Origin: an uncultured Acidobacteriota bacterium
GTDB taxonomy: Bacteria > Acidobacteriota > Thermoanaerobaculia > Gp7-AA8
Assembly: GCA_963822445.1 (NCBI GenBank)
Contig: CAWGHO010000002.1
Coordinates: 224,001-288,000 of the forward strand
Reading direction: 5' to 3'
Length of the DNA: 64,000 nucleotides
The position numbers and the translations under genes are program-made. Positions 1 to 64,000 of the stretch are shown piece after piece. The notes beneath the pieces were generated by a model. The model did no database searches. It was not told the DNA's origin and saw only the letters and a list, made by a program, of their open reading frames with translations. The number at the start of each line of letters is the position of its first letter. The stretch's first letter is position 1.

Positions 1-48
1 GAGGCAAAGATCCGGGACATCATCGAGGAAATCAAAGCGGACGGGTGA
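1..48 (+). CDS. 3' end of an upstream gene (partial)
   Basis: Frame 1 reads EAKIRDIIEEIKADG* with host-like codons and ends at TGA 46-48. Confidence 0.4.
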   Translation, partial: EAKIRDIIEEIKADG

Positions 49-53
49 TTTAG

Positions 54-137
54 TGGGCAGTAGGCAGTGGGCAGTGGGCAGGCCCGCCCACCCGGCCCGA
101 ACAACTCCACCGCCCGCTGCCCACTGCCCGCTGCCCG
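54..137. repeat. Heptamer-arm inverted repeat element (TGGGCAG)n...(CTGCCCR)n
   Basis: Four TRGGCAG units at 54-81 and four complementary units at 110-137. Confidence 0.8.
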
Positions 138-171
138 CGACCTGCCGCGCCCTGTAAACTGCGCGCCGAAA

Positions 172-2217
172 ATGGGCCGCCAGTCACGGAACAAAACTCT
201 CCGACCAACAGTCGCCGCACCGCCGGGCACCGACGCCGCCGCGCCGGCTCCGCGGTCGCGCACCACGCTTCCGGTCTCGTACGTTCTGGTCGCGCTCGCG
301 CTCGTGGCGCTGACGCTGATCATTTACGCGCAGGTGCGCGGACATCAGTTCCTCACCTACGACGACGGGATCTACATCACCGAAAACGTGATCGTGCAGC
401 GCGGGCTGACGGCGCAGGGCATCCGCTGGGCGCTCACCTCCCTCGACTTCAACTGGCATCCGATGACCTGGTTCACGCACATGCTGGACGTGCAGTTCTT
501 CGGCATGAACGCGGGCCGGCATCTGCTGATGAACGTCGTCTTTCACATCGCCAACTCGCTGCTGCTGCTCGCGCTGCTGACGCGCATGACGGGCATGTTC
601 TGGCGCAGTGCGGCAGTCGCGGCGTTGTGGGCCGTGCATCCGCTGCACGTCGAGTCGGTGGCCTGGATCGCCGAGCGGAAGGACGTGCTCAGCACGCTCT
701 TCCTCCTGCTCACGGTCTGGTTTTACGTGAGCTGGACGCGCAATCGCTCGACCGCGACCTACGTCCTGATGCTGGTGATGTTCCTCCTCGGCCTGGCCTC
801 GAAGGGCATGCTCGTCACGCTCCCCTTCGCGTTGCTGCTCCTCGATTACTGGCCGCTCGCGCGTCTCGACCTGCATGACCGCGCGACCATCATCAAGCGG
901 GTCACAGAGAAGATCCCGCTGTTCGTGCTCGCCGCGGGCGGCATTGTGATGACAGTCATCGCTCAGCGAACGGTCGGCGCCATCGTCGCCATCGAACGGA
1001 TCTCGCTGGCCCAGCGCGTCGGCACAGCCATCACCGCGTACGGCCGCTATCTCTGGAAAACCATCGTCCCGGCGCGGCTCGCCAATCCCTATCCGTACGT
1101 GCCGCTCACGCCGGCCATGATCGTCGGATCGATCGCCGTCCTCCTGGGCATCACCGCCCTGGTCATCACGCTGCGCAAGTCGCACCGCTATCTCTTCACC
1201 GGCTGGTTCTGGTTCATCGGCACTCTGGTGCCGGTGATCGGTCTGGTGCAGATCGGCTTTCAGTCGATGGCCGATCGCTACACCTACATCCCGCACATCG
1301 GACTGTTCATCGCCGTGGTCTGGGGGATCGCCGAAGTCGCGCGGCGCAGCAACGCGCAGGCCGTTGCCGCCATGGCCGCGGTCATCGCGGTCGCGGCCTT
1401 CACCGTCGTCGCGCACAAACAGGTCGGACGCTGGCGCGACAGCGAGACGCTGTTCGATCACGCGTTGAAGGTCACGCAAGGCAACGTCATCGCCCATCTC
1501 CACGTCGGCACGTCGAAGATGGGACGCGCGGAGTACGACCAGGCCCTTCAGCATTTCCGCGCCGCCCATCAGCTCGATCCCGATCGTCCCGAGCCGCGCG
1601 ATCACGTCGCCAGTGCGCTGATCGAGCTCTCGAAGATCGATCGCGCCCGCGGCGACGAGCAGTCGGCGATGAAGCGGCTCGAAGAAGCGTCGGCGCTCAA
1701 TCCCGCGGAGAAGACTCGCGCCGCGATTGCGCTCGCGCGTAACGACGTCGCCAAGGCGATCGAGCTGTACACCGCCCAGGCCAGCACCGCGAAGAGCGGC
1801 GATGAAGCGGCCAAAGCCCAGAACGATCTCGGCGCCGCCCTGGCCTCGGCCGGCCGCGACGAAGAGGCCATCGCCGCGTACCGCAAAGCCATCGAGATCT
1901 CCCCACGCCAGTACGACGCCCGCATGAACCTCGGCGCAATCCTCAGCCGCATGGAGCGCAACGACGAGGCCATCGAGAACTTCAAGATCGCCGCGACGCT
2001 GCAACCGGCGTCGGTCGAGCCGCACGTCTACCTCGCGCTGGCGTACTTCCTCGAGAAGCGTTACGAGGAGGCGAAGACGTCGGCGGAGCGCGCGTACACC
2101 ATCGATCCGAAAGCCTCGAACCTCAAGCTGACCACGGCCATGCGCATCCCCTTCAAGGAGACGAACATCCAGGACTTCATCGGGTTCGTCGAATCGAAGC
2201 GGCAGGCGCCCCGCTGA
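172..2217 (+). CDS. TMTC-like membrane glycosyltransferase (GT-C fold) with C-terminal TPR repeats
   Basis: Multiple TM segments; motifs TYDD, HPLHVESVAWIAERKD, MADRYTY, WRDSETLF; TPRs. Start moved to ATG 172 because 67-171 is repeat DNA. Confidence 0.8.
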   Translation: MGRQSRNKTLRPTVAAPPGTDAAAPAPRSRTTLPVSYVLVALALVALTLIIYAQVRGHQFLTYDDGIYITENVIVQRGLTAQGIRWALTSLDFNWHPMTWFTHMLDVQFFGMNAGRHLLMNVVFHIANSLLLLALLTRMTGMFWRSAAVAALWAVHPLHVESVAWIAERKDVLSTLFLLLTVWFYVSWTRNRSTATYVLMLVMFLLGLASKGMLVTLPFALLLLDYWPLARLDLHDRATIIKRVTEKIPLFVLAAGGIVMTVIAQRTVGAIVAIERISLAQRVGTAITAYGRYLWKTIVPARLANPYPYVPLTPAMIVGSIAVLLGITALVITLRKSHRYLFTGWFWFIGTLVPVIGLVQIGFQSMADRYTYIPHIGLFIAVVWGIAEVARRSNAQAVAAMAAVIAVAAFTVVAHKQVGRWRDSETLFDHALKVTQGNVIAHLHVGTSKMGRAEYDQALQHFRAAHQLDPDRPEPRDHVASALIELSKIDRARGDEQSAMKRLEEASALNPAEKTRAAIALARNDVAKAIELYTAQASTAKSGDEAAKAQNDLGAALASAGRDEEAIAAYRKAIEISPRQYDARMNLGAILSRMERNDEAIENFKIAATLQPASVEPHVYLALAYFLEKRYEEAKTSAERAYTIDPKASNLKLTTAMRIPFKETNIQDFIGFVESKRQAPR

Positions 2218-2221
2218 CGGG

Positions 2222-3160
2222 TCACGCCGCTTTTTCGACCGCGGGCTGCTCGACGACGATCGGCTCGGTCTTCTTCCAACCCGACGGCTGCACCAGCGCG
2301 ACGCCGCCGAGAATCACGACCATGGCGATGATCGAGACCCAGGTCAGCGGCTCGTCGAGGATCAGCCAGCCGAGGAAGACCGCGACGACGGGGTTCACGT
2401 AGGCGTAGAGCGACGAGTGCGTGGTGCGCATGTGCGCGAGCGCGAAGACGTACGCGCTGTACGCGATCACGCCCCCGAAGATCGTCAGGTACGCGAGGGC
2501 GAAGAACGTCCGCGTCGTGAAGAGGAATCGCGGACCTTCGCCGATCGCGAAACCGATCACGGTCACGATCACGCCGCCGAAGAGCATCTGCAGACCGGCT
2601 GAAGCCATCAGCGGAACGTTGCGGACGTGATACTTGCCGCGCCACGCACCGAGCTGCCAGCAGAACGATCCGACCTGCACGGCGATCGCGGCGATCACGA
2701 AGGGGACGCTCCAGGCCGCGCCGGTGCCGCCGGGCGTCACGAGCAAAGCCACGCCGCCGAAGCCAACGAGCATGCCCAGGCCGCTGCGGATGTCGACGCG
2801 CTCGCCGCCGGTGCGGAAGGCTTCGATGATGGCCATCCAGAACGGCGCGGTTGCAACGAGCAGCGCCGCGAGTCCGCTGGGCACCCACTGCTCTGCCCAG
2901 ACCACGGCGAGATTGCCAACGCCGACCATCAGGAAGCCGATCAGCACCAGGTTGCCGAGCGTGCGCGCGTCGCGCGGAATCCGATCGCCGCGCAGTCTGG
3001 AGATGCCGAGCATGATCAGACCGGAGGTGATGAAGCGCGATCCGGTCAGGAGCAGCGGAGGAAGCGTTTCCAGGGCGATGCGGATCGCCAGGTAGGTCGT
3101 GCCCCAGATGATGCACACCGCCGCGAAGGCAATGTAGGCGAGATGGCGTTCGTGCTTCAT
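2222..3160 (-). CDS. EamA/DMT family transporter
   Basis: IIWGTTYLAIR, YAYVNPVVAVFLG, about 10 TM helices; ATG at 3160 overlaps the Lrp stop. Confidence 0.9.
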   Translation of the reverse strand: MKHERHLAYIAFAAVCIIWGTTYLAIRIALETLPPLLLTGSRFITSGLIMLGISRLRGDRIPRDARTLGNLVLIGFLMVGVGNLAVVWAEQWVPSGLAALLVATAPFWMAIIEAFRTGGERVDIRSGLGMLVGFGGVALLVTPGGTGAAWSVPFVIAAIAVQVGSFCWQLGAWRGKYHVRNVPLMASAGLQMLFGGVIVTVIGFAIGEGPRFLFTTRTFFALAYLTIFGGVIAYSAYVFALAHMRTTHSSLYAYVNPVVAVFLGWLILDEPLTWVSIIAMVVILGGVALVQPSGWKKTEPIVVEQPAVEKAA

Positions 3161-3636
3161 CGCGTCTCCTCCCCACCCAGGTCGATGCCGCCGACTTTCT
3201 CGCAGTGCGTCTGCATGACGATGGTCGTGCGCGTGGCCAGGCCGATCGGCGCGGTGGTCAGTTGATGAACGAGGGTGTGCAGCGCGCCGATCGATTCGGT
3301 GCGGACCTTGAGCAGAAAGCAGTCGTCGCCTGCAACGGTGTGGACCTCGAGGATCTCCTCGCGGGCCATCAGCTCGCGGAACTTCTTCCACGCTGCCGAG
3401 GACATGGTCGCGCCGCGCGCGGTCACGAACGCGGTGATCGTCCGCCCAAGAGCGGTCGGATCGATCACCGCCGTCGTGCCGCGGATTACGCCCTGGCGCT
3501 CGAGCTTGTCGAGGCGATCGGCGACGGCCGGCCGGGAAAGGCCGATCTGCTCGGCGATCTGCGCGGCGGGGGTGCGGGCGTCGCGCAGAAGAAGATCGAC
3601 GATTCGAAGATCGAGCTCATCCAGTTCGACGGCCAT
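3157..3636 (-). CDS. Lrp/AsnC family transcriptional regulator
   Basis: LDELDLRIVDLL...IAEQIGLSRPAVADRLDKLE HTH; VAGDDCFLLKV RAM domain. Confidence 0.93.
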   Translation of the reverse strand: MAVELDELDLRIVDLLLRDARTPAAQIAEQIGLSRPAVADRLDKLERQGVIRGTTAVIDPTALGRTITAFVTARGATMSSAAWKKFRELMAREEILEVHTVAGDDCFLLKVRTESIGALHTLVHQLTTAPIGLATRTTIVMQTHCEKVGGIDLGGEETR

Positions 3637-3700
3637 CGAAGCAATATGGCGTCGAAACGAAGGAAAAGCAAGTCACTAACCTGCGAACCGTCGGCGAGCC

Positions 3701-4039
3701 TTAGAAAGCGCCGGCCGATGCCGCGGCGGCCCAGAACTGAGGCCGCGCCGTGAACAGGCGCGACAGGCGCGGGTAACGGAACTCGCCCCGGCGCGTCGCG
3801 CTGTCGATGAGGTCCCTCTTCAGGTACTCGATCTTCACCTCGCGGGCGGGGTCGTTCATCAGGCGGCGCAGGGAGGCACGGCTCAGGACGATGGTCTTCA
3901 GCTTCATTCCCTCGCCCCGCACGGCATAACGGATGGTGTTCCGCTCCGGTGAGCACGCGCGCGCGACACCGGCCGGCAGGACACTCACGATCTCTTCTGC
4001 GATTCGGCTTTCGTCGTACTTCGTCGTTTGCGTTCTCAT
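3701..4039 (-). CDS. Hypothetical protein
   Basis: ORF from ATG 4039 (MRTQTTKYDE...) with host-like codon usage. Confidence 0.6.
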   Translation of the reverse strand: MRTQTTKYDESRIAEEIVSVLPAGVARACSPERNTIRYAVRGEGMKLKTIVLSRASLRRLMNDPAREVKIEYLKRDLIDSATRRGEFRYPRLSRLFTARPQFWAAAASAGAF

Positions 4040-4094
4040 GCTGTAATAGACGCCCTTTCCGGCCGAAAGTTTTGCCTGGAGATGTGAACTCCCG

Positions 4095-4374
4095 TTGAAC
4101 GCTCCGTCAAAGGTCGTGGCATTCGTCCCCCTGGGCACGTCGGCCGTGGCGAAGGACAACGAGACCCTCCTCGACGTCGCCCGCCGCGCCAACGCCCCCC
4201 TCGGCAACTCCTGCGGCGGCGTCGGCGTCTGCGCCCGCTGCAAGGTCGTGGTGGTGGACGGAACGCTGAGCCCGCCAACGACGATGGAAGTGCGGTTCGG
4301 TCAGTTGGCGGACGGAGAAAGACTGGCCTGTCAGGCGGTGGTGGAGGGGGATTGCACTGTGACGACAACGTATT

Positions 4375-4379
<5 letters not shown>
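4095..4379 (+). CDS. 2Fe-2S ferredoxin-like protein
   Basis: CGGVGVCARC...RLACQ cysteine pattern. Confidence 0.88.
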
Positions 4380-7908
<3,529 letters not shown>

Positions 7909-8005
7909 CGTTGGAGTCCTTTCATCGCGCGCGTACGGTATGGGCCGCGTTTGCCCGGCGTCAATGCCCGCGAATTTTCAAAGGGTTGCAGCCGGTTCCG
8001 CGAGC

Positions 8006-11000
8006 ATGCCCCGTCTCCTGGTTGCAGTTCTGCTGTTCGTCCTCAGTTCTCCTGCGCTGGCCGCTGTCGAAGACTCCGCCGACCTCAGTGTCCAGTTCGG
8101 CATACCGGCGCGCGTCACTGCCGGAACCAGCTATCTCGCCTTCGCCCAACTGAGCAATCTCGGGCCCGACACGGCCGAGAACGTCGTTCTCACGACCACG
8201 GCGGGTTATTTCACGGGCTCGCACGACTGCGTCCTCGAAGACGGAGGCCGGCGCTGCACGGTCAAACGGTTGCCCGCGGGCGGTGGGTTCGCCGTGGTGC
8301 TGTGGATCGATCGCGAGCCGGTGGTGGGCGTCGTTCCGATCACCGTGGAGGCGGCGAGCACCACTCCCGATCCGAATCCGGCCAACAACCGGATCGTGGG
8401 CCAGGTGGAGTTCGTTCTTGCTCCGTGGCTCCGCTTCTCGCTCTACGGCAGCGCCGCGGATCCCGGCGGCACCGCGAATTACGACGTCTCGATCTACAAC
8501 GAAAGCGAAATCGCCGCGATCGACGCGAACTTCACCATTCCCTTGCCGGAAGGATGGTCATTCGAGCGATCGCTCTCGCCGGAGCTGCAGTGCGTCCAGA
8601 CCGGCAGCAATGTGCGATGTGCCGTCGCGCGCATCGAGCCTCGGACCGAATTCAGGGGCACCCTGCTGCTGCGCGCGCCGAACACTCCGGAAGGGTCCTA
8701 CACCGAAAAATCGGTGCCGGTGAAGATCGACACGGCCCACGGCGTCATCAGTCCGGACCTCCTGGCCACCGCACACTTCGCGACGACCATCTACCGAACC
8801 ATCGCCGTGACGAATACCGCGGACAGCGGCGAAGGCTCGCTGCGTCACGCGATCGAAACGGTCAACGCCGGATGCACGTTTCCGGGGGCGCCGTGCAAGA
8901 TCACCTTCGACATCGACAGCGCGGCCCCGCATCACACCATCAGGCCTCTCAAGCCGCTGCCTTCGATCCGGAAATACGTTCACATCGACGGATCCACTCA
9001 GTCCACGAGACACGGTGAAACGAACCCGGTCGGCCCCGAGATCGAGATCAACGGATCGCTGCTGACGGCCGGTGACGGCCTCGAAGTGACCGGCGAGCAG
9101 GCCCATTTCGAATTGCGCGATCTCGCGATCAACGGGTTTCCAGGCAACGGCGTGTCGCTTCGCCGGAACATGCATGGCGCGTCGCTGCACCGGAACTACA
9201 TCGGCACTGACGTGACGGGCCGCATTGCCGTGCCGAATGGCGGCCGCGGCATCGTCGTCGAGACTCCCGACCTCTATTACGCGAACATCTCGATCCGCGA
9301 CAACGTCATCAGCGGCAATGCGCGGAGCGGCGTGTTCATCGGCTCCGCCTACCAGATCACGCTGATCAACAACCGCATTGGCGTCTCGGCAGGCGATCGT
9401 CCCGAGCCTCTCGGCAACGGCGCCACCGGCATCTTCCTCGGCCCGCGCGCCTGGGCCGTCACCATTCAGAAGAACGTGATCGCACACAACGCGGACGCCG
9501 GGATCGGTACCTCGAGCTCGGGAACCGTCGCCATCCGTCGAAACGCGATCTACGCCAACGGCTCTCTGGGCATCGATCGCAACCTCGATCTCGTCTCGAC
9601 CAGTCCGGCCTTGCCGGTCATCACCGCCGCAAGCTATGACCCGTCGACGAACGTCACGCACATCGAAGGGCGGATTGCCTCCGGTTCGCAGCCCGACGTG
9701 TCTGAAGTGGAGTTGTTCGCGAACAGCTCGTCCAGCGACGAAGGGTATGGCGAGGGCGAGCTTTTCATCGGCTACGCGAAGCCCCTCGCCAACGCATTCA
9801 CCTTGGACTATCGAGGCGATCTCCGCGGTCGTTTCATCACCGCTACGTTCACCTTCCCGAACAACTACTACCCCGAGCTGCCGGACATGGTGACGTCGGA
9901 GTTCGGGCCGGCGTTCCGAGTCGATGGCGAGGCAGCGGGACCGATCGATCCGGCATCGATCGTCCCCCGCGGCGCCGATCTCGGCATTCGCCTCGGGTCG
10001 TGGTTCCGCCACCAGCCCGGCGTGCAGTCCCAGATGTGGATCAACATTCCGAACTTCGGACCGGAGACGCCCGACAAGATCACGATCGACATCACCGCCG
10101 ACGCCGGAAACCTTGTGCCTTCGAACGAAGCGTGCCGGCCAGTGGAAACGGGCGGCCTCCGCTGCGTCACGCGCTTCGGGTACCCGGAGCTGTATTTCTA
10201 CTACGAGCCTCCGACCGGCATGGACAGCGCGACCATCGCGGCGCGGGTTTCGTCCTCGATCTTCGATCCCGATCCGAGCAACAACCAGACGTCGTTGAAG
10301 CTCGAGATCACATCGCCAGCCCTGCTGGACCTCCGCATCACGTCACCCGGGCCGGTCGATCCGGGCGCGAGAGCAACCTACGACGTGTACGTGTCGCAAC
10401 GGGGGACCGTGGCGGCAAGCGACGTCGAGGTCCGCATCCCCATCCCCGTCACCTGGCCGGTCATCGAGATCCCGTCCGGCAAATGGAACTGTTCGATGGT
10501 CGAGAATCACACGCTTCTCTGCCGGACAGCGGTCATCGAAGGAAAGACCACGGACAGCTTCAGCTACACCTTGCGCGCGCCGTCGCACGCAGTGCGGCAT
10601 TTTGCGACCGAGGGGAAGGCCCGCGCTGCCGAGTACGAGTTCTTTCCTCCGACGTCGTACGCGTTGTACGAAGTCTTCAACGTCCTGGCCGTCACCACGA
10701 CCGCCGACCGCGGTGCGGGATCACTGCGCGACGCGCTCGATCGCGCGACTGCGCAGTGCGGATTCGGGGGCTACAACTGCAAAGTGATCTTCAGGATCGA
10801 CGCGGCCAGCGCCGCCAACGGCGTCTTCACGATTCGTCCCGTCGAACGTCTGCCGGCCGTCGGTGCCATCGACATCACCATCGACGGACGGACCCAGACC
10901 GAACACACCGGTGACACGAATCCGCTGGGACCGGAGATCGAGCTCAACGGATTGCAGACCGCCACCGCCAGCGGCCTGGAACTTCAGTCGACGGGCACGG

Positions 11001-11875
11001 TGATGATCCGAAGCCTGACCATCAACGGCTTCCCGGAGAACGGAATCCTCTTCCGCACGTTCAGTGCGTCCAAAGATTACCGCGACCGGCGGCGAGTGGT
11101 TGGGAGCTACATCGGCACCGATCCAACCGGTCGCTTGGCGGTTCCGAATCGCGGCCGGGGAATCGCGATCGAGAGCACGATCGAAAGCTATTCGCGCCTG
11201 GAGCTGCTCGACAACGTGATCAGCGGCAACGATCGGGCCGGCATCGTCGTCAACTCCGGCGAGATCGCCCACATCGCACGCAACCGGATCGGCGTCAGCG
11301 CCGGTGAAGAACGGCTTCCGCTGCCGAACGGGGCCAGTGGCATCTACCTCGGCAAGTCGTTCGGCGCGATCATCGAAGGAAACGCAATCGCGAACAACGC
11401 TCACGCCGGCGTAGCGACTTCACCGGAATCCACCTGGACCGCCGTTCGCGCGAACACGATGTACGACAACGGAGGCCTGGGGATCGACCATGGCATCGAC
11501 TCCGTGACGTTCAACGACGGGCCGGATCGCCCCGAGGATCTCCCCGGCTTTCCGACGATCACCTCGGCGGTCTGGGACGCTTCGAGAGGCGTGACGCGCA
11601 TCGAAGGACGGGGCAAAGGAACGCGATTCGTGCACAACGCGCCGATCATCGAGCTGTACGCCAATCGCACCGCGGATCCATCCGGCTACGGGGAAGGCCT
11701 TCGCTCGCTCGGCACGGTGACGCTGCCGTTGGCGGCAACCACCGAGCAGTTCTTCGCGTTCGAGATCGCCGAAGATCTGCGCGGGCAGCTGATCGCCGCG
11801 ACTCTCACCGTGCCGAACAGCTTCGCCGGTGGGGACTGGACATCGGAGTTCAGCCAGAACGTGCCCGTGCAGTGA
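8006..11875 (+). CDS. Large secreted protein: two tandem modules of DUF11/Ig-like domains + right-handed beta-helix
   Basis: Signal peptide MPRLLVAVLLFVLSSPALA; DPNPANN/DPDPSNN; VTNTADSGEGSLR/VTTTADRGAGSLR; YIGTDxTG..AVPN.GRGI twice. Confidence 0.82.
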   Translation: MPRLLVAVLLFVLSSPALAAVEDSADLSVQFGIPARVTAGTSYLAFAQLSNLGPDTAENVVLTTTAGYFTGSHDCVLEDGGRRCTVKRLPAGGGFAVVLWIDREPVVGVVPITVEAASTTPDPNPANNRIVGQVEFVLAPWLRFSLYGSAADPGGTANYDVSIYNESEIAAIDANFTIPLPEGWSFERSLSPELQCVQTGSNVRCAVARIEPRTEFRGTLLLRAPNTPEGSYTEKSVPVKIDTAHGVISPDLLATAHFATTIYRTIAVTNTADSGEGSLRHAIETVNAGCTFPGAPCKITFDIDSAAPHHTIRPLKPLPSIRKYVHIDGSTQSTRHGETNPVGPEIEINGSLLTAGDGLEVTGEQAHFELRDLAINGFPGNGVSLRRNMHGASLHRNYIGTDVTGRIAVPNGGRGIVVETPDLYYANISIRDNVISGNARSGVFIGSAYQITLINNRIGVSAGDRPEPLGNGATGIFLGPRAWAVTIQKNVIAHNADAGIGTSSSGTVAIRRNAIYANGSLGIDRNLDLVSTSPALPVITAASYDPSTNVTHIEGRIASGSQPDVSEVELFANSSSSDEGYGEGELFIGYAKPLANAFTLDYRGDLRGRFITATFTFPNNYYPELPDMVTSEFGPAFRVDGEAAGPIDPASIVPRGADLGIRLGSWFRHQPGVQSQMWINIPNFGPETPDKITIDITADAGNLVPSNEACRPVETGGLRCVTRFGYPELYFYYEPPTGMDSATIAARVSSSIFDPDPSNNQTSLKLEITSPALLDLRITSPGPVDPGARATYDVYVSQRGTVAASDVEVRIPIPVTWPVIEIPSGKWNCSMVENHTLLCRTAVIEGKTTDSFSYTLRAPSHAVRHFATEGKARAAEYEFFPPTSYALYEVFNVLAVTTTADRGAGSLRDALDRATAQCGFGGYNCKVIFRIDAASAANGVFTIRPVERLPAVGAIDITIDGRTQTEHTGDTNPLGPEIELNGLQTATASGLELQSTGTVMIRSLTINGFPENGILFRTFSASKDYRDRRRVVGSYIGTDPTGRLAVPNRGRGIAIESTIESYSRLELLDNVISGNDRAGIVVNSGEIAHIARNRIGVSAGEERLPLPNGASGIYLGKSFGAIIEGNAIANNAHAGVATSPESTWTAVRANTMYDNGGLGIDHGIDSVTFNDGPDRPEDLPGFPTITSAVWDASRGVTRIEGRGKGTRFVHNAPIIELYANRTADPSGYGEGLRSLGTVTLPLAATTEQFFAFEIAEDLRGQLIAATLTVPNSFAGGDWTSEFSQNVPVQ

Positions 11876-12875
11876 GGAACATGCAGTCGCCGTAGCTGTA
11901 GAAGAGGTAGCGGTTGCGGATCGCCTCCGCGTACGCGTTGCGAATCGTCTCGATTCCGGCGAACGCGGAGACGAGCATCAGCAGGGTCGACTCGGGCAGA
12001 TGGAAGTTGGTCAGCAGCTTGTCGACCGCTTTGAACTGATATCCGGGTGTGATGAAGATCGACGTCTCGCCGTGACCGGCGGTGAAGCGGCTGTCGCGGA
12101 TTGCGCTTTCCAGCGTGCGGACGCTGGTCGTGCCGACGGCGATGATCGAACGCTTCTCGGCGATGGCGCGATTGAGACGATCGGCGGCCTCGGCGGTGAT
12201 GTCGTAGCGCTCGGAATCCATCCGGTGCTCTTCGATGCGGTCGACTTTGACCGGCTTGAACGTGCCGATCCCGACGTGCAGCGTCACACGCACGATCTCC
12301 ACGCCGCGCGCAGCGATGGCGTCGAGAATCTCCTGTGTGAAGTGCAGTCCCGCGGTCGGTGCCGCGATCGCGCCGCGCTGGGCGGCATAGACCGTCTGGT
12401 ACGACTCCTTGTCGCTCTCGCGGGGCTCGTGGCGGGCGATGTAAGGCGGTAAGGGCGGGATGCCCAGGCGTTCGATCTCGTGGAGGTCGCCGATGAAGCG
12501 GATCACGACCGTGCCTTCCTCCTTCTCGAGGATTTCGGCGGAGAGCGTGTCGGAGAAGGCCACGACGTCGCCCGGTTTCACGCGCTTGGCGGGCTTGCAC
12601 CAGGTCTCCCAGGTCGCGGGATCGCGCTCGCGCGTGAGCAGGAACTCGATGGGGTTCTTCATCTGCCCCTTCGGGCGGGCGAAGAGCCGCGCCGGGATGA
12701 CGCGGGTGTCGTTGAGGACGAGGACGTCGCCCTTTTGCAGGTAGCTGGGGAAGTTGGCGAAGGAGTCGTGCTCGATGGTCTCGCCGACGACCATCATGCG
12801 CGAGCGGCCCCGCTCGCGCGGCTCCTGCGCGATGAGATCATCGGGGAGGTCGTAGGCGAAGTCGGTGCGCAGCAT
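11850..12875 (-). CDS. queA: S-adenosylmethionine:tRNA ribosyltransferase-isomerase
   Basis: DFAYDLPDDLIAQEP, LNDTRVIPARL, AAPTAGLHFT, TNFHLPESTL, FYSYGD. Confidence 0.97.
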   Translation of the reverse strand: MLRTDFAYDLPDDLIAQEPRERGRSRMMVVGETIEHDSFANFPSYLQKGDVLVLNDTRVIPARLFARPKGQMKNPIEFLLTRERDPATWETWCKPAKRVKPGDVVAFSDTLSAEILEKEEGTVVIRFIGDLHEIERLGIPPLPPYIARHEPRESDKESYQTVYAAQRGAIAAPTAGLHFTQEILDAIAARGVEIVRVTLHVGIGTFKPVKVDRIEEHRMDSERYDITAEAADRLNRAIAEKRSIIAVGTTSVRTLESAIRDSRFTAGHGETSIFITPGYQFKAVDKLLTNFHLPESTLLMLVSAFAGIETIRNAYAEAIRNRYLFYSYGDCMFLTARARSG

Positions 12876-12892
12876 TCAAGATATGAAGCGCC

Positions 12893-12986
12893 AGCTCTGG
12901 ACTGCGGCAGCAGAGCTGCCGCTCTCCACGCGGCGGCATTGCCGCCGCAAGCTAGAGCGGTGGCTGTGCCACCGCAGTCCAGAGCT
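12893..12986. repeat. REP-like palindrome family B (GGACTGCGG...CCGCAGTCC) with three internal hairpins
   Basis: Terminal IR AGCTCTGGACTGCGG/CCGCAGTCCAGAGCT; related copy at 62506-62574. Confidence 0.82.
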
Positions 12987-13007
12987 TCCCTCCAATAGAA
13001 TCGGCGC

Positions 13008-13481
13008 ATGATACGCGCTCGCGTCATCACCTGCTCCGACGCCGCCTCGCGCGGCGAGCGCGAAGACAAATCCGGTCCGGCCGTGCGCGATCTGCTGATG
13101 GCCAGCGGCTTCGAAGTCGGAAAGATCATCATCGTCCCCGATGAGATCGACGCGATCGCGCGAGCCATCACCAGTGTGGACGAACGCCTCATCGTCACCA
13201 CCGGCGGCACCGGCATCGCCGCGCGCGACGTCACGCCCGAAGCGACGCTCACCGTCTGCGAGCGCGTCATTCCCGGATTTGGCGAAGTCATGCGTGCCTC
13301 GGCGCCGATGGCCGCGCTGTCACGCGCACAAGCGGCCATCCGCGGCACGGCACTGGTCGTGAATCTGCCCGGAAGCGTGAAAGGAGCGGTCGAGAATCTG
13401 AAGGCGGTGCTTCACCTCATCCCGCACGCGCTCGACCTGCTGGCAGGCAAGACCGAACATGAACGTCCTCCCCGGACTTGA
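13008..13481 (+). CDS. MogA/MoaB molybdenum cofactor biosynthesis protein
   Basis: ITCSD...EDKSGP, TTGGTG..RDVTPEAT, ALSRA, NLPGS. Confidence 0.92.
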   Translation: MIRARVITCSDAASRGEREDKSGPAVRDLLMASGFEVGKIIIVPDEIDAIARAITSVDERLIVTTGGTGIAARDVTPEATLTVCERVIPGFGEVMRASAPMAALSRAQAAIRGTALVVNLPGSVKGAVENLKAVLHLIPHALDLLAGKTEHERPPRT

Positions 13482-14652
13482 AGTCCTCATCGACAACGAA
13501 CCGTTCCGCATTCAGGGCAAGCGCATCGGCCTGGTCACCAATCAGAGCGCGGTCACGAACGACCTTCATCACGCCGCGAAACTGCTCCAGGCAGGCCGCG
13601 GCTGGAAGCTCACCGCGCTCTTCGGACCCGAGCATGGCGTGTGGGGCGAGGCCCAGGACATGGCCCACGTCGACCACTCCACCGACCCACTCACCGGCCT
13701 CCCGGTCTATTCGCTCTACGGAAAGAGCGAGGCCGATCTGTCGCCGCGCCGCGAGGTCCTCAAGAACCTCGACGCGCTGGTGATCGATCTCCAGGACATC
13801 GGGTCGCGCTACTACACCTTCATCTACACGATGGCCCTCTGCATGCGCGAGGCGGCACCGCTCGGCCTGCAGGTCATCGTCCTGGACCGGCCGAATCCGA
13901 TCGACGGCGTCCACATCGAAGGAAACATCCGCGAGGACAAGTACTCCAGCTTCGTCGGCCTCTTTCCGCTGCCCACGCGGCACGGCATGACCGCGGGAGA
14001 GCTCGCCCACTGGTTCGCGCGCTATTTCAAAGAGGCGCACAAGCTCGAGTGCAACCTCGCGGTGGTGCCGATGAAGAACTGGCGGCGCTGGATGTGGTGG
14101 GGCGACACCGGCCTGCCCTGGGTCATCCCCTCGCCGAACATGCCCACCGTCTACACCGCCACGGTCTATCCGGGCATGTGTCTCGTCGAAGGCACGAACC
14201 TCAGCGAAGGCCGCGGGACCACGCATCCGTTCGAATTCTTCGGCGCGCCCTGGCTGGACTCGTTCAAGCTCGCCGACAGGCTCAATCATCTCGACCTGCC
14301 CGGCGTCCGCTTCCGCCCGCACTACTTCATCCCCATGTTTCACAAGCACCAGGGCAAGGTCTGCGGCGGCGTGGAGATGCACGTGACCAATCGCGGCACG
14401 TTCGAGCCGTACCGCACGGGCCTCTGGTGCGTGAAGGTCGCCCGGGACATGAATCCGGAGGAGTTCAAGTGGCGGACGGAGACGTACGAGTTCGTCTCGG
14501 ATCGCCTCGCGATCGATCTCCTCGCCGGCAGCGCGCGGTATCGCGAGCTCGTGGAAAGCGGCGGGGACATCGAGGAGTGGATGGCGGAGTGGCAGGATCC
14601 GCTGCGCGAGTTCGCGAGGGTGCGGGACGAGTTCCTTTTGTACCGGGAGTAG
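13459..14652 (+). CDS. namZ: Exo-beta-N-acetylmuramidase NamZ (DUF1343) family
   Basis: GLVTNQS, LFGPEHG, DLQDIGSRYYTF, LDRPNP, RHGMTAGE, PSPNMP, SEGRGT. Confidence 0.9.
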   Translation: MNVLPGLEVLIDNEPFRIQGKRIGLVTNQSAVTNDLHHAAKLLQAGRGWKLTALFGPEHGVWGEAQDMAHVDHSTDPLTGLPVYSLYGKSEADLSPRREVLKNLDALVIDLQDIGSRYYTFIYTMALCMREAAPLGLQVIVLDRPNPIDGVHIEGNIREDKYSSFVGLFPLPTRHGMTAGELAHWFARYFKEAHKLECNLAVVPMKNWRRWMWWGDTGLPWVIPSPNMPTVYTATVYPGMCLVEGTNLSEGRGTTHPFEFFGAPWLDSFKLADRLNHLDLPGVRFRPHYFIPMFHKHQGKVCGGVEMHVTNRGTFEPYRTGLWCVKVARDMNPEEFKWRTETYEFVSDRLAIDLLAGSARYRELVESGGDIEEWMAEWQDPLREFARVRDEFLLYRE

Positions 14653-14677
14653 TTCAGGGGTGCCTGATAATCCCGCG

Positions 14678-15052
14678 ATGCACTTCATCGCTGCGCTGCT
14701 TCTCGCGACCATTCAGGTCATCGCCCCGGTCTTCCGCGACGCCCCTCCGACGATGCCGAAAGGCACGAAGATCGCCGTCCTCGAAGGCGACATCCGTAAT
14801 CCCGGCATCTTCACCATCCGCCTGAAAGTGCCGGCCGGCGCGAAGCTCGCCACGCACACCCATCCGCGTCCCGAGCGCGTGACCGTGCTCTCCGGCAAAG
14901 TCCGCGTGACCATCGACGGAAAAACCACGACCTTCGAAAAAGGCGGCTTCTACGTCAACCCTCCCGACGTCCCCCACTCCGTCAGTTTCGCGAAGGACAG
15001 CGTCCTCCAGTTGACCTGCGAGGGGCCGTGGGAGGTAGTGTTCGCGAAGTGA
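14678..15052 (+). CDS. Secreted cupin-domain protein
   Basis: Hydrophobic N-terminus; HTHPRPERVTVLSG...PDVPH cupin motifs. Confidence 0.8.
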   Translation: MHFIAALLLATIQVIAPVFRDAPPTMPKGTKIAVLEGDIRNPGIFTIRLKVPAGAKLATHTHPRPERVTVLSGKVRVTIDGKTTTFEKGGFYVNPPDVPHSVSFAKDSVLQLTCEGPWEVVFAK

Positions 15053-15059
15053 GTCTGCG

Positions 15060-18000
15060 TCAACGAATGTGCCGGCGGATCAGGCGCTGCAGCACTTTCG
15101 GGAACTGCTTCAAATCTCCCTGGGTCAGCTGGCTGATGATGTGCGCACCGAGCTCGCGGTAACTCTCGAACTGCGTCTCGCTGAAGAACTGGTCGACTGT
15201 CGATTCCTGCGGGAACGGTTTCCCTTCCCGCGAGTAGTTCACGACGTCGATCGGACAGTCGGGATAGACGCGCGGCTTGATGTAGATCAGCCAGCCGTTC
15301 TTCAGAAAGTGGCCGGGTGATGCGGCGGCCTTGTAGCGGATCTCTCCGATCGCGCAATACCCGGACTGCTGTTCGGTGGAGCCGATCGAGAACGTGGTGA
15401 ACTCGATGGGGATGCCGAGGTCGATCCGGATCTTGCGCACGGCGTTGGCCAGCTCGCCGAACTCGTATTCGGGATCGGCGGCGGCATCGCTGACGATGAT
15501 CAGCCGGCAGCGGCGCCGGACCATTTCGTACAACCCGAGGTTTTCGAAATGACCGCCGTCGGAGAGGAAGACGTACTTGCTCTCGTCATTGGTGTTGCCG
15601 GTGGCCTCGCTGACCAGAGGCCCCAGCGCGAACCGCGGTCCGGCGAAGCGATACGAGCTCTTGGAGGGATTCCCCAGCCACCATCCGAGTCGCGCATTGA
15701 AGAGCGTGAGAAGGGCGGTGACCGTCGACGACGAGTTGTAGCCCATGTTCGAGCTGACCGCGGCGCCGGAGACGGCCATCGCCGTGCCGAGGGAGATGCC
15801 GCGCGGGCCGCCGTACTCGGCCGAGTCCCGATAGCCGAGACGCTCCACGGCTGCTCCGGTATGCAGCGGCGAGACGGTGAACGACTCCGCCTTCCGGTCC
15901 TGCCAGGCCAGGTTGTCTCCGCGGACGAGATTCAACGCGATGTTGATGACATGCAGTGGAGTCGACCTCGATCGCTTGCGAACGAAGGCGGGGTACTGAT
16001 CCTCGAGATACTGCCGGTTCCGTCGCAACGTCTCGATGGTGGCCGGGGCGGCGCGGCCGGTGGCGAGATCGGTGCCGCGCATCATCTGGTTCAGCGACCC
16101 GAAAACCACGGTCGTGATCTCGTTCCGCATCTTGTCCCGCTCGCCGCGGTCACTCAACTCGAGAAATTCCGCGATGCGCTTCCGAACGCGCTTGGGTAGT
16201 TTGTCGTGCACGATCCGGCCGTTCTTCTGAATCTCCATGAGAAATCCGTCGAGGTCATGGAAGCTGGTCGACCAGAGGAACTCCGGCCGCAGCTGGGCCA
16301 TGAGCAGGTCGTCCTGCGGATCGAAGCCGGTGAACGGGTCGGGGCGACGGAACCAGCGCGATGCGCCGAGATACGCGCGAATCAGCCGATTCCTGTACAT
16401 GCCGTGCATGGAGTACGTGTTGACGTCGAACAGAAGAGCCCCGATCGCGGCGACGGCGAGGATTGCGACGAACACCAGAACGAGCATCACCCATTCACCG
16501 CTGCGCAGCGTGGCCAGGTGCCGTTTCGTGGAGACATTGGGTTCGAGCAGCTTCGCGGTTTTCGACGGAGATGGTTTGACCGGCGTGAGGGTATATCCCG
16601 GTGGAACGACCCACAGTTCGGCCTCCGCCGCTCGCTCAGTGGTCTTCGGGGCCGGTTTCGGGGCGAGGCCGGTAAGCACTTTCGAAACGCCCAGCGAAAG
16701 ACCGGAGATGATCACCACCAGCGCCAACACGGCGGCGGCGCTCAGCAGGCGGGCTTTCCACTCGGCCTGCTTCTCCTTGGCCTTCGTCTTGTCACCGTGG
16801 CCGCGCACCAGGGCAACCAGTCCGGAGACGCCGCCGACCGCGGAGATGATCGCCGGCGCCTTGGTCAGCAGCGCCGGGCCGACGATGGCCAGCACGCCGA
16901 GCAGCAGCCAGAAGACGCCGGCCAGCAGCGTGATCGCCGCCGCGCGGGCCCACCACTCGCGCTCCAACTCCCCCGAAACGAGCGTGACGATGCCGACGAG
17001 AAGAGTGGACTCGACGAACAGCACGAGCAGGAACAGCGGCATCGCGCTGATCGTGTAGATCTCCGGCGCCTCGATGAGTCGCACCCCGAGGGCTTTGTGG
17101 ATCTCAGCAGGCGGCATCAGGCGGGCGCCGAGGTAGACCAGGCCGGCACCCGCGAGCGCAGCCGCGGCCGCGGCGAAAATCTCCAGCGCGATTTTCGGGA
17201 CGCCGACCCTGTTGACGAACGATTTCGCGATCCAGCCGAACGATCGGTGGCGATCAAGTGCGTTCAGCTCCTCGTGATCCGAATGCTTGAGCTGCTGGTA
17301 GTAGCGGCCCAGGTAAATCGCCGAGGCCAGGAGATTCGCGACGCCGAACAGCGTGAGCGAGCGCCGGAAAACGTCGATTGGAGGGATGTCGCTGACGCGG
17401 CCCCTGATGGCCCAGGCGGTGGTCAGAAACAGCGCTGAGATAGCGACTAGCCCCACGAACCAGAAGATCTTCTTCCGGCGCCGCCGGATGTCGCGGATCG
17501 TGTCCATCTTGCCGGGAACGTATTCCCCCGCCGGCCGGATGACCGCGAGGGCAGCCATGGCCAGGATCAGGGCGATCCACCCAATCCAGAGGTGAGCCAG
17601 GTGCTCCTCGCCGTAGAGAATCCAGGTCTCGTAAAGCCGCGGCACGATCAGCAACACGATCACCGGCGGCAAGAGCATGGTCCAGTTCAGGAGCAGGTTC
17701 CGCGCGTAGGTTGCGAAGATCGACCAGAGATCGGGACCGAACAGCGTCGGCCGGGGCGCGAGGTAGTTGCTGTACTCGCGGAGATGCCCGACCGGACCCG
17801 GCTCCGGATCGAGCGGATCGACGCTGACCGCGGCCATGTCGCGGTTGACGCCGTCCATTCCGTCGACGTGCCGCCGGATCCACGACGATAGCCAGGACCC
17901 GATGTAACCGCCGCCGGAAACGGTCGAGAGATAGTCGATTTTCGGCAGTAGATTGCGGCGCGCCAGCCCCTGCAACACGCCGAGGTTGAACGTCGCGCTG

Positions 18001-18872
18001 CGAATGCCACCACCCGAGAAACAGAGCGCGACCAGCCCCTCGGCATTGAACCGTTCCAGCATCGCGCTTTCATCGCGATGGTCGTGGAGGTGTGCGTCGA
18101 ATGCCGTTTCGAGCAGCAACGCGTTCGCGCGAAACTCCGCGCCTGCCGGGAGGGTTGACTGCACTGGATGACCAGGTTCGCCAGCGTCGACGAGTTGCTG
18201 CAGCACCTTCGCCGGATCGCAGGGAACGCCGCACGAAACCTTCCGCAGCTGCGTTCTTTTCTTCGACGAATCGAGCAGAGCCTCGCGCAGCGCGGGGCTG
18301 TCGATGATCGCGCCGAGGAGCTCGCGCTTCTCGCGGACTGCGTCGCGCACGGCGGAATACCCGAGCAGCTCCTTGATCGCATCGCCGTCGTCAAACGCGT
18401 CCGCCAACCGATCGCGATCGTCCAGCAGCTCGTCGCGCCGGAGGTCATCCGCGAGGTACTGCGCGCGCAGCGTAGGACTGGTGAGGATCAGATTCCGGAT
18501 TCGCGGTGAGCCGTTGACCTTCCGCTGAAAATCCGGATAGCGCAGGAGCTTCTGGCAAAGCTCCGGATCCTCGACGAGCTGCGTCAGGGCTTCGGCCAGA
18601 CGCTCCGCGGCTTCCGTACCGGTGGTCAGGTGATAGTCGTCGCTCTTGAGGAGTGACGCGAGAAGCTCGTAGCGATCGGGCAGGGTGTTCGTGCCCCTGC
18701 AGCGTGCCGAGCGTTCGATCTTCGCCAGAAACGTGATCGGCTCGTAAATGTCTGCCGGCCGGAAGTCCCACTCCGCGGCAGTCCAGCTCTCACCGGACCC
18801 GCGATCTCCGGATCGGACCCACTGCAACTCGTCGCGGAGGACGTCCGCGAGCGCGAGCGCTCGTCTGGCCAT
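15060..18872 (-). CDS. Membrane patatin/cPLA2-like phospholipase
   Basis: SGGGIRSA, LSTVSGGGY and LSDGGHFENLG catalytic motifs; central multi-TM region. Confidence 0.85.
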   Translation of the reverse strand: MARRALALADVLRDELQWVRSGDRGSGESWTAAEWDFRPADIYEPITFLAKIERSARCRGTNTLPDRYELLASLLKSDDYHLTTGTEAAERLAEALTQLVEDPELCQKLLRYPDFQRKVNGSPRIRNLILTSPTLRAQYLADDLRRDELLDDRDRLADAFDDGDAIKELLGYSAVRDAVREKRELLGAIIDSPALREALLDSSKKRTQLRKVSCGVPCDPAKVLQQLVDAGEPGHPVQSTLPAGAEFRANALLLETAFDAHLHDHRDESAMLERFNAEGLVALCFSGGGIRSATFNLGVLQGLARRNLLPKIDYLSTVSGGGYIGSWLSSWIRRHVDGMDGVNRDMAAVSVDPLDPEPGPVGHLREYSNYLAPRPTLFGPDLWSIFATYARNLLLNWTMLLPPVIVLLIVPRLYETWILYGEEHLAHLWIGWIALILAMAALAVIRPAGEYVPGKMDTIRDIRRRRKKIFWFVGLVAISALFLTTAWAIRGRVSDIPPIDVFRRSLTLFGVANLLASAIYLGRYYQQLKHSDHEELNALDRHRSFGWIAKSFVNRVGVPKIALEIFAAAAAALAGAGLVYLGARLMPPAEIHKALGVRLIEAPEIYTISAMPLFLLVLFVESTLLVGIVTLVSGELEREWWARAAAITLLAGVFWLLLGVLAIVGPALLTKAPAIISAVGGVSGLVALVRGHGDKTKAKEKQAEWKARLLSAAAVLALVVIISGLSLGVSKVLTGLAPKPAPKTTERAAEAELWVVPPGYTLTPVKPSPSKTAKLLEPNVSTKRHLATLRSGEWVMLVLVFVAILAVAAIGALLFDVNTYSMHGMYRNRLIRAYLGASRWFRRPDPFTGFDPQDDLLMAQLRPEFLWSTSFHDLDGFLMEIQKNGRIVHDKLPKRVRKRIAEFLELSDRGERDKMRNEITTVVFGSLNQMMRGTDLATGRAAPATIETLRRNRQYLEDQYPAFVRKRSRSTPLHVINIALNLVRGDNLAWQDRKAESFTVSPLHTGAAVERLGYRDSAEYGGPRGISLGTAMAVSGAAVSSNMGYNSSSTVTALLTLFNARLGWWLGNPSKSSYRFAGPRFALGPLVSEATGNTNDESKYVFLSDGGHFENLGLYEMVRRRCRLIIVSDAAADPEYEFGELANAVRKIRIDLGIPIEFTTFSIGSTEQQSGYCAIGEIRYKAAASPGHFLKNGWLIYIKPRVYPDCPIDVVNYSREGKPFPQESTVDQFFSETQFESYRELGAHIISQLTQGDLKQFPKVLQRLIRRHIR

Positions 18873-18910
18873 ATAGTTTGTTGGAGGGAACCCGAAACAA
18901 TCTTACCTCC

Positions 18911-19606
18911 ATGCGGCTGGACATCCTTCATGAAGATGACGCCCTCCTCTTCATCAACAAACCCGCCGGCCTGGTCGTGCAGCAGCGGATGTTCGAGCCG
19001 GACGAGCCGTTTCTGCATGAGCTCGTTCAGCGCTACACCTCGCCAGCGTTTCTGATGCAGCGGCTGGATCGCGGGACGAGCGGAGTCATCTTTTTCTCCA
19101 AGCTCTCCGACATGAACGTCCGCCTGACCCGGCAGTTCGAGCGCAAGCGCATCCGCAAGACCTACCTGGCGCTGTGCGATGGCGAGCTCGGCGAGAAACA
19201 GACCGTGGACGCGCCCATTGCTCGCATCGGGGCGATCAAGTTCGGCGTCCGCGAAGAAGGCAAGCGCGCCGTGACGCACGTAGAGCCTCTTGCGTATTCA
19301 AAGGAAGGATCGCTGCTCGAAATCGTGCTCGAGACCGGCCGGACCCATCAGATTCGGGTCCATCTGGCGGCCATAGGTCATCCCTTGGCAGGCGACTGGC
19401 TCTATGGAGAGAAGAATGAAGCGAGGCCGATGCTGCATGCGGCCGAGCTTGAAATGATGCATCCCTTGACAGGAAAGCCACTTCGCGTCGCGGCGCCCGT
19501 TCCGGAAGACTTCCGGGAGGCGGCGGGGCGGCGCGGAATCCGTCACTTCGAGAGGACGGACCGACCTGCTTCGGATGCAGCTAACTCATTGACGGAGCTA
19601 GAATAA
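18911..19606 (+). CDS. RluA-family pseudouridine synthase
   Basis: INKPAG, QRLDRGTSG, ETGRTHQIRVH, GHPLAGDWLYG, LHA. Confidence 0.93.
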   Translation: MRLDILHEDDALLFINKPAGLVVQQRMFEPDEPFLHELVQRYTSPAFLMQRLDRGTSGVIFFSKLSDMNVRLTRQFERKRIRKTYLALCDGELGEKQTVDAPIARIGAIKFGVREEGKRAVTHVEPLAYSKEGSLLEIVLETGRTHQIRVHLAAIGHPLAGDWLYGEKNEARPMLHAAELEMMHPLTGKPLRVAAPVPEDFREAAGRRGIRHFERTDRPASDAANSLTELE

Positions 19607-19652
19607 ACACGATATGTGGGCCGTTTCGATAGGCATCACGGAGACAAATAAA

Positions 19653-20072
19653 ATGAAAGTCTGGACGAAGATCGCTTTTGTATTGCTGTTCGTACCGGTG
19701 GTCGCCTCGGCACAGTTCCGCGACCTCGATGCGGCCATGTCGAACCTCGAGCGGGGTTTCGGCAGCGGTGACGTCGACGCGATCGTGTCCGGCATCAGCA
19801 GCGCCGAAAAGGTCATGTTGCAGTTCCCCGGTCTGTCCGACCAGAGCGGCTTCTTCGGCCGCGATCAGGCGGCGTACCTCCTGGACGGCCTGTTCAACAA
19901 GGTCAAGCCAAGCGGCTTCGAGCGCGTGAGCGCCCGTGGCGTCCGCGCGGAGGGGCAGTACCACATCACTGCAAAATGGAACATTGCCGACGGTCCGCGT
20001 GACCTGTACATCACTCTGAAGCAGACTGATGGCAAATGGTCGGTCGTGTCGGTCCGCTCCGCCGGGAACTAA
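19653..20072 (+). CDS. Secreted NTF2-like protein (DUF4783-like)
   Basis: Signal peptide; GFGSGDVDAI...GRDQAAYLLDGLF pattern. Confidence 0.6.
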   Translation: MKVWTKIAFVLLFVPVVASAQFRDLDAAMSNLERGFGSGDVDAIVSGISSAEKVMLQFPGLSDQSGFFGRDQAAYLLDGLFNKVKPSGFERVSARGVRAEGQYHITAKWNIADGPRDLYITLKQTDGKWSVVSVRSAGN

Positions 20073-20085
20073 CGGAGCCTAACGT

Positions 20086-23000
20086 TTGAAGAAGTCTCGC
20101 GCCGCGGCGTCCATCGTCGCGGCGCTTTTTGTTTTTCTGGCGGCCGCCGCCTGGGGCATTTCGTCCTGGCGCGAGCGTTCGATCGCGACCTCCTTCGGCG
20201 CGCGCTCCAACGAACATCTCAACCACGACATCGCCCGCGTCCGCGCGCGGCTCGGGGCGCTCGAAGGAGAGTTGGACCGCGCCGCGGCACGCATCGCTAC
20301 GCGCATGGCCGCTCGCGCGACCAATCGCGCGGAGCTCTTCCGCATCCTCGACGCCGAAGTCAACGAAGCGGGCCGCGGTGCGCGCGTGCTCGATGCGGCC
20401 GGACAGCCGATCGCCTGGTGGGGCGAGGACTACCGCGCCCACGGCGATCGCACGTATCAATTCGACGTCACCAATCTCTACGTCACCCGCAAGCGCAAAT
20501 CGGGCAACGCGACGATTCAGGTTTTCGAGCGCATCCCCAACGTCCCCGAGCGCACCACAGCCTTCCATCCGCCCGATCCCTGGCTGGTCTCGCTCTGGTT
20601 CCACGGCGGATTCCCGCGGCAGGAAAAGGGCACGCGCCGCTACGAGGTCGCCAGGCGCGACGACGCGAAGCTGTTCGTCGATGCCTATCCGCGTTCACGC
20701 GAAGAAGTCCTTACCGCGACGCGCGCCCAGGGGATCAGCGCGGTCGCGGCGATCCTCGCCGCCGGCGCGCTGATCGTCATCGCCGTCCGCCGCACGCGCC
20801 CGGTCGCGATCATCGCCATCCTGATCGCCCGGGCCGCGCTGCTCTTCGTCACCATTCCCGTCGATCGCCTGCGCATCTTCGGATTCGAGACCTACGCCTC
20901 GAAGATCCTCGGCCCGCTCAGCAAATCACCCGCGGATCTGCTGCTCACCGCGATCGCGCTCGTCGCGATCCTCATTCTTCTGCGTCCGTTCCTGGCGAGG
21001 CTGCAGTGGTATGTCCGCGGTCCGCTCACCGTGCTCGCCGCGTGGGGCTACGTGCTGCTGGCGAAGAACTTCGTCGCCAACTCGCGCGTCTCCGCGCTTC
21101 CCGATCACATTGTTCCGGCGACGACCGCGCAGGGCGTGCTGTTCGCGGCGCTGCTGTTCTTCGCCTTCGCCGTCGCGCTGCTCTGGAGCAAAACTCCGCG
21201 CATGGCCACGCCGCTGCGCGTGGCCGCTATCGCGATCGTCGTGGCCGCGCTGATGTACGTCCCGCTGCACATCTTCGGCCGCGCCAGCGCGCGCCGCTTC
21301 GTCGCCGAAACGTACGCGCCGCTGGTAGCCGGTGAAGCCGGACAGCTGCGGACGATGATCGGCGCCACCCTCGCCGCCGAGTTCTCCCGCATCGACCTCG
21401 GCACGCTCCTGCCCGACGACTACCGCAACACGAACATGGAGGATCTCGCGTACGCGCTCTGGCTGCGCTCCGATCTCTCGAACTGGCGCGTTCCGGCGGT
21501 GATCACGGTGATGAACGAGTTCACCCGCGCGCCGATCAGCCGCTTCGGCGTCGGGCTGCCGCAGTTCGACGACACGGCCCAGACCGAGGATGACGAGATT
21601 CTGCAGGTGGGCAGCATCAGGCGGGTGCTGCTGCATCACGAGTTCGACGTGACCGTGTACGGCACGACCATCGGCCTCGGCAACGTGCACGTGGTCAATC
21701 CCGCCGATCCCGGATCGAGCGCGTTCGCCGACGTGTATCGCGAGTTCTTCGACGACACCAGCGAGGACCTGAGTGGCAGCAGCCCGCAGCGAGAACCGGC
21801 CGTTTACGGCAAAGACGGCACGCCGCTCGGCGCCGTGACCTATCGCCTGCCACAGAACGCCTCGCGCTATTTCGCGCAGCTAAAGGCCGGCGACGGACGC
21901 TGGGTGCGCTCGCCGGAGCCCGATGCAACCGAGCTCTATCTCCACCGCAGCGAGAACGCGCTGTATGTCTTTCCGCTGCAACTGGCGACTGTCGGGCAGC
22001 AGATCCGCCGCGCGGGCGGCGTCGCGATCTGGGCGCTGATCGCGTTGCTCATCGTGCTCGTCTGGCGCTCACTCCCTGGTGTGGTGCAGGCCTCCGGCCT
22101 GCCTTCAGGAGGGCGGAAAGGTAGGCCGGAGGCCCACACTACACGGCTCGACTTCCGAACCAAGACCTCGCTCTACCTGACCGCGGTCGTCATCCTGCCG
22201 CTGATCGTGTTCGTGCTCTTCGTCCGCGCGTATCTCGCGAACCGTCTCGAGTCCGAATATGTCGCCCGCGGCCAGACCGCGCTCAACGCCGCGCAGCGCG
22301 TGATCGAGGACTACATCGGCTCGCAATCCGCCGAGCCGGAGCAGGTCCTCGATGACGAGATCTTCAGCTGGCTCGCGCGCGTCATCGGTCACGATCTGCA
22401 TCTGTATCGCGGCGAGCAGCTGATGGCCTCCAGCCGCCGCGATCTCTTCGCCGCGCACATCGAATCGGAGCGCCTGCCCGGCGAGGTCTACCTCAACATC
22501 ATCCTCGGCGAGCGCCAGCTCTTCCGCGCGAACCGCGCCGCCGGCCCGACGCGTTACGTCGAGATCTACAGCCCCATCAACCTCCGCACCGGCCGCAGCT
22601 ACACCCTCGCGCTGCCGTTCATCGTGCAAGGTCGGCAGATCGAGACGCAGGTCAACGATCTCGCGACCACGATCTACATGCTCCTCGTCTTCATCGCCCT
22701 CGGCGCGATCGCGGTTGCGTTCCGCGTTGCCGGCGGGGTCACGCGGCCCGTGCAGAGTCTCGTCGCCGGTGCACGCGCCATCGCCCGCGGAGACTTCGAA
22801 TATCGCGTCGCCGCACCGGCCGACCCCGACCTCGGCCTGCTCGTCACCACCTTCCGGGACATGTCCCATTCCATCCGCCAGCAACAGGAAGACCTGCGGC
22901 ATGAACGCGATCGCCTGCAGGCGCTGCTCGAGAACATCAACGCCGCGGTCGTGGTGCTCGACGGCGCGATGCGAGCCGGCGAGATGAACGCGCTGGCCCG

Positions 23001-23868
23001 CCGTCTTTTCGGCGAGCACTTCCCGACCTTCCCCGGCGTCCGCGAGTTCCTCTCCAATCATGTCGCCCGGCGCACGGAATCGAAGGAGATCGACGTCACC
23101 ATCGACGACAACGAGCGCACGTTCCGCGTCTCCATCGTTCCCCTGCCGGACAGCGATGAGGAGATGCTGATCGCCGAGGATGTGACGGAGATTCTTCGGT
23201 CGAACAGACTCGAGGCCTGGGGCGAGATGGCCCGGCAGGTCGCCCACGAGATCAAGAATCCGCTGACGCCCATTCAGCTCACGGCCGAACATCTGCGCGC
23301 GGTCTCGGATCGCAACGATCCCAATCTGCCGCAGGTCGTGCGCAGCGCCGTCGAGAACATCCTCCGGCAGGTCGTCACGCTGCGCGAAACCTCGAAAGAG
23401 TTCAGCGATTACGCGTCCCTGCGGCAGGTCCAGCGCAAGCCGGTCGACCTGCAGAAGCTGCTGCGCGACATCGCCTCCGGCTACGCCCAGAGCCGCGAAC
23501 GCGGCATCGAGTTCAAGGCCGAGATCGAGCCGTCGACGCCGCTGCAGTTCCAGGGAGACGAGCGCCTGCTGCGCGGCGCGGTCGCGAATCTGATCGAAAA
23601 CGCGTTCCAGGCCGCGCCGACCGGCGAGGTCCGTCTCGGCAGCCATTGCGTCGATTCGAAGGTCGTCATTACTGTCGAAGACAGCGGGCCGGGAGTTCCG
23701 AACGAAGTGCTGTCGAAGATCTTCGATCCTTATTTCTCGACAAAATCGACCGGCACCGGACTCGGCCTTGCCATTGCACGGAAGGCCGTCGAAGAACATG
23801 GCGGAGCTATCCGAGCGGAGAATGTGAACCCCGGTTTGCGCGTTGTGATCGAGCTGCCAATTCGCTGA
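20086..23868 (+). CDS. Large membrane NtrY-like sensor histidine kinase (HAMP, PAS-like, HisKA, HATPase)
   Basis: [23 protein letters not shown]-box, [25 protein letters not shown]. Confidence 0.92.
22079..22144. repeat. REP-like palindrome family A, copy 1 (in frame inside the histidine kinase)
   Basis: GTGTGGTGCAGGCCTCCGGCCTGCC...GGTAGGCCGGAGGCCCACACTACAC; matches 46073-46141 and 50518-50579. Confidence 0.9.
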
Positions 23869-23871
23869 AAC

Positions 23872-24780
23872 ATGAGAAAAGTCATCATCGTCCTGTCGCT
23901 TTTTGCCCTCGCGCTCGGCTCGCCCGTCGCGGTGACGAACGGTGCCGTGGAAGAGACGAAAACCACGCTGCGGCAGCACGTCCTCAAGCTCATCAATGCC
24001 GACCGGGCGCTGTACAACCTGCCCCCGGTCGAGCTCGACGTCGAGGCCTCGACCATCGGCGACGAGTACTGCCGCACGCAGATCCGCAATCGCACCACGG
24101 GGCACTTCACTCTCGACGGGATGCCGCCGTACATGCGCTACTCGCTGGCCGGCGGGAACCACGGCGTGAGCGAAAACGCCGCGGCCTGGTCGGCGAACTA
24201 CAGATTCAGCGATCGCGCCCTGTACGAAATGGCCCGGCGTTCTCAGGACGCGATGATGGCCGAGGCGCCGCCGCATGATGGGCACAAGCGGACGATTCTC
24301 GATCCGCATGCGACGCACGTCGGGATCGGGCTGGCGTGGGACCGCGGCGAGTTCCGTCTCGTCCACGAATTCGTCCGCCGCTACGTCGACTGGACCCGTC
24401 CGCTGCCGCGCGAAGCATCGACCAACGAACGGGTCACCGGCTCGGGCCGCGTTCTTTCCGGCACGCGCATCGAGGCCGTGACGGTCCATCACGAAAACAC
24501 GCCCGAGACCATGCCGGCCCACGTGGCCAGCGCTATCGATTCGTACTCGTTGCCCGACAAGCGCCGCGAATACCATCCTGGCCGCCGCGGCGACGTGAAG
24601 CTCGGACAGGACGGACGGTTCACGTTCAGCGTGCCGTTCACCGAAGGGCCGGGGATTTACACGGTGGTGGTGTGGGTGAGCAAGGACGGCGTCAAGCAGC
24701 CCATCGCGGCGAGCAACGTCTCCATCCGAGTGGAAGGCGCATTGCAGACGTACACGCGCGCCAGCACCGCTGGCCGCTGA
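23872..24780 (+). CDS. Secreted CAP/SCP-domain protein
   Basis: LKLINADR, SENAA, GHKRTILDPHATHVGIG. Confidence 0.85.
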   Translation: MRKVIIVLSLFALALGSPVAVTNGAVEETKTTLRQHVLKLINADRALYNLPPVELDVEASTIGDEYCRTQIRNRTTGHFTLDGMPPYMRYSLAGGNHGVSENAAAWSANYRFSDRALYEMARRSQDAMMAEAPPHDGHKRTILDPHATHVGIGLAWDRGEFRLVHEFVRRYVDWTRPLPREASTNERVTGSGRVLSGTRIEAVTVHHENTPETMPAHVASAIDSYSLPDKRREYHPGRRGDVKLGQDGRFTFSVPFTEGPGIYTVVVWVSKDGVKQPIAASNVSIRVEGALQTYTRASTAGR

Positions 24781-24787
24781 CGAAGCA

Positions 24788-25702
24788 GTGCAACAACACG
24801 ACGCTCCCTACGACGCGGTCATCATCGGCGGAGGCCCCGCCGGCCTCACCTGCGCGATCTTCCTCGGCCGCTATCGCCGTCGCGTCCTGGTCATCGACGC
24901 CGGCCGTCCCCGCAACTACGCCACGGAAGCGATTCACGGTTTCCTCGGCCATCACTCGATCAAGCCAGCGGAGCTACTCACGCGCGGTCGCGCCGAAGCG
25001 GAAGTGTCGGGCGTCGAGTTCCGCGACGCCGGCGTGACGAAGATCGAGCGCGTCGGCGATGTCTTCGAAGTCTCCGCCGGAGAAACGGTTCGCGCGCGGC
25101 GGATCGTCCTCGCGTACGGGGTGCGGGACACACTGCCGGACATCCCCGAGATCGAGAGCTACTACGGCAAGACCGTCCATCACTGCCCCGACTGCGACGG
25201 ATACGAGTCCCGCGATCAGCGCATCGGCGTGATCGGCTGGGGCAAAGCAGCGGTCGGACTCGCATTGAAAATGCTGCAGTGGACCGACGACGTCGTCGTG
25301 TTCACGCACGGACACGATCGCGAATGGGATGACGAAGAGCACAGCAAGCTGCTCGCGGAAACGATCGACGTGAAGGACGAGAAGGTCGTTGCGCTCGAAG
25401 GTAAGGACGGGAAGGTGTCCGCCGCCGTCCTCGCCACCGGCGAGCGCGTTCCGGTCGAGCGCCTCTTCTTCAACATCAACGTCGAGCGTTCCTGCACGTT
25501 TGCCGAGGAGCTGGGGTGCGAGGTCGATCCCGAGACGCCCAACGTGAAGGTGAACGAGCACCGCGAGACGACGGTCGAGGGTGTGTGGGCGATCGGCGAT
25601 CTGACCGAAGGCGCTCAACTCGCGATCACGGCCGCGGCCGATGGTGCGGTGGCGGCGATCGCGATCAACAAGTCGCTGCTGCCGCCGTCACGGCAAGTGT
25701 GA
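24788..25702 (+). CDS. Thioredoxin-reductase-like NAD(P)/FAD oxidoreductase
   Basis: IIGGGPAG, HCPDCDG, TTVEGVWAIGD. Confidence 0.9.
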   Translation: MQQHDAPYDAVIIGGGPAGLTCAIFLGRYRRRVLVIDAGRPRNYATEAIHGFLGHHSIKPAELLTRGRAEAEVSGVEFRDAGVTKIERVGDVFEVSAGETVRARRIVLAYGVRDTLPDIPEIESYYGKTVHHCPDCDGYESRDQRIGVIGWGKAAVGLALKMLQWTDDVVVFTHGHDREWDDEEHSKLLAETIDVKDEKVVALEGKDGKVSAAVLATGERVPVERLFFNINVERSCTFAEELGCEVDPETPNVKVNEHRETTVEGVWAIGDLTEGAQLAITAAADGAVAAIAINKSLLPPSRQV

Positions 25703-26236
25703 CCCGACGGTATACACGGCAAAGACTCGATACGGACCCGGCTCCGAGTGCTCGAAGCGGCCCGACTCGAGCAACTCGATCGCTTCCTGTTCCGAAGCGA
25801 GCAGGCAATGCTCGTTCACGCGAATCTCAGACGCCAGGGAGTTGCATGACAGCGGCGAGCACTCCGCCGTGGTGCCCGTGTAGAAGGTAACCACGTCGAA
25901 CCCTTGCAGGTGCTTCTTCGGAGGCTCGACGACGGACGTCGGAAAAGCGGAGTCCGGTGCAATCGCCTCCCACGTCCTCGAGTCGGTGAGTTGCTTCTCC
26001 GACACTTCGTAATAAAACAGCGTCGTTCCGTCGAGATCGATCGAATGCTCGATCGCCAGTTGCTTGATGACCTCCGGCGAATCGAAAAACCAATAGCCGT
26101 TGTGCTTCCAGTAGTCGATGAACTCCGCGAAGTTCGGCGACATGCAGGCACCGACCGAGTAGATATCGGCGACATCGGCAACGAGCCATTCCGGCCGCGC
26201 CGCGACACGCTTCGCCATGTAACCGACTGGAATCAT
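25688..26236 (-). CDS. Hypothetical protein
   Basis: 182-aa ORF with globular composition; no family recognised. Confidence 0.7.
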   Translation of the reverse strand: MIPVGYMAKRVAARPEWLVADVADIYSVGACMSPNFAEFIDYWKHNGYWFFDSPEVIKQLAIEHSIDLDGTTLFYYEVSEKQLTDSRTWEAIAPDSAFPTSVVEPPKKHLQGFDVVTFYTGTTAECSPLSCNSLASEIRVNEHCLLASEQEAIELLESGRFEHSEPGPYRVFAVYTVGSHLP

Positions 26237-26255
26237 GAACCAGGACCTCGGCCGG

Positions 26256-26765
26256 CTACGTCACGATCCACAACGCCTGCTGCCGCGCGGACGCTTGCTT
26301 CGCCGACAACATCAACTGGATGTAGGTCTGCACGTCGAGGTCGGCGTTGGGATCGTCCTGCTCGAGGTAGTGCGCGTTGAGCTGCATCAGCTCCACGTCG
26401 TCGATCGGCAGCGACGCCGCGGTCGCGAACCGCCGCAGTTCGTCGATGAGCTGTTCCAGGCTTCCCACCTGCAGCGGGTCGGCGGCGTTCGCGATCGCAA
26501 TGTGCTCGACGTGCGGAACGGCCGCGGGGATGTACACGGCCTGGTACGCGTCCACGGTGGTCAACTGCGGCGCGACGTCGAGTGTGCGCAACACGCGCTG
26601 CTGCAGCAGACGCCAGCCGCTCGCATCGAGCGGATCGGACTCGTAGCGCTCGTCCGCGTCCGCGGACACTTCCGGGAAACGCGCGCGCAGTTCCTCATCG
26701 ACGGCCTGCGCCAGGCCCTGCGGAAACACGTCCGCCGCCGATCCAACGATGAATGTGAGTGACAC
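26256..26765 (-). CDS. Hypothetical protein
   Basis: 169-aa ORF co-oriented with its neighbours, host-like codons. Confidence 0.7.
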   Translation of the reverse strand: MSLTFIVGSAADVFPQGLAQAVDEELRARFPEVSADADERYESDPLDASGWRLLQQRVLRTLDVAPQLTTVDAYQAVYIPAAVPHVEHIAIANAADPLQVGSLEQLIDELRRFATAASLPIDDVELMQLNAHYLEQDDPNADLDVQTYIQLMLSAKQASARQQALWIVT

Positions 26766-26778
26766 CCGGGCGGAGATT

Positions 26779-28191
26779 CTAGCGCGTGTACATGTCGATT
26801 ACCCGCTGAATGGCCCGATTGCACACGTCGCAGAACCCGACCTCGTCCCGCGTGAACATGATGCAGTCGACCTCCGGCCGGTACAGACCCGTGTACTCGT
26901 AGCTCGCCCCCTCGAACGCGCCGACATGGCCGAAGTACTTCTGCGAGGCCAGAAACTTCGTCGACCACTCCAGCTCTTTGTGGAAGAACGCGTCCATCTG
27001 CGATTCAGGGACGTTCGCCGCCCGCAGCTTCGCGCGCTCCTTCTGGTACTCGCGCGCGTGCTCGTCGTAGGTCTTCTTGTCCCACGGCGTCGGCAGCGGC
27101 GTGCCGGGTGTGACCATCTCCATCCACTTCGGACGCTCGCCGTTGGCGGTGATGTTCGGCTCCCACGGCTCGGGATGATGGGCGGCGCCGGTCTCGTATG
27201 CGACGGGCGAGGTGTAGTACTCATCGCCGAGGCCGGCGAAGTGGTGGCCGAATTCATGGACGAAGACGTATTCGGCGAATCCCGTGTCGACGGCGGTCGT
27301 GGCCTGGTCGCCGTAGATCCCGCCGCCGCCGTACTGCGCTTCGTTCACGAGGATCTCGATGAAGTCGTAGGGCGCTGAGGCCGCGGCGTTGCGCAGCGCG
27401 CGGTTGTCGAGCGTGAGGATGTACCGCTCGGAATCGAAGATGTTGTACTGCACGCCGGTGACGGTGCGGCGGTTGTCGCCGGTGCGCGGACGATGCACGC
27501 CGCTCTTTCCCACCGCCGGCAACTCGAGGACGCGCACGTTGAAATCCGACTTGCGCGATTTGAACGGCTCGGTCGCGAACAGCTTTCCGGCCAATCGCTC
27601 CACATCCTTCTTCAGCTTCGGCATCTGCACCGGCGAATACCCCTCGGCGATGAGCAGCAGATCCACCTTCTGCGATGCCGGACCGCTTTCGAGATACGAC
27701 CAGACCTTGCCGGCCGGCGCGGCGTCGGCGGGATTCACGAAGCGCGAGGCCGGATCGATGATCGTCGACCACACCTGCTGGAAGGCCTGATTCGTGTCGC
27801 GCTTCTTGAGCACTACCTGCACGGGCTTCTTCGGCCAGGGGAAGCGCAGCGATTCGTGGAACGTCGCGGCGCGCTCTTTCGCTTCGCCCGTGGTCTCGAA
27901 CTCCCCGTACACCGACGCGAAGCCGCGCGAGTAGATGACCTGGTTCGTGTCGCGATCGACGACTTCGAAGTAGTACTTGCCGAGGTTCGAGGTGTCGATG
28001 AGACGGGTGCGGCTGCCGGGCCAGGGGCCGTCGGAGACCACGCTGTCGAGAGCCACGATCTCATCGCCCTTCGGCGTGGAGGTGTGGAAGTAGTCGACGC
28101 GCATGGTCTTGTCGAGGAACTGCTCGTCGAAAGGTGCGGCCGTCGCGGCCAGGGCCAGAAACGTTAGGAGAAGCGTGACGAAAGTGCGCAT
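26779..28191 (-). CDS. M64 family (IgA peptidase-like) metallopeptidase
   Basis: MRVDYFH, AEGYS, YGGGG, VHEFGHHFAGLGDEY, EPWEPN, C-terminal CIM..FCDVC. Confidence 0.9.
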   Translation of the reverse strand: MRTFVTLLLTFLALAATAAPFDEQFLDKTMRVDYFHTSTPKGDEIVALDSVVSDGPWPGSRTRLIDTSNLGKYYFEVVDRDTNQVIYSRGFASVYGEFETTGEAKERAATFHESLRFPWPKKPVQVVLKKRDTNQAFQQVWSTIIDPASRFVNPADAAPAGKVWSYLESGPASQKVDLLLIAEGYSPVQMPKLKKDVERLAGKLFATEPFKSRKSDFNVRVLELPAVGKSGVHRPRTGDNRRTVTGVQYNIFDSERYILTLDNRALRNAAASAPYDFIEILVNEAQYGGGGIYGDQATTAVDTGFAEYVFVHEFGHHFAGLGDEYYTSPVAYETGAAHHPEPWEPNITANGERPKWMEMVTPGTPLPTPWDKKTYDEHAREYQKERAKLRAANVPESQMDAFFHKELEWSTKFLASQKYFGHVGAFEGASYEYTGLYRPEVDCIMFTRDEVGFCDVCNRAIQRVIDMYTR

Positions 28192-28217
28192 GGAGGCGGA
28201 TGTTATCGTGCCTCGAT

Positions 28218-29243
28218 ATGCGTCGTCTCGTGGCGCTGTTCCTCGTCCTCGCGGTTCCGATCTCCGCGCAACTCCGCGAGACGATGACCGTCGCCCGCAT
28301 CCTTCTGGACGTGCGGGTCACCGACATCGACGGCGAAGCGATGATCGGCCTCGAGGCGCAGGACTTCGAAGTGCGCATCGACGGGCAGAAGGCGGAGGTG
28401 CTTTCCGCGACGTGGATCGACGACACAGTCGCCTACTCCGCGGAACCACCGGACAACCCGGCAACCGGACAACCCGAGAACCGCCTCACGACGATCGCCC
28501 CCGCCGGCCGCCTCTTCATCTTCTTCATCCAGACCGATTTCAGCCGCGAGACCGAGCGCGTTCGCGGGCAGATGCACTTCCTGCTGTACGCGGAGAAGAC
28601 GCTGGAGATGCTCGAGCCCGAGGACCGCGTGGCGGTGTTCTCGTTCGACTCGCATCTCAAGTTCCGCCTCGACTTCACCAGCGACAAGGAAAAGATCCTC
28701 GCGGCGATGAAGGAGTCGCTCTTCGTGAACATCCCCGGACCGCTGCCGGTCGTGCACTCGCCGTCGCTCGCATCGCGGCTCGATCGCGACGAGATGAAGC
28801 GCGCCGCGGATTCGGAGACGGCGCTGCTGCTGATCGGCAACGCTTTGCGGCCGATACCGGGCCCGAAGTCGCTGCTGCTCATGGGCTGGGGCCTCGGCGA
28901 ACTGACGGCCAGCGGCGTGCGCATGAAGCCGCGCTACAAGTTCGCGCGCAACGCACTCGAGGCCGCGCGGGTCACGATCTTTGCCCTCGACACGACCAAC
29001 GCGGACTATCACAGCCTCGAGGTAGGACTCGGAAAAGCGGCGGAAGACACGGGCGGCTTCTACGCGAAGACACATCTCTTCGCCGATCAGGCCATCACCC
29101 GATTGCGGCGAACGCTCGCGGGTCACTACGAGCTCGAATTGCGGCGACCCGATTCGCTGAAGACGGGAACGCATCGCGTGGAGGTGCGGGTGAAGATTCG
29201 CGGCGCGCACGTGCTTGCACCGGCCACCTGGATGGATCGTTGA
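28218..29243 (+). CDS. VWA-domain (VWFA-related) secreted protein
   Basis: Signal peptide; LDVRVTD...GLEAQDFEV.IDG; DRVAVFSFD; PGPKSLLL; AEDTGG; YELEL. Confidence 0.8.
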   Translation: MRRLVALFLVLAVPISAQLRETMTVARILLDVRVTDIDGEAMIGLEAQDFEVRIDGQKAEVLSATWIDDTVAYSAEPPDNPATGQPENRLTTIAPAGRLFIFFIQTDFSRETERVRGQMHFLLYAEKTLEMLEPEDRVAVFSFDSHLKFRLDFTSDKEKILAAMKESLFVNIPGPLPVVHSPSLASRLDRDEMKRAADSETALLLIGNALRPIPGPKSLLLMGWGLGELTASGVRMKPRYKFARNALEAARVTIFALDTTNADYHSLEVGLGKAAEDTGGFYAKTHLFADQAITRLRRTLAGHYELELRRPDSLKTGTHRVEVRVKIRGAHVLAPATWMDR

Positions 29244-29271
29244 TTGCACAACTTTCGGTCAGGAGGTCGTG

Positions 29272-29538
29272 ATGGCAAGCAGATACGGGAAGAAGGCCGG
29301 GGAAAAAGTCGAGAAGGCGATGCACGAGCGCAAACGCGGCACGTTGAAGAGCGGGTCGGGTAAGAAGGTGACCTCGAAGAAGCAAGCCATCGCCATCGGT
29401 CTGTCGGAAGCGCGCGAAGCGGGCGGCAAGGTTCCGTCGAAGAAGTCCTCGTCGAAGAAATCGTCCGCGAAAAAGTCGTCTTCGAAGAAGTCTTCCTCGA
29501 AGAAGAGCAGCTCGCGCAAGTCGTCGAAGAAGAAGTAG
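29272..29538 (+). CDS. DUF6496-like small basic protein with KKSSS-repeat tail
   Basis: KVEKAMHERKRGTLKSGSGKKVTSKKQAIAIGLSEAR; AGGAGG RBS. Confidence 0.85.
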   Translation: MASRYGKKAGEKVEKAMHERKRGTLKSGSGKKVTSKKQAIAIGLSEAREAGGKVPSKKSSSKKSSAKKSSSKKSSSKKSSSRKSSKKK

Positions 29539-29542
29539 CGGG

Positions 29543-30490
29543 CTACTCCAGATCGATGCCCCGCCCATGCTCGACGGCGAGCACCGGCGGGTTGCCCTTC
29601 TCCGCCAGGGCCGCGCGCAGATCGTTCACCGGCTCGGCTTCTCCGTCATCGCCGAGCCGGAACGTTCCGTAGTGCATGGCGATGCTCGTACGCGCCCGCA
29701 CCGAGAAATGCGCGTCCACCGCTTCGGCCGGCGAGATGTGCGCGGACTTCATGAACCACCGCGGGAGATACGCGCCGATGGGCAGCAGGGCCACGCGAAT
29801 CTCGCCGAAGCGCTCGCCGATCTCCGCGAAGTGCTTGCCCCATCCCGTGTCCCCCGCGAAATACACGTGACCCGATGGACCGCTGATCACGAATCCACCC
29901 CACAGCGTTGCGTTGCGATCGTGAAGTCCTCGCGCGCAGAAGTGCTGCGCCGGAACCTGCGTGACTTTCACCCGATCGGTGATCGCGGCTTCCTGCCACC
30001 AGTCGAGATCGCGCGCGTTGTCGATCCCGTGACGCGCCATGATCGAGGAGTTGCCGAGCGGTGTGAGGATCCGCGGCGCGCGCAACCGCTTCAGCGTCGG
30101 GAGATCGAGATGGTCGTAGTGGTTGTGGCTGACCAGGACCGCGTCGATGGGCGACAGCTCTTCGAACCGGATCCCCGGCACCCGATGGCGTTTCGGTCCG
30201 GCGAAGGAGACCGGCGAACAGCGCTCGCTCCAGATCGGATCGGTGAGCAGATTCACGCCGTCCATCTGCACGAGCATCGTGGCGTGGTTCACCCAGGTCA
30301 CGCGAACGCGCCCGTCGTCGACCCTGGTCAGCGGCGCCGGCCCCGGCTCGGCGTCGATCCATTTCGGCCACGGCCCAGGCTTCTTGGTCATCTGCCACTT
30401 GAGGAACGACCCCTCGGTCTGCCAGCCGGACTGGTGGTTGTGAAACCGCCTGCCGTCGAAGTGATCCGAGACCGGGCCGCGATAGGGCAT
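29543..30490 (-). CDS. MBL-fold metallo-hydrolase (NAPE-PLD/RomA-like)
   Basis: SHNHYDHLD, PAQHF, FAGDTG, LPIGAY, MHYGTF. Confidence 0.92.
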   Translation of the reverse strand: MPYRGPVSDHFDGRRFHNHQSGWQTEGSFLKWQMTKKPGPWPKWIDAEPGPAPLTRVDDGRVRVTWVNHATMLVQMDGVNLLTDPIWSERCSPVSFAGPKRHRVPGIRFEELSPIDAVLVSHNHYDHLDLPTLKRLRAPRILTPLGNSSIMARHGIDNARDLDWWQEAAITDRVKVTQVPAQHFCARGLHDRNATLWGGFVISGPSGHVYFAGDTGWGKHFAEIGERFGEIRVALLPIGAYLPRWFMKSAHISPAEAVDAHFSVRARTSIAMHYGTFRLGDDGEAEPVNDLRAALAEKGNPPVLAVEHGRGIDLE

Positions 30491-30508
30491 GGGCCGCCGA
30501 TTCTGCCA

Positions 30509-30537
30509 TTGACGCCCGCACCCCGCTTCGCTATGTT
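30509..30537 (+). promoter_or_regulatory. Putative sigma70 promoter of tRNA-Val(CAC)
   Basis: TTGACG-17 bp-TATGTT. Confidence 0.65.
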
Positions 30538-30595
30538 GACCGCCCCTCGGCGGAAATAGAGGCCGAGGACGGCTCGTTGACAGAAGTTCTGATGT

Positions 30596-30671
30596 AGCCG
30601 CTTAGCTCAGTTGGTAGAGCATCACCTTCACACGGTGGGGGTCAACGGTTCGAGTCCGTTAGCGGCTACCA
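30596..30671 (+). tRNA. tRNA-Val (anticodon CAC)
   Basis: Acceptor AGCCGCT/AGCGGCT, D-arm GCTC..GAGC, anticodon loop TTCACAC, TTCGAGT T-loop, CCA end. Confidence 0.97.
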
Positions 30672-30685
30672 AAACGAACATCCCT

Positions 30686-30717
30686 GAACGCCGCCCGCGA
30701 GGGCGGCGTTCGTTTTT
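30686..30717 (+). terminator. Rho-independent terminator after tRNA-Val(CAC)
   Basis: GAACGCCGCCC-GCGA-GGGCGGCGTTC followed by GTTTTT. Confidence 0.8.
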
Positions 30718-30827
30718 CCGAGCATCCTTTTCGTAAAGATGTCGCGGTCCATCCAACCCACATCAACGAATCCGCTACGCGATGTGGAGCGGCACGGTTC
30801 TGATATCTTGACAGCAGGGGGCTACGC

Positions 30828-31976
30828 GTGGCGCCGCGGATCGAAGCGATCATTAATTCCGAGCTTCTGGTGTGGGCGAGGGACTCAGCGAGTCTTTCGG
30901 TGGAGGCCGCCGCCAAGAAGGCGCACGTGAAGCCCGAGTTGCTTGCGGAGTGGGAGAGCGGCGCGGCGCGGCCGACGATCAGTCAACTTCGACTCCTTGC
31001 AGAGGCCTACAAGCGACCGCTCGCCGTTTTCTACCTTCCGAAGCCTCCAAAGTCGTTTGATGCACTGCGCGATTTCCGGAGAATGAGCGGGACCACAGCG
31101 AAAGGTTCACCGGCGCTGGCGTACGAAATTCGGCGAGCGCATGAGCGTCGGGAAATCGCCCTCGACCTCTTCGACGAGTTGGGCGAAAGCGCTTCGGCTG
31201 CCAAACTTGCTGCTCGAATAACTGATGCGCCGGAGAAGGTCGCCACCGAGCTTCGCGCGATGCTAGAAGTAACGCTCGAGCGGCAGAGGCAATGGAACAG
31301 CGAATACACCGCATTCGGGTACTGGCGCGATGCGATCGAGGACAGCGGAATCCTGGTATTTCAAACGTCGGGAGTTCTCGTGAGCGAGGCGCGGGGGTTC
31401 TCCATCTCGGTCCAACCACTGCCCGTCATCGCGATGAACGGCAAGGATTCGTATGCTGGACGCATCTTCACGATGATGCACGAGCTGGCGCATCTTGCTC
31501 TACGCCAAGGCGGCATCTGCGATCTCGACGAGCATGGGTTGGAAGTCTTCTGCAACGCCGTTGCGGGGGCGTTGCTCGTTCCCGGCGAGGCACTCCTTGC
31601 TGATTCAGAGATCAGAAACGCGCAAAGACCCAGTACCTGGTCAGAAGAGACAATCCAGCGGTTGTCAAAACAGTTTCGTGTCAGCCGGGAGGTCATCGTT
31701 CGGCGTCTTCTCACGATTGGAAAGACGACGTCATCGTTCTACGAGCTGAAGAGACGCGAATATGCCGCAGAGCTCGCGAGACGACCACCAACCAAGGGAG
31801 GACCACCACCACCCGCACTAGCGGTAGCACGCGCAGGTAAGTTGTTTACGGGTGTCGTCGTGCGCTCTTACAGTGAAGGTCGCATCACCTCGGCCGACGC
31901 GTCCGATTTCCTCAGCCTGAAACTGCGACACCTGCCTGAAGTGATGAAGGCGCTCCGGGTAGGACTCACTGCTTGA
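30828..31976 (+). CDS. Xre-HTH + ImmA/IrrE (COG2856-type) Zn metallopeptidase, putative antitoxin
   Basis: LVWARDSASLS...WESGAARPTISQL HTH; RIFTMMHELAHL HExxH; EVFCNAVAGALLVP; FRVSREVIVRRL. Confidence 0.9.
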   Translation: MAPRIEAIINSELLVWARDSASLSVEAAAKKAHVKPELLAEWESGAARPTISQLRLLAEAYKRPLAVFYLPKPPKSFDALRDFRRMSGTTAKGSPALAYEIRRAHERREIALDLFDELGESASAAKLAARITDAPEKVATELRAMLEVTLERQRQWNSEYTAFGYWRDAIEDSGILVFQTSGVLVSEARGFSISVQPLPVIAMNGKDSYAGRIFTMMHELAHLALRQGGICDLDEHGLEVFCNAVAGALLVPGEALLADSEIRNAQRPSTWSEETIQRLSKQFRVSREVIVRRLLTIGKTTSSFYELKRREYAAELARRPPTKGGPPPPALAVARAGKLFTGVVVRSYSEGRITSADASDFLSLKLRHLPEVMKALRVGLTA

Positions 31977-32437
31977 AGTACAGCTTGGATACCAGCGGTA
32001 TACTCGACGGCTGGCGGCACTATCCGCCGGATATCTTTCCGCCGGTGTGGCAGCGGTTCGACGAATTGATCACCTCCGGTACCGCCCGAGCAAGCGACGA
32101 AGTATTGAGGGAGTTGAAAAAGAAAGAAGGCGACGAGACGTACGCGTGGTGCGCCGCTCGACCTGCATTGTTTCTGCCGCTCGACGGGAAGATCCAAAAA
32201 GCGGTGGCCGAGATCCTTGCGGCACATCCCAAACTGGTTGAGTCAGGCGGGAAGCGGAGCGCCGCCGACCCATTCGTCATCGCGGTCGCCCGGGTGCACA
32301 AGTGCGCTGTCGTGACTGGCGAAAGTGCATCGGGCAAGATCAACAAACCTCGCATTCCAGACGTATGTGAGGCGCTCGGCATCGAAGTTCTGTCACTCCT
32401 CGGCGTCTTCCGGCGCGAAGGTTGGACGTTCGCGTAA
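31973..32437 (+). CDS. PIN-domain protein (DUF4411-like), putative toxin
   Basis: YSLDTSGIL, EVLREL, ADPFVIAVA, VVTGE, RIPDVCEALGI; 4-nt overlap with the upstream gene. Confidence 0.85.
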   Translation: MKYSLDTSGILDGWRHYPPDIFPPVWQRFDELITSGTARASDEVLRELKKKEGDETYAWCAARPALFLPLDGKIQKAVAEILAAHPKLVESGGKRSAADPFVIAVARVHKCAVVTGESASGKINKPRIPDVCEALGIEVLSLLGVFRREGWTFA

Positions 32438-32481
32438 AAGTCGAGGAGGAGTAGACGACCCGACCGCGCGCTTACTGGTTT

Positions 32482-32565
32482 CTTCACACGGTGGGGTCAA
32501 CGGTTCGAGTCCGTTAGCGGCTACCAAAACGAACATCCCTGAACGCCGCCCGCGAGGGCGGCGTT
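32482..32565 (+). repeat. attR-like duplicated 3' half of tRNA-Val(CAC) plus terminator
   Basis: Begins at the anticodon loop; lacks the tRNA 5' half. Confidence 0.92.
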
Positions 32566-32577
32566 TGTGTTTTCGAT

Positions 32578-35573
<2,996 letters not shown>

Positions 35574-35577
<4 letters not shown>

Positions 35578-36149
35578 GCGCTGCCGCCCAGTCTGTGGAG
35601 GAGCCAGGCCCGCGCGAAGGCCCAGTCACGCTTCGCTGTCCGCGGCGAGCAGCCGAGGAGCGCGGCGACTTCGTCGATGTTCAGGCCGCCGAAGAAACGG
35701 AGCTCGATGACGCGCGAAAGCCGCGGCTCCTCGACGGCGAGCAGGTCCAGCGCGCGGTCGAGATCGATGAGCTCCGCGGAATCCATCGTCGACGTTGCTC
35801 CCTCATGCAGCACATCGACGATCTGCAGCCTGGGCGAGCCGGCACCGCGCTTCTGCGCGAGGTTCGCCCGGGCGTGATCGACGAGGATGCGACGCATGAT
35901 CCTTGACGCAATAGCGAAAAAATGGGCCCGATCGTGCCATGGCACGTCGCCGAGGCCGCGCAGGCGGAGGTAAACCTCGTTGGCGAGCGCGGTCGGCTGC
36001 AGGGTGTGGCCGGGCGGCTCGGACCGGAGATGCTTCGCCGCGATCGCGCGAAGCTCGGTGTAGACCATCGGCAGGAGCCGTTCGAGCGCACCGTCGTCGC
36101 CCTGCTCCCAGGCGCGGAGAACCTCGGTGATGGGAAGCTCCGGAACCAT
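35574..36149 (-). CDS. ECF sigma factor of the kinase-associated type (TIGR02999/ECF43-like)
   Basis: VYTELRAIA, HTLQPTALANEVYLRL, RAHFFAIASRIMRRILVDHAR, ELRFFGGL, RDWAFARAWL; overlaps the kinase start. Confidence 0.92.
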
Positions 36150-36201
36150 CCGGACCTATTTGACGCGATTCCGGATCTAATGCCAATCGGCTTGTTCGGT
36201 G

Positions 36202-36750
36202 CTACTCCGTCGTCGGAATCCCCATCTCGAACTTGAAGTAGTTCCCGCGGTCGTATTTCTTCTTGGTCGTCACCAGTTCGCTGTATTTGTCGCGGTAGTA
36301 CTCAGCGATGGGGATGTCCCGATCGGGAAAGTTGATGAACCCGCCTTCGGTGTAGCGGGCGTTGCGCATCCGATCGCGGAAGGCCGCAACGAACTGCATG
36401 CATGCCGCGCTCACCGTCTCATCCTGAGGCCTGATCCACCACGCCTGGTACTGCAGCAGGAACGGCTTGTCGCGCCACGCGAAGGAGCTCAGCGCATTGC
36501 GGTTCGCCTCGATCTGACCGCCCATGCAACGCGCACATCGCCGCAGCCTCCGTCGCCGAACAACTGCCGCGGCTTCGCGTTCCACAACTCGCTGTAGACC
36601 TTCGAGTTTTTCGCACCCGCGCCGACCCTCGCGATCCGGGTCGCCGCATCGACCTTCACGTGATCGATGTTCGACAGATCGATGACGCATACGCCCGTAC
36701 CGGAGCACATCCCCTCGTGATGATGCCCGCCCGACCGGAGTTCCTTTAGG
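36202..36750 (-). pseudogene. Remnant of an FAD-linked oxidase (FAD_binding_4 + BBE), truncated and internally deleted
   Basis: RSGGHHHEGM...VIDLS...ARVGAGA in one frame is joined out of frame to SSFAWRD...GGFINFPD...YY...KKKYD.GNYF. Confidence 0.78.
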
Positions 36751-36837
36751 TTGACGTTTCCCTATGTCGGGCATTCCGCGAGGGTGGCGGGCACCGCGAC
36801 GGGACGACCGCCGCCCACGACTCGTCCGATGGGACGG

Positions 36838-37392
36838 CTAGCCCCGCAACTTGACCGCCGACACTGCCACCAGCGCCGCGGCGAGCAGGGAGAGCATCCA
36901 CACCGACAACGTCGGAACCGCCGGGGCACTGGCCGGAGGCCCGATCACCGTGAGCGTGGCGGAAGCCGGACCACCGTTGGGAGTTCCGGTCGCCGTGACT
37001 TGCGAGGTGGTGTTGAGATGCACGCCGAGCGCGATGCCCTGAACGAGCACGATGATGGTGCAGGACTGCCCCGCTGCCAGAACACTCGACGTGCTCGAGA
37101 ACGTCTCGGTGCCGGGGCTGATGGTGAACATCCCGCCGCCGGTGGCCGGCGTGCTGCACGTCCCGCCGATCTGCGTAATCAGATTGACGCCCGCCGGCAT
37201 CGTGTCGCTGAACTGAACGTTGGTAATCGGAAAGGCGTTCGGATTCGTGACGGTGATGGTCGCATCCGAATTGTCGTTGAGCATGACGATCGCCGGATCA
37301 AAGCTCTTGGTGATCGTCGGAGCGAGCGCCTGCGCGGATGCGTTCAGGGCCAACAACATCGTGAAGAGCGTCGCAACCAGCAATCGTTTCAT
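36838..37392 (-). CDS. Secreted DUF11-like Ig-domain protein with IPTL-CTERM sorting signal
   Basis: Signal peptide; PTITKSF, TVTNPN, FSDTMPAG, LAAGQSCTI; C-terminal VPTLSVWMLSLLAAALVAVSAVKLRG. Confidence 0.85.
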   Translation of the reverse strand: MKRLLVATLFTMLLALNASAQALAPTITKSFDPAIVMLNDNSDATITVTNPNAFPITNVQFSDTMPAGVNLITQIGGTCSTPATGGGMFTISPGTETFSSTSSVLAAGQSCTIIVLVQGIALGVHLNTTSQVTATGTPNGGPASATLTVIGPPASAPAVPTLSVWMLSLLAAALVAVSAVKLRG

Positions 37393-37514
37393 GTGGAGGC
37401 ACGATATTGATCAAGCCGCCTCCATGTCAAAGTCGCTCCCGTATTCAGTGGGTCAGCTTTCTGGTCGCTGCGCCGGCCGCGGCGCCGGGAATGTCTCCAA
37501 ACGCCCCTGAGTTC

Positions 37515-37544
37515 TTGCAACGCGCTGAGGGCCTGGGCTATCTT
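37515..37544 (+). promoter_or_regulatory. Putative sigma70 promoter of tRNA-Val(GAC)
   Basis: TTGCAA-18 bp-TATCTT. Confidence 0.55.
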
Positions 37545-37562
37545 CCGCCTCCAGCAGCACGC

Positions 37563-37639
<77 letters not shown>

Positions 37640-37652
37640 AATGCCCACAACC

Positions 37653-37680
37653 AACGCCGCCTTCGGGCGGCGTTTTTGTT
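37653..37680 (+). terminator. Rho-independent terminator after tRNA-Val(GAC)
   Basis: AACGCCGCC-TTCG-GGCGGCGTT followed by a T tract. Confidence 0.85.
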
Positions 37681-37727
37681 TGGCGTTTCTGGTCATGGAG
37701 TTGCAATTCATGAGTCAGGAGGTACTC

Positions 37728-38072
37728 ATGGCTGCAAGCAAAAAAAAGAAGAGTGCGACGACGTTGCGGAACGTCGTCGGTGGAGCGGTGGGCAGTGACG
37801 CGTTGCTCGATCTCGTGGAAAAGCTGGGCCTCGTCGACATCGTCGTCGGTCGCCTGAAATCGCGTCTCGAGGAAACGGATGTCGATGAGCTGTTCGACGA
37901 CCTCACCGACTACATGAAGCGCAATCCGGAAGTGCTCGTGGTGTCACTCGGCGCGCTCACCGTCGCGACCGGCCTCGTCGTTTTCCTGAACAGCCGCCGC
38001 GAGTGGGACGGCGCCGTGGAGCGCCGGGGAACGGGCAAGCGAGCTCCCGCGCGCGTCAAGCGCATCGCGTAA
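37728..38072 (+). CDS. Hypothetical protein with one C-terminal TM helix
   Basis: AGGAGG RBS before ATG 37728; VLVVSLGALTVATGLVVFL. Confidence 0.7.
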   Translation: MAASKKKKSATTLRNVVGGAVGSDALLDLVEKLGLVDIVVGRLKSRLEETDVDELFDDLTDYMKRNPEVLVVSLGALTVATGLVVFLNSRREWDGAVERRGTGKRAPARVKRIA

Positions 38073-38075
38073 TCC

Positions 38076-39203
38076 TCAAACGAACTGCGGGACTTCGGCC
38101 GCCGCCGCCGGCGGCTCGAAGTGTTCCTTCGATTCCCGCACGCGCAGCCGCGGGCCTCGCTCGATCACGGCCTGCGACACATCGATCCCCACCGATTTCC
38201 AGCCCGCCAGGACGGCTTCCTGCGGCGCGCTTCCGGCGCCGAAAAGCTCTCCGGCCGCGCGCCAGGTCGCGTCGGCGCAATGCTGGAATCGCGATCGCGG
38301 ACCGAGCTCGCGCGTCAGCGCCCGATACCAGATCCGTCCCGCGGTCTCCCAGGCCTTTCCGCCGAGGAGCGTGGCCACGCGATAGAAAGCATGGTTGGGG
38401 ATTCCGGAGTTGATGTGCACACCACGATCGTCCGCTGATGTCTTCACGTAGTTGCGCATGTGCGCGGGCTGCGGATCGTCGCCGAGAATCGGATCGTCGA
38501 AGGCGGTGCCCGGCGCGCTGAAGGAGCGGATGCCTTCGCCGTTCACGCGATCGGTGAGCAGCTCGCGGCCGACGATCCACTCCGTCGACGTCCCTTCCGC
38601 GTACTGCTTCACCATCAACCCGAACACGTCCGAGTAATGCTCGGCGAGCGCGCCTCCCTGTCCGCTGAAGGCGAAACCGGCCGCGAACTGCGTGACGCCA
38701 TGAGTAAGCTCGTGCGCGATGACGTCGAGCGCCGAGGTGAAGCGGCGAAAGTACTTGCCGTCGCCGTCGCCGTAAATCATCTGCCGGCCGTTCCAGTGCG
38801 CGTTGTTGAAGCCTTCGCCAAAGTGAACGGTCGAGTCGAGGCGCATGCCGCGGTCGTCGATCGAGCTGCGGGCATGCACGCGGCGGAAGTAGTCGTAGGT
38901 GCGCCCCGCTCCTTCGTAAGCCTCATTCACCGCAGCATCCCGCAAAGCCCGCCCACCCTCGGACCGCACGTTCAGGCCCGGCAGATCACGGGTCATGCGC
39001 GCGTCGAACACCGTGCGCTGCTTGCGGCGTGGCGGAAGGATCAACTCACCGGCGACGAGCGCGACCGCGTGGCGTTCCGCGCGGGGCGGCGCGGACATGG
39101 CCATGGTCGCCATCGCCCGAAGGCGATCCTCCCCGTCGCCGCGCGCGGCGATGTTGCGCAGGATGTGAGGCGGCACGATGCTGCAGAGCGCGCGTCGTCG
39201 CAT
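38076..39203 (-). CDS. Protealysin-like M4 metalloprotease
   Basis: Propeptide CSIVPPHIL, NNAHWNG, YGDGDG, AHELTHG, GVHINSGIPN. Confidence 0.92.
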   Translation of the reverse strand: MRRRALCSIVPPHILRNIAARGDGEDRLRAMATMAMSAPPRAERHAVALVAGELILPPRRKQRTVFDARMTRDLPGLNVRSEGGRALRDAAVNEAYEGAGRTYDYFRRVHARSSIDDRGMRLDSTVHFGEGFNNAHWNGRQMIYGDGDGKYFRRFTSALDVIAHELTHGVTQFAAGFAFSGQGGALAEHYSDVFGLMVKQYAEGTSTEWIVGRELLTDRVNGEGIRSFSAPGTAFDDPILGDDPQPAHMRNYVKTSADDRGVHINSGIPNHAFYRVATLLGGKAWETAGRIWYRALTRELGPRSRFQHCADATWRAAGELFGAGSAPQEAVLAGWKSVGIDVSQAVIERGPRLRVRESKEHFEPPAAAAEVPQFV

Positions 39204-39205
39204 TA

Positions 39206-39245
39206 CGGACCTACCTTGTCGCGGGATGGCGACAAGGTAGGTCCG
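39206..39245. other. Perfect 17-bp hairpin immediately upstream of the M4 protease start
   Basis: CGGACCTACCTTGTCGC-GGGATG-GCGACAAGGTAGGTCCG. Confidence 0.8.
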
Positions 39246-39271
39246 ATGAGCGCTGATTTCAACGGTTAGTT

Positions 39272-42200
39272 TTACGGCTCGATCGACACGGTGCCTGTGG
39301 CCTGCATCGTCTGCGTGCCGCAGGACGTGGCCGCGTACGCGGTGATCGTCGCCGACGTCGCTCCTTCGGCCGGGGCCGTGTAGCGCAGGGTGTACGTGAA
39401 CCAGTCCGAGCTGACGTAGGAGATCTCACCGGCCGTCGCTTCCCAGTAAAGCGTCGAGTAGTTGGCGCTGTACGGATACTCGAGCGTGAAGTCGAAGCTC
39501 CCGCCCGGGGCGACGGTCGTCACGGGCAGCGTCATAACCGGCGCCGCGATCTGTCCTTCGATGCCGATGAAGAAGCCGGAGCCGTAGCCCTCGCAGCCTT
39601 CGGCGAGGCGAATCCGCGACTCCAGCACGAGCGAGCCCGGCTCCAGACCTTCGATCGTGACCGTGGTCGCGTCGGAAGCAACGATCCGGCCGGCCGTGCC
39701 GACGAGCGACCAGATCACCTGCGCCCCCGCGGGAACGTTGTACGCGGTGTATGTCTGCGTCGTGCCGGTGCAGAACGACGAGCTGCCGCCCACCTGCGTG
39801 TACGGAACGCTGTTCGTAGCCTCGACGTAGATGCTGCTGCTGATGCCCGGCGTGCCGGTCGCGTCATGGAAACTGGAGAGATAAATCCAGCCGCCCGTCG
39901 TGACGTTGTGCGTCACGCTGGCCTCGCTGGTGGTGAACGTCTCGCCGGTATCGCTCCACGTTCCCGTGAAAGGCGCGGTCCCGGTGAAGGTGGCGGTCAC
40001 TACCTGCCCGCACGCGCTCGGGCTCGCGGTGAACGTCGCGGTCGGGGGCGCCGGAAGGACCTGCATCGTGCGCGTCGCTTCGAACGCCACTCCGCAATTC
40101 GTGGTGCCGAAGATGCGCACCAGCGAGTCGCCAGTGCCGTGCGTGCTCGTGTAACTGATGACGTAGTAGCCCGGCCAGGGATTGCTCTCGATGGCCATGG
40201 CGTCGCCGAATGAGTTCTCGAACTGGAGCGTGGCCGTGTTCGGATCGACCCAGACGCCGAAGGTCGTGCTCTGTCCCTGATAGACGCCGTACAGATCGAA
40301 CCACGGCTGCTGCACGTATCCGCCGACATTGAGGGACTGCCACGCCGCCTTCGCGCTGCATGCGCCGGGGCCGACGAGCTGCACGCTCGCTGCGACGTAG
40401 AACTCTCCGGCCTGGATGACGATCGAGCTCGTTCCCTGACCCGAGACGATCGTGCCGCCCTGGACTTCCCAGTTCGCGGTCGCACCTTCCGGCAGGGGCG
40501 TGGTGAGGGTCGCGGTGACCGTGCTGTTCGGGCAGGCCGACGTCGTGTTGTACGCAAAGTCAGGCGCCGGCAGGGCAACGTAGTCGAAGGTCGCGGAGCC
40601 GGTCACGACGCCTGGGCCGTTCGCATCGCTGAACTGCGTGATCGTGTACGTGCCGGGGCCGTCCGGATAGAGGCTGATCCATGGATATTCGGCGTAGAAG
40701 GTCTGGCCGTTGCTCCAGGTGCCGGTGAACGGCGCGGTGCCGGTGAGGTTGGCGTAAACGTAAAAGTTTGTGCAGTCGGTGCCGTACTTGTCGACCGTCG
40801 CCGTCGCCTGCACCGGCGCACCCGCGTTGATGGTCAACGTCGTCGACGCGGTGTTCGTCAGGAAGCATTCGTTCTGCATGTTGACGCTGATCGTCGCGAC
40901 GCCGGCGCCATTCGTGGAGCGGTATTCGTACGCGTAGGTGTACTCGTCGACTTCACCGATCGGGAAGATGTTGTCGCCGAGGGAACTGGTGACGCTCCAG
41001 CCGGTGGCGTAATCGTTCAGTCGGGTGACCTTCACGACGGCCGTCCCGCCCGCATCGATCGTCGATGGCTCCACCGTCACCGAAGCCTCGGGCGTCCCCA
41101 GGGTCACGAAAAACGGGAAGGTGTACTGCGACGTGCAGCCAGCGGCGTTGGTGAAGGTTGAGGTGACGGTCGTGTTTCCGGGCTCATTGCCGTAGAACTC
41201 GAGAACCGGCGTGCCCTGACCGGAAACGATGGTGCCGTTCACGATCGACCAGGTGACCGTGACTCCATCCGGAACCGGAACGAGCAGGCGGGCGACACGA
41301 ACGAGCCCGGGGCACGTGCGCGTGCCGTAGTACCAGCCGTTCACGATGTCGTCGTACGCGTATGTCGGCTCAGGCAGACCGAGGGACGTGATCACGGCGC
41401 TGCCGGTGACCTCGCCGGGGCAGGAGTTGCTGTCGGTGAAGCTGGAGATGGTGTACGTGCCTGGCGTGTTGGCGACGCGCACGAGCTGGCTGTCCATCGT
41501 GTAGAACGGCTCGCCGTCGCTCCAGTAACCGAAGAACGGCGCGGTGCCGGTGAAGTCGGCTGTGATGGTGCCCGCATCGCACGAGCTGCCGCCGCTGACC
41601 ACTGCCTTGGGCGCGCAGTCCTGGACCAGGTAAGTCCAGGTCACGGTGCGCGTGCAGGTGCCGGTCGAGACATGCACCAGGACGCGGAAGAATCCGGTCG
41701 CAGGCGTCTTCACGCGCAGCCAGTCAGATCCGGTCGCGAGGATCTCCGCGTTTTCCGCCGTGAAGGTCGCGCTCTCGTGCGGCGCAAGACCCACGAGCGT
41801 GAGCAGCAGATCGAAGCCCGGCGGGAAGTACGGCGTGGCCGGATTGGTGAGGAGGTAGAGGGCGGAGATCTGGCACTGCTGAATGGCGACAGTCGCCGTC
41901 GACCGAACCTCGCACACCGCCGAGTTGCTGTCGCCGCGCGTGATGAATGCGCTGAGTCGCACGGAGCCCGACGCGCCGGCGGTGACCTGCACGGTCTCGC
42001 CTTCGGTCGACGACAGCGTTCCACCGAGAACCGACCAGCGGACCGTGTGGCCGGGGCGCAGATCGACGGAGGCGGTGAAGGTCTCGTTCGCGTTGACCGC
42101 AGGCTTGCTGACCGTGATCGGCGCCGGCTGCACGTTGCAGAGGTCGACGTCGTACGTCAGGTCGCGGCTGAACATGCCGCACTCGGTGGCGACGGTCAGG

Positions 42201-42466
42201 GTCATGTGCTTCCGCCCCGGCAGCTCGGGAACGTAGGTGAACGACCGCTGAGCGGGAGACAGCGTCACCGGCTGATCGAAGTCGTGGCCGGTGATCGTCT
42301 GCGACAGCACGGGTTCATCGAGGAACCAGCTGACCCGGAAGGGCGCGCCGGTGCGGCCATCCTGGAAGCCGATCCCGGAAATGGGATTGACGCAATCGGC
42401 TCCGAAGGCGGAAAGAGAACACAGCATCAGTACAGCAGCCGCTAAAACGGACAGGTGTCGGCGCAA
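39272..42466 (-). CDS. Large secreted Thr/Ser-rich Ig/PKD-like repeat protein
   Basis: Signal peptide; three A.[FL]TGTAPF.G.WS repeats; repeated W.(I/V).GTIVSGQGT. Confidence 0.78.
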   Translation of the reverse strand: MRRHLSVLAAAVLMLCSLSAFGADCVNPISGIGFQDGRTGAPFRVSWFLDEPVLSQTITGHDFDQPVTLSPAQRSFTYVPELPGRKHMTLTVATECGMFSRDLTYDVDLCNVQPAPITVSKPAVNANETFTASVDLRPGHTVRWSVLGGTLSSTEGETVQVTAGASGSVRLSAFITRGDSNSAVCEVRSTATVAIQQCQISALYLLTNPATPYFPPGFDLLLTLVGLAPHESATFTAENAEILATGSDWLRVKTPATGFFRVLVHVSTGTCTRTVTWTYLVQDCAPKAVVSGGSSCDAGTITADFTGTAPFFGYWSDGEPFYTMDSQLVRVANTPGTYTISSFTDSNSCPGEVTGSAVITSLGLPEPTYAYDDIVNGWYYGTRTCPGLVRVARLLVPVPDGVTVTWSIVNGTIVSGQGTPVLEFYGNEPGNTTVTSTFTNAAGCTSQYTFPFFVTLGTPEASVTVEPSTIDAGGTAVVKVTRLNDYATGWSVTSSLGDNIFPIGEVDEYTYAYEYRSTNGAGVATISVNMQNECFLTNTASTTLTINAGAPVQATATVDKYGTDCTNFYVYANLTGTAPFTGTWSNGQTFYAEYPWISLYPDGPGTYTITQFSDANGPGVVTGSATFDYVALPAPDFAYNTTSACPNSTVTATLTTPLPEGATANWEVQGGTIVSGQGTSSIVIQAGEFYVAASVQLVGPGACSAKAAWQSLNVGGYVQQPWFDLYGVYQGQSTTFGVWVDPNTATLQFENSFGDAMAIESNPWPGYYVISYTSTHGTGDSLVRIFGTTNCGVAFEATRTMQVLPAPPTATFTASPSACGQVVTATFTGTAPFTGTWSDTGETFTTSEASVTHNVTTGGWIYLSSFHDATGTPGISSSIYVEATNSVPYTQVGGSSSFCTGTTQTYTAYNVPAGAQVIWSLVGTAGRIVASDATTVTIEGLEPGSLVLESRIRLAEGCEGYGSGFFIGIEGQIAAPVMTLPVTTVAPGGSFDFTLEYPYSANYSTLYWEATAGEISYVSSDWFTYTLRYTAPAEGATSATITAYAATSCGTQTMQATGTVSIEP

Positions 42467-42575
42467 GAAAAGCTCCTCTAAGCAGGATGGATGGACTTCT
42501 GGACGGCGCGCATGGTCGCACGCCCCTGGGGCTGAAGGGAAGAGTTATTTGAGACTACGACCGCCCCATACGCCG

Positions 42576-42584
42576 TGTTACAAT
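42576..42584 (+). promoter_or_regulatory. Extended -10 promoter element for the thrS leader
   Basis: TGTTACAAT ends 9 nt before the leader ATG. Confidence 0.6.
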
Positions 42585-42593
42585 CCGCGCCCC

Positions 42594-42659
42594 ATGTCCC
42601 GGACGGCCACAACGACTACGCGAACGACGAGCAGCACCACGCTCGCGCCCTGTCGTTGA
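42594..42659 (+). CDS. Thr-rich leader peptide MSRTATTTTRTTSSTTLAPCR
   Basis: 9 of 21 codons are Thr (ACG x6, ACA, ACT, ACC); directly upstream of thrS. Confidence 0.82.
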   Translation: MSRTATTTTRTTSSTTLAPCR

Positions 42660-42687
42660 TCGTTGTTTCCCCTAATTCGAAATGATC

Positions 42688-42719
42688 AAGACAGGGCTCC
42701 GGCCCTGTCTTTTGTTTTT
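42688..42719 (+). terminator. Attenuator terminator upstream of thrS
   Basis: AAGACAGGGC-TCCG-GCCCTGTCTT followed by TTGTTTTT; the 5' arm can alternatively pair with 42647-42661. Confidence 0.85.
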
Positions 42720-42732
42720 CCGTGAGGTTTCC

Positions 42733-44649
42733 ATGAACGTACAACTACCAGACGGATCGCTGAAGGAAGTTCCAGAGAACGCCACCGTGGCCGACGTCGC
42801 CGCGGCGATCGGCAAGCGCCTGGCCAAAGACGCCGTGGCCGGAAAAATCGACGGCAAGGTCGTCGACGTCTACGCCCCTGTTCACGACGGCGCGAAGATC
42901 GAGATCATTACCGCGAAATCCGAGCAGGGCATCGACACCATCCGCCACTCGACCGCCCACCTGATGGCCATGGCCGTCCAGGAGCTCTTCCCCGGCACGC
43001 AGGTCACCATCGGGCCGGTCATCGAGAACGGCTTCTATTACGACTTCGGAACCGATCGCCCGTTCAGCGAGGAGGACCTCCGCCGCATCGAAGAAAAGAT
43101 GCAGGAGATCGTGAAACGCGACCTGCCGGTCCGCCGCGAGGAATGGAACCGCGACGAGGCCATCGCCACCTTCGAGAAGATGGGCGAGCACTACAAGGTC
43201 GAGATCATCAAAGGCATCCCCGGCGACGAGCCGCTGTCGGTCTATCGCCAGGGGGAATGGTTCGATCTCTGCCGCGGACCGCACGTCCCCTCCACCGGCC
43301 GCCTCGGCGCCTTCAAACTGACCTCGGTGGCCGGCGCGTACTGGCGCGGCGATCAGCGCAACGCCATGCTCCAGCGCATTTACGGCACGGCCTGGGGCGA
43401 CAAGGAACAGCTCGAGGCGCACCTCAAGCAGGTCGAGGAAGCGAAGGCTCGCGATCACCGGAAGCTCGGCAAGGAGCTGGACCTCTTCCACTTCCATCAC
43501 TTCGCGCCCGGCGCCGCGTTCTGGACCCCGAAAGGCACGACCGTCTACCAGCTGCTCTCGCAGTGGATGCGGGACCTGACCCTTTCCAGCGGCTACGTCG
43601 AGGTGAAGACCCCGCTGCTTTACAACAAGGGCCTCTGGGAGATCAGCGGCCACTGGGACAAGTACAAAGAAAACATGTTCCTGGTGGAGAACAGCGAGAC
43701 CAAGGAACACGACTTCTCGCTCAAGCCGATGAACTGCCCTTCGCATCATCTCTATTACGGGATGAAGCGTCACAGCTACCGCGAGCTGCCCCTGCGCCTG
43801 CACTCCCAGGACGTGCTCCATCGCAACGAGGCCTCGGGCACCCTCAGCGGTCTGACCCGGGTCCGGCAGTTCGCCCAGGACGACGGCCACATTTACTGCG
43901 CCGAAGAGGACGTGCCTGAGGAAGTACGCCGCTTCGTGGCCTTGCTCGACCACGTCTACAGCGCAGTCGGTCTCGAGTACACGGCGAAGTTCGCGACCCG
44001 GCCGCCGGTCCGCATCGGTGACGATGCGCTCTGGGACCGCGCCGAGTCTCTCCTCCGCAGCGCCCTGGACAGCCTCGGCCGTCCGTACGAGATCAAGGAA
44101 GGGGACGGCGCGTTCTACGGCCCGAAAATCGACTTCGACGTCTCCGACAGCATCGGCCGCAAATGGCAGCTGGGAACGATCCAGCTCGACTACAACGCGC
44201 CGGCCCGCTTCGAGATGCACTTCGTCGGCGAGGACAACGCCATGCACCGGCCGGTCGTGCTGCACCGGGCGATTTACGGCTCGTTCGAGCGCTTCATCGC
44301 CATCCTCATCGAGCACTTCGGCGGCGCTTTCCCGTTCTGGCTTGCACCGGTGCAGGTCGCCGTTCTGCCGCTTTCGGAGAAGTTCGTCGACTACGCGGAC
44401 ACCGTCGAGAAGCAGCTCCTCGATGCCGGTCTCCGCGTCGAGACCGATCGCTCGAGCGACAAGCTGGGAGCCAAGATCAGGAACGCCCAGCTCCAGAAGG
44501 TCCCCTTCATGCTGGTCCTGGGAGAGAAGGAAGCCTCGACCGGCACCGTCAACCTGCGCAAGCGGACGGGGGAACAGGCCTCGATGACGATGGAAGAATT
44601 GCTGAGCACCGCCCGCGGTTTGGTGTCCGAACGTGCGTTGACTTTATGA
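42733..44649 (+). CDS. thrS: Threonine--tRNA ligase
   Basis: TGS domain, RHSTAHLMA, DLCRGPH, RDHRKLG, KPMNCP, GAFYGPKID, GSFERF. Confidence 0.98.
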   Translation: MNVQLPDGSLKEVPENATVADVAAAIGKRLAKDAVAGKIDGKVVDVYAPVHDGAKIEIITAKSEQGIDTIRHSTAHLMAMAVQELFPGTQVTIGPVIENGFYYDFGTDRPFSEEDLRRIEEKMQEIVKRDLPVRREEWNRDEAIATFEKMGEHYKVEIIKGIPGDEPLSVYRQGEWFDLCRGPHVPSTGRLGAFKLTSVAGAYWRGDQRNAMLQRIYGTAWGDKEQLEAHLKQVEEAKARDHRKLGKELDLFHFHHFAPGAAFWTPKGTTVYQLLSQWMRDLTLSSGYVEVKTPLLYNKGLWEISGHWDKYKENMFLVENSETKEHDFSLKPMNCPSHHLYYGMKRHSYRELPLRLHSQDVLHRNEASGTLSGLTRVRQFAQDDGHIYCAEEDVPEEVRRFVALLDHVYSAVGLEYTAKFATRPPVRIGDDALWDRAESLLRSALDSLGRPYEIKEGDGAFYGPKIDFDVSDSIGRKWQLGTIQLDYNAPARFEMHFVGEDNAMHRPVVLHRAIYGSFERFIAILIEHFGGAFPFWLAPVQVAVLPLSEKFVDYADTVEKQLLDAGLRVETDRSSDKLGAKIRNAQLQKVPFMLVLGEKEASTGTVNLRKRTGEQASMTMEELLSTARGLVSERALTL

Positions 44650-44700
44650 CGCCTTTATCCGTAGATTTGCCCACTTCACACAACTCAGGAGGACATTCGT

Positions 44701-45255
44701 ATTTTTCCACCACGCGGTAAACCCAGATTCGCCCCCCGTCCCGCCGAGCCCGAAAACCGTATCAACGACATGATCCGTGTCGCCGAGGTTCGCCTCATCG
44801 ACTCGGAGGGGAAGCAGGTCGGCGTCGTGCCGATCCAGCAGGCCCAGGAGATGGCTCGGGAAAAGGACTTGGATCTCGTCGAGATCTCGCCGACCGCGAA
44901 CCCGCCGGTCTGCAAGATCATGGACTACGGAAAGTTCATGTTCCAGCAGAAGAAGAAGCAGAGCGAAGCGAAGAAGAAGCAGAAGATCATCGTCGTGAAA
45001 GAGGTGCAGTTCCGCCCTCGGATCGACGAGCACGACTTCGACTTCAAGAAAAACCACGTCATCCGATTCCTCGAGCATGGGGACAAGGTGAAATGCATCG
45101 TCCGGTTCCGCGGACGCGAGATGACCCACATGGAGCTCGGCAAGGCCGTCCTGGACCGCCTGCTGATCGAAGTGAAGGAGCACGGGTCGTCGGAAAGCCC
45201 GAACCCGGACCTGCAGGGCAACCGGATGTCCGTGGTCATTGCCCCGAATAAGTAG
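44701..45255 (+). CDS. infC: Translation initiation factor IF-3 (ATT start)
   Basis: AGGAGG 8 nt before the in-frame ATT 44701; RINDMIRVAEVRLID, PPVCKIMDYGK, RFRGRE. Confidence 0.95.
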   Translation: MFPPRGKPRFAPRPAEPENRINDMIRVAEVRLIDSEGKQVGVVPIQQAQEMAREKDLDLVEISPTANPPVCKIMDYGKFMFQQKKKQSEAKKKQKIIVVKEVQFRPRIDEHDFDFKKNHVIRFLEHGDKVKCIVRFRGREMTHMELGKAVLDRLLIEVKEHGSSESPNPDLQGNRMSVVIAPNK

Positions 45256-45359
45256 GCGGTAGGCAGTAGGCGGTAGGCGGGGGAACGGGCCAACAACAGA
45301 ATCGCCGGTTCCCCTGCCTACCGCCTACCGCGAGGGCGCAACGCGCCCGTACCGCCTAC
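45252..45359. repeat. Heptamer-arm inverted repeat element (GTAGGCG)n...(CGCCTAC)n between infC and rpmI
   Basis: Same arms and internal hairpin position as 4375-4462, in opposite orientation. Confidence 0.88.
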
Positions 45360-45412
45360 TGGAATCAAATGAAGCCGCAACCCGTTACCGCCCAAGCTTT
45401 AAGGGGAAATCT

Positions 45413-45610
45413 ATGCCGAAAATGAAGACCCATCGTGGTGCCGCGAAACGGTTCAAGAAGACCGGGACCGGCAAATTGCAGCGCAACCACGCCTTCCACT
45501 CGCACATCCTGACCAAGAAGTCGCCCGGCCGTAAAGCCAAGCTGGCCGGCGAGGTCGAGGTCAGCCCCGCGAATGCGAAGACCGTGAAGCGGATGCTGCC
45601 CTACAAGTAG
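45413..45610 (+). CDS. rpmI: 50S ribosomal protein L35
   Basis: [21 protein letters not shown]. Confidence 0.97.
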
Positions 45611-45693
45611 CCTGATCAGGCTACGCAACGGAGCGAGTCCGGGTAATCACCACTCCTGACCCGGCCGCTCGAAAGAAAGGAAACTGGGAGACC

Positions 45694-46068
45694 ATGCCGA
45701 GAGTCAAACGAGGTCCAAAAAGAAAGAACCGCCGCGCAAAGATCCTGAAGCTCGCCTCGGGCTTCTACGGGATGAAGTCGCGCGGACACCGCATCGCGAA
45801 GCAGGCCGTCGACAAGGCCCTGAACTCCGCGTTTGCCGGCCGCAAAGATCGCAAGGGTGATTTCCGCACGCTCTGGATCGCCCGCATCAACGCCGCCGCC
45901 CGCCTGAACGGAATGTCCTACTCCCAGTTCATGGCCGGGATGAAAGCCGCCGGAAACACGATGGACCGCAAGATCCTCGCGGACATCGCCGTGCGCGACG
46001 CTGCCGCCTTCACCGCGCTCGTCGAGAGCGCCAAGGCCGGCCTGGCCAAGTCGCAGAAGTCCGCGTAA
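45694..46068 (+). CDS. rplT: 50S ribosomal protein L20
   Basis: [30 protein letters not shown]. Confidence 0.97.
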
Positions 46069-46072
46069 CCAC

Positions 46073-46141
46073 GTGTAGTGTGGGCCTCCGGCCTACCTTT
46101 TGGTCCCCCGCCCGAAGGTAGGCCAGAGGCCCACACTACAC
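46073..46141. repeat. REP-like palindrome family A, copy 2
   Basis: GTGTAGTGTGGGCCTCCGGCCTACC...GGTAGGCCAGAGGCCCACACTACAC; contains the stop codon of the convergent gene. Confidence 0.9.
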
Positions 46142-47950
46142 GGGCGGACGTTCGACTCGCCCCGTTCGCGGATCCCACCAGACGATTTTCCCCTCGCGAT
46201 CGATCCCCGCCAGCCGCGGTGCGTCGTAGCGGATCAGGCGCGGGTCGGTTCCCCATCCCCAGTCGGCGCTCTTCACGAAGGGAACGGTCTGCACGATCTC
46301 GCCGCGATCGGCGTCGACGATGAACTGGATGCGATCGGCGCCGGTGTGGCTCCAGCCCATCTGCTTCGTGCCGCGCACGAGGATCCGTCCGTCCGGCAGC
46401 TCGCCGGCGATCGACGCGATTTCCACCGGCAGGACGACCTCGCGTCCGCCGTAAATGCGTAATCGCGACCGCTTCCCTTCGCGCACCGTCTCCACCACCC
46501 GCCCGTCGCTGAGCACGGCAGTGTTGATCGTCTCGCGCTTCGGGAAACCGATCGGTGAGGTCGCCGTGCGGCCGTCGATGAGACGGCGCTCGCGTCGCAG
46601 GAAGATGCGCGATCCGTCATTCGACGCGGTCAACAGCGCACTCACGGGAAGCATCGTCTCGCCGGTCTTCACGACCTTCTTCAGCGCCACGTCGATCTCG
46701 AAGATCCGCAGCGGTCCGCCCTCGTTCCGGTAGGTCAGCTCGATCACCCGGAGAACGTCCTTCGAGGTGAAGAACATCAGGTGCCGGAGCCTGCGATCGA
46801 ATCCGCCGGCCGAGGCCAGGATCTTTCTCGTGGAGACGTCGTAAACCGTGACGAGCGGGCCCTGACCGATGGCCACTCGCGATCCATCATCGGCCAGGCA
46901 CATCGCCGAAAACGCACTGACGCGGATGCCGGTCGCGCCGCGATTGGTGTGCAGCTCGGACTCCTTCATCCAGATCCCGACCGGCTCGAACCACGCCGCT
47001 GCCCGCCCGTCGCGGGAGAACTGCATCTCCGACCAGGGCACCATCCCGATGCGCTTCCAGCCGCCTTTCCCGTCGATCAGGAACGACGCGCGGTAGTCGC
47101 CCCGCGCTTTCGTGCTGCCGCTGGCGAGGAGCCACTCCGCACCGGGTGACTGCCGCAGCTGCGCGATCTTCGACAGATCGGCCGGCGTCGGGTGGACGAC
47201 CCAGATCACATATCCAGCGACAACCGCGACGACCGCGAAAATCGACGGCCAGAGGAATCGAGACAGCGCGGCGTGGCTGCGGCGGATGTCGGTGCGGCCG
47301 TTCGCGAGCTGCCAGATCGGCGCGACGGCAAGGATGAGCAGAATCGCGACGCCGATGCCGGCGCCGAGAAACACCGTCAGCTCCAGCGCCGCCCCCGTCA
47401 GCAGCGGACGCGCGAGCGCCACGAGCGACGCGACGAGAATCGTGGCCATCACGAAATCGACGGCGATCAAAACCGATCGCGAGCGGATGATGCTGGCCAG
47501 GATGTGGACGAGGAAGAACAACACGATCACCGCCCCCGCGGTCATCGCCACGATCTCCCGCGCCGTCAGAAGCCACAGCGCCGGCCAGGCCTTGCCGATG
47601 GCTAATGCCGAGGGAATGGCGATGATCGCGAAGCAGGCGAAGCTGGAGAGGATCGAGGCCGTGGCCTTGCCGATCCACAGCGACGCCGGCGAGATGGGAC
47701 GGGAGAAGTAGAACGACAGGCGTCGCTCGGCCATGTCCCGCATGACCGTCGATCCGCCGAATGCCGCCGCCGATCCGAGGGCCATGGCCATCGCCAGGAA
47801 GCCGCTCACCGCACCGATGACGTCCGTGCGATCGTTCCGCGCGCCGGGCAGCAGCGTCGCCAGGAAGGGCAGCACTGCCAGCGCCGCGCAGACAGCGAAG
47901 AGACGCGACCGCTCGCGCAACTCACGCAAGGCGATGGTCACCGCGGTCAT
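46136..47950 (-). CDS. ABC-2-type permease-like membrane protein with C-terminal beta-rich domain
   Basis: IALRELRE, RLSFYFSRPIS...LWIGK, several TM helices; coupled to the ABC ATPase gene. Confidence 0.75.
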   Translation of the reverse strand: MTAVTIALRELRERSRLFAVCAALAVLPFLATLLPGARNDRTDVIGAVSGFLAMAMALGSAAAFGGSTVMRDMAERRLSFYFSRPISPASLWIGKATASILSSFACFAIIAIPSALAIGKAWPALWLLTAREIVAMTAGAVIVLFFLVHILASIIRSRSVLIAVDFVMATILVASLVALARPLLTGAALELTVFLGAGIGVAILLILAVAPIWQLANGRTDIRRSHAALSRFLWPSIFAVVAVVAGYVIWVVHPTPADLSKIAQLRQSPGAEWLLASGSTKARGDYRASFLIDGKGGWKRIGMVPWSEMQFSRDGRAAAWFEPVGIWMKESELHTNRGATGIRVSAFSAMCLADDGSRVAIGQGPLVTVYDVSTRKILASAGGFDRRLRHLMFFTSKDVLRVIELTYRNEGGPLRIFEIDVALKKVVKTGETMLPVSALLTASNDGSRIFLRRERRLIDGRTATSPIGFPKRETINTAVLSDGRVVETVREGKRSRLRIYGGREVVLPVEIASIAGELPDGRILVRGTKQMGWSHTGADRIQFIVDADRGEIVQTVPFVKSADWGWGTDPRLIRYDAPRLAGIDREGKIVWWDPRTGRVERPPV

Positions 47951-48798
47951 CGTCCTTCTCCAGTCAGCGCGATGAAGATCTCCTCGAGCGACATCGCCGA
48001 AACCTGGGCATCAACCGGCGTCCGCCCGTCCTCGTAATTCGTGATCACCGCCTCGGTCCCGCTCCCCCACTGCCGCACACCCGTCGTTTCCAGGCCGGCC
48101 AGTGCTTCGGGCTTGCCGGCGAAGCGGATGCGGCGGAACCGCGCCTTCACGGCTTCCATGTCTTCGTCGAGGACGAGCTTCCCGCCGCGCAGCACGCCGA
48201 TGCGATCGGCGATCGATTCGACGGCGTCGAGATCGTGGGTCGTGATCAGCACAGTGATGCCGTGGTCGGCCATGTCCGCGATGACTTCCTCGAACAGCGA
48301 CTTGCGGGCGACGACGTCGAGGCCGAGGGTCGGGTCGTCGAGGATCAGCAGCTTCGGTGAGCCGGCCAGGGCCAGGGCCAGCATCACCTGCTTGCGCTGC
48401 CCTTTCGAAAGCTCGCCGAAGCGGCTTTTCGGGTCGATGGCGAACCGCTCCAGCCGCGCGTCGAATGACGGCTGCCGCCATTGCGAATAGAGTCGCGCTG
48501 AGAACGATGCGAGATCGCGGACACGCATCTCCGGCGGCGCATCCGGCTCTTCGCCGACGATGCCAACGCGATCCATCAGCTTCGCCCGTCGCGTCCAGAC
48601 GTCCTCGCCGAAGAGCTCCACGCGGCCACGGTTTGGGCGGAGATGGCCGAGGAGACAGCGCACCAGCGAGGACTTGCCGGCGCCGTTGCGGCCGAGGAGC
48701 GCGTAGACCGACCCGGTGGGAACGGCGAGCGTCACGTCATCGACCGCGGTCTTCTTTCCGAAGCGGACGGTGATGCCGTTCGCCTGAATGACGGTCAT
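47947..48798 (-). CDS. ABC transporter ATP-binding protein (YtrB-like)
   Basis: GRNGAGKS, LSKGQ, LILDDPT, ITTH. Confidence 0.93.
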   Translation of the reverse strand: MTVIQANGITVRFGKKTAVDDVTLAVPTGSVYALLGRNGAGKSSLVRCLLGHLRPNRGRVELFGEDVWTRRAKLMDRVGIVGEEPDAPPEMRVRDLASFSARLYSQWRQPSFDARLERFAIDPKSRFGELSKGQRKQVMLALALAGSPKLLILDDPTLGLDVVARKSLFEEVIADMADHGITVLITTHDLDAVESIADRIGVLRGGKLVLDEDMEAVKARFRRIRFAGKPEALAGLETTGVRQWGSGTEAVITNYEDGRTPVDAQVSAMSLEEIFIALTGEGR

Positions 48799-49190
48799 GC
48801 CTTCCTCCGCGTCTCGCGAAGAAGGCGCTGGAAGCTGTGCTCCAGCTCCGTGGAGGCTTCTCCGAGCTCCGCGCCGACCGAGAGTGCCGTGCCGGCGTAG
48901 CGCGTGGCCGCATCGCGCAAGGTCTCGTTGCGCTCCGATTTCTTGAGCTGCGCCGGCTCTGCCGCGACGAACGTGCCCTCCCCTCGCCGCACCGCGAAAA
49001 CACCGGCGTCGGTCAGCCGCTGGTAGGCGCGGGCCACTGTGTTCGGATTGACGCGCAGGTCGCGCGCGAGGTCGCGCACGGAGGGGACGGAGTCGCCCGG
49101 CGAGAGCGTGCCGAGGGAGATCATCCGGCGCATCCCTTCCTCGATCTGCCGCCAGATCGGGGCCGCGTCGGACGGGTTGATGTCGAACAC
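48795..49190 (-). CDS. GntR family regulator, YtrA subfamily
   Basis: PIWRQI, PSVRDLA..LRVNPNTVARAY, RRGEGTFV; short C-terminal domain. Confidence 0.93.
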   Translation of the reverse strand: MFDINPSDAAPIWRQIEEGMRRMISLGTLSPGDSVPSVRDLARDLRVNPNTVARAYQRLTDAGVFAVRRGEGTFVAAEPAQLKKSERNETLRDAATRYAGTALSVGAELGEASTELEHSFQRLLRETRRKA

Positions 49191-49198
49191 GGAGCGCA

Positions 49199-49220
49199 GT
49201 GTACTACAGGCTTAGTACAC
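49199..49220. promoter_or_regulatory. YtrA-type operator palindrome
   Basis: GTGTACTA-N6-TAGTACAC, 8 nt upstream of the GntR start. Confidence 0.8.
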
Positions 49221-49233
49221 CGGCCCGGTGAAC

Positions 49234-50496
49234 TTACTTGCAACCGACCGTCTTGATCGCGTCGGAGCCGTTGACTGCCTGATCGCTCGTGGTCTCGCCG
49301 GTCAGCGAAACGCTGGTCGCGCCGCAGAGGATCGCGGCGGTGGGCGCGTCGAAGTGCAGGAGCAGATCGTCGTCGCCGTCGCTGTCGACGTCGCTGACAT
49401 GGCCTGTGCCGTGACTTTCGGAGGCATTGCCCGGCCCGAAGCGAACCGTCGCCACATCGACCGTCGTCGCGTCGAATGACGGCGTGGTGTAGATGACCAC
49501 CGGGATGACGCCGCGCGCGCGAGGGTTGATCGAGGGCGGGATGACGTTGATCGAAACGGTGATCACCGCCGGCGGAGCCGCGGACGGCTCGAAGGCCAGG
49601 CCCTGGAAGAACTGGAAGGCGCTGCCGGAGATCGTCGGGGAGCTCACGAGCGCGCCGGTCGCGGTATCGACGGTGTAGATGCGCGAGTCCGGATCGCCCG
49701 AAGGCGTGGCCACGAAGTAGAAGCGGTTGCCGGCGCCGTCGAGCGCGGTCACGCCGCTGGCGATGCCGAGCGAAGGGCCGATGCTCGGGCTGATCACGGT
49801 CGCGGTGCCGGTCGCCGGATCGAGCGCGACGACCTGCTTCCCGCCGTCGGCGAGCGGCGTCCGCAATGCGTACAGGATGTTGTCCGCTTCGTCGTATTCG
49901 AGGCCGGTGATCGACGCGGAAGGGTCGACGACCGGCGAGGAAAGGATCGCGCCGGTGACTGTGCTCAGGGTGTAAAGCCGCTGATCGGTCTCGGAGCTGG
50001 CGGTTCCGGCGAAGAAGAAGCGATTGCCCGCGGAGTCGAGTGTCGTGACGCCGGAAGGCATACCGATGGCGACGGACGTCGGGCCGATCGCGGTGGCCGT
50101 CCCCGTAGCGATGTTGTACTGCACGACCTGTTTGCCCGCCGATGCCGCCGGCGTGCGAAGGCCGTACAGCACGTCTTCGCTCTCGTCGTATTCGAGACCC
50201 TGCACGCTCGTCGAGGCTTCGATGACCGGCTGGCTGAGCACGGCGCCGCTGTTCGTGTCGACGGTGTACAGCCGGGGGGTCGTCTCCGCGCCGGGCGTGC
50301 CAGCGAAGAAGAAGCGGTTGCCGTCGCGATCGAGGGCGACGACGCCCGACGGCGTTCCATTCGGCGGATCGATCGAGGCGCTGATCGTGGAGATGGCCGC
50401 GGTGGAAGGATCGATGGTGACGAGCTGCCGGCCGCCATCACCGGGGTTGCGCAGGCCGAACAGGGTGGAAAAGAGCAGCATGCAGGCGAGTCGCAT
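49234..50496 (-). CDS. Secreted beta-propeller-like repeat protein with C-terminal beta-sandwich
   Basis: About three ~100-aa repeats (SGV..LD..GNRF.F, GLEYDE....LY.LRTP); DVDSDGDDDL motif. Confidence 0.72.
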   Translation of the reverse strand: MRLACMLLFSTLFGLRNPGDGGRQLVTIDPSTAAISTISASIDPPNGTPSGVVALDRDGNRFFFAGTPGAETTPRLYTVDTNSGAVLSQPVIEASTSVQGLEYDESEDVLYGLRTPAASAGKQVVQYNIATGTATAIGPTSVAIGMPSGVTTLDSAGNRFFFAGTASSETDQRLYTLSTVTGAILSSPVVDPSASITGLEYDEADNILYALRTPLADGGKQVVALDPATGTATVISPSIGPSLGIASGVTALDGAGNRFYFVATPSGDPDSRIYTVDTATGALVSSPTISGSAFQFFQGLAFEPSAAPPAVITVSINVIPPSINPRARGVIPVVIYTTPSFDATTVDVATVRFGPGNASESHGTGHVSDVDSDGDDDLLLHFDAPTAAILCGATSVSLTGETTSDQAVNGSDAIKTVGCK

Positions 50497-50517
50497 GCTG
50501 CGATTGTAGGCTGTGTC

Positions 50518-50579
50518 GTGTGGTGCAGGCCTCAGGCCTGCCTTTGAGACGCAAGGCAGGCCTGAGGCCTGCACCACAC
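50518..50579. repeat. REP-like palindrome family A, copy 3
   Basis: GTGTGGTGCAGGCCTCAGGCCTGCCTT...AAGGCAGGCCTGAGGCCTGCACCACAC. Confidence 0.9.
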
Positions 50580-50584
50580 CGGAA

Positions 50585-53500
50585 CTACGTCGTTACCGCG
50601 TCAGCGATCTCCGCTTCCTCTTCCACCCGCGCCGGCCGCCGCCGCTTGAACCACTCCTGCACGTCGTCGAAGATCGAGTAGAGCACCGGCGTCGCCAGAA
50701 GGGTCAGCAGCAGCACGAGCGTCTGCCCGCCGATGATCGTCGAGCCGATGGCGCGGTTCGTCGCCGCACCGGTTCCGCTCGAGACGACCAGCGGAACCAT
50801 GCCCGCGACGAAGGCGATGGTGGTCATCAGGATGGGCCGCAGACGATCGCGGTTCGCCTCGCGGATCGCCTCCGCCCGCTCCATGCCCCGCTCGCGGAGC
50901 TGGTTGGTGTGGTCGACCTGCAGAATGGAGTTCTTCTTGACGATGCCGAAGAGCACGACGATGCCCAGCGCCGAGAAGATGTTGATCGATTCATTGAGGA
51001 TGACCATCGAGAACAGCGCGAACGGCACGGTCATCGGCAGCGACAGCAGAATCGTGATCGGGTGAACCCAGCTCTCGAACTGCGCCGCCAGGATCAGGTA
51101 CATGAAGATGATCGACAGGGCGAAGGCGAGCATGAAGTTCATACCCATCTCCTGCTGCTCCTTCGCGCGGCCGGTGAAGCCGTACGAGAAACCCTTGGGC
51201 ATGTTCAGCTTCGCGGCGTTCTCCTCCAGCAGTTTCATGACCGTGGCGCGATGAGTGGCCGGGCTGCATGTTGGCGAGGACCATGACCATGCGCCGCCGG
51301 TTGTAGCGGTTGATGACCGACGGTCCGGTGCCTTCTTCCATCTTCACGAGGTCGGCGAGCTTCACGTTCGCGCCCGTCGCCGCCGGAACCTCGATCTGGG
51401 AGATGCCGGCGACGTTGCGCCGCGCCACTTCGTCGGCGCGCACGTGCACTTCGTACTCTTCGCCGCCCTCGTAGTAGCTGGTGGCCTGCTGTCCGCCGAC
51501 GAGCACGTTCAGCGTCGCGGCGAGGTCCTGCACGCGAACGCCCAGGTCGGTGGCCTTGTCGCGGTCGATGCGCACGGCCAGCTCCGGCTTGCCGACGATG
51601 AAGTTCGTGTCGACGTCGGTCGTGCCCAGCTTCGGGTCCTTGATCGCCGTGGTGAGCTCCTTCGCGTACTTGTCGAGCTGCCACGAGGTCGGGCCCGCCG
51701 ATCCAGAACATCACCTCGGCATCAGTACCGCCGCCGAACTCGTTCACTGGCGCGACCTGCGTGCGCAGGTTCAGGCGCTGGTACTGCGGAAGCACTTCCT
51801 TGCGCACGCGATCCATGAGCACGTACTGATCTTCACGCTGGGCCGCGGGGCCGAGCTTCACGAAGACGGTGCCGAGGTTGAGGGTCTGCTGCGGATCGTC
51901 GCCGATGGTCACGACCGTGTTGGTGATGCCGGGGATCTTGCGAGTCGCGGCTGGCGATCGACTCGAGGATGGTCATGGTCGTGTCCACGCTCGAGCCTTC
52001 CGGCGCGCGGACGGTGATGGCGAACTGCCCTTCGTCGTCGTACGGCAGGAAGGTCTTGTCGACGATTCCGAACAACCCCGAACGGGAAGACGATCGAAAT
52101 GAAGACGAGGAACATGAGCGTGATGATCACCCAGCGATGGGCCATCGACCAGTCGAGCAGCTTCATGTACGTCCGCTCGATGACCGCGTACAAACCCTTC
52201 TCGCGTGTGCCTTCGTGATGCAGGTCTTCGCGGCGCAGGTAGCGCGCCGCCATCATCGGCGTCAGCGTGAACGACACCAGCAGCGAGACGGCGATGGCGA
52301 AGGCCATGGTCACGCCGAACGAGTACATGAACCGTCCCACGATGCCGGCCATGAACGCGACCGGCAGGAAGACGACGATCAGCGACATCGATGTGGCCAT
52401 GACCGCGAGCCCGACTTCCTTCGTGCCCGCGACCGCCGCTTCGGCCGGCGACATGTGCTTCTCTTCCATGTGCCGGAAGATGTTCTCGAGCACGACCACG
52501 GCGTCGTCGATGACGATACCGACCGCCAGCGTCAGCGCGAGCAGCGTGATGATGTTGAGGGTGAAGCCCATGTACGACATCGCCGCGAACGTGGCGACGA
52601 GCGAGCTGGGGATCGCCACCGCGGCGATGAGCGTAGGTCGCGATTTCTTCGCGAAGTACAGGAACATCCCGATGCCGATCACGAAGGCGAGCGGAATCCC
52701 GATCGCTTTCGGCACCGGAATGGTGTGACCCCAGACCAGGGTGTAGAGGAGCAGCGTCGCGCCGACCATCAGCAGCACGGTCCAGAAGCGCGGCGAGGAG
52801 AGGAAGAGCCAGACGATGAGCGCGGCGAAGATCGAGCCGAGGATCAGATGCTCTTTGACGGCGCCGACCGCGGCCAGGACGAACTCGGACTGGTCGCGGA
52901 TGATGTCGAGCTTGTAGCCGGCCGGAATCTGCGGCGTGATCTCTTCGACGCGCTCTTTGATGCCCTCGACGACCTCGATGGCGTTCGTGCCGGACTGCTT
53001 GCGGATCTGCACGACGACCGCCGACTTGCCGCCGACCGTCGCCGCCGACTCGACCTCGGACATGCTGTCGTCGATGCGCGCCACGTCGCGGATGCGAACG
53101 GCGTACCGCCGACGTTGGCGACCGGGATGTTGCCGAACTCCTCCGGCGAGGACACGCGGCCGTAAGTGCGCAGCGTGAGATCGCGCTGCCCCTGCTCGAC
53201 TTTGCCGCCGGGGATCTGGATGTTCTGCGCCTGCAGCGCGGCCATGACCTGCGCCGCGGTGAGACCCTGCGCGGTCAGCTTGGCGTTGTCGACGATGACG
53301 TTGATCTGCCGCGGCCGCGCGCCGATGACCAGCACCTGGCCGACGCCGCTGACGGTCTCCAGACGGCGGCGGAGGTCCTTGTCGACGTATTCGGAGATGT
53401 CGCGCTGCGAGCCGGGACCGGAGACGGCGATGGTCACGACCGGAATCGCGCCGGGATCGAAGTTCTGCACGATCGGCGGCTCGGCGTCGGTCGGCAGATC

Positions 53501-53856
53501 GCCGCCGGATCGTCGAGATCTTGTCGCGCACTTCCTGTGTCGCGACGTCGCGATCCTTATCGAGATCGAACGAGATCATGACCACTGAGACGTTCTCGGA
53601 CGAGAACGAGGTCAGCTCGTTGATGCCGCTGATGGTGTTGACCGCTTCCTCGATCTTGTCGGTGAGCTCGGTCTCGATCTCCTCCGGCGCGGCGCCGGGA
53701 AGGACCGTCGTCACGATGACGAACGGGAACTCGACGTTCGGGAAAGCGATCGACGCCGAGCTTGAGGTACGAGAACGCGCCGATGACGACCAGCGACAGG
53801 ATGATGACGGTCGCGAAGACGGGACGGCGAACGCAGATTTCAGCGAGTTTTTGCAT
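50585..53856 (-). pseudogene. RND (AcrB/AcrD/AcrF) efflux permease, multiply frameshifted (pseudogene or sequencing error)
   Basis: [54 protein letters not shown] spread over several frames. Confidence 0.88.
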
Positions 53857-53861
53857 GGGAA

Positions 53862-54761
53862 TCAGTCCAATCGCGCTTCAACACGCGCAAACAATCCCGG
53901 CCGCAACCTTCCATCACGATTCGCAAACTCCGCCTCGGCGAACATGGTCCGCGTCTTCGGATCGATCACGCCGCCCACGGTCTTGATGGTGCCGGTGAAT
54001 GCTTCATTCGGATACGGATCGACCTTCGCGCTGACGTTGTCGCCGGCTTTGATCTGGCCGAGGTAGCGCTCGGGGACCTGGAAGCGGAGGCGGATCGGCG
54101 AGAGCTGCACGACCACGAAGGCCACGCCGCCGTCGCCGAGGCGCGCGCCGATCTCGGTCCGTTTCTCGGCCACGATGCCCGTGACGGGCGAGCGCAGCGT
54201 CGAGTCGGCGATCTGCTGGCGGAGCAGGTCGGCCTGCGCGGACGCGGCCGAGTAGCCGGCCCGGGCCTGGTCGTACACGGCCTGCGAGCGATCGTACGTC
54301 GCCTGCGGAATCGAGTCCTTGCCGGCCAGTTCCTTCTTGCGCGCGAGATCGCGGGTGGCCTCATCGAGGGCCGCCTTCGCGCGCGCGATCTCCGCCTGCG
54401 CCGAGCGGAGATTGAGATTGAGGTAGTCCGATTCGAGCTGGAGCACCGGCTGCCCGCGCGTCACGCGGGAGCCTTCGTCGACGTACATGCGCGCGACGCG
54501 GCCGGGCAGCTTCGCCGACAGCTCGGAACGCACCGGCGAGACGAACTCGCCCGTCGCCGTCAGCAGATTCGGATCGGCCGCGGTCGTCGTTTCGGACGTC
54601 GTGGTCGACGCGGTTGCGACGGACTGCACATCGGCAGGAAGCGGCGGCGCTTCCGCTGACGTGGTGGCGGTCGTCGTGGTCGTATCGGCTTTCGATTCCT
54701 CGCTCGAGCAACGCACGAGGACGAAAAGGGTCAGGATCAGGATGAGAGAGCGTTTAGTCAT
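53862..54761 (-). CDS. RND periplasmic adaptor (membrane fusion protein)
   Basis: [32 protein letters not shown]. Confidence 0.92.
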
Positions 54762-56058
54762 CGAGTCACTCCAACTGCTTCTTTGATGGATCCCGCCGCG
54801 TACCAGACGCGGAGCTCGGCGAGATCGCGATTCAACGTTTCTTCAGCAACAGCGCGGCGGGCGTCGGCCAGCGAAGTCTCCGACGTGGCGACGTCGAGCG
54901 AGGTCGCCTCCTGCGCGCGATACAGCTCGAAGGCCTGTTCGTACTCCGCTTCCGCGGCGGCAACCTGTTCTTTCGCGAGCTGCAGGCCGACTTCGGCGGC
55001 GCGCAGATCGGCGATGGCGCGATTCACATCCTCGCGCGCGCCGAGCTTCGCTTCCTCGAGCGCGATTTCGGCCTGCTTCTCCCGCGATCTTGCACCGGCC
55101 ACGCGCGCGATCACCTCGCCCGACTGGAAGATCGGGGCGTTGAAGCGCAGCGCGCCGTACGAATAGCGATCGGCGGGGAAGGGCGTCTTCTGGTTGATCC
55201 AGCCGCCGTCGAAGGTGACGGTCGGGTACCAGAAGCCGCGCTGTTTCTTGACCTCCAACTGAGCGATGCGCACGTTGTTCTCGGCGATGTCGACGTCCGG
55301 ACGCGCCGTCGTGGCGCGCGCGATCAACGACTCCGTCGCCGGCAGCGCCGGCAATGCGTCCACCGGCGGCGTGACTTCGATCGGACCGTCGAGATCGAGA
55401 TCGATGCGCAACTGCGCCGCGGCATGCTCGCGCTGCTGCGAGGCGACCGCGGCCACGCGCTGCGCGGCCTTGATGGCCGTCTCGGCGCGGAAGACGTCCA
55501 CTTTCGTGACTTCACCGGCCTCGAAGAATGCCTGCGACTGGGCGAGGCGTTTTTCGGCGAGCTCAATGTTGCGCTTCTCCACTTCGACACGCCGATCGGC
55601 ATTGACGACCGCGAGGTAGCTCGAAGCCACCCGCAGCAGCACGCCATCCTCGGTCAACTGCGCGCCTTCGATCGCGTTCTCGATGCCGATCTTGGCCTGC
55701 GAATACGCGCGCAACTCGCGCCGTCCGGCGAAGATCGGCTGGGAGAGCACGAGCTGATACGCCCAGTCGTTGCGCGGGAGGATCGTGAATTCGTCTTCCC
55801 CTTCTCCGCCGCCGAAGGTCTGGGTCGATGCTGTTGCGGGTCAGGTTTCCCTGCAGGGTGATCCGAGGCATGACCGCGGAGAGGTAGCCCGCTCTTGTAG
55901 GCCTCGGCGTAATCGATGTCGTGACGGGCGCGCTCCACGACGTTGTTGACTTCGAGCGCGCGCTTGAGCGCTTCGTCGAACGTCAGGCGCGTCTGCGCTT
56001 CACTCGCCGCCGCGGCTAGCGCGACGATCAGAAATGCTGCAATTCGTTTCAACTTCAA
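54758..56058 (-). pseudogene. TolC-family outer-membrane protein, frameshifted near the 5' end
   Basis: LTFDEALKRALE in one frame, LSQPIFAG...VASSYL...PIFQSG in another. Confidence 0.82.
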
Positions 56059-56678
56059 CTCCGTTTCCGAATGCCGTCGAGGATGAAGCCGGCGATGAGA
56101 TCGGCGTCCGTTGACTCATCGCCCGCCGAGTCCTCTGTCAAACGATCGAGGATGATTGCGGTGCTCCCTTCGATGATGAAGAGAGCGAGTTTGTAAGGGT
56201 CTGCGCGGCGGACCTCGCCGCGGTCCATTGCTTTGGTGAGAACGTCGGCCAGCTTCTCGGCGCGGCCGCGATACTGCGGCTGGCAATGCTGCTTCTGCCG
56301 CCGCTGCCGCCCCGCCGGCCCCTCGGGCATCCGCAGCGAGAGGTAGAGGCGGAAGAACTCGCGATTCGCGTTAAAGAAGGAGAACTTCGCGGCCATCACC
56401 GCGCGGATCTTCTGCTCGAAGGGGATGTCGAGATCGAGCGCTTCGTCGATGCGCGCCGTCAGCGTGTGCATCGCCGTTTCGAAGGTCTTCTCGACCAGCT
56501 CGTCGCGATCGCGGAAGTAGAGGTAGATCGTCCCCTTGGCCACGCCGGCCTCTTCGGCGATCTCCTGCATCGTCGCCGCGGCCATGCCTTTGCGGGCGAT
56601 GACGCGCATCGTGGCGTCCTGGATCGACTGGATCCGGAACTCCTGGACGACTTCTTCTTTCGATTTGGATTGCTGCAT
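56055..56678 (-). CDS. TetR/AcrR family regulator
   Basis: ATMQEIAEEAGVAKGTIYLYFRDRDEL. Confidence 0.95.
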   Translation of the reverse strand: MQQSKSKEEVVQEFRIQSIQDATMRVIARKGMAAATMQEIAEEAGVAKGTIYLYFRDRDELVEKTFETAMHTLTARIDEALDLDIPFEQKIRAVMAAKFSFFNANREFFRLYLSLRMPEGPAGRQRRQKQHCQPQYRGRAEKLADVLTKAMDRGEVRRADPYKLALFIIEGSTAIILDRLTEDSAGDESTDADLIAGFILDGIRKRS

Positions 56679-56703
56679 GCTTGCGAACCGATGGGTTCAG
56701 GTC

Positions 56704-56721
56704 ACTGAACGGACGGTCAGT
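56704..56721. promoter_or_regulatory. Putative TetR operator
   Basis: Imperfect palindrome ACTGAACGGACGGTCAGT 25 nt upstream of tetR; second CGGTCAGT half-site at about 56735-56742. Confidence 0.55.
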
Positions 56722-56767
56722 CAATCAGAATTCACGGTCAGTGGCAAGTAAACAAGCGGTGAATTGG

Positions 56768-56854
56768 AGTGATTAGTGGTTAGTCGTTAGTCGTTAGTAG
56801 ATCCGTGGGGGCAGGGCGCCTACTAACGACTAATCACTAACGACTAACGACTAG
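56768..56854. repeat. Heptamer-arm inverted repeat element (AGTCGTT)n...(AACGACT)n
   Basis: Four heptamers + AGTAG, spacer, CTACT + four complementary heptamers. Confidence 0.88.
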
Positions 56855-56867
56855 AATCGCCTCTCGC

Positions 56868-59858
56868 ATGATCCAACCCGGCTCCCGACTCGGTCGTTAC
56901 GAGATCCGCGCGCTGCTCGGCGCCGGGGGGATGGGCGAGGTTTATCTCGCGCACGACGAGCAGTTGCAGCGTCCCGTCGCGCTGAAGGTTCTCGCCCGCG
57001 CGACGAAACAGGACGTCGAGCTGCGCAAGCGCCTAGAGCAGGAAGCGCGCGCGGCATCGGCGCTCAATCATCCGAACATCCTCACGGTGTACGACGTCGG
57101 CTTCGCCGGCGACGAGCAGTTCATCGCCACGGAGTTCATCGACGGCATCACCCTGCGCCAGCGCATGATCCGCGCGGAGCCGACGGTCAGCGAGGTGCTC
57201 GACGTGGCCATTCAGATCGTCTCCGCGCTCGCGGCCGCGGAAGCGGCGGGACTCGTCCATCGCGACATCAAGCCGGACAACGTGATGCTGCGCAGCGACG
57301 GCTACATCAAGCTCCTCGACTTCGGCCTGGCCCGCCCCGCGATCACCACCGAACACAACGAGAGCGATCCCTCGGTAGTGAAGGGCACCGTGTTCTACAT
57401 GTCGCCGGAGCAGCTTCGCGGACTGCTGCTCGACACGCGCAGCGACCTCTGGAGCACGGGCGTGGTGATGTACGAATTGATCAGCGGACGTCTGCCGTTC
57501 GAAGGGGTCAGCTCCGCGGTGGTGGCCAGCAACATCCTTCGCGCGGAGCCGCCGCCGCTCACGCGCCGCTTCGACGAAGCCGTGCCGCCGCGTCTCGCCT
57601 CGATCGTCTCGCGCGCACTGGTGAAGGATCGAGCGAAGCGCTATCAGTCCGCGCGGGAGATGCTCGACGATCTCCATCAGCTCCGCTCCGATCTCGTTCG
57701 CGACGCGTCCGCCATTCAGGGAACGTCGGAAGCGCGGTTGGCCACCACCGAAGATGTGACCGTCGACGCGACCGTTCCGACGAATCTTCCGGTCGCGCTC
57801 ACACCGCTCATCGGCCGCGATGTGGAGCGCGACGACGTCGTGGCCTTGCTGCGCCGCGAAGACGTCCGCCTGCTGACCCTCACCGGTCCGGGCGGTACCG
57901 GCAAAACGCGACTCAGCCTCGCCGCCGGCGCGCAACTGCTCCGCGAATACGACGACGGCGTCTGGTGGATCTCCCTCGGCGCGATCCTCGATCCGCAGCT
58001 CGTCGTTTCGGAGATTGCCAGCGTTCTCTCGGTGGCCGAAGGCGGTCTGCGTCTCCTCGATGGCGTGAAGACCGCGCTCCGCGGAAAGACCGCGCTGCTC
58101 ATCTTCGACAACTTCGAGCAGGTGCTCGACGCGGCGCCGCTCCTCGCCGAGATCCTGACCGCCTCACCGCGCGTGAAAGCGCTGGTCACGAGCCGCTCGC
58201 CGCTGCGCGTGCGCGGCGAGCGCGAATACGCCGTGCCGCCGCTCATGACGCCGCCGCTCGATCTTCCGCTCGACAGTGACGCGCTGGCTGATTTCCCATC
58301 CGTAGCGTTGTTCGTGCAGCGAGCGACCTCGGTCAACAGCGACTTCGCGATGACGCCGGAAAACATGCGTGCCATTGCCGAGATTTGCGTGCGCCTGGAC
58401 GGCCTGCCGCTGGCCATCGAGCTCGCCGCGGCGCGGAGCAAGCTCCTGCCGCCGCAGGCCATGCTCTCGCGTGTCGAGAATCGGCTGAAGTTTCTGTCCG
58501 GCGGCAGCCGCGATCTTCCGAAACGCCAGCAGACGATGCGCGCGGCGATCTCGTGGGGCTATCAGCTGCTCGACGATGAGGAGAAGGATCTCTTCGCGAC
58601 ACTGTCCGTGTTCCGCGGCGGTTTTTCCATCGAAGAGGCGGAGAGGCTGGCGGGGGACGACGTCCTCGACGGAATCTCATCGCTGGTCGACAAGGCTTTC
58701 CTCCGCCGCGACGGTGCTTCGTCCGAGGAGGCGCCGCGGTTCGCGATGCTGGAGACGATTCGCGAATACGGCATCGAATGCCTCATCGAGACCGGCCGCG
58801 AAAAAGAAGCGCGCAACGCGCACGCGCAGCTGATGGCCGGCATCGTCGAGGAGTCGGAGCTCGACGTCGAGCGGATCGCCATCGATGACGACAACTTCCG
58901 CTCCGCGATCGATTGGGCCATCTCCTCGAACGACGCGGAGCTCGGACTGCGCCTCGGCGCGGCGCTCTGGTGGTCGTGGTACGTGCGCGGCCATTACGGC
59001 GAGGGGCGGCGCTGGCTGGAGTCGATTCTCGCGCTGAAGGACGGCGAGGACGTTCCCATTCGCGCGAAGGCGTTGACCGGCGCGGGCGCACTCGCGTTCC
59101 TGCAATGCGATTACGACCGAGCCATCGACCTGCTCGATCAGAGTATCGATCTCGCCCGGCGCCATGGCGATCCGATGAGCCTCGCCCGCTCGCTGCAGTT
59201 CCGCGGCTCGATCGCGCGCGAGCGCGGCGAGTACGAGCACGCCATCGACCTGCATCTGCTGTCGCGCACGATCTGGAACGAGCTCGAGGACCGCGCCAAC
59301 GTCGGCCGCTCGGTGAACTACGTGGCCTTCGCCTCCTGGTTGAACGGCGATTTCGCGCGGACGTTCGAGCTGTGCGACGGAACGCTGCAACTGTTCCGCG
59401 ATCGGAGGGACGTCGAGGGCGTGGTGTGGTCGCTGCTGAACCTCGCCGCGGCTTCGTTGTACTCGGGCAGCACGGAGCGCGCGGAGCAGCGGTTGGAAGA
59501 GTGTCTGTCGTGGTCGCGCACCGGCGGATTCAAGGAGGGCATCGCCTGGTCGCTGAACCTCCTCGGCTACGTGCTCCGCGCGCAAGGCCATCACGACCGC
59601 GCCCTGGCCATCCTCACCGACAGCCTGGCCCTGCACTGGGAGCTCGGCGATCGCTGGCGCACGGCGAGCGTGCTCGAAGCCATCGGCGGTCTTCGCCGCG
59701 AGCCCCGCCTCCTCGGCGCCGCCGCGACGTTGCGCGAAACGCTCGGCGCACCGATTCCGCCCGCGGAACGGCATCAGGTCGACCTCGACATCGCGAACGT
59801 GGGTGTGGAGAAGTGGGAAGGGCCGATCGACGACGCGGTGACGTCAGCGTTGCGGTGA
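56868..59858 (+). CDS. Ser/Thr kinase fused to STAND (NB-ARC-like) ATPase and TPR repeats
   Basis: GAGGMGEVY, HRDIKPDN, DFGLA, YMSPEQ; GPGGTGKT, LLIFDNFE, LDGLPLAIELAAAR. Confidence 0.92.
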   Translation: MIQPGSRLGRYEIRALLGAGGMGEVYLAHDEQLQRPVALKVLARATKQDVELRKRLEQEARAASALNHPNILTVYDVGFAGDEQFIATEFIDGITLRQRMIRAEPTVSEVLDVAIQIVSALAAAEAAGLVHRDIKPDNVMLRSDGYIKLLDFGLARPAITTEHNESDPSVVKGTVFYMSPEQLRGLLLDTRSDLWSTGVVMYELISGRLPFEGVSSAVVASNILRAEPPPLTRRFDEAVPPRLASIVSRALVKDRAKRYQSAREMLDDLHQLRSDLVRDASAIQGTSEARLATTEDVTVDATVPTNLPVALTPLIGRDVERDDVVALLRREDVRLLTLTGPGGTGKTRLSLAAGAQLLREYDDGVWWISLGAILDPQLVVSEIASVLSVAEGGLRLLDGVKTALRGKTALLIFDNFEQVLDAAPLLAEILTASPRVKALVTSRSPLRVRGEREYAVPPLMTPPLDLPLDSDALADFPSVALFVQRATSVNSDFAMTPENMRAIAEICVRLDGLPLAIELAAARSKLLPPQAMLSRVENRLKFLSGGSRDLPKRQQTMRAAISWGYQLLDDEEKDLFATLSVFRGGFSIEEAERLAGDDVLDGISSLVDKAFLRRDGASSEEAPRFAMLETIREYGIECLIETGREKEARNAHAQLMAGIVEESELDVERIAIDDDNFRSAIDWAISSNDAELGLRLGAALWWSWYVRGHYGEGRRWLESILALKDGEDVPIRAKALTGAGALAFLQCDYDRAIDLLDQSIDLARRHGDPMSLARSLQFRGSIARERGEYEHAIDLHLLSRTIWNELEDRANVGRSVNYVAFASWLNGDFARTFELCDGTLQLFRDRRDVEGVVWSLLNLAAASLYSGSTERAEQRLEECLSWSRTGGFKEGIAWSLNLLGYVLRAQGHHDRALAILTDSLALHWELGDRWRTASVLEAIGGLRREPRLLGAAATLRETLGAPIPPAERHQVDLDIANVGVEKWEGPIDDAVTSALR

Positions 59859-62072
59859 GCCCGGTACGACACCTTTTTTCAGCATCTCCAGCGATTCCCG
59901 ATGCCGGAGCAGCCGGTTCATCTTCTCCACCGGGAACTCGTTCGGATACAGCCGCACCAGCGCCGCGGCGACCGCGAATCCGAGATGCACCGAGCGGAGC
60001 GCGCGGCGATCGGTGATGGTGAAGCGCACGCCGCCGCATTCCTCTCCCTTGTGAATGCTCGCCGGAGGCATGAAGCGGATCGGCGTCATCGCCACGCCGG
60101 GAATGACGCCGATCTCGGCGATAAGACGCGGTCCATCGATGTACGGCGCGCCGATGATCTCGAAGGGCGTATCGGTGCCGCGGCCGACCGAGACCTCGTA
60201 TTCAATCAGGCCGAGCCCCGGATACAGACCCGCCCCCGCCAGCGAGCGCATGTTCGGCGAGGTGTTGATCCACGGCAGACCCGCTTCGTCCTGCCATTCC
60301 TCGCGCTTCCAGTTCTTCACGTCGATCACCGTGAGATCCACGTTGATGGACCTCTCGTCGCGAAACTTCTTCGCCAGCTCGCCGACGGTCATGCCGTGGC
60401 GAATCGGGATGGGATGCCATCCGACGAAATTCGTTTCGCCTTCGAGCACCGGTCCTTCGACGATCACGCCGCCGATAGGATTCACCCGGTCCAGCACGAT
60501 GAACCTGATCTTCGCCTCGGCCGCGGCTTCCATCGCCAGGCCCATCGTCGAGATGTACGTGTAGAACCGCGTGCCGATGTCCTGGATGTCGAAGACCAGC
60601 GCGTCCAACCCCGCGAGTTGCTCCGGCGACGGCTTGCGACGCTCGCCGTAAAGGCTGTGCACCGGCAAACCGCTCACGCGATCGTCGCTGACGTCCTCGC
60701 GATCTTCCGTTCCGCGAATCCCGTGCTCGGGACTGAACAGCGCGACCAGCTCGACACCGGGCGCGCTTCGCAGCAGATCCAGCGTGAGATTGCCGGTACG
60801 ATCGATGCCGGTCTGATTGGTGATCAGACCGATCTTCAGGCCGCGCAAAGCTTCGTAGCGAGTCGCGTGCAGAACGTCGATGCCGTTCTGCGCGTCGCCA
60901 CCACCGATCGGGAAACGGATCCGCGGCGTTTGCTTCGGCCAATCCGATTGCAGCGATTCAGCGACGAATGTGCCGAGGCGTCTCTGCAGAGCGACGACGC
61001 TGCCGCTGCCGTCGGGATGCACGCGATTGGAGAGGAAGATGTAGAACGCCTTCGCGCTCGGGACGATCCAGAGGAACCCGCCCGTCCAGCCGGTGTGGCC
61101 GAACGACGTGCCGATCGGGAAGTGCTCGCCGCGCGGCCGCGAGTAATGCGAGTCGATGTCGAACCCGCCCGCGCGTCTGATGGAAACGTCCGGCGGCGAC
61201 ACGACTTCCGTCATCTGCTTCGGAAACACGCCGCCGCGCAGAATCGCCCGCGCGAATTTCGCGAGGTCTTCGGCGGTGCTGAACAGGCCTGCCTGTCCCG
61301 CGACGCCGCCCATGCGCCGGCTGGTCGGATCGTGCACGACGCCGCGCAGGCCGTTTTCCGTCGGGGCGATGCGCTGCGTACGGCGGGCGTCCCGCCCGCC
61401 CCGATCGAGCGTCTCGCTCGATCGTGAGAGCCCGGGCCGGGACGGCCCGGGCGACGCGGGCGGGACGCCCGCCGCACGGAATCCCGTGTCCTTCATCCCC
61501 AGCGGCTCGAAGATGTTCTTTCGTGCGAACACATCCAGCGGCTCGCCGGACACGCGGCTGACGATCTCGCCGAGGAGTGTGTAGTTGATGTCGGAGTAGC
61601 GGAAGACGGCGCCGGGACGATTCCGCGGAACCTCGGCAAGAGCGCGGCCGAGACCTTCCTCGTAACCGCTCCATTCATCGCGCAGGTCGACGTTCGGGCG
61701 AAGGCCGGACGTGTGGGTGAGGAGATGGCGGATGGTGATCGCGCCGTCCCGCAGTTCCGGCAGATACGTTTTCGCGGGTGCGTCGAGCGCGATTTTTTCG
61801 CGATCGATCAGGAGCCAGATCGAAGGCGCGGTGGCGACGACCTTCGTCAGCGAGGCCACGTCGAAGATCGTGTCCGCGGTCATCGTCTCGACGGCCGGCA
61901 CGAGGGCGCGATCGCCGTACGCGCGCGAGTAGACGCGGCCGTCCTGCTCGATCCAGAGCACGCCGCCGGGGATCTTCTTTTCCGCGACGGCCTGATCGAT
62001 CGTCGCGTCGATCTGCGGACGGCTGGTGGTCGTTGCGCAGGCGGCGAGGAGAAGAAAGAGGAGGTAGCGCAT
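59844..62072 (-). CDS. Lipoprotein fusion: beta-lactamase-like serine hydrolase + NamZ (DUF1343)
   Basis: Lipobox LAAC; ASLTK, YSDIN, GHTGWTG; GLITNQTG, FSPEHG, DIQDIGTRFYTY, TSPNMR. Confidence 0.9.
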   Translation of the reverse strand: MRYLLFLLLAACATTTSRPQIDATIDQAVAEKKIPGGVLWIEQDGRVYSRAYGDRALVPAVETMTADTIFDVASLTKVVATAPSIWLLIDREKIALDAPAKTYLPELRDGAITIRHLLTHTSGLRPNVDLRDEWSGYEEGLGRALAEVPRNRPGAVFRYSDINYTLLGEIVSRVSGEPLDVFARKNIFEPLGMKDTGFRAAGVPPASPGPSRPGLSRSSETLDRGGRDARRTQRIAPTENGLRGVVHDPTSRRMGGVAGQAGLFSTAEDLAKFARAILRGGVFPKQMTEVVSPPDVSIRRAGGFDIDSHYSRPRGEHFPIGTSFGHTGWTGGFLWIVPSAKAFYIFLSNRVHPDGSGSVVALQRRLGTFVAESLQSDWPKQTPRIRFPIGGGDAQNGIDVLHATRYEALRGLKIGLITNQTGIDRTGNLTLDLLRSAPGVELVALFSPEHGIRGTEDREDVSDDRVSGLPVHSLYGERRKPSPEQLAGLDALVFDIQDIGTRFYTYISTMGLAMEAAAEAKIRFIVLDRVNPIGGVIVEGPVLEGETNFVGWHPIPIRHGMTVGELAKKFRDERSINVDLTVIDVKNWKREEWQDEAGLPWINTSPNMRSLAGAGLYPGLGLIEYEVSVGRGTDTPFEIIGAPYIDGPRLIAEIGVIPGVAMTPIRFMPPASIHKGEECGGVRFTITDRRALRSVHLGFAVAAALVRLYPNEFPVEKMNRLLRHRESLEMLKKGVVPGSPQR
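61377..61478. repeat. REP-like palindrome family C, in frame inside the serine hydrolase domain
   Basis: 23-bp terminal IR (one mismatch) enclosing two perfect 10-bp hairpins; 102 bp long. Confidence 0.85.
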
Positions 62073-63574
62073 CAGATGGTCACCGGCAGCTTACCCGTCA
62101 TCGCGATCTCCCCGCGCAACGCGCGCATGGCTGCGCGCTGCAGCACCGGCTGAATCCCGTACGCGCAGATGTACGTGCTGACTTCAGGAATCTCACGCAG
62201 GAGGTAGGGGCTGCCGAAGGAGATGGCGATCGTCTTCTTTGCATGTTTTTCCGCGAGACGTCGGGCGGCGGGCGGGATGGTGATGCGGCCGAGGCCGGAT
62301 TTGGCGCGGACCGCGAGGCAGAGCAGGAGGACGTCGGCGTTGATGTCGGTGTGCTGCGTCTCGGAGGTGATGATGTGGTCGGGTGTGATCTCGGTCAGAG
62401 GGTTGCCTTCCACGAGGTCGGTGACGACGACGGTCGTGAATTTCGTCGCGGGTAACAGACCGGCCTCGTCACGCACGAGCGTGATCGCGCGCTCCGCGAT
62501 GTGTTTAGGAGTGCGGTGGCGCGAGCCACCGCTTTGGGACGTACCAAAGCGGCGGCTTTGCCGCCGCACTCCTAGACGTGCCGTTTGAATCCGCTCGACT
62601 GCTTCGTCGATGCGCGACTCGCGAATCCGCCCACTCCGAACCGCGTCAAGCACCGCCGCAATCGCCGCATCAGTGTCTGTCGAAAAAAGAATCTGATCCT
62701 CCCCTGCCTCGATCGCACGCACCGCCGCTTCGCCGGCATCGAAATGCGCGGCCAGCCCGCCCATGTCGAACGAGTCGGTGATCACCAGGCCGTCGAATCC
62801 GAGATCGCGGCGAAGCAGCTCGATCATCCGCGCGGAAACGGTCGCCGGGAGCGTTCCGCCGCGCGTCACTTCGCCGTGGGTGGTGCCGTACGCGTTCTCG
62901 AACTCGGCGCGCACCGGCGCGATGGTGTCATCGAGCGCAGGCACGGCCAGGTGTCCCATCATCACCGAGCTCACCCCGGCCTCGATGGCTGCACGAAACG
63001 GGACCAGTTCCACGGACTCGAGCCGCTCGCGGGTCACATCGAGCACGGGCAACGCGCGGTGCGAATCGACGTGCGTGTCTCCATGTCCCGGAAAATGCTT
63101 CGCCGTCGACAGACATCCGCCGCTTCGGATGCCCCGCACGTACGCGGCCACGTACCGCGAGACCTCCTCGGCGTTCTCGCCGAAGCTGCGCGTGTTGATC
63201 ACCGGATTCTTCGGGTCGACGTTCACATCCGCGACGGGCGCAAGGACGTGATTGATGCCGATCGCCCGCGCGTCGAGCGCTGTGATTCGCGCCTGTTCTT
63301 CCGCGAGCGCAATGTCGCCCGTTGCGGCAAGGGCCATGGCCGGCGGCCACCAGGTCGCATCCGTGCAGCGCATGCCCAGTCCCGACTCCAGATCGGCACT
63401 AACGAGCAGCGGCGTCTCGGAGGCGGCCTGCAGTTCAGCGGTGACGCGCGCGACTTCGGCCGTCGTCGACTCGAACCAGATCACCCCGCCGACATGGTTG
63501 ACGCGGACGTGATGCATCACGTCGCCGCGAACGGGGACGACGAAGAGCTGGCCGATTTTTTTGACTAGGTCCAA
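62072..63574 (-). CDS. nagZ: GH3 beta-N-acetylglucosaminidase
   Basis: SADLESG, APVADVN..PKNPVINTRSFG, KHFPGHGDTHVDSH, VMMGH, ITDSFDM. Confidence 0.92.
   Translation of the reverse strand: MDLVKKIGQLFVVPVRGDVMHHVRVNHVGGVIWFESTTAEVARVTAELQAASETPLLVSADLESGLGMRCTDATWWPPAMALAATGDIALAEEQARITALDARAIGINHVLAPVADVNVDPKNPVINTRSFGENAEEVSRYVAAYVRGIRSGGCLSTAKHFPGHGDTHVDSHRALPVLDVTRERLESVELVPFRAAIEAGVSSVMMGHLAVPALDDTIAPVRAEFENAYGTTHGEVTRGGTLPATVSARMIELLRRDLGFDGLVITDSFDMGGLAAHFDAGEAAVRAIEAGEDQILFSTDTDAAIAAVLDAVRSGRIRESRIDEAVERIQTARLGVRRQSRRFGTSQSGGSRHRTPKHIAERAITLVRDEAGLLPATKFTTVVVTDLVEGNPLTEITPDHIITSETQHTDINADVLLLCLAVRAKSGLGRITIPPAARRLAEKHAKKTIAISFGSPYLLREIPEVSTYICAYGIQPVLQRAAMRALRGEIAMTGKLPVTI
62506..62574. 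repeat. REP-like palindrome family B, in frame inside nagZ
   Basis: TAGGAGTGCGGTGGC...GCCGCCGCACTCCTA, 69 bp; related to 12893-12986. Confidence 0.85.
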
Positions 63575-63582
63575 TCGTCCAG

Positions 63583-63696
63583 GAGTTTATCCCGCGCGAA
63601 GACGCGGGATCATCGGCGCAACCGCGCGATCGTTGCACACGACGTCACGTCTGCCGGTTGCTCCGTTGATCCCGCGTCTGCGCGCGGGATGAACTC
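63583..63696. repeat. REP-like palindrome family D (ATCCCGCG...CGCGGGAT doublet)
   Basis: 41-bp arms at 63583-63623 and 63656-63696 are near-perfect reverse complements. Confidence 0.85.
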
Positions 63697-64000
63697 AATA
63701 AACCGACTGCGAACGTCACCGAAGACCCGACAACCGCATACCAAGGCCAGGCTACCTTCGTGCCGAAGGCCACGAACAGCACCACCAGCAGCCCCGCCGT
63801 CATCCCGGTGAGCGCCGCCGCGGTTCCGCCGCGCTTCGTTGCGCCGAGGAAGAAGACGCCGAGGATCGGGCCGTTGATGAGCGAGGCCACGGAGAGAACG
63901 CTGCTCAGCGCGGAGCGTTCGCTCGTGATCAGAATCAGGCCGACCGCGATCTGCGCGATGCCGGCGATGACAACGATCGAACGCGACCAGCGCATCGCGC
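63645..64000 (-). CDS. Sodium:solute symporter family protein, 3' end (partial)
   Basis: SLINGPILGVFFLG, AALTGM, VAWPWYAVVGS; lies upstream of nagZ. Confidence 0.8.
   Translation of the reverse strand, partial: AMRWSRSIVVIAGIAQIAVGLILITSERSALSSVLSVASLINGPILGVFFLGATKRGGTAAALTGMTAGLLVVLFVAFGTKVAWPWYAVVGSSVTFAVGLLSSSRAQTRDQRSNRQT

Follow-up and report, generated by a model that had tools for sequence, protein, structure and literature searches.

The stretch of DNA analysed here, referred to as the window, comprises 64,000 nucleotides of a contig from an uncultured Acidobacteriota bacterium (genome G000 in the comparisons below). It carries a tRNA-Val(CAC) gene that is followed by a small two-gene islet and then by a second, displaced copy of the 3′ half of the tRNA, beyond which two further genes lead to a tRNA-Val(GAC) gene. 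The features of the locus, in window coordinates, are as follows.

30596–30671, + strand: tRNA-Val(CAC) (ARAGORN; Rfam 66.5 bits)
30626–30721, + strand: tRNA-proximal repeat copy (attL side), consisting of anticodon loop, tRNA 3′ half and terminator
30722–30773, no strand: left spacer, islet-specific; absent from other copies of the module and unlike the arms of the genus's elements
30774–30827, + strand: conserved upstream region of the module, at which homology with loci L035, L036 and L054 begins
30828–31976, + strand: ORF1, 382 aa, GTG start; Xre-type HTH, M78 peptidase and C-terminal helical part
31973–32437, + strand: ORF2, 154 aa, TTG start; full-length member of the DUF4411 PIN-like nuclease family
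32438–32481, no strand: right spacer, islet-specific, 44 nt from the ORF2 stop to the repeat; no arm-type similarity
32482–32576, + strand: displaced tRNA 3′ half and terminator (attR side), with G4 for G5
32578–36149, − strand: genes for a Ser/Thr kinase-TPR protein (999 aa) and an ECF sigma factor; GC 0.70
37484–37545, + strand: 18 nt upstream of tRNA-Val(GAC), decayed remnant of the right arm that is conserved in tRNA-Val elements of the genus
37563–37639, + strand: tRNA-Val(GAC)

The islet and its flanking repeats

The genome has 54 tRNA genes and a single tRNA-Val(CAC), whose acceptor stem has a C3:G70 pair at which relatives differ. From the anticodon loop onwards this gene is reproduced by the displaced copy: positions 30626–30640 and 32482–32496 are identical (15/15), 30638–30721 and 32493–32576 match over 84 nt at 96% with a one-base offset, and in a gapped alignment 32482–32565 matches tRNA positions 31–115 at 98.8% over 85 columns (E 2e-39). 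The tRNA version reads GGTGGGGGTC, with five G residues, and the displaced copy reads GGTGGGGTC, with four. The likeness continues past the T-tract to approximately 32576 with three mismatches, each copy contains a 12-pair terminator hairpin (30685–30712 and 32540–32567), and the displaced copy adjoins the convergent kinase gene at its stop codon. Both copies have the lineage-specific acceptor-stem base G70 and an identical terminator, a pattern that would fit a same-lineage donor, tandem elements that share a left end, or later gene conversion. No further copy of the att sequence was found in the genome. Among sequencing runs, a single metagenome was listed, sharing 0.05 of the sequence words, and no RNA run; the metagenome reads matched only conserved flank and tRNA pieces of relatives, with none on the islet and none across a junction. 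Derivation of the tRNA(CAC) terminator from that of tRNA-Val(GAC) was considered and rejected, as the comparison revealed only the generic likeness of any hairpin.

Between the repeats lie two ORFs only, overlapping by 4 nt, in an insert of 1.86 kb. GC3 is 0.66 in ORF1 and 0.71 in ORF2, compared with 0.83–0.89 in the neighbouring genes, and with 0.593 the islet's GC ranks among the lowest 2.1% of 6813 genome windows of the same size (mean 0.644, sd 0.021). The conserved upstream region at 30774–30827 presumably contains the module's promoter and operator; GCTACGCG is found twice, at 30774–30781 and at 30821–30828. A tblastn search with ten queries gave no tyrosine recombinase hit in positions 28000–38500 of the window. 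The original prediction had described an 85-bp tRNA repeat 1.86 kb downstream, a 4-nt overlap between the two genes, more A/T-ending codons than in their neighbours and the lack of an integrase, and all of this was borne out.

The ORF1 and ORF2 proteins and related systems

The same prediction had paired an Xre-ImmA/IrrE protein with a PIN protein, and the Pfam search that it proposed recovered the expected domains. ORF1 matches HTH_3 over residues 17–67 (2.5e-09) and Peptidase_M78 (ImmA/IrrE, COG2856) over residues 173–294 (1.6e-12), both of which pass the Pfam cut-off, and its HExxH motif is intact (H218-E219-H222): in an alignment of 46 sequences H218 and H222 are invariant, and E219 is conserved in at least 90%. 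ORF2 matches DUF4411 at 1.3e-33 over profile positions 1–159 of 159, and across 43 sequences no variation is seen at its residues D6, E47, D99 and E117. ORF1 is presumed to be an antitoxin and autorepressor, and ORF2 a toxin with PIN-like nuclease activity. The pairing is widely kept: a DUF4411 gene lies directly 3′ of the ORF1 relative in 23 of the 25 loci with downstream room, down to 26% identity (from 30 loci with ORF1 relatives, five being cut by contig ends; the exceptions are L052 and L056). When 8000 candidates were scored, more than 1100 proved to be related to ORF1 at E 0.001, and phage protein families match both ORF1 and ORF2. In curated phage genomes an ORF1 match at E 1e-10 is present in only 2 of 50,697 records, so that no phage origin could be traced.

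A homologous pair has been solved: PDB 9vzy contains, in one entry, a 393-aa HTH protein and a DUF4411 protein, and ORF1 and ORF2 match these two chains along their whole length (phmmer 1e-60 over residues 9–375 of ORF1; 3e-44 for ORF2). A literature search found no publication describing this entry. Prediction of an ORF1–ORF2 complex gave a score of 0.84, the best of three controls scoring 0.00; among solved complexes 116 of 157 attain this mark, among mismatched pairs 2 of 215, counts that hold only roughly because custom alignments were used. At least 83% of the contacts were common to the prediction runs, and the partner pLDDT was at least 86. Since a like complex has already been solved, the pass may reflect that likeness. 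The predicted interface takes in ORF2 residues 7–12, 43–47, 99–101 and 116–118, around the acidic residues. Likeness to the 9vzy chains, together with the prediction, suggests that ORF1 and ORF2 form a complex.

The architecture of the pair corresponds to one described by Matelska et al. 2017 (PMC5499597), in which HTH-DUF955 (COG2856, ImmA) and DUF4411.1 PIN-like domains make up three-domain TA systems. As described there, the systems have the same domain order, with a fused HTH-peptidase gene upstream and a DUF4411 gene downstream; the HExxH motif and the four acidic PIN residues are conserved alike, and the profile matches are full-length. In structure the islet pair is like these systems and 9vzy, but its setting differs, the pair being the sole cargo of an att-flanked unit in a tRNA gene. 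A second comparison is with RosmerTA, whose antitoxin is described as having a Zn-peptidase domain, often with an N-terminal HTH, and swappable toxins (Millman et al. 2022, 10.1101/2022.05.11.491447; PMC10440598); PIN-like domains are among the associates reported for the ImmA node (RosmerTA; Millman et al. 2022, 10.1101/2022.05.11.491447; Ernits et al. 2023, PMC10440598). The PADLOC search suggested in the original prediction gave a divided answer. RmrA models account for 15 of the 18 matches to ORF1, the best being a moderate one (3.9e-18, 63.5 bits, residues 9–373, for a model with no defined cut-off); ORF2 matches none of the PADLOC families at E 0.01 and lies outside the recognised RmrT families. 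The RosmerTA toxins reported as tested differ in kind from ORF2, and one that depolarises the membrane is described (PMC10440598). Literature searches found no phage test of the DUF4411 branch, and it is by analogy only that a defence role may be proposed for the islet. GndRX (PMC12457610), which is described as a RES-Xre system, was set aside as not relevant to the islet.

Distribution of the module and the tRNA-Val site in the genus

The module (1.67 kb) is foreign to this genome: its GC is low, its presence is patchy, and 88% identical copies lie away from tRNA genes in relatives with core genes at only 74–78% identity. Close copies were seen in this genome only among the 35 of the genus, the module not being found in the other 34. 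Among the DNA matches listed for 40 relatives, none lies over the module except for a 188-nt stretch at 69% in G032, and distant DUF4411 genes (31–37% identity) are present in 3 of the 34 other genus genomes. The region 30774–32437 has 88% identical copies elsewhere, and the three other contexts are those of L035, of L036 and L038, and of L037 (79%). Around these copies neither a tRNA-Val gene nor a fragment of one was found, and no repeat flanks them; matches of 14–24 nt at the flanks of L035, L036 and L037 were rejected as flanking repeats, being likely due to chance. The flanks of L035 are 74–78% identical to this genome, in which the L035 insertion point corresponds to an empty site, the two flank matches being 40 nt apart. 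In L036 the toxin gene is interrupted by an in-frame stop. These comparisons support the view that the ORF1–ORF2 pair behaves as a self-contained module, one that would move horizontally. At more distantly related loci, repeat pairs bracket the module in L042 (23 nt, exact) and in L040 (28 nt), and each may be a genome-wide repeat element.

tRNA 3′ fragments that start at positions 22–34 are found in 9 of the 35 genus genomes (G002, one of the nine, is unpublished), which marks the site as one of recurrent integration, and the crossover point of the islet lies within 2–3 nt of that of the genus's tRNA-Val elements. The comparison of relatives that the original prediction called for revealed varied, conflict-type cargo at the site in the genus, including STAND/NACHT NTPases, a RelA/SpoT-NACHT protein, ThiF with HTH and M78 domains, Ser/Thr kinases and TA pairs; it yielded no exact empty site for the islet insertion among the 40 relatives compared, none of them conspecific, because these are too diverged and rearranged. 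Across the att-flanked units examined for an integrase, which come from G000, G014 (3), G021, G024 (2), G042, G043 and G049, only island 1 of G024 has one, at L016:7524–8702. Behind this 7.3-kb island G024 has, in tandem, a 2-kb unit of two genes with the same arm but without an integrase, a precedent for decay, and tandem arrays at tRNA-Val are also present in G021 and on contig C761 of G014. At the left ends of the genus's elements the tRNA half is followed by a terminator belonging to the element, and the repeat in G042 overruns the tRNA end (130 nt at 78%). As att-flanked islands without an integrase are common both in this genome and in the genus, the islet is not exceptional.

Tyrosine integrases of the G024 type normally require arm sites. 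The tRNA-Val elements of the genus keep an arm of approximately 150 nt next to the core, and the islet is without it: when the islet ends were compared with these arms, 105–267 of 300 shuffles reached the observed score, so that any derivation of the islet from these elements would be conjectural. Neither arm DNA of the genus's elements nor, at E 1e-20, a match to the integrase of G024 island 1 was found in G000; the best match to that integrase has 33% identity over the catalytic domain.

On the far side of the displaced repeat, the segment with the kinase and ECF sigma factor genes is interpreted as having been inserted earlier between tRNA-Val(CAC) and tRNA-Val(GAC). The kinase sits at other places in G003 and G020, and the PD-T4-6 matches of neighbouring kinases were discounted as defence evidence, being explained by the general kinase domain. 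The decayed arm remnant is weak: its nhmmer E value is 0.0077 when the window is searched but 0.72 for the whole genome, and local alignment gives a score of 33–34 that is reached by 0 of 500 shuffles (maximum 27); it is significant against the arms of G043 and G050 alone and not against those of G042 or G024, and the short ungapped blastn match (22.3 bits) is below the shuffle maximum of 24.3. The tRNA(CAC) fragment expected beside the remnant is missing. In G012 and G007, tRNA-Val(GAC) follows 6–7 nt after tRNA-Val(CAC), and in G043 and G050 the displaced fragment lies approximately 18 nt ahead of tRNA(GAC). The decayed arm beside tRNA-Val(GAC) suggests that accreted insertions make up all of the 6.9 kb separating this gene from tRNA-Val(CAC), and the islet is only the tRNA-proximal unit within the composite that fills this gap.

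Origin, function and significance of the islet

The islet is probably a non-autonomous, att-flanked unit in tRNA-Val(CAC) with one type II-like TA or abortive-infection module as its cargo, stranded there as a CIME-like remnant. CIMEs are described as att-flanked and as accreting in tandem at att sites (ICEberg 2.0, PMC6323972), and the islet resembles them in that attL- and attR-like repeats are kept, integration and transfer genes are absent, and a second insertion lies in tandem. It differs in that CIMEs, as defined there, have functional att sites of a known ICE or IME, whereas the islet has neither a known parent element nor an arm-bearing att recognisable from one; it also stands at the small end, with 1.86 kb and one operon. 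Judged as a tRNA island, it shows the repeat of the tRNA 3′ part, the atypical GC and the patchiness, and lacks an internal integrase.

In the scheme that follows, the toxicity of the pair, its trigger, the nuclease target, the defence role and the order of events are as we infer them. The insertion of the kinase and ECF sigma factor genes between the once-adjacent tRNA-Val(CAC) and tRNA-Val(GAC) genes would precede the islet. An element would then enter by site-specific recombination in the anticodon loop, bringing its own tRNA 3′ half and terminator, and would push the previous copy of the tRNA 3′ half 1.86 kb downstream. The integrase, the arm sites and other cargo would have been lost or never have been present in the islet; the addictive TA pair would be the survivor, and the islet would now be unable to move alone. 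In the cell, ORF1 would bind ORF2 and shield its acidic active site, and the Xre HTH of ORF1 would repress the operon via the conserved 55-nt upstream region. On a stress or phage signal the M78 domain would inactivate the antitoxin, by analogy with ImmA/ImmR and IrrE/DdrO, and the freed ORF2 nuclease would halt growth. Some evidence points the other way: ORF1 scores 23 bits with the NCBIfam antitoxin model, whose cut-off is 335, the RmrA models fit ORF1 moderately and over part of their length with no PADLOC model matching ORF2, and on the right side only 44 nt remain before the core, which makes a single deletion from a larger element unlikely.

Two origins had been offered in the original prediction, mobilisation in trans and the selected remnant of a larger island, and the remnant fits better because the genome has no integrase like that of G024 and the arm is missing. 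Those two absences also make it unlikely that the islet is still a live hitch-hiker, whose 85-nt att copies would be recombined by an integrase encoded elsewhere or on an element arriving beside it, in cis- or trans-mobilisation, so that the unit excises, travels with a helper and re-enters tRNA-Val(CAC). Such a life would agree with the intact attL- and attR-like copies (96–99% identical), with the crossover point shared with other tRNA-Val elements, with the preponderance of att-flanked units without an integrase at the site and with the tandem arrays, and a mechanism of CIMEs and accretion in tandem has been documented in ICEs (PMC6323972); on the other side, the att sequence is not repeated elsewhere in the genome and the close copies of the module in other contexts are not at tRNA-Val. 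It is quite unlikely, too, that tRNA-Val(CAC) is an integron-like docking site at which integrase-less cassettes with conflict-type cargo, each with the arm and a 45-nt tRNA half at its end, are stacked, exchanged and stripped by a rare integrase in trans, with the islet as a minimal and still recombinable case.

The length of the repeat (85–96 nt), which runs 40–50 nt past the tRNA into the terminator, and the presence of the lineage-specific G70 in both copies, as expected of DNA from the own lineage, could instead reflect events without any recombinase: a RecA-dependent single crossover (Campbell-type) of a circle or fragment bearing approximately 90 bp, or an in-place repair duplication, for which the boundary in the anticodon loop would be coincidental. 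This is improbable, given that the anticodon-loop start is common to eight other genus genomes, with arm-bearing elements and one integrase, that the G042 repeat likewise overruns the tRNA, and that the genus's left ends carry a terminator of their own; a long repeat would arise because tandem elements share such a left end. As to function, pairs of M78 peptidase and Xre proteins are described as regulating stress or elements in other bacteria (PMC10440598, PMC12828697), and the intact operon with its conserved catalytic residues would suit a domesticated regulator outside TA and defence, a stress switch in the service of the host that is akin to ImmA/ImmR or IrrE/DdrO and has a PIN protein for RNA processing as its partner. 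The occurrence of close copies in one of 35 genus genomes, the foreign composition, the differing genomic contexts of the 88% identical copies, the in-frame stop in the L036 toxin gene and the phage protein families matching both proteins make this very improbable, and the stranded TA or abortive-infection module is the reading that we retain.

Defence hot spots without identifiable mobility genes are described by Hochhauser et al. 2023 (PMC10121019). The tRNA-Val site resembles them in being a fixed chromosomal site, with conflict cargo that varies between genomes and with mobile-element genes that are mostly unrecognisable; it differs in that tRNA-half repeats and a conserved arm make a mechanism visible, and in its host, which belongs to an uncultured-type high-GC lineage where the hosts described are E. 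coli or Pseudomonas. With the architecture of its TA pair already published (PMC5499597) and a homologous complex solved (PDB 9vzy), the islet itself matters little, being a further copy of a widespread module type in a decayed island. As a remnant it would be a clean natural case in which a TA pair has survived the element it came with, and the presence of the module at three or more unrelated sites of related genomes bears on how such modules spread without visible mobility genes. Within the genus, the site holds cassettes with a common conserved arm, mostly integrase-less and carrying varied conflict-type genes; if these cassettes move, the tRNA-Val(CAC) site would provide a simple and tractable model for the filling of defence hot spots.

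The tRNA-Val(CAC) islet and its gene pair

The islet is a 1.86-kb insert between tRNA-Val(CAC), the single gene of its kind in the genome holding the window (G000), and a displaced copy of the 3' half of that tRNA. Its features are as follows.

30596-30671 (+), tRNA-Val(CAC), called by ARAGORN, with which the Rfam tRNA model agrees
30626-30721, repeat starting with the final base of the anticodon stem and reaching the tRNA 3' end, plus hairpin
30828-31976, ORF1, HTH-M78 peptidase (382 aa, presumed antitoxin), between the repeat copies
31973-32437, ORF2, DUF4411 PIN-like protein (154 aa, presumed toxin), between the repeat copies, overlapping ORF1 by 4 nt
32482-32576, displaced copy of the repeat

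The repeat copies agree at 15 of 15 positions and then at 96% over 84 nt with a one-base shift, which corresponds to a G5 run in the tRNA versus G4 in the displaced copy; as a single gapped match they are 98.8% identical over 85 columns (E 2e-39), which places the repeat far above chance level as a sequence match. A 12-pair terminator hairpin is kept in both copies, and the repeat is not regarded as an assembly hazard in a genome of 3 contigs. GC3 is 0.66 in ORF1 and 0.71 in ORF2 versus 0.83-0.89 in the adjoining genes, and the islet's GC content (0.593) lies among the lowest 2.1% of windows of equal size across the whole genome. At the level of sequence, the original prediction described the repeats, the two overlapping genes and their codon bias correctly in all points.

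The homology of the gene pair, or module, extends from 30774 (54 nt upstream of the ORF1 start) to the ORF2 stop at 32437. Among the matches listed for 40 relatives, the module DNA is not covered except by a 188-nt stretch at 69% identity in G032, and a protein search of the 34 other genus genomes found only three DUF4411 genes, all distant (31-37% identity). Metagenome contigs contain module copies that are 88% identical in DNA and 91-96% in protein. The surroundings of the copies differ by locus.

L035, flanked by selA and an acyltransferase gene
L036 and L038, adjoining a type ISP restriction enzyme and an IS1595 transposase
L037 (79% identical), adjoining an unknown gene

No tRNA-Val, tRNA fragment or convincing flanking repeats were found at these four loci. 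The flanks of L035 are only 74-78% identical to G000, which has an empty site for that insertion (flank matches 40 nt apart); this comparison indicates that the module is younger than the split of the two lineages and has moved between them. The DUF4411 toxin gene of L036 (7156-7620) carries an in-frame stop and is read as 75 + 77 aa, a possible toxin inactivation, and is intact in the otherwise equal L038 copy.

A further member of a published HTH-peptidase and DUF4411 type

The identification of the cassette as an Xre-ImmA/IrrE and PIN pair was upheld by Pfam, which assigns ORF1 residues 17-67 to an Xre-type HTH and residues 173-294 to an M78 ImmA/IrrE peptidase domain (both above cut-off), and matches ORF2 end to end with DUF4411 (1.3e-33) and weakly with the general PIN model. 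Within the HExxH motif of ORF1, H218 and H222 are invariant and E219 nearly invariant (46 relatives), and D6, E47, D99 and E117 of ORF2 are invariant in 43 relatives; both proteins appear enzymatically active. With ORF1 as query, relatives were found at 30 loci in genome and metagenome collections. A DUF4411 gene lies directly downstream in 23 of the 25 loci with room for one, down to 26% identity, the other two being L052 and L056; this count omits five loci cut by contig ends. Gene order thus counted points to an old, tight pairing. Proteins like ORF1 are numerous (of 8000 candidates scored, 1108 reach E 0.001), and matches to phage protein families (phrog_2439, 8.8e-53; phrog_11126, 2.1e-18) cover both proteins. 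In the conserved region upstream of ORF1, GCTACGCG occurs at 30774-30781 and 30821-30828, 47 nt apart, the second copy sharing one base with the GTG start of ORF1. The two occurrences may be operator sites of the HTH, because both are retained in the 88%-identical module copies, where the first reads GCTACCCG.

DUF4411.1 has been described as a PIN-like domain whose gene lies downstream of a fused HTH-DUF955 gene (COG2856, ImmA), and a system of three components (regulator, protease and nuclease) was proposed (Matelska et al. 2017, PMC5499597), and the window pair is assigned to this type. An ImmA-type antitoxin node, whose association with PIN-like domains was pointed out, has been grouped with RosmerTA defence systems (Ernits et al. 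2023, PMC10440598), RosmerTA pairing a Zn-peptidase antitoxin with a toxin whose function is unknown (preprint 10.1101/2022.05.11.491447). The window pair is kept apart from RosmerTA proper: among PADLOC models, those for RmrA give moderate matches to ORF1 (3.9e-18 at best), and none matches ORF2. A defence role may be proposed by analogy only.

Both proteins resemble those of PDB 9vzy, a complex of three chains of a 393-aa HTH protein (1e-60 to ORF1, residues 9-375) and six chains of a DUF4411 protein (3e-44 to ORF2), for which a literature search found no describing paper. Complex prediction for ORF1 and ORF2 gave a score of 0.84, with 0.00 for the best of three controls; among solved complexes, 116 of 157 attain this mark, against 2 of 215 among mismatched pairs, and these counts are only approximate, own alignments having been used. 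At least 83% of contacts were common to the runs, and partner pLDDT was at least 86. Because a like complex has already been solved, the pass may reflect likeness to it. The predicted interface comprises residues 2-10, 51-74, 106-117 and 351-367 of ORF1 and the surroundings of D6, E43/E47, D99 and E117 of ORF2, and the invariant R63, P64, A66, F68, L70 and P74 all fall within the 51-74 stretch; an antitoxin covering the nuclease active site would agree with this model. The gene pair is a further member of a type already published and structurally solved.

tRNA-Val(CAC) as an integration site in the genus

This tRNA is a recurrent integration site: tRNA fragments running from positions 22-34 to the 3' end occur in 9/35 genus genomes (G000, G002, G014, G021, G024, G042, G043, G049 and G050), with differing cargo and a crossover point equal within a few bases. 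In G012 and G007, tRNA-Val(GAC) follows tRNA-Val(CAC) by 6-7 nt, and ~18 nt before tRNA-Val(GAC) there is a displaced CAC fragment in G043 and G050; adjacency of the two genes is the likely ancestral arrangement. The islands carry the following genes.

G024 island 1, tyrosine integrase and HerA/mad8-like ATPase
G043 island (L069), ThiF, DUF2188, M78, HTH, kinase and TPR genes, the HTH and M78 being a split pair
G049 island (L070), TPR protein and SBP-NACHT protein
G042 island (L071), one STAND protein of 1911 aa (nSTAND5/TCAD9/cold-shock/OST-HTH)
G014 contig C761 island (L073), RelA/SpoT-TGS-NACHT protein
G014 contig C109 island, one Ser/Thr kinase
G021 island, one Ser/Thr kinase

In 14 regions searched by tblastn with ten tyrosine recombinases, hits were confined to G024. 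The att-flanked, integrase-less units L069, L070, L071 and L073 have conflict-type genes among their cargo. A conserved arm of ~150 nt, in which a GTGTTCGC motif is doubled and GGATATCC-like palindromes occur, adjoins the core in most units. A DNA search of the 35 genomes located it in six, including the unpublished G002 (also one of the nine fragment-bearing genomes), at the tRNA-Val(CAC) site every time, and did not find it in G000; the islet ends (52 nt left, 44 nt right) have no similarity to it. The terminator immediately follows the tRNA half at the left end of the G024 and G014 elements, and the G042 repeat continues 86 nt beyond the tRNA, so the terminator-containing repeat of the window is as expected from tandem elements with a common left end.

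Several further observations concern this site. The integrase-bearing island of G024 is followed by a 2-kb unit (L016, G024:C21, 2110-4190), with an arm 82-94% identical to that of the island, 12 nt of att core left, and two overlapping genes (431 + 153 aa) without family match, the smaller product being membrane-protein-like (weak S_4TM match, E 0.009); just past it (L016 1695-1823) are 43 codons that resemble the C-terminus of a recombinase. The G048 tRNA match is split between C14 468464-468507 (positions 1-44) and C2:1-32 (positions 45-76); the assembly may have broken at a repeated att site, or the tRNA may be interrupted. Left of the window's tRNA, beside a conserved MBL-fold gene, is a lysine/serine-rich low-complexity ORF (29215-29538, +), in whose place a 21-nt unit is repeated in tandem, 10-20 times, in G024 (L016:12773-13373) and G049 (L070:6697-6992).

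Probable fate of the islet and proposed layering of the interval

At 94.7% completeness in 3 contigs, G000 contains no match to the G024 integrase at E 1e-20 and no further copy of the att sequence; its best recombinase match (33% identity, catalytic domain) is encoded by a gene that does not adjoin a tRNA. The islet fits the formal definition of a CIME, in which att sites are kept and integration genes lost (PMC6323972), its att-like repeats being present and integration genes absent. We consider it stranded, because it is without arm sites and without a helper. As is established for TA addiction, loss of a TA pair is penalised, which would make such a pair the cargo likeliest to outlast island decay. 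Of the two origins originally offered, a remnant is favoured over mobilisation in trans, there being neither arm nor helper integrase, and the islet is a small case of the known decayed or hitch-hiking island kind. The original interpretation as a whole is upheld in part.

Searched with the arm profile, the window yields a single match, 37485-37544, which lies 18 nt ahead of tRNA-Val(GAC) (E 0.0077 in the window, 0.72 genome-wide). With the arms of G043 and G050, gapped local alignment scores 33-34 (shuffles: mean 15, maximum 27, 0/500 reaching this), with none against those of G042 and G024, and the alignment has a ~60-nt gap after the match exactly at the position of the G043/G050 CAC fragment. 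With moderate confidence, this match may be taken as the right end, now worn, of an older insertion, which would span 32578-37545 (kinase, ECF sigma, BBE-domain remnant and DUF7933 gene) and have lost its att core by deletion. The TA islet would then have arrived later, beside the tRNA, and 32482-32576 would be the old junction displaced downstream, made up of the tRNA half and the older element's terminator. At 36202-36774 (-), a 190-aa ORF in a stretch of lower GC (0.61-0.63) has as its sole match a C-terminal 45-residue BBE domain and looks like a truncated gene within the older insertion. The window's tRNA has a C3:G70 pair versus G3:C70 in the relatives aligned, and the best identity reached by the tRNA of any relative is 97%; the displaced copy also has G70, so both are of the G000 lineage's own type, which would fit a same-lineage donor, a left end shared by elements or gene conversion at a later time.

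Integrase-less att-flanked units are not rare in G000. The 3' half of tRNA-Glu(CTC) has an exact 42-nt copy 2.3 kb downstream, delimiting a second mini-islet (G000:C3:348960-351413; L087:14961-17414), outside the window, whose only two genes (DUF3500-Calx-beta protein, 482 aa; unknown, 212 aa) overlap by 4 nt and include no integrase; next comes a unit of 13.9 kb that contains REC-TIR, REC-Schlafen and histidine-kinase genes and ends at a further tRNA fragment. Three displaced 3' halves lie 30, 62 and 72 kb downstream of tRNA-Asp(GTC), and one at 22.6 kb from tRNA-Glu(TTC); both regions (G000:C1:495403-567934 and G000:C3:620543-643225, outside the window) have the appearance of tandem island arrays. 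Of greater interest as a lead is the set of arm-bearing, mostly integrase-less cassettes found across the genus at tRNA-Val(CAC).

Follow-up and report, generated by a model that had tools for sequence, protein, structure and literature searches.

What controls the expression of thrS, the gene for threonyl-tRNA synthetase (ThrRS), in an uncultured acidobacterium of the class Thermoanaerobaculia? The short region ahead of this gene holds a threonine-rich open reading frame (ORF) followed by a terminator, and the question is whether the two act together as a switch. The window analyzed here is the whole stretch of 64,000 nt from contig CAWGHO010000002.1 of assembly GCA_963822445.1. A preliminary description of the window had placed an extended -10 element, a Thr-rich ORF lacking a Shine-Dalgarno (SD) sequence, pairing segments and a terminator ahead of thrS, and all of these were found in the sequence where it had put them.

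Layout of the thrS leader

The features of the locus are as follows.

42576..42584, + strand: extended -10 element TGTTACAAT (TGn + TACAAT), from the sequence
42594..42659, + strand: leader ORF of 21 codons plus TGA (42657-42659), MSRTATTTTRTTSSTTLAPCR, SD-less, from the sequence and homologues in relatives
42625..42647, + strand: P1 hairpin, CG.CGAGC / GCTCGCG, 8-nt loop, from folding and covariation
42647..42664, + strand: antiterminator 5' arm (segment 2), GCCCTGTC g TTGATCGTT, from folding and relatives
42681..42697, + strand: antiterminator 3' arm (segment 3), AATGATCAAGACAGGGC, from folding and relatives
42688..42719, + strand: intrinsic terminator, stem AAGACAGGGC / GCCCTGTCTT, loop TCCG, tail TTGTTTTT, from consensus scan, folding and relatives
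42724..42727, + strand: thrS SD sequence GAGG, 5 nt 5' of the thrS ATG, from the sequence
42733..44649, + strand: thrS, threonyl-tRNA synthetase, 638 aa, the putatively regulated gene, from ORF and translation
ORF from 44770: infC, 3' of thrS
45413-45610: rpmI, 3' of infC
45694-46068: rplT, 3' of rpmI
39272-42466, opposite strand: upstream neighbor gene, divergent from thrS

The leader ATG of the window begins 9 nt past the last base of the -10 box, and these 9 nt contain no motif of the GGAG/GAGG type. We infer from the extended -10 box that transcription starts at the leader ATG or a few bases before it, and the leader mRNA would then be leaderless or carry a 5' UTR of only a few bases. In 71/87 relatives the leader ATG is preceded, at a distance of 6-15 nt, by a TAnnnT hexamer (with TG in 45 of these), and the genus consensus for the -10 region is TGCTATACT. 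The preliminary description was right that the leader is not called as a separate ORF, but its frame does appear in the ORF listing, contained in a longer GTG-started open frame (42291-42659). The thrS SD sequence of the window is not within any of the hairpins, and GAGG is kept ahead of thrS throughout the genus. This thrS is the sole high-scoring ThrRS match in its genome.

A consensus terminator scan of the window returned a hairpin at 42688-42711 with 10 pairs, 6 of them G-C, and a loop of 4 (-16.7 kcal/mol), followed by a tail at 42712-42719. The thrS ATG (42733) comes 13 nt after the tail, as first described. Assignment of the terminator to the upstream gene was ruled out, since that neighbor (39272-42466) lies on the other strand and is divergent.

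Folding of 42647-42697 gave the antiterminator, with 8 + 9 pairs and -24.2 kcal/mol. The hairpin proposed earlier, in which GCCCTGTCGTTGATC (42647-42661, there called segment 1) pairs with GATCAAGACAGGGC (42684-42697), evaluates to -20.2 kcal/mol for its 14 pairs; folding confirmed it but made it longer. The 5' arm spans the codons for Pro-Cys-Arg, the TGA stop at 42657-42659 and 5 nt past the stop. Positions 42688-42697 double as the terminator 5' arm and as part of the antiterminator 3' arm. There are two copies of the GCCCTGTC motif (42647-54 and 42702-09), which hardly varies across the order.

The preliminary description had spoken of a three-segment attenuator. Its antiterminator and terminator segments stand, but the count is incomplete, as the covarying P1 hairpin at 42625-42647 had been missed. 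P1 has a folding energy of -9.4 kcal/mol in the window. The final regulatory Thr codons (ACG ACG) fall within its 5' arm, and its 3' arm reaches as far as the base with which the antiterminator arm begins, so that P1 abuts this arm without overlap.

Conservation of the leader peptide and the hairpins

As checks on the idea of an attenuator, the preliminary description had suggested looking in related genomes for conserved Thr codons and covarying stems. We counted the coding signature of the leader over 87 copies of the element. In the window, 9 of the 21 codons encode Thr (ACG six times, ACA, ACT and ACC once each; 42603-05, 42609-20, 42624-29 and 42636-41). An ATG-to-stop ORF of 15-25 codons is present in 87/87 copies, and the peptide contains at least 5 Thr in 83/87. 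The peptide consensus is MxRTTTTxQTRTT..PCR-stop; TRT-type motifs occur in 79/87 leaders, and a PCx tail stands directly ahead of the conserved stop in approximately 80 of the 87. ACN triplets number 608 in frame vs. 37 and 52 in the other two frames, and conservation of the Thr codons was thus borne out. The 608 codons comprise 441 ACG, 102 ACC, 51 ACT and 14 ACA; at leader codons 4-8 the counts are 167 ACG, 60 ACC, 27 ACT and 10 ACA. Homologous positions carry synonymous Thr codons, with all four in use, and since the third base varies, it is the amino acid that is kept. The ORF is variable in length between two fixed anchors, and its sequence is free between one Thr cluster and the next, while the reading frame is retained. 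An SD-like motif precedes the leader ATG in just 5/87 copies. The stop codon is TGA in 73 copies and TAG in 14, and never TAA.

A hairpin followed by a T-run was detected in 87/87 relatives. RNAalifold on a MAFFT alignment recovered the terminator only; the method is limited here by spacers of varying length, and we therefore used per-sequence analysis and a second model. All 10 terminator pairs were changed on both sides, partly due to a sub-family with a shifted stem. P1 is present with 53 different stem sequences among 75 distinct regions, and 5/5 pairs of its inner helix were changed on both sides (81 sequences; alignment fitted to the structure). For P1 and the terminator together, 16/18 pairs showed changes on both sides, and 92.6% of cells were paired vs. 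81.3% in shuffles, with 0/500 shuffles as high, although shuffle counts are not probabilities, given related sequences and alignments fitted to the model structure. The loops of both hairpins differ in length and sequence between relatives.

The suggestion of covarying stems thus holds for the terminator but not for the antiterminator, where covariation is near nil (score 0.085 vs. 0.071 in shuffles; 7 pairs with double changes vs. 5.3). Because segments 2, 3 and 4 are nearly invariant, the case for the antiterminator is one of conserved complementarity and position. At least 6 contiguous bases of complementarity between the terminator 5' arm and the region -16 to +5 around the leader stop were found in 76/87 copies, vs. 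3/87 and 3/87 in two control windows, and in 75/87 this run begins at position -10 or -9 relative to the leader stop. When transcripts were cut before the terminator 3' arm, 63/87 MFE folds paired the terminator 5' arm with the region -16 to +8; the expected pairing was absent by this criterion in the remaining 24/87. In alignment A6 the antiterminator pairs filled 82.7% of cells, vs. 24-52% after sliding the partner by 1-3 columns. The pairing is weak in a sub-group of three loci (L087, L088 and L090). The third base of the leader Cys codon is only ever T or C; C, which keeps Cys and introduces a C-A mismatch into the antiterminator, was counted in 11 of 81 sequences. This restriction hints at slow termination on the leader stop, discussed below, and transition bias could account for it too.

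A Thr-rich leader that overlaps an antiterminator competing with a terminator, as first proposed, is therefore supported (ORF 87/87, terminator 87/87, complementarity 76/87). Since the whole arrangement recurs in relatives, it lies far beyond chance.

Proposed mechanism and alternatives

We concluded that the thrS leader is most likely a ribosome-mediated (leader-peptide) transcription attenuator that senses the charging of Thr-tRNA, and the comparative evidence leads us to put the probability of this reading at roughly 85%. Translation of the leader ORF, ribosome stalling and the regulatory outcome are what we infer from the conserved features. Transcription would start at or just before the leader ATG, and a ribosome would translate the 21 codons as RNA polymerase proceeds. 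When Thr-tRNA is plentiful, the ribosome would reach the TGA, where it should cover approximately 12-15 nt on each side (the footprint size is established knowledge) and with it the entire antiterminator 5' arm (42647-42664). With this arm masked, segment 3 can pair with segment 4 alone, the terminator would form, and transcription would end at 42712-42719. Under a shortage of Thr-tRNA, the ribosome would stall at the Thr codons, either at codons 4-9 or at the near-universal T-R-T-T of codons 9-12. The TRTT codons of the window end 27 nt before the leader stop, so a ribosome stalled at least that far upstream would leave the antiterminator arm free to pair with segment 3 once the latter is made. 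The terminator would then not form, and the polymerase would read into thrS and probably on into infC-rpmI-rplT. By analogy, P1 would probably serve as a pause hairpin that couples the polymerase to the ribosome, as the 1:2 structure of the trp leader does, or else the apical part of a 1:2 structure. Classical 1:2 pairing of (ACG)n with segment 2 is possible and is not claimed here; over the 87 copies it is no better than with dinucleotide-shuffled runs (median z of -0.7), and in 15/87 copies at most 5 of 100 shuffles were as good.

Might the switch respond to translation in general, with the Thr codons only part of the signal? In such a sensor of translation rate or termination, the terminator would form only with a ribosome on the leader stop, and slowing or failed initiation would lead to read-through. 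P1 and the antiterminator arm do not overlap, and the Thr run pairs with that arm no better than shuffles do, so the antiterminator (-24.2 kcal/mol) should form by default without a ribosome; the SD-less start in 82/87 leaders is consistent with this idea as well. A sensor of this kind would not need Thr codons, yet these are what is conserved in the peptide (at least 5 Thr in 83/87, TRT-type motifs in 79/87, synonymous third bases) and the gene downstream is thrS, which makes this reading quite unlikely. We consider it very unlikely that the element is a protein-dependent attenuator or operator, in which ThrRS or another RNA- or DNA-binding protein reads P1 or the repeated GCCCTGTC and the ORF is incidental. 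The frame-specific Thr signal, the kept frame and the fixed stop position would be left unexplained, and a conserved NGU loop resembling an anticodon is absent from P1 and the terminator, whose loops are variable. Such a reading can draw on the established autoregulation of E. coli ThrRS by mRNA binding and on the doubled, near-invariant GCCCTGTC, whose conservation goes beyond the needs of base pairing; that invariance, however, follows from pairing with two partners plus the coding of Pro-Cys.

The least probable alternative is an untranslated structured RNA, a riboswitch of unknown class that would sense a tRNA or a ligand and whose ACG repeats are structural. Its basis is the full-length MFE fold of the window, in which (ACG)n pairs with GTCGTTG of segment 2 (similar pairing occurs in other MFE folds), and the over-representation of ACG among the Thr codons of the leaders (441/608) vs. 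thrS (7/30). Against it, the third-base variation preserves Thr, an ATG is present in 87/87 copies, the PCx tail precedes a conserved stop in about 80/87, and the region between the Thr clusters is free in sequence yet keeps its frame. Nor did any Rfam family match at E <= 10. A cmscan of 42000-46500 at this threshold gave nothing in 42576-42735, neither a T-box nor a Thr leader (the enterobacterial thr operon leader of Rfam, RF00506). Matches elsewhere in 42000-46500 were chance, miRNA-like hits on two other hairpins.

Within the reading as a Thr-tRNA-sensing attenuator, the end of the leader, a near-invariant Pro-Cys-Arg and then UGA or UAG, might be a programmed slow-termination site that holds the ribosome on the leader stop. 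We regard this as a speculative and rather unlikely addition. Slow termination would keep the antiterminator arm masked while the polymerase transcribes the approximately 50 nt to the terminator and, if true, Thr-tRNA charging would be combined in the switch with release-factor activity or effects of the nascent peptide. The terminated leader RNA of approximately 125 nt may also act in trans, by analogy with the trp leader RNA of Sinorhizobium, which is reported to do so (PMC6614838).

Public RNA data were screened for expression of the locus: a pre-screen gave 8 runs sharing 5-7% of words, of which four were mapped. They contained conserved pieces of thrS coding sequence only, from other organisms (90-95% likeness), and left 42400-42773 uncovered, and are uninformative on leader expression.

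Distribution and relation to known attenuators

Covariance model R1 found matches in 118/127 genomes of the window's order at E <= 0.001 and in 111/127 at E <= 1e-7, and at the former threshold no genus among the 43 is without a match. At all 83 loci inspected (L031-L113), thrS lies directly downstream. Other families of the class yielded no copy of the element, and neither did 40 further genomes of the phylum; the host genome carries one copy only. In genus g24 the leader is absent and the ThrRS is a different, short protein (42% identity, starting near residue 64), which indicates that the element travels with the gene. Several individual exceptions were seen: genome G001 (L018) has a promoter followed directly by the terminator and no leader; the leader of locus L108 is short and, read by eye, holds a single Thr (the ORF script chose a 19-codon frame with 2 Thr); and the leaders of L006 and L061 stop early. 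Lower-scoring model matches in the order (L114-L120) and in other families of the class (L131-L137) were discarded, being either coding sequence or the terminator-bearing 3' ends of unrelated genes. A pattern scan of genome contigs gave 56 matches; the pattern matches L165 and L189, with non-acidobacterial labels, were dismissed as chance, lying inside ORFs with no thrS near. The host genome was also scanned, crudely and under a strict threshold (at least 6 T in 8), for upstream ORFs rich in one amino acid with a terminator and a long ORF behind them; thrS alone stood out as convincing, and other attenuators may be missed by this threshold.

The E. coli trp, thr and his operons carry the classical leader-peptide attenuators, and the decision in trp is kinetic. 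The thrS leader shares with them a short ORF rich in cognate codons, mutually exclusive antiterminator and terminator structures, and a hairpin upstream of the antiterminator arm. It differs from them in host phylum (Acidobacteriota) and shows no similarity to them by sequence or, in the Rfam scan, by model. Its ORF is SD-less and starts 9 nt past the -10 box, its stop codon lies within the antiterminator 5' arm, and P1 adjoins that arm without overlap. Regulation of thrS itself takes the form of a translational operator in E. coli and of T-boxes in Firmicutes. In all of these cases thrS would respond to tRNA-Thr charging or to the ThrRS level, by mechanisms that differ: we found no T-box here and, judging from the P1 and terminator loops in relatives, no conserved anticodon-like hairpin adjoining the thrS ribosome-binding site that would mimic an anticodon arm as the E. 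coli-type operator does. The 2010 comparative survey of attenuation in amino-acid and synthetase operons by Lopatovskaya et al. may list thrS in other phyla.

The preliminary description overrated how unusual the element is, as attenuation of synthetase genes through leader peptides, in some cases leaderless ones, has been published before. As here, an aminoacyl-tRNA synthetase is the regulated gene in pheST, which is under leader-peptide attenuation (PMC1262725); the same source gives attenuators of Streptomyces trpS2 and leuS predicted by comparative genomics, and another predicts in this way a His leader before two hisS paralogs in bacilli and mentions ThrRS autoregulation via mRNA binding in E. 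coli (PMC2965389). The trpS2, leuS and hisS-paralog cases likewise place a leader ORF, antiterminator and terminator ahead of a synthetase gene or paralog, but for other amino acids and in other phyla. Leaderless leader peptides are reported in Deinococcus deserti, in a different phylum, with fourteen cases and cysS as the example shown (PMC4007540). In S. lividans TK24, 'thrL', a leaderless short ORF before thrS, was read as a Thr-dependent leader peptide (PMC8079986). As printed there, thrL has 18 residues with two Thr only and one hairpin without a U-rich tail; its authors called termination unclear, and the Table 4 entry and accompanying passage give no comparative support (PMC8079986). 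The leader described here has, by comparison, 9 Thr and a canonical terminator and is conserved across the order, and no sequence relation to thrL is evident.

The proposed mechanism is of a textbook kind, here in little-studied soil bacteria, and would not surprise a specialist. As far as our literature searches show, no attenuator has been reported for Thermoanaerobaculia. The attenuator would give thrS in this uncultured-dominated acidobacterial group a concrete regulatory mechanism. With its presence in 111/127 genomes searched and a covarying hairpin, the family is well populated and could be curated as an RNA family. The compact, apparently leaderless leader ORF, with its stop inside the antiterminator arm, would suit the study of how a terminating ribosome gates RNA folding.

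The thrS leader region and the genes around it

All parts of the leader region are contained in the 266-nt intergenic gap between the minus-strand gene at 39272-42466 and thrS:

39272-42466, minus strand: divergently transcribed gene, 1064 codons
42576-42584: extended -10 box TGTTACAAT
42594-42659: leader ORF of 21 codons, with its ATG at 42594 (9 bases past the -10 box) and TGA at 42657-42659; peptide MSRTATTTTRTTSSTTLAPCR; a 22-nt spacer lies between this ORF and the terminator hairpin
42625-42647: hairpin P1 (-9.4 kcal/mol), between the TRTT Thr codons and the antiterminator arm
42688-42711: terminator hairpin AAGACAGGGC-TCCG-GCCCTGTCTT, then tail TTGTTTTT
42724-42727: Shine-Dalgarno sequence GAGG, within the 13 bases from the tail to the thrS ATG
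42733-44649, plus strand: thrS

The stretch 42647-42664, made up of the last three sense codons of the leader ORF, its stop codon and 5 bases beyond, is complementary to the 5' arm of the terminator hairpin plus the 7 bases preceding that arm. The alternative (antiterminator) hairpin formed in this way was estimated at -24.2 kcal/mol alone vs. -16.7 kcal/mol for the terminator. The terminator is present in the minimum-energy fold of the full-length RNA. The coordinates and counts in the preliminary description of this element all agree with the window sequence. Its antiterminator/terminator arrangement was retained, whereas the covarying hairpin P1 was missing from it.

Genes infC, rpmI and rplT follow thrS. 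A sigma-70-like site (TTGACT-18-TAGATT, 44638-44667) overlaps the end of thrS, so infC may have its own promoter. Since infC often begins at an unusual codon, its true start may differ from the listed ATG at 44770. In the infC-rpmI gap (45256-45333), repeats of the GGTAGGCGG type make up a long imperfect hairpin with a possible role in regulation or processing upstream of rpmI-rplT; Rfam miRNA-like matches on both strands of this hairpin were dismissed as chance. Downstream of rplT, a strong hairpin of ∼30 bp (46068-46143, including a terminator-like site at 46080-46096; mir-like Rfam matches here are chance) is probably the operon terminator.

The genome contains one copy of the element and no second high-scoring ThrRS. 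Elsewhere in this genome, on the minus strand of contig C1 near 165986-166016, a GTG-started frame of 10 codons (VPATATTRTQ) with a 13-bp terminator-like hairpin is located directly 5' of a gene for a putative branched-chain amino-acid ABC permease, as judged from the beginning of the product. This frame might be another small leader, though the case for it is weak.

Conservation of the leader frame and of the RNA pairings

Of the 111 strong copies, 87 were analysed, with a single copy taken from each genome and unpublished genomes excluded (alignment A4). An ATG-started ORF of 15-25 codons was found in all 87, with the consensus M-x-R-T-T-T-T-x-Q-T-R-T-T-...-P-C-R-stop. The Thr-rich short ORF proposed in the preliminary description is kept upstream of thrS in the relatives: at least five Thr are present in 83/87 leader peptides, and 68/87 end in Pro-Cys-Arg. 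ACN triplets numbered 608 in frame vs. 37 and 52 in the other frames, and the third base varies while Thr is kept. In ∼80 of the 87 copies the frame from the aligned ATG closes with a PCx tail right before the conserved stop, despite the 15-25-codon range. Such frame keeping is unexpected for an untranslated RNA, and the sequence pattern of the short ORF is that of a translated leader. A TAnnnT hexamer precedes the ATG by 6-15 nt (mode 9-10) in 71/87 copies (45 of these with the TG extension), and an SD-like motif was found in only 5/87 leaders. Because the hexamer is close to the ATG and SD motifs are rare, most copies should give leaderless or nearly leaderless mRNA from the predicted transcription start. 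In a minority of copies, the leader instead comes after tRNA genes.

Thr codon counts over the whole leader were 441 ACG, 102 ACC, 51 ACT, and 14 ACA in the 87 copies, and those at codons 4-8 were 167, 60, 27, and 10, respectively. ACG thus accounts for 72% of Thr codons in the leader family; thrS of the window uses 22 ACC, 7 ACG, and 1 ACT. The genome has tRNA-Thr genes with anticodons CGU (two), UGU (one), and GGU (one). The ACG preference may reflect either isoacceptor sensing or the needs of RNA pairing.

Across 75 distinct regions, the stem of P1 takes 53 different sequences. The inner helix of P1 showed changes on both sides at all 5 pairs (81 sequences, covariance model R2), one pair, for example, being A-U in 35, G-C in 24, and C-G in 6. 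For P1 and the terminator together, 92.6% of cells were paired vs. 81.3% in shuffles, with 0/500 shuffles as high; these figures are descriptive because the sequences are related and the structure guided the alignment. P1 and the antiterminator arm adjoin without overlap. Pairing is also possible between the (ACG)n run and GTCGTTG of segment 2 (the antiterminator 5' arm), as seen in the full-length minimum-energy fold of the window RNA, and folds of the nascent leader had at least five segment 2 bases paired upstream in 82/87 copies. Compared with dinucleotide-shuffled runs, the (ACG)n-segment 2 pairing was no better across the 87 copies (median z -0.7).

A hairpin followed by a T-run is present in 87/87 copies. 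One sub-family has a shifted terminator stem, AGGGCCGA...TCGGCCCT, with CAGGG still common to the stem and segment 3 (the antiterminator 3' arm). The terminator 5' arm has at least six contiguous bases complementary to the region -16 to +5 around the leader stop in 76/87 copies (at least seven in 62), vs. 3/87 each for control windows 24 nt upstream and in the spacer. The complementary run begins 10 or 9 nt 5' of the stop in 75/87, and with the transcript truncated ahead of the terminator 3' arm, 63/87 minimum-energy folds showed the antiterminator pairing. On alignment A6, a structure-independent reading, 82.7% of antiterminator cells were paired vs. 24-52% with slid partners. The preliminary description had proposed a check for covarying stems. 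Antiterminator covariation barely exceeded that of shuffles on A6. It is low because GCCCTGTC and GACAGGGC hardly vary, one strand pairing with two partners and one partner also coding for Pro-Cys. The evidence for the predicted antiterminator is that its complementarity and position are conserved, rather than that its pairs show compensatory changes.

Distribution of the family and lineages without the leader

Upstream of thrS, members of the genus and three further genomes from the order (L022-L024) showed the same arrangement, which was absent there in six genomes from other families of the class (one being unpublished G030). Covariance model R1, built from 21 copies (one row from unpublished G002), matched at E ≤ 0.001 in 118/127 genomes of the order, representing all 43 genera, and at E ≤ 1e-7 in 111 genomes, a tally read from the match table; the order tally takes in unpublished G002, G130, G076, and G128. 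The seven weaker matches were in G080, G127, G126, G057, G125, G072, and G119. Inspection covered five of these: the matched places in the first three are ends of unrelated genes, and in G057 and G125 the thrS locus was read. Nine genomes of the order gave no R1 match: thrS was inspected in three, and the other six are 58-87% complete. A contig end cuts thrS in G051 and G125, leaving the upstream region unassembled.

R1 gave weak matches alone in 114 genomes of the class's other families; seven of these were read and all were spurious. Upstream of thrS in another 40 genomes of the phylum, no short ORF had at least four Thr in any six residues. When 185,579 species genomes were scanned for the exact pattern, 56 matches were obtained: the titles of 53 name Thermoanaerobaculia, Acidobacteriota or Acidobacteria, that of one gives a Candidatus name alone, and the other two lie inside ORFs and are chance. 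Given this confinement and within reach of these searches, the family appears to have arisen in a single order of Thermoanaerobaculia.

In genus g24 the ThrRS of all three genomes is a different, shorter protein with 42% identity to that of the window, and it apparently has no N-terminal domain because it starts near residue 64; in G056 a C-terminal ThrRS fragment was the sole match. In G057 and G058 (L234 and L235; g24, same family) a promoter-like site of the TTGATAT(C/G)AT type precedes the ThrRS gene, with no leader and no terminator upstream. Loss of the attenuator in g24 seems to have accompanied replacement of the thrS gene.

At one locus of the genus (L018, genome G001), ∼65-20 nt upstream of thrS, the terminator directly follows the -10 box TGTTACACT, and leader ORF, P1 and antiterminator arm are all missing. 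This genome is in 790 contigs and an assembly fault is possible; if real, the arrangement would mean constitutive termination of thrS transcription from that promoter. Eight loci (L062, L083, L085, L087, L088, L093, L096, and L099) have repeat insertions of 80-150 nt between terminator and thrS, consisting of short tandem or palindromic repeats (GAATTTCGAA-type units, long inverted repeats GTAGGTCGGACTCTC...GAGAGTCCGACCTAC). Five others (L004, L005, L011, L013, and L015) have 5-8-nt tandem repeats just 5' of the leader promoter. The repeats at both sites resemble small elements, mobile or prone to slippage, that favour the thrS intergenic region. In another family of the phylum, L216, L222, and L224 (G278, G263, and G246) share a hairpin 66-83 nt upstream of thrS, AAGAGGTA(C/T)TCGTT(G/A)CCTCTT, then TTTTTTTCT (in L224 the first base is G, giving AGGAGG), with a 9-nt loop containing CGT. 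It may be a different thrS regulator in that lineage, possibly anticodon-mimicking.

Proposed mechanism, alternatives and relation to known attenuators

Both the parts and the distances between them are as expected for ribosome-mediated attenuation, and we consider it likely (probability of roughly 0.85) that the thrS element is such an attenuator. The same interpretation in the preliminary description is supported by parts, spacing and conservation among the 87 copies, with two qualifications: P1 adds to its three-segment scheme, and leader-peptide attenuators of synthetase genes are less unusual than it assumed. A ribosome at the leader stop would cover the antiterminator arm and the terminator would form. 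With the ribosome stalled at Thr codons, at least 27 nt upstream, the arm would stay free, so that the antiterminator forms first and polymerase proceeds into thrS. By analogy with the trp 1:2 hairpin, P1 is most plausibly a pause hairpin synchronising polymerase and ribosome. A leader without any ribosome could be read through, following the three-segment logic of the preliminary description, or could end in termination with segment 2 sequestered by the Thr run.

The Rfam scan returned no match to a T-box or to any other known RNA family, which excludes these alternatives; the element itself is absent from Rfam. An E. coli-type operator bound by ThrRS is unlikely, as no anticodon-like loop is conserved in any hairpin and none of the structures includes the thrS SD. 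The terminator cannot belong to the upstream gene, since this neighbour is divergent on the minus strand. A structural role of the ACG repeats in an untranslated RNA does not explain the pattern, as it leaves frame specificity and synonymous variation unaccounted for.

Leader-peptide attenuation is a textbook mechanism, with pheST as the classical synthetase case. In the literature, pheST is cited as a synthetase case and attenuators of trpS2 and leuS are predicted in Streptomyces (PMC1262725); a His leader precedes two hisS paralogs in bacilli, and almost none of the attenuators predicted in Acidobacteria had a function (PMC2965389); a leaderless 'thrL' with two Thr and no clear terminator precedes thrS in S. 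lividans (PMC8079986); and Deinococcus deserti has 14 leaderless leader peptides at synthetase and biosynthesis genes (PMC4007540). Neither this element nor any thrS attenuator in Acidobacteria was described in the literature searched, which covered papers other than the survey of Lopatovskaya et al. (2010). Compared with known leader-peptide attenuators, the element differs in its leaderless ORF, the stop codon within the antiterminator arm, and the non-overlapping P1. These features are variations and no new principle, and the element is mechanistically expected. It represents a well-supported, curatable regulatory family in an understudied phylum.
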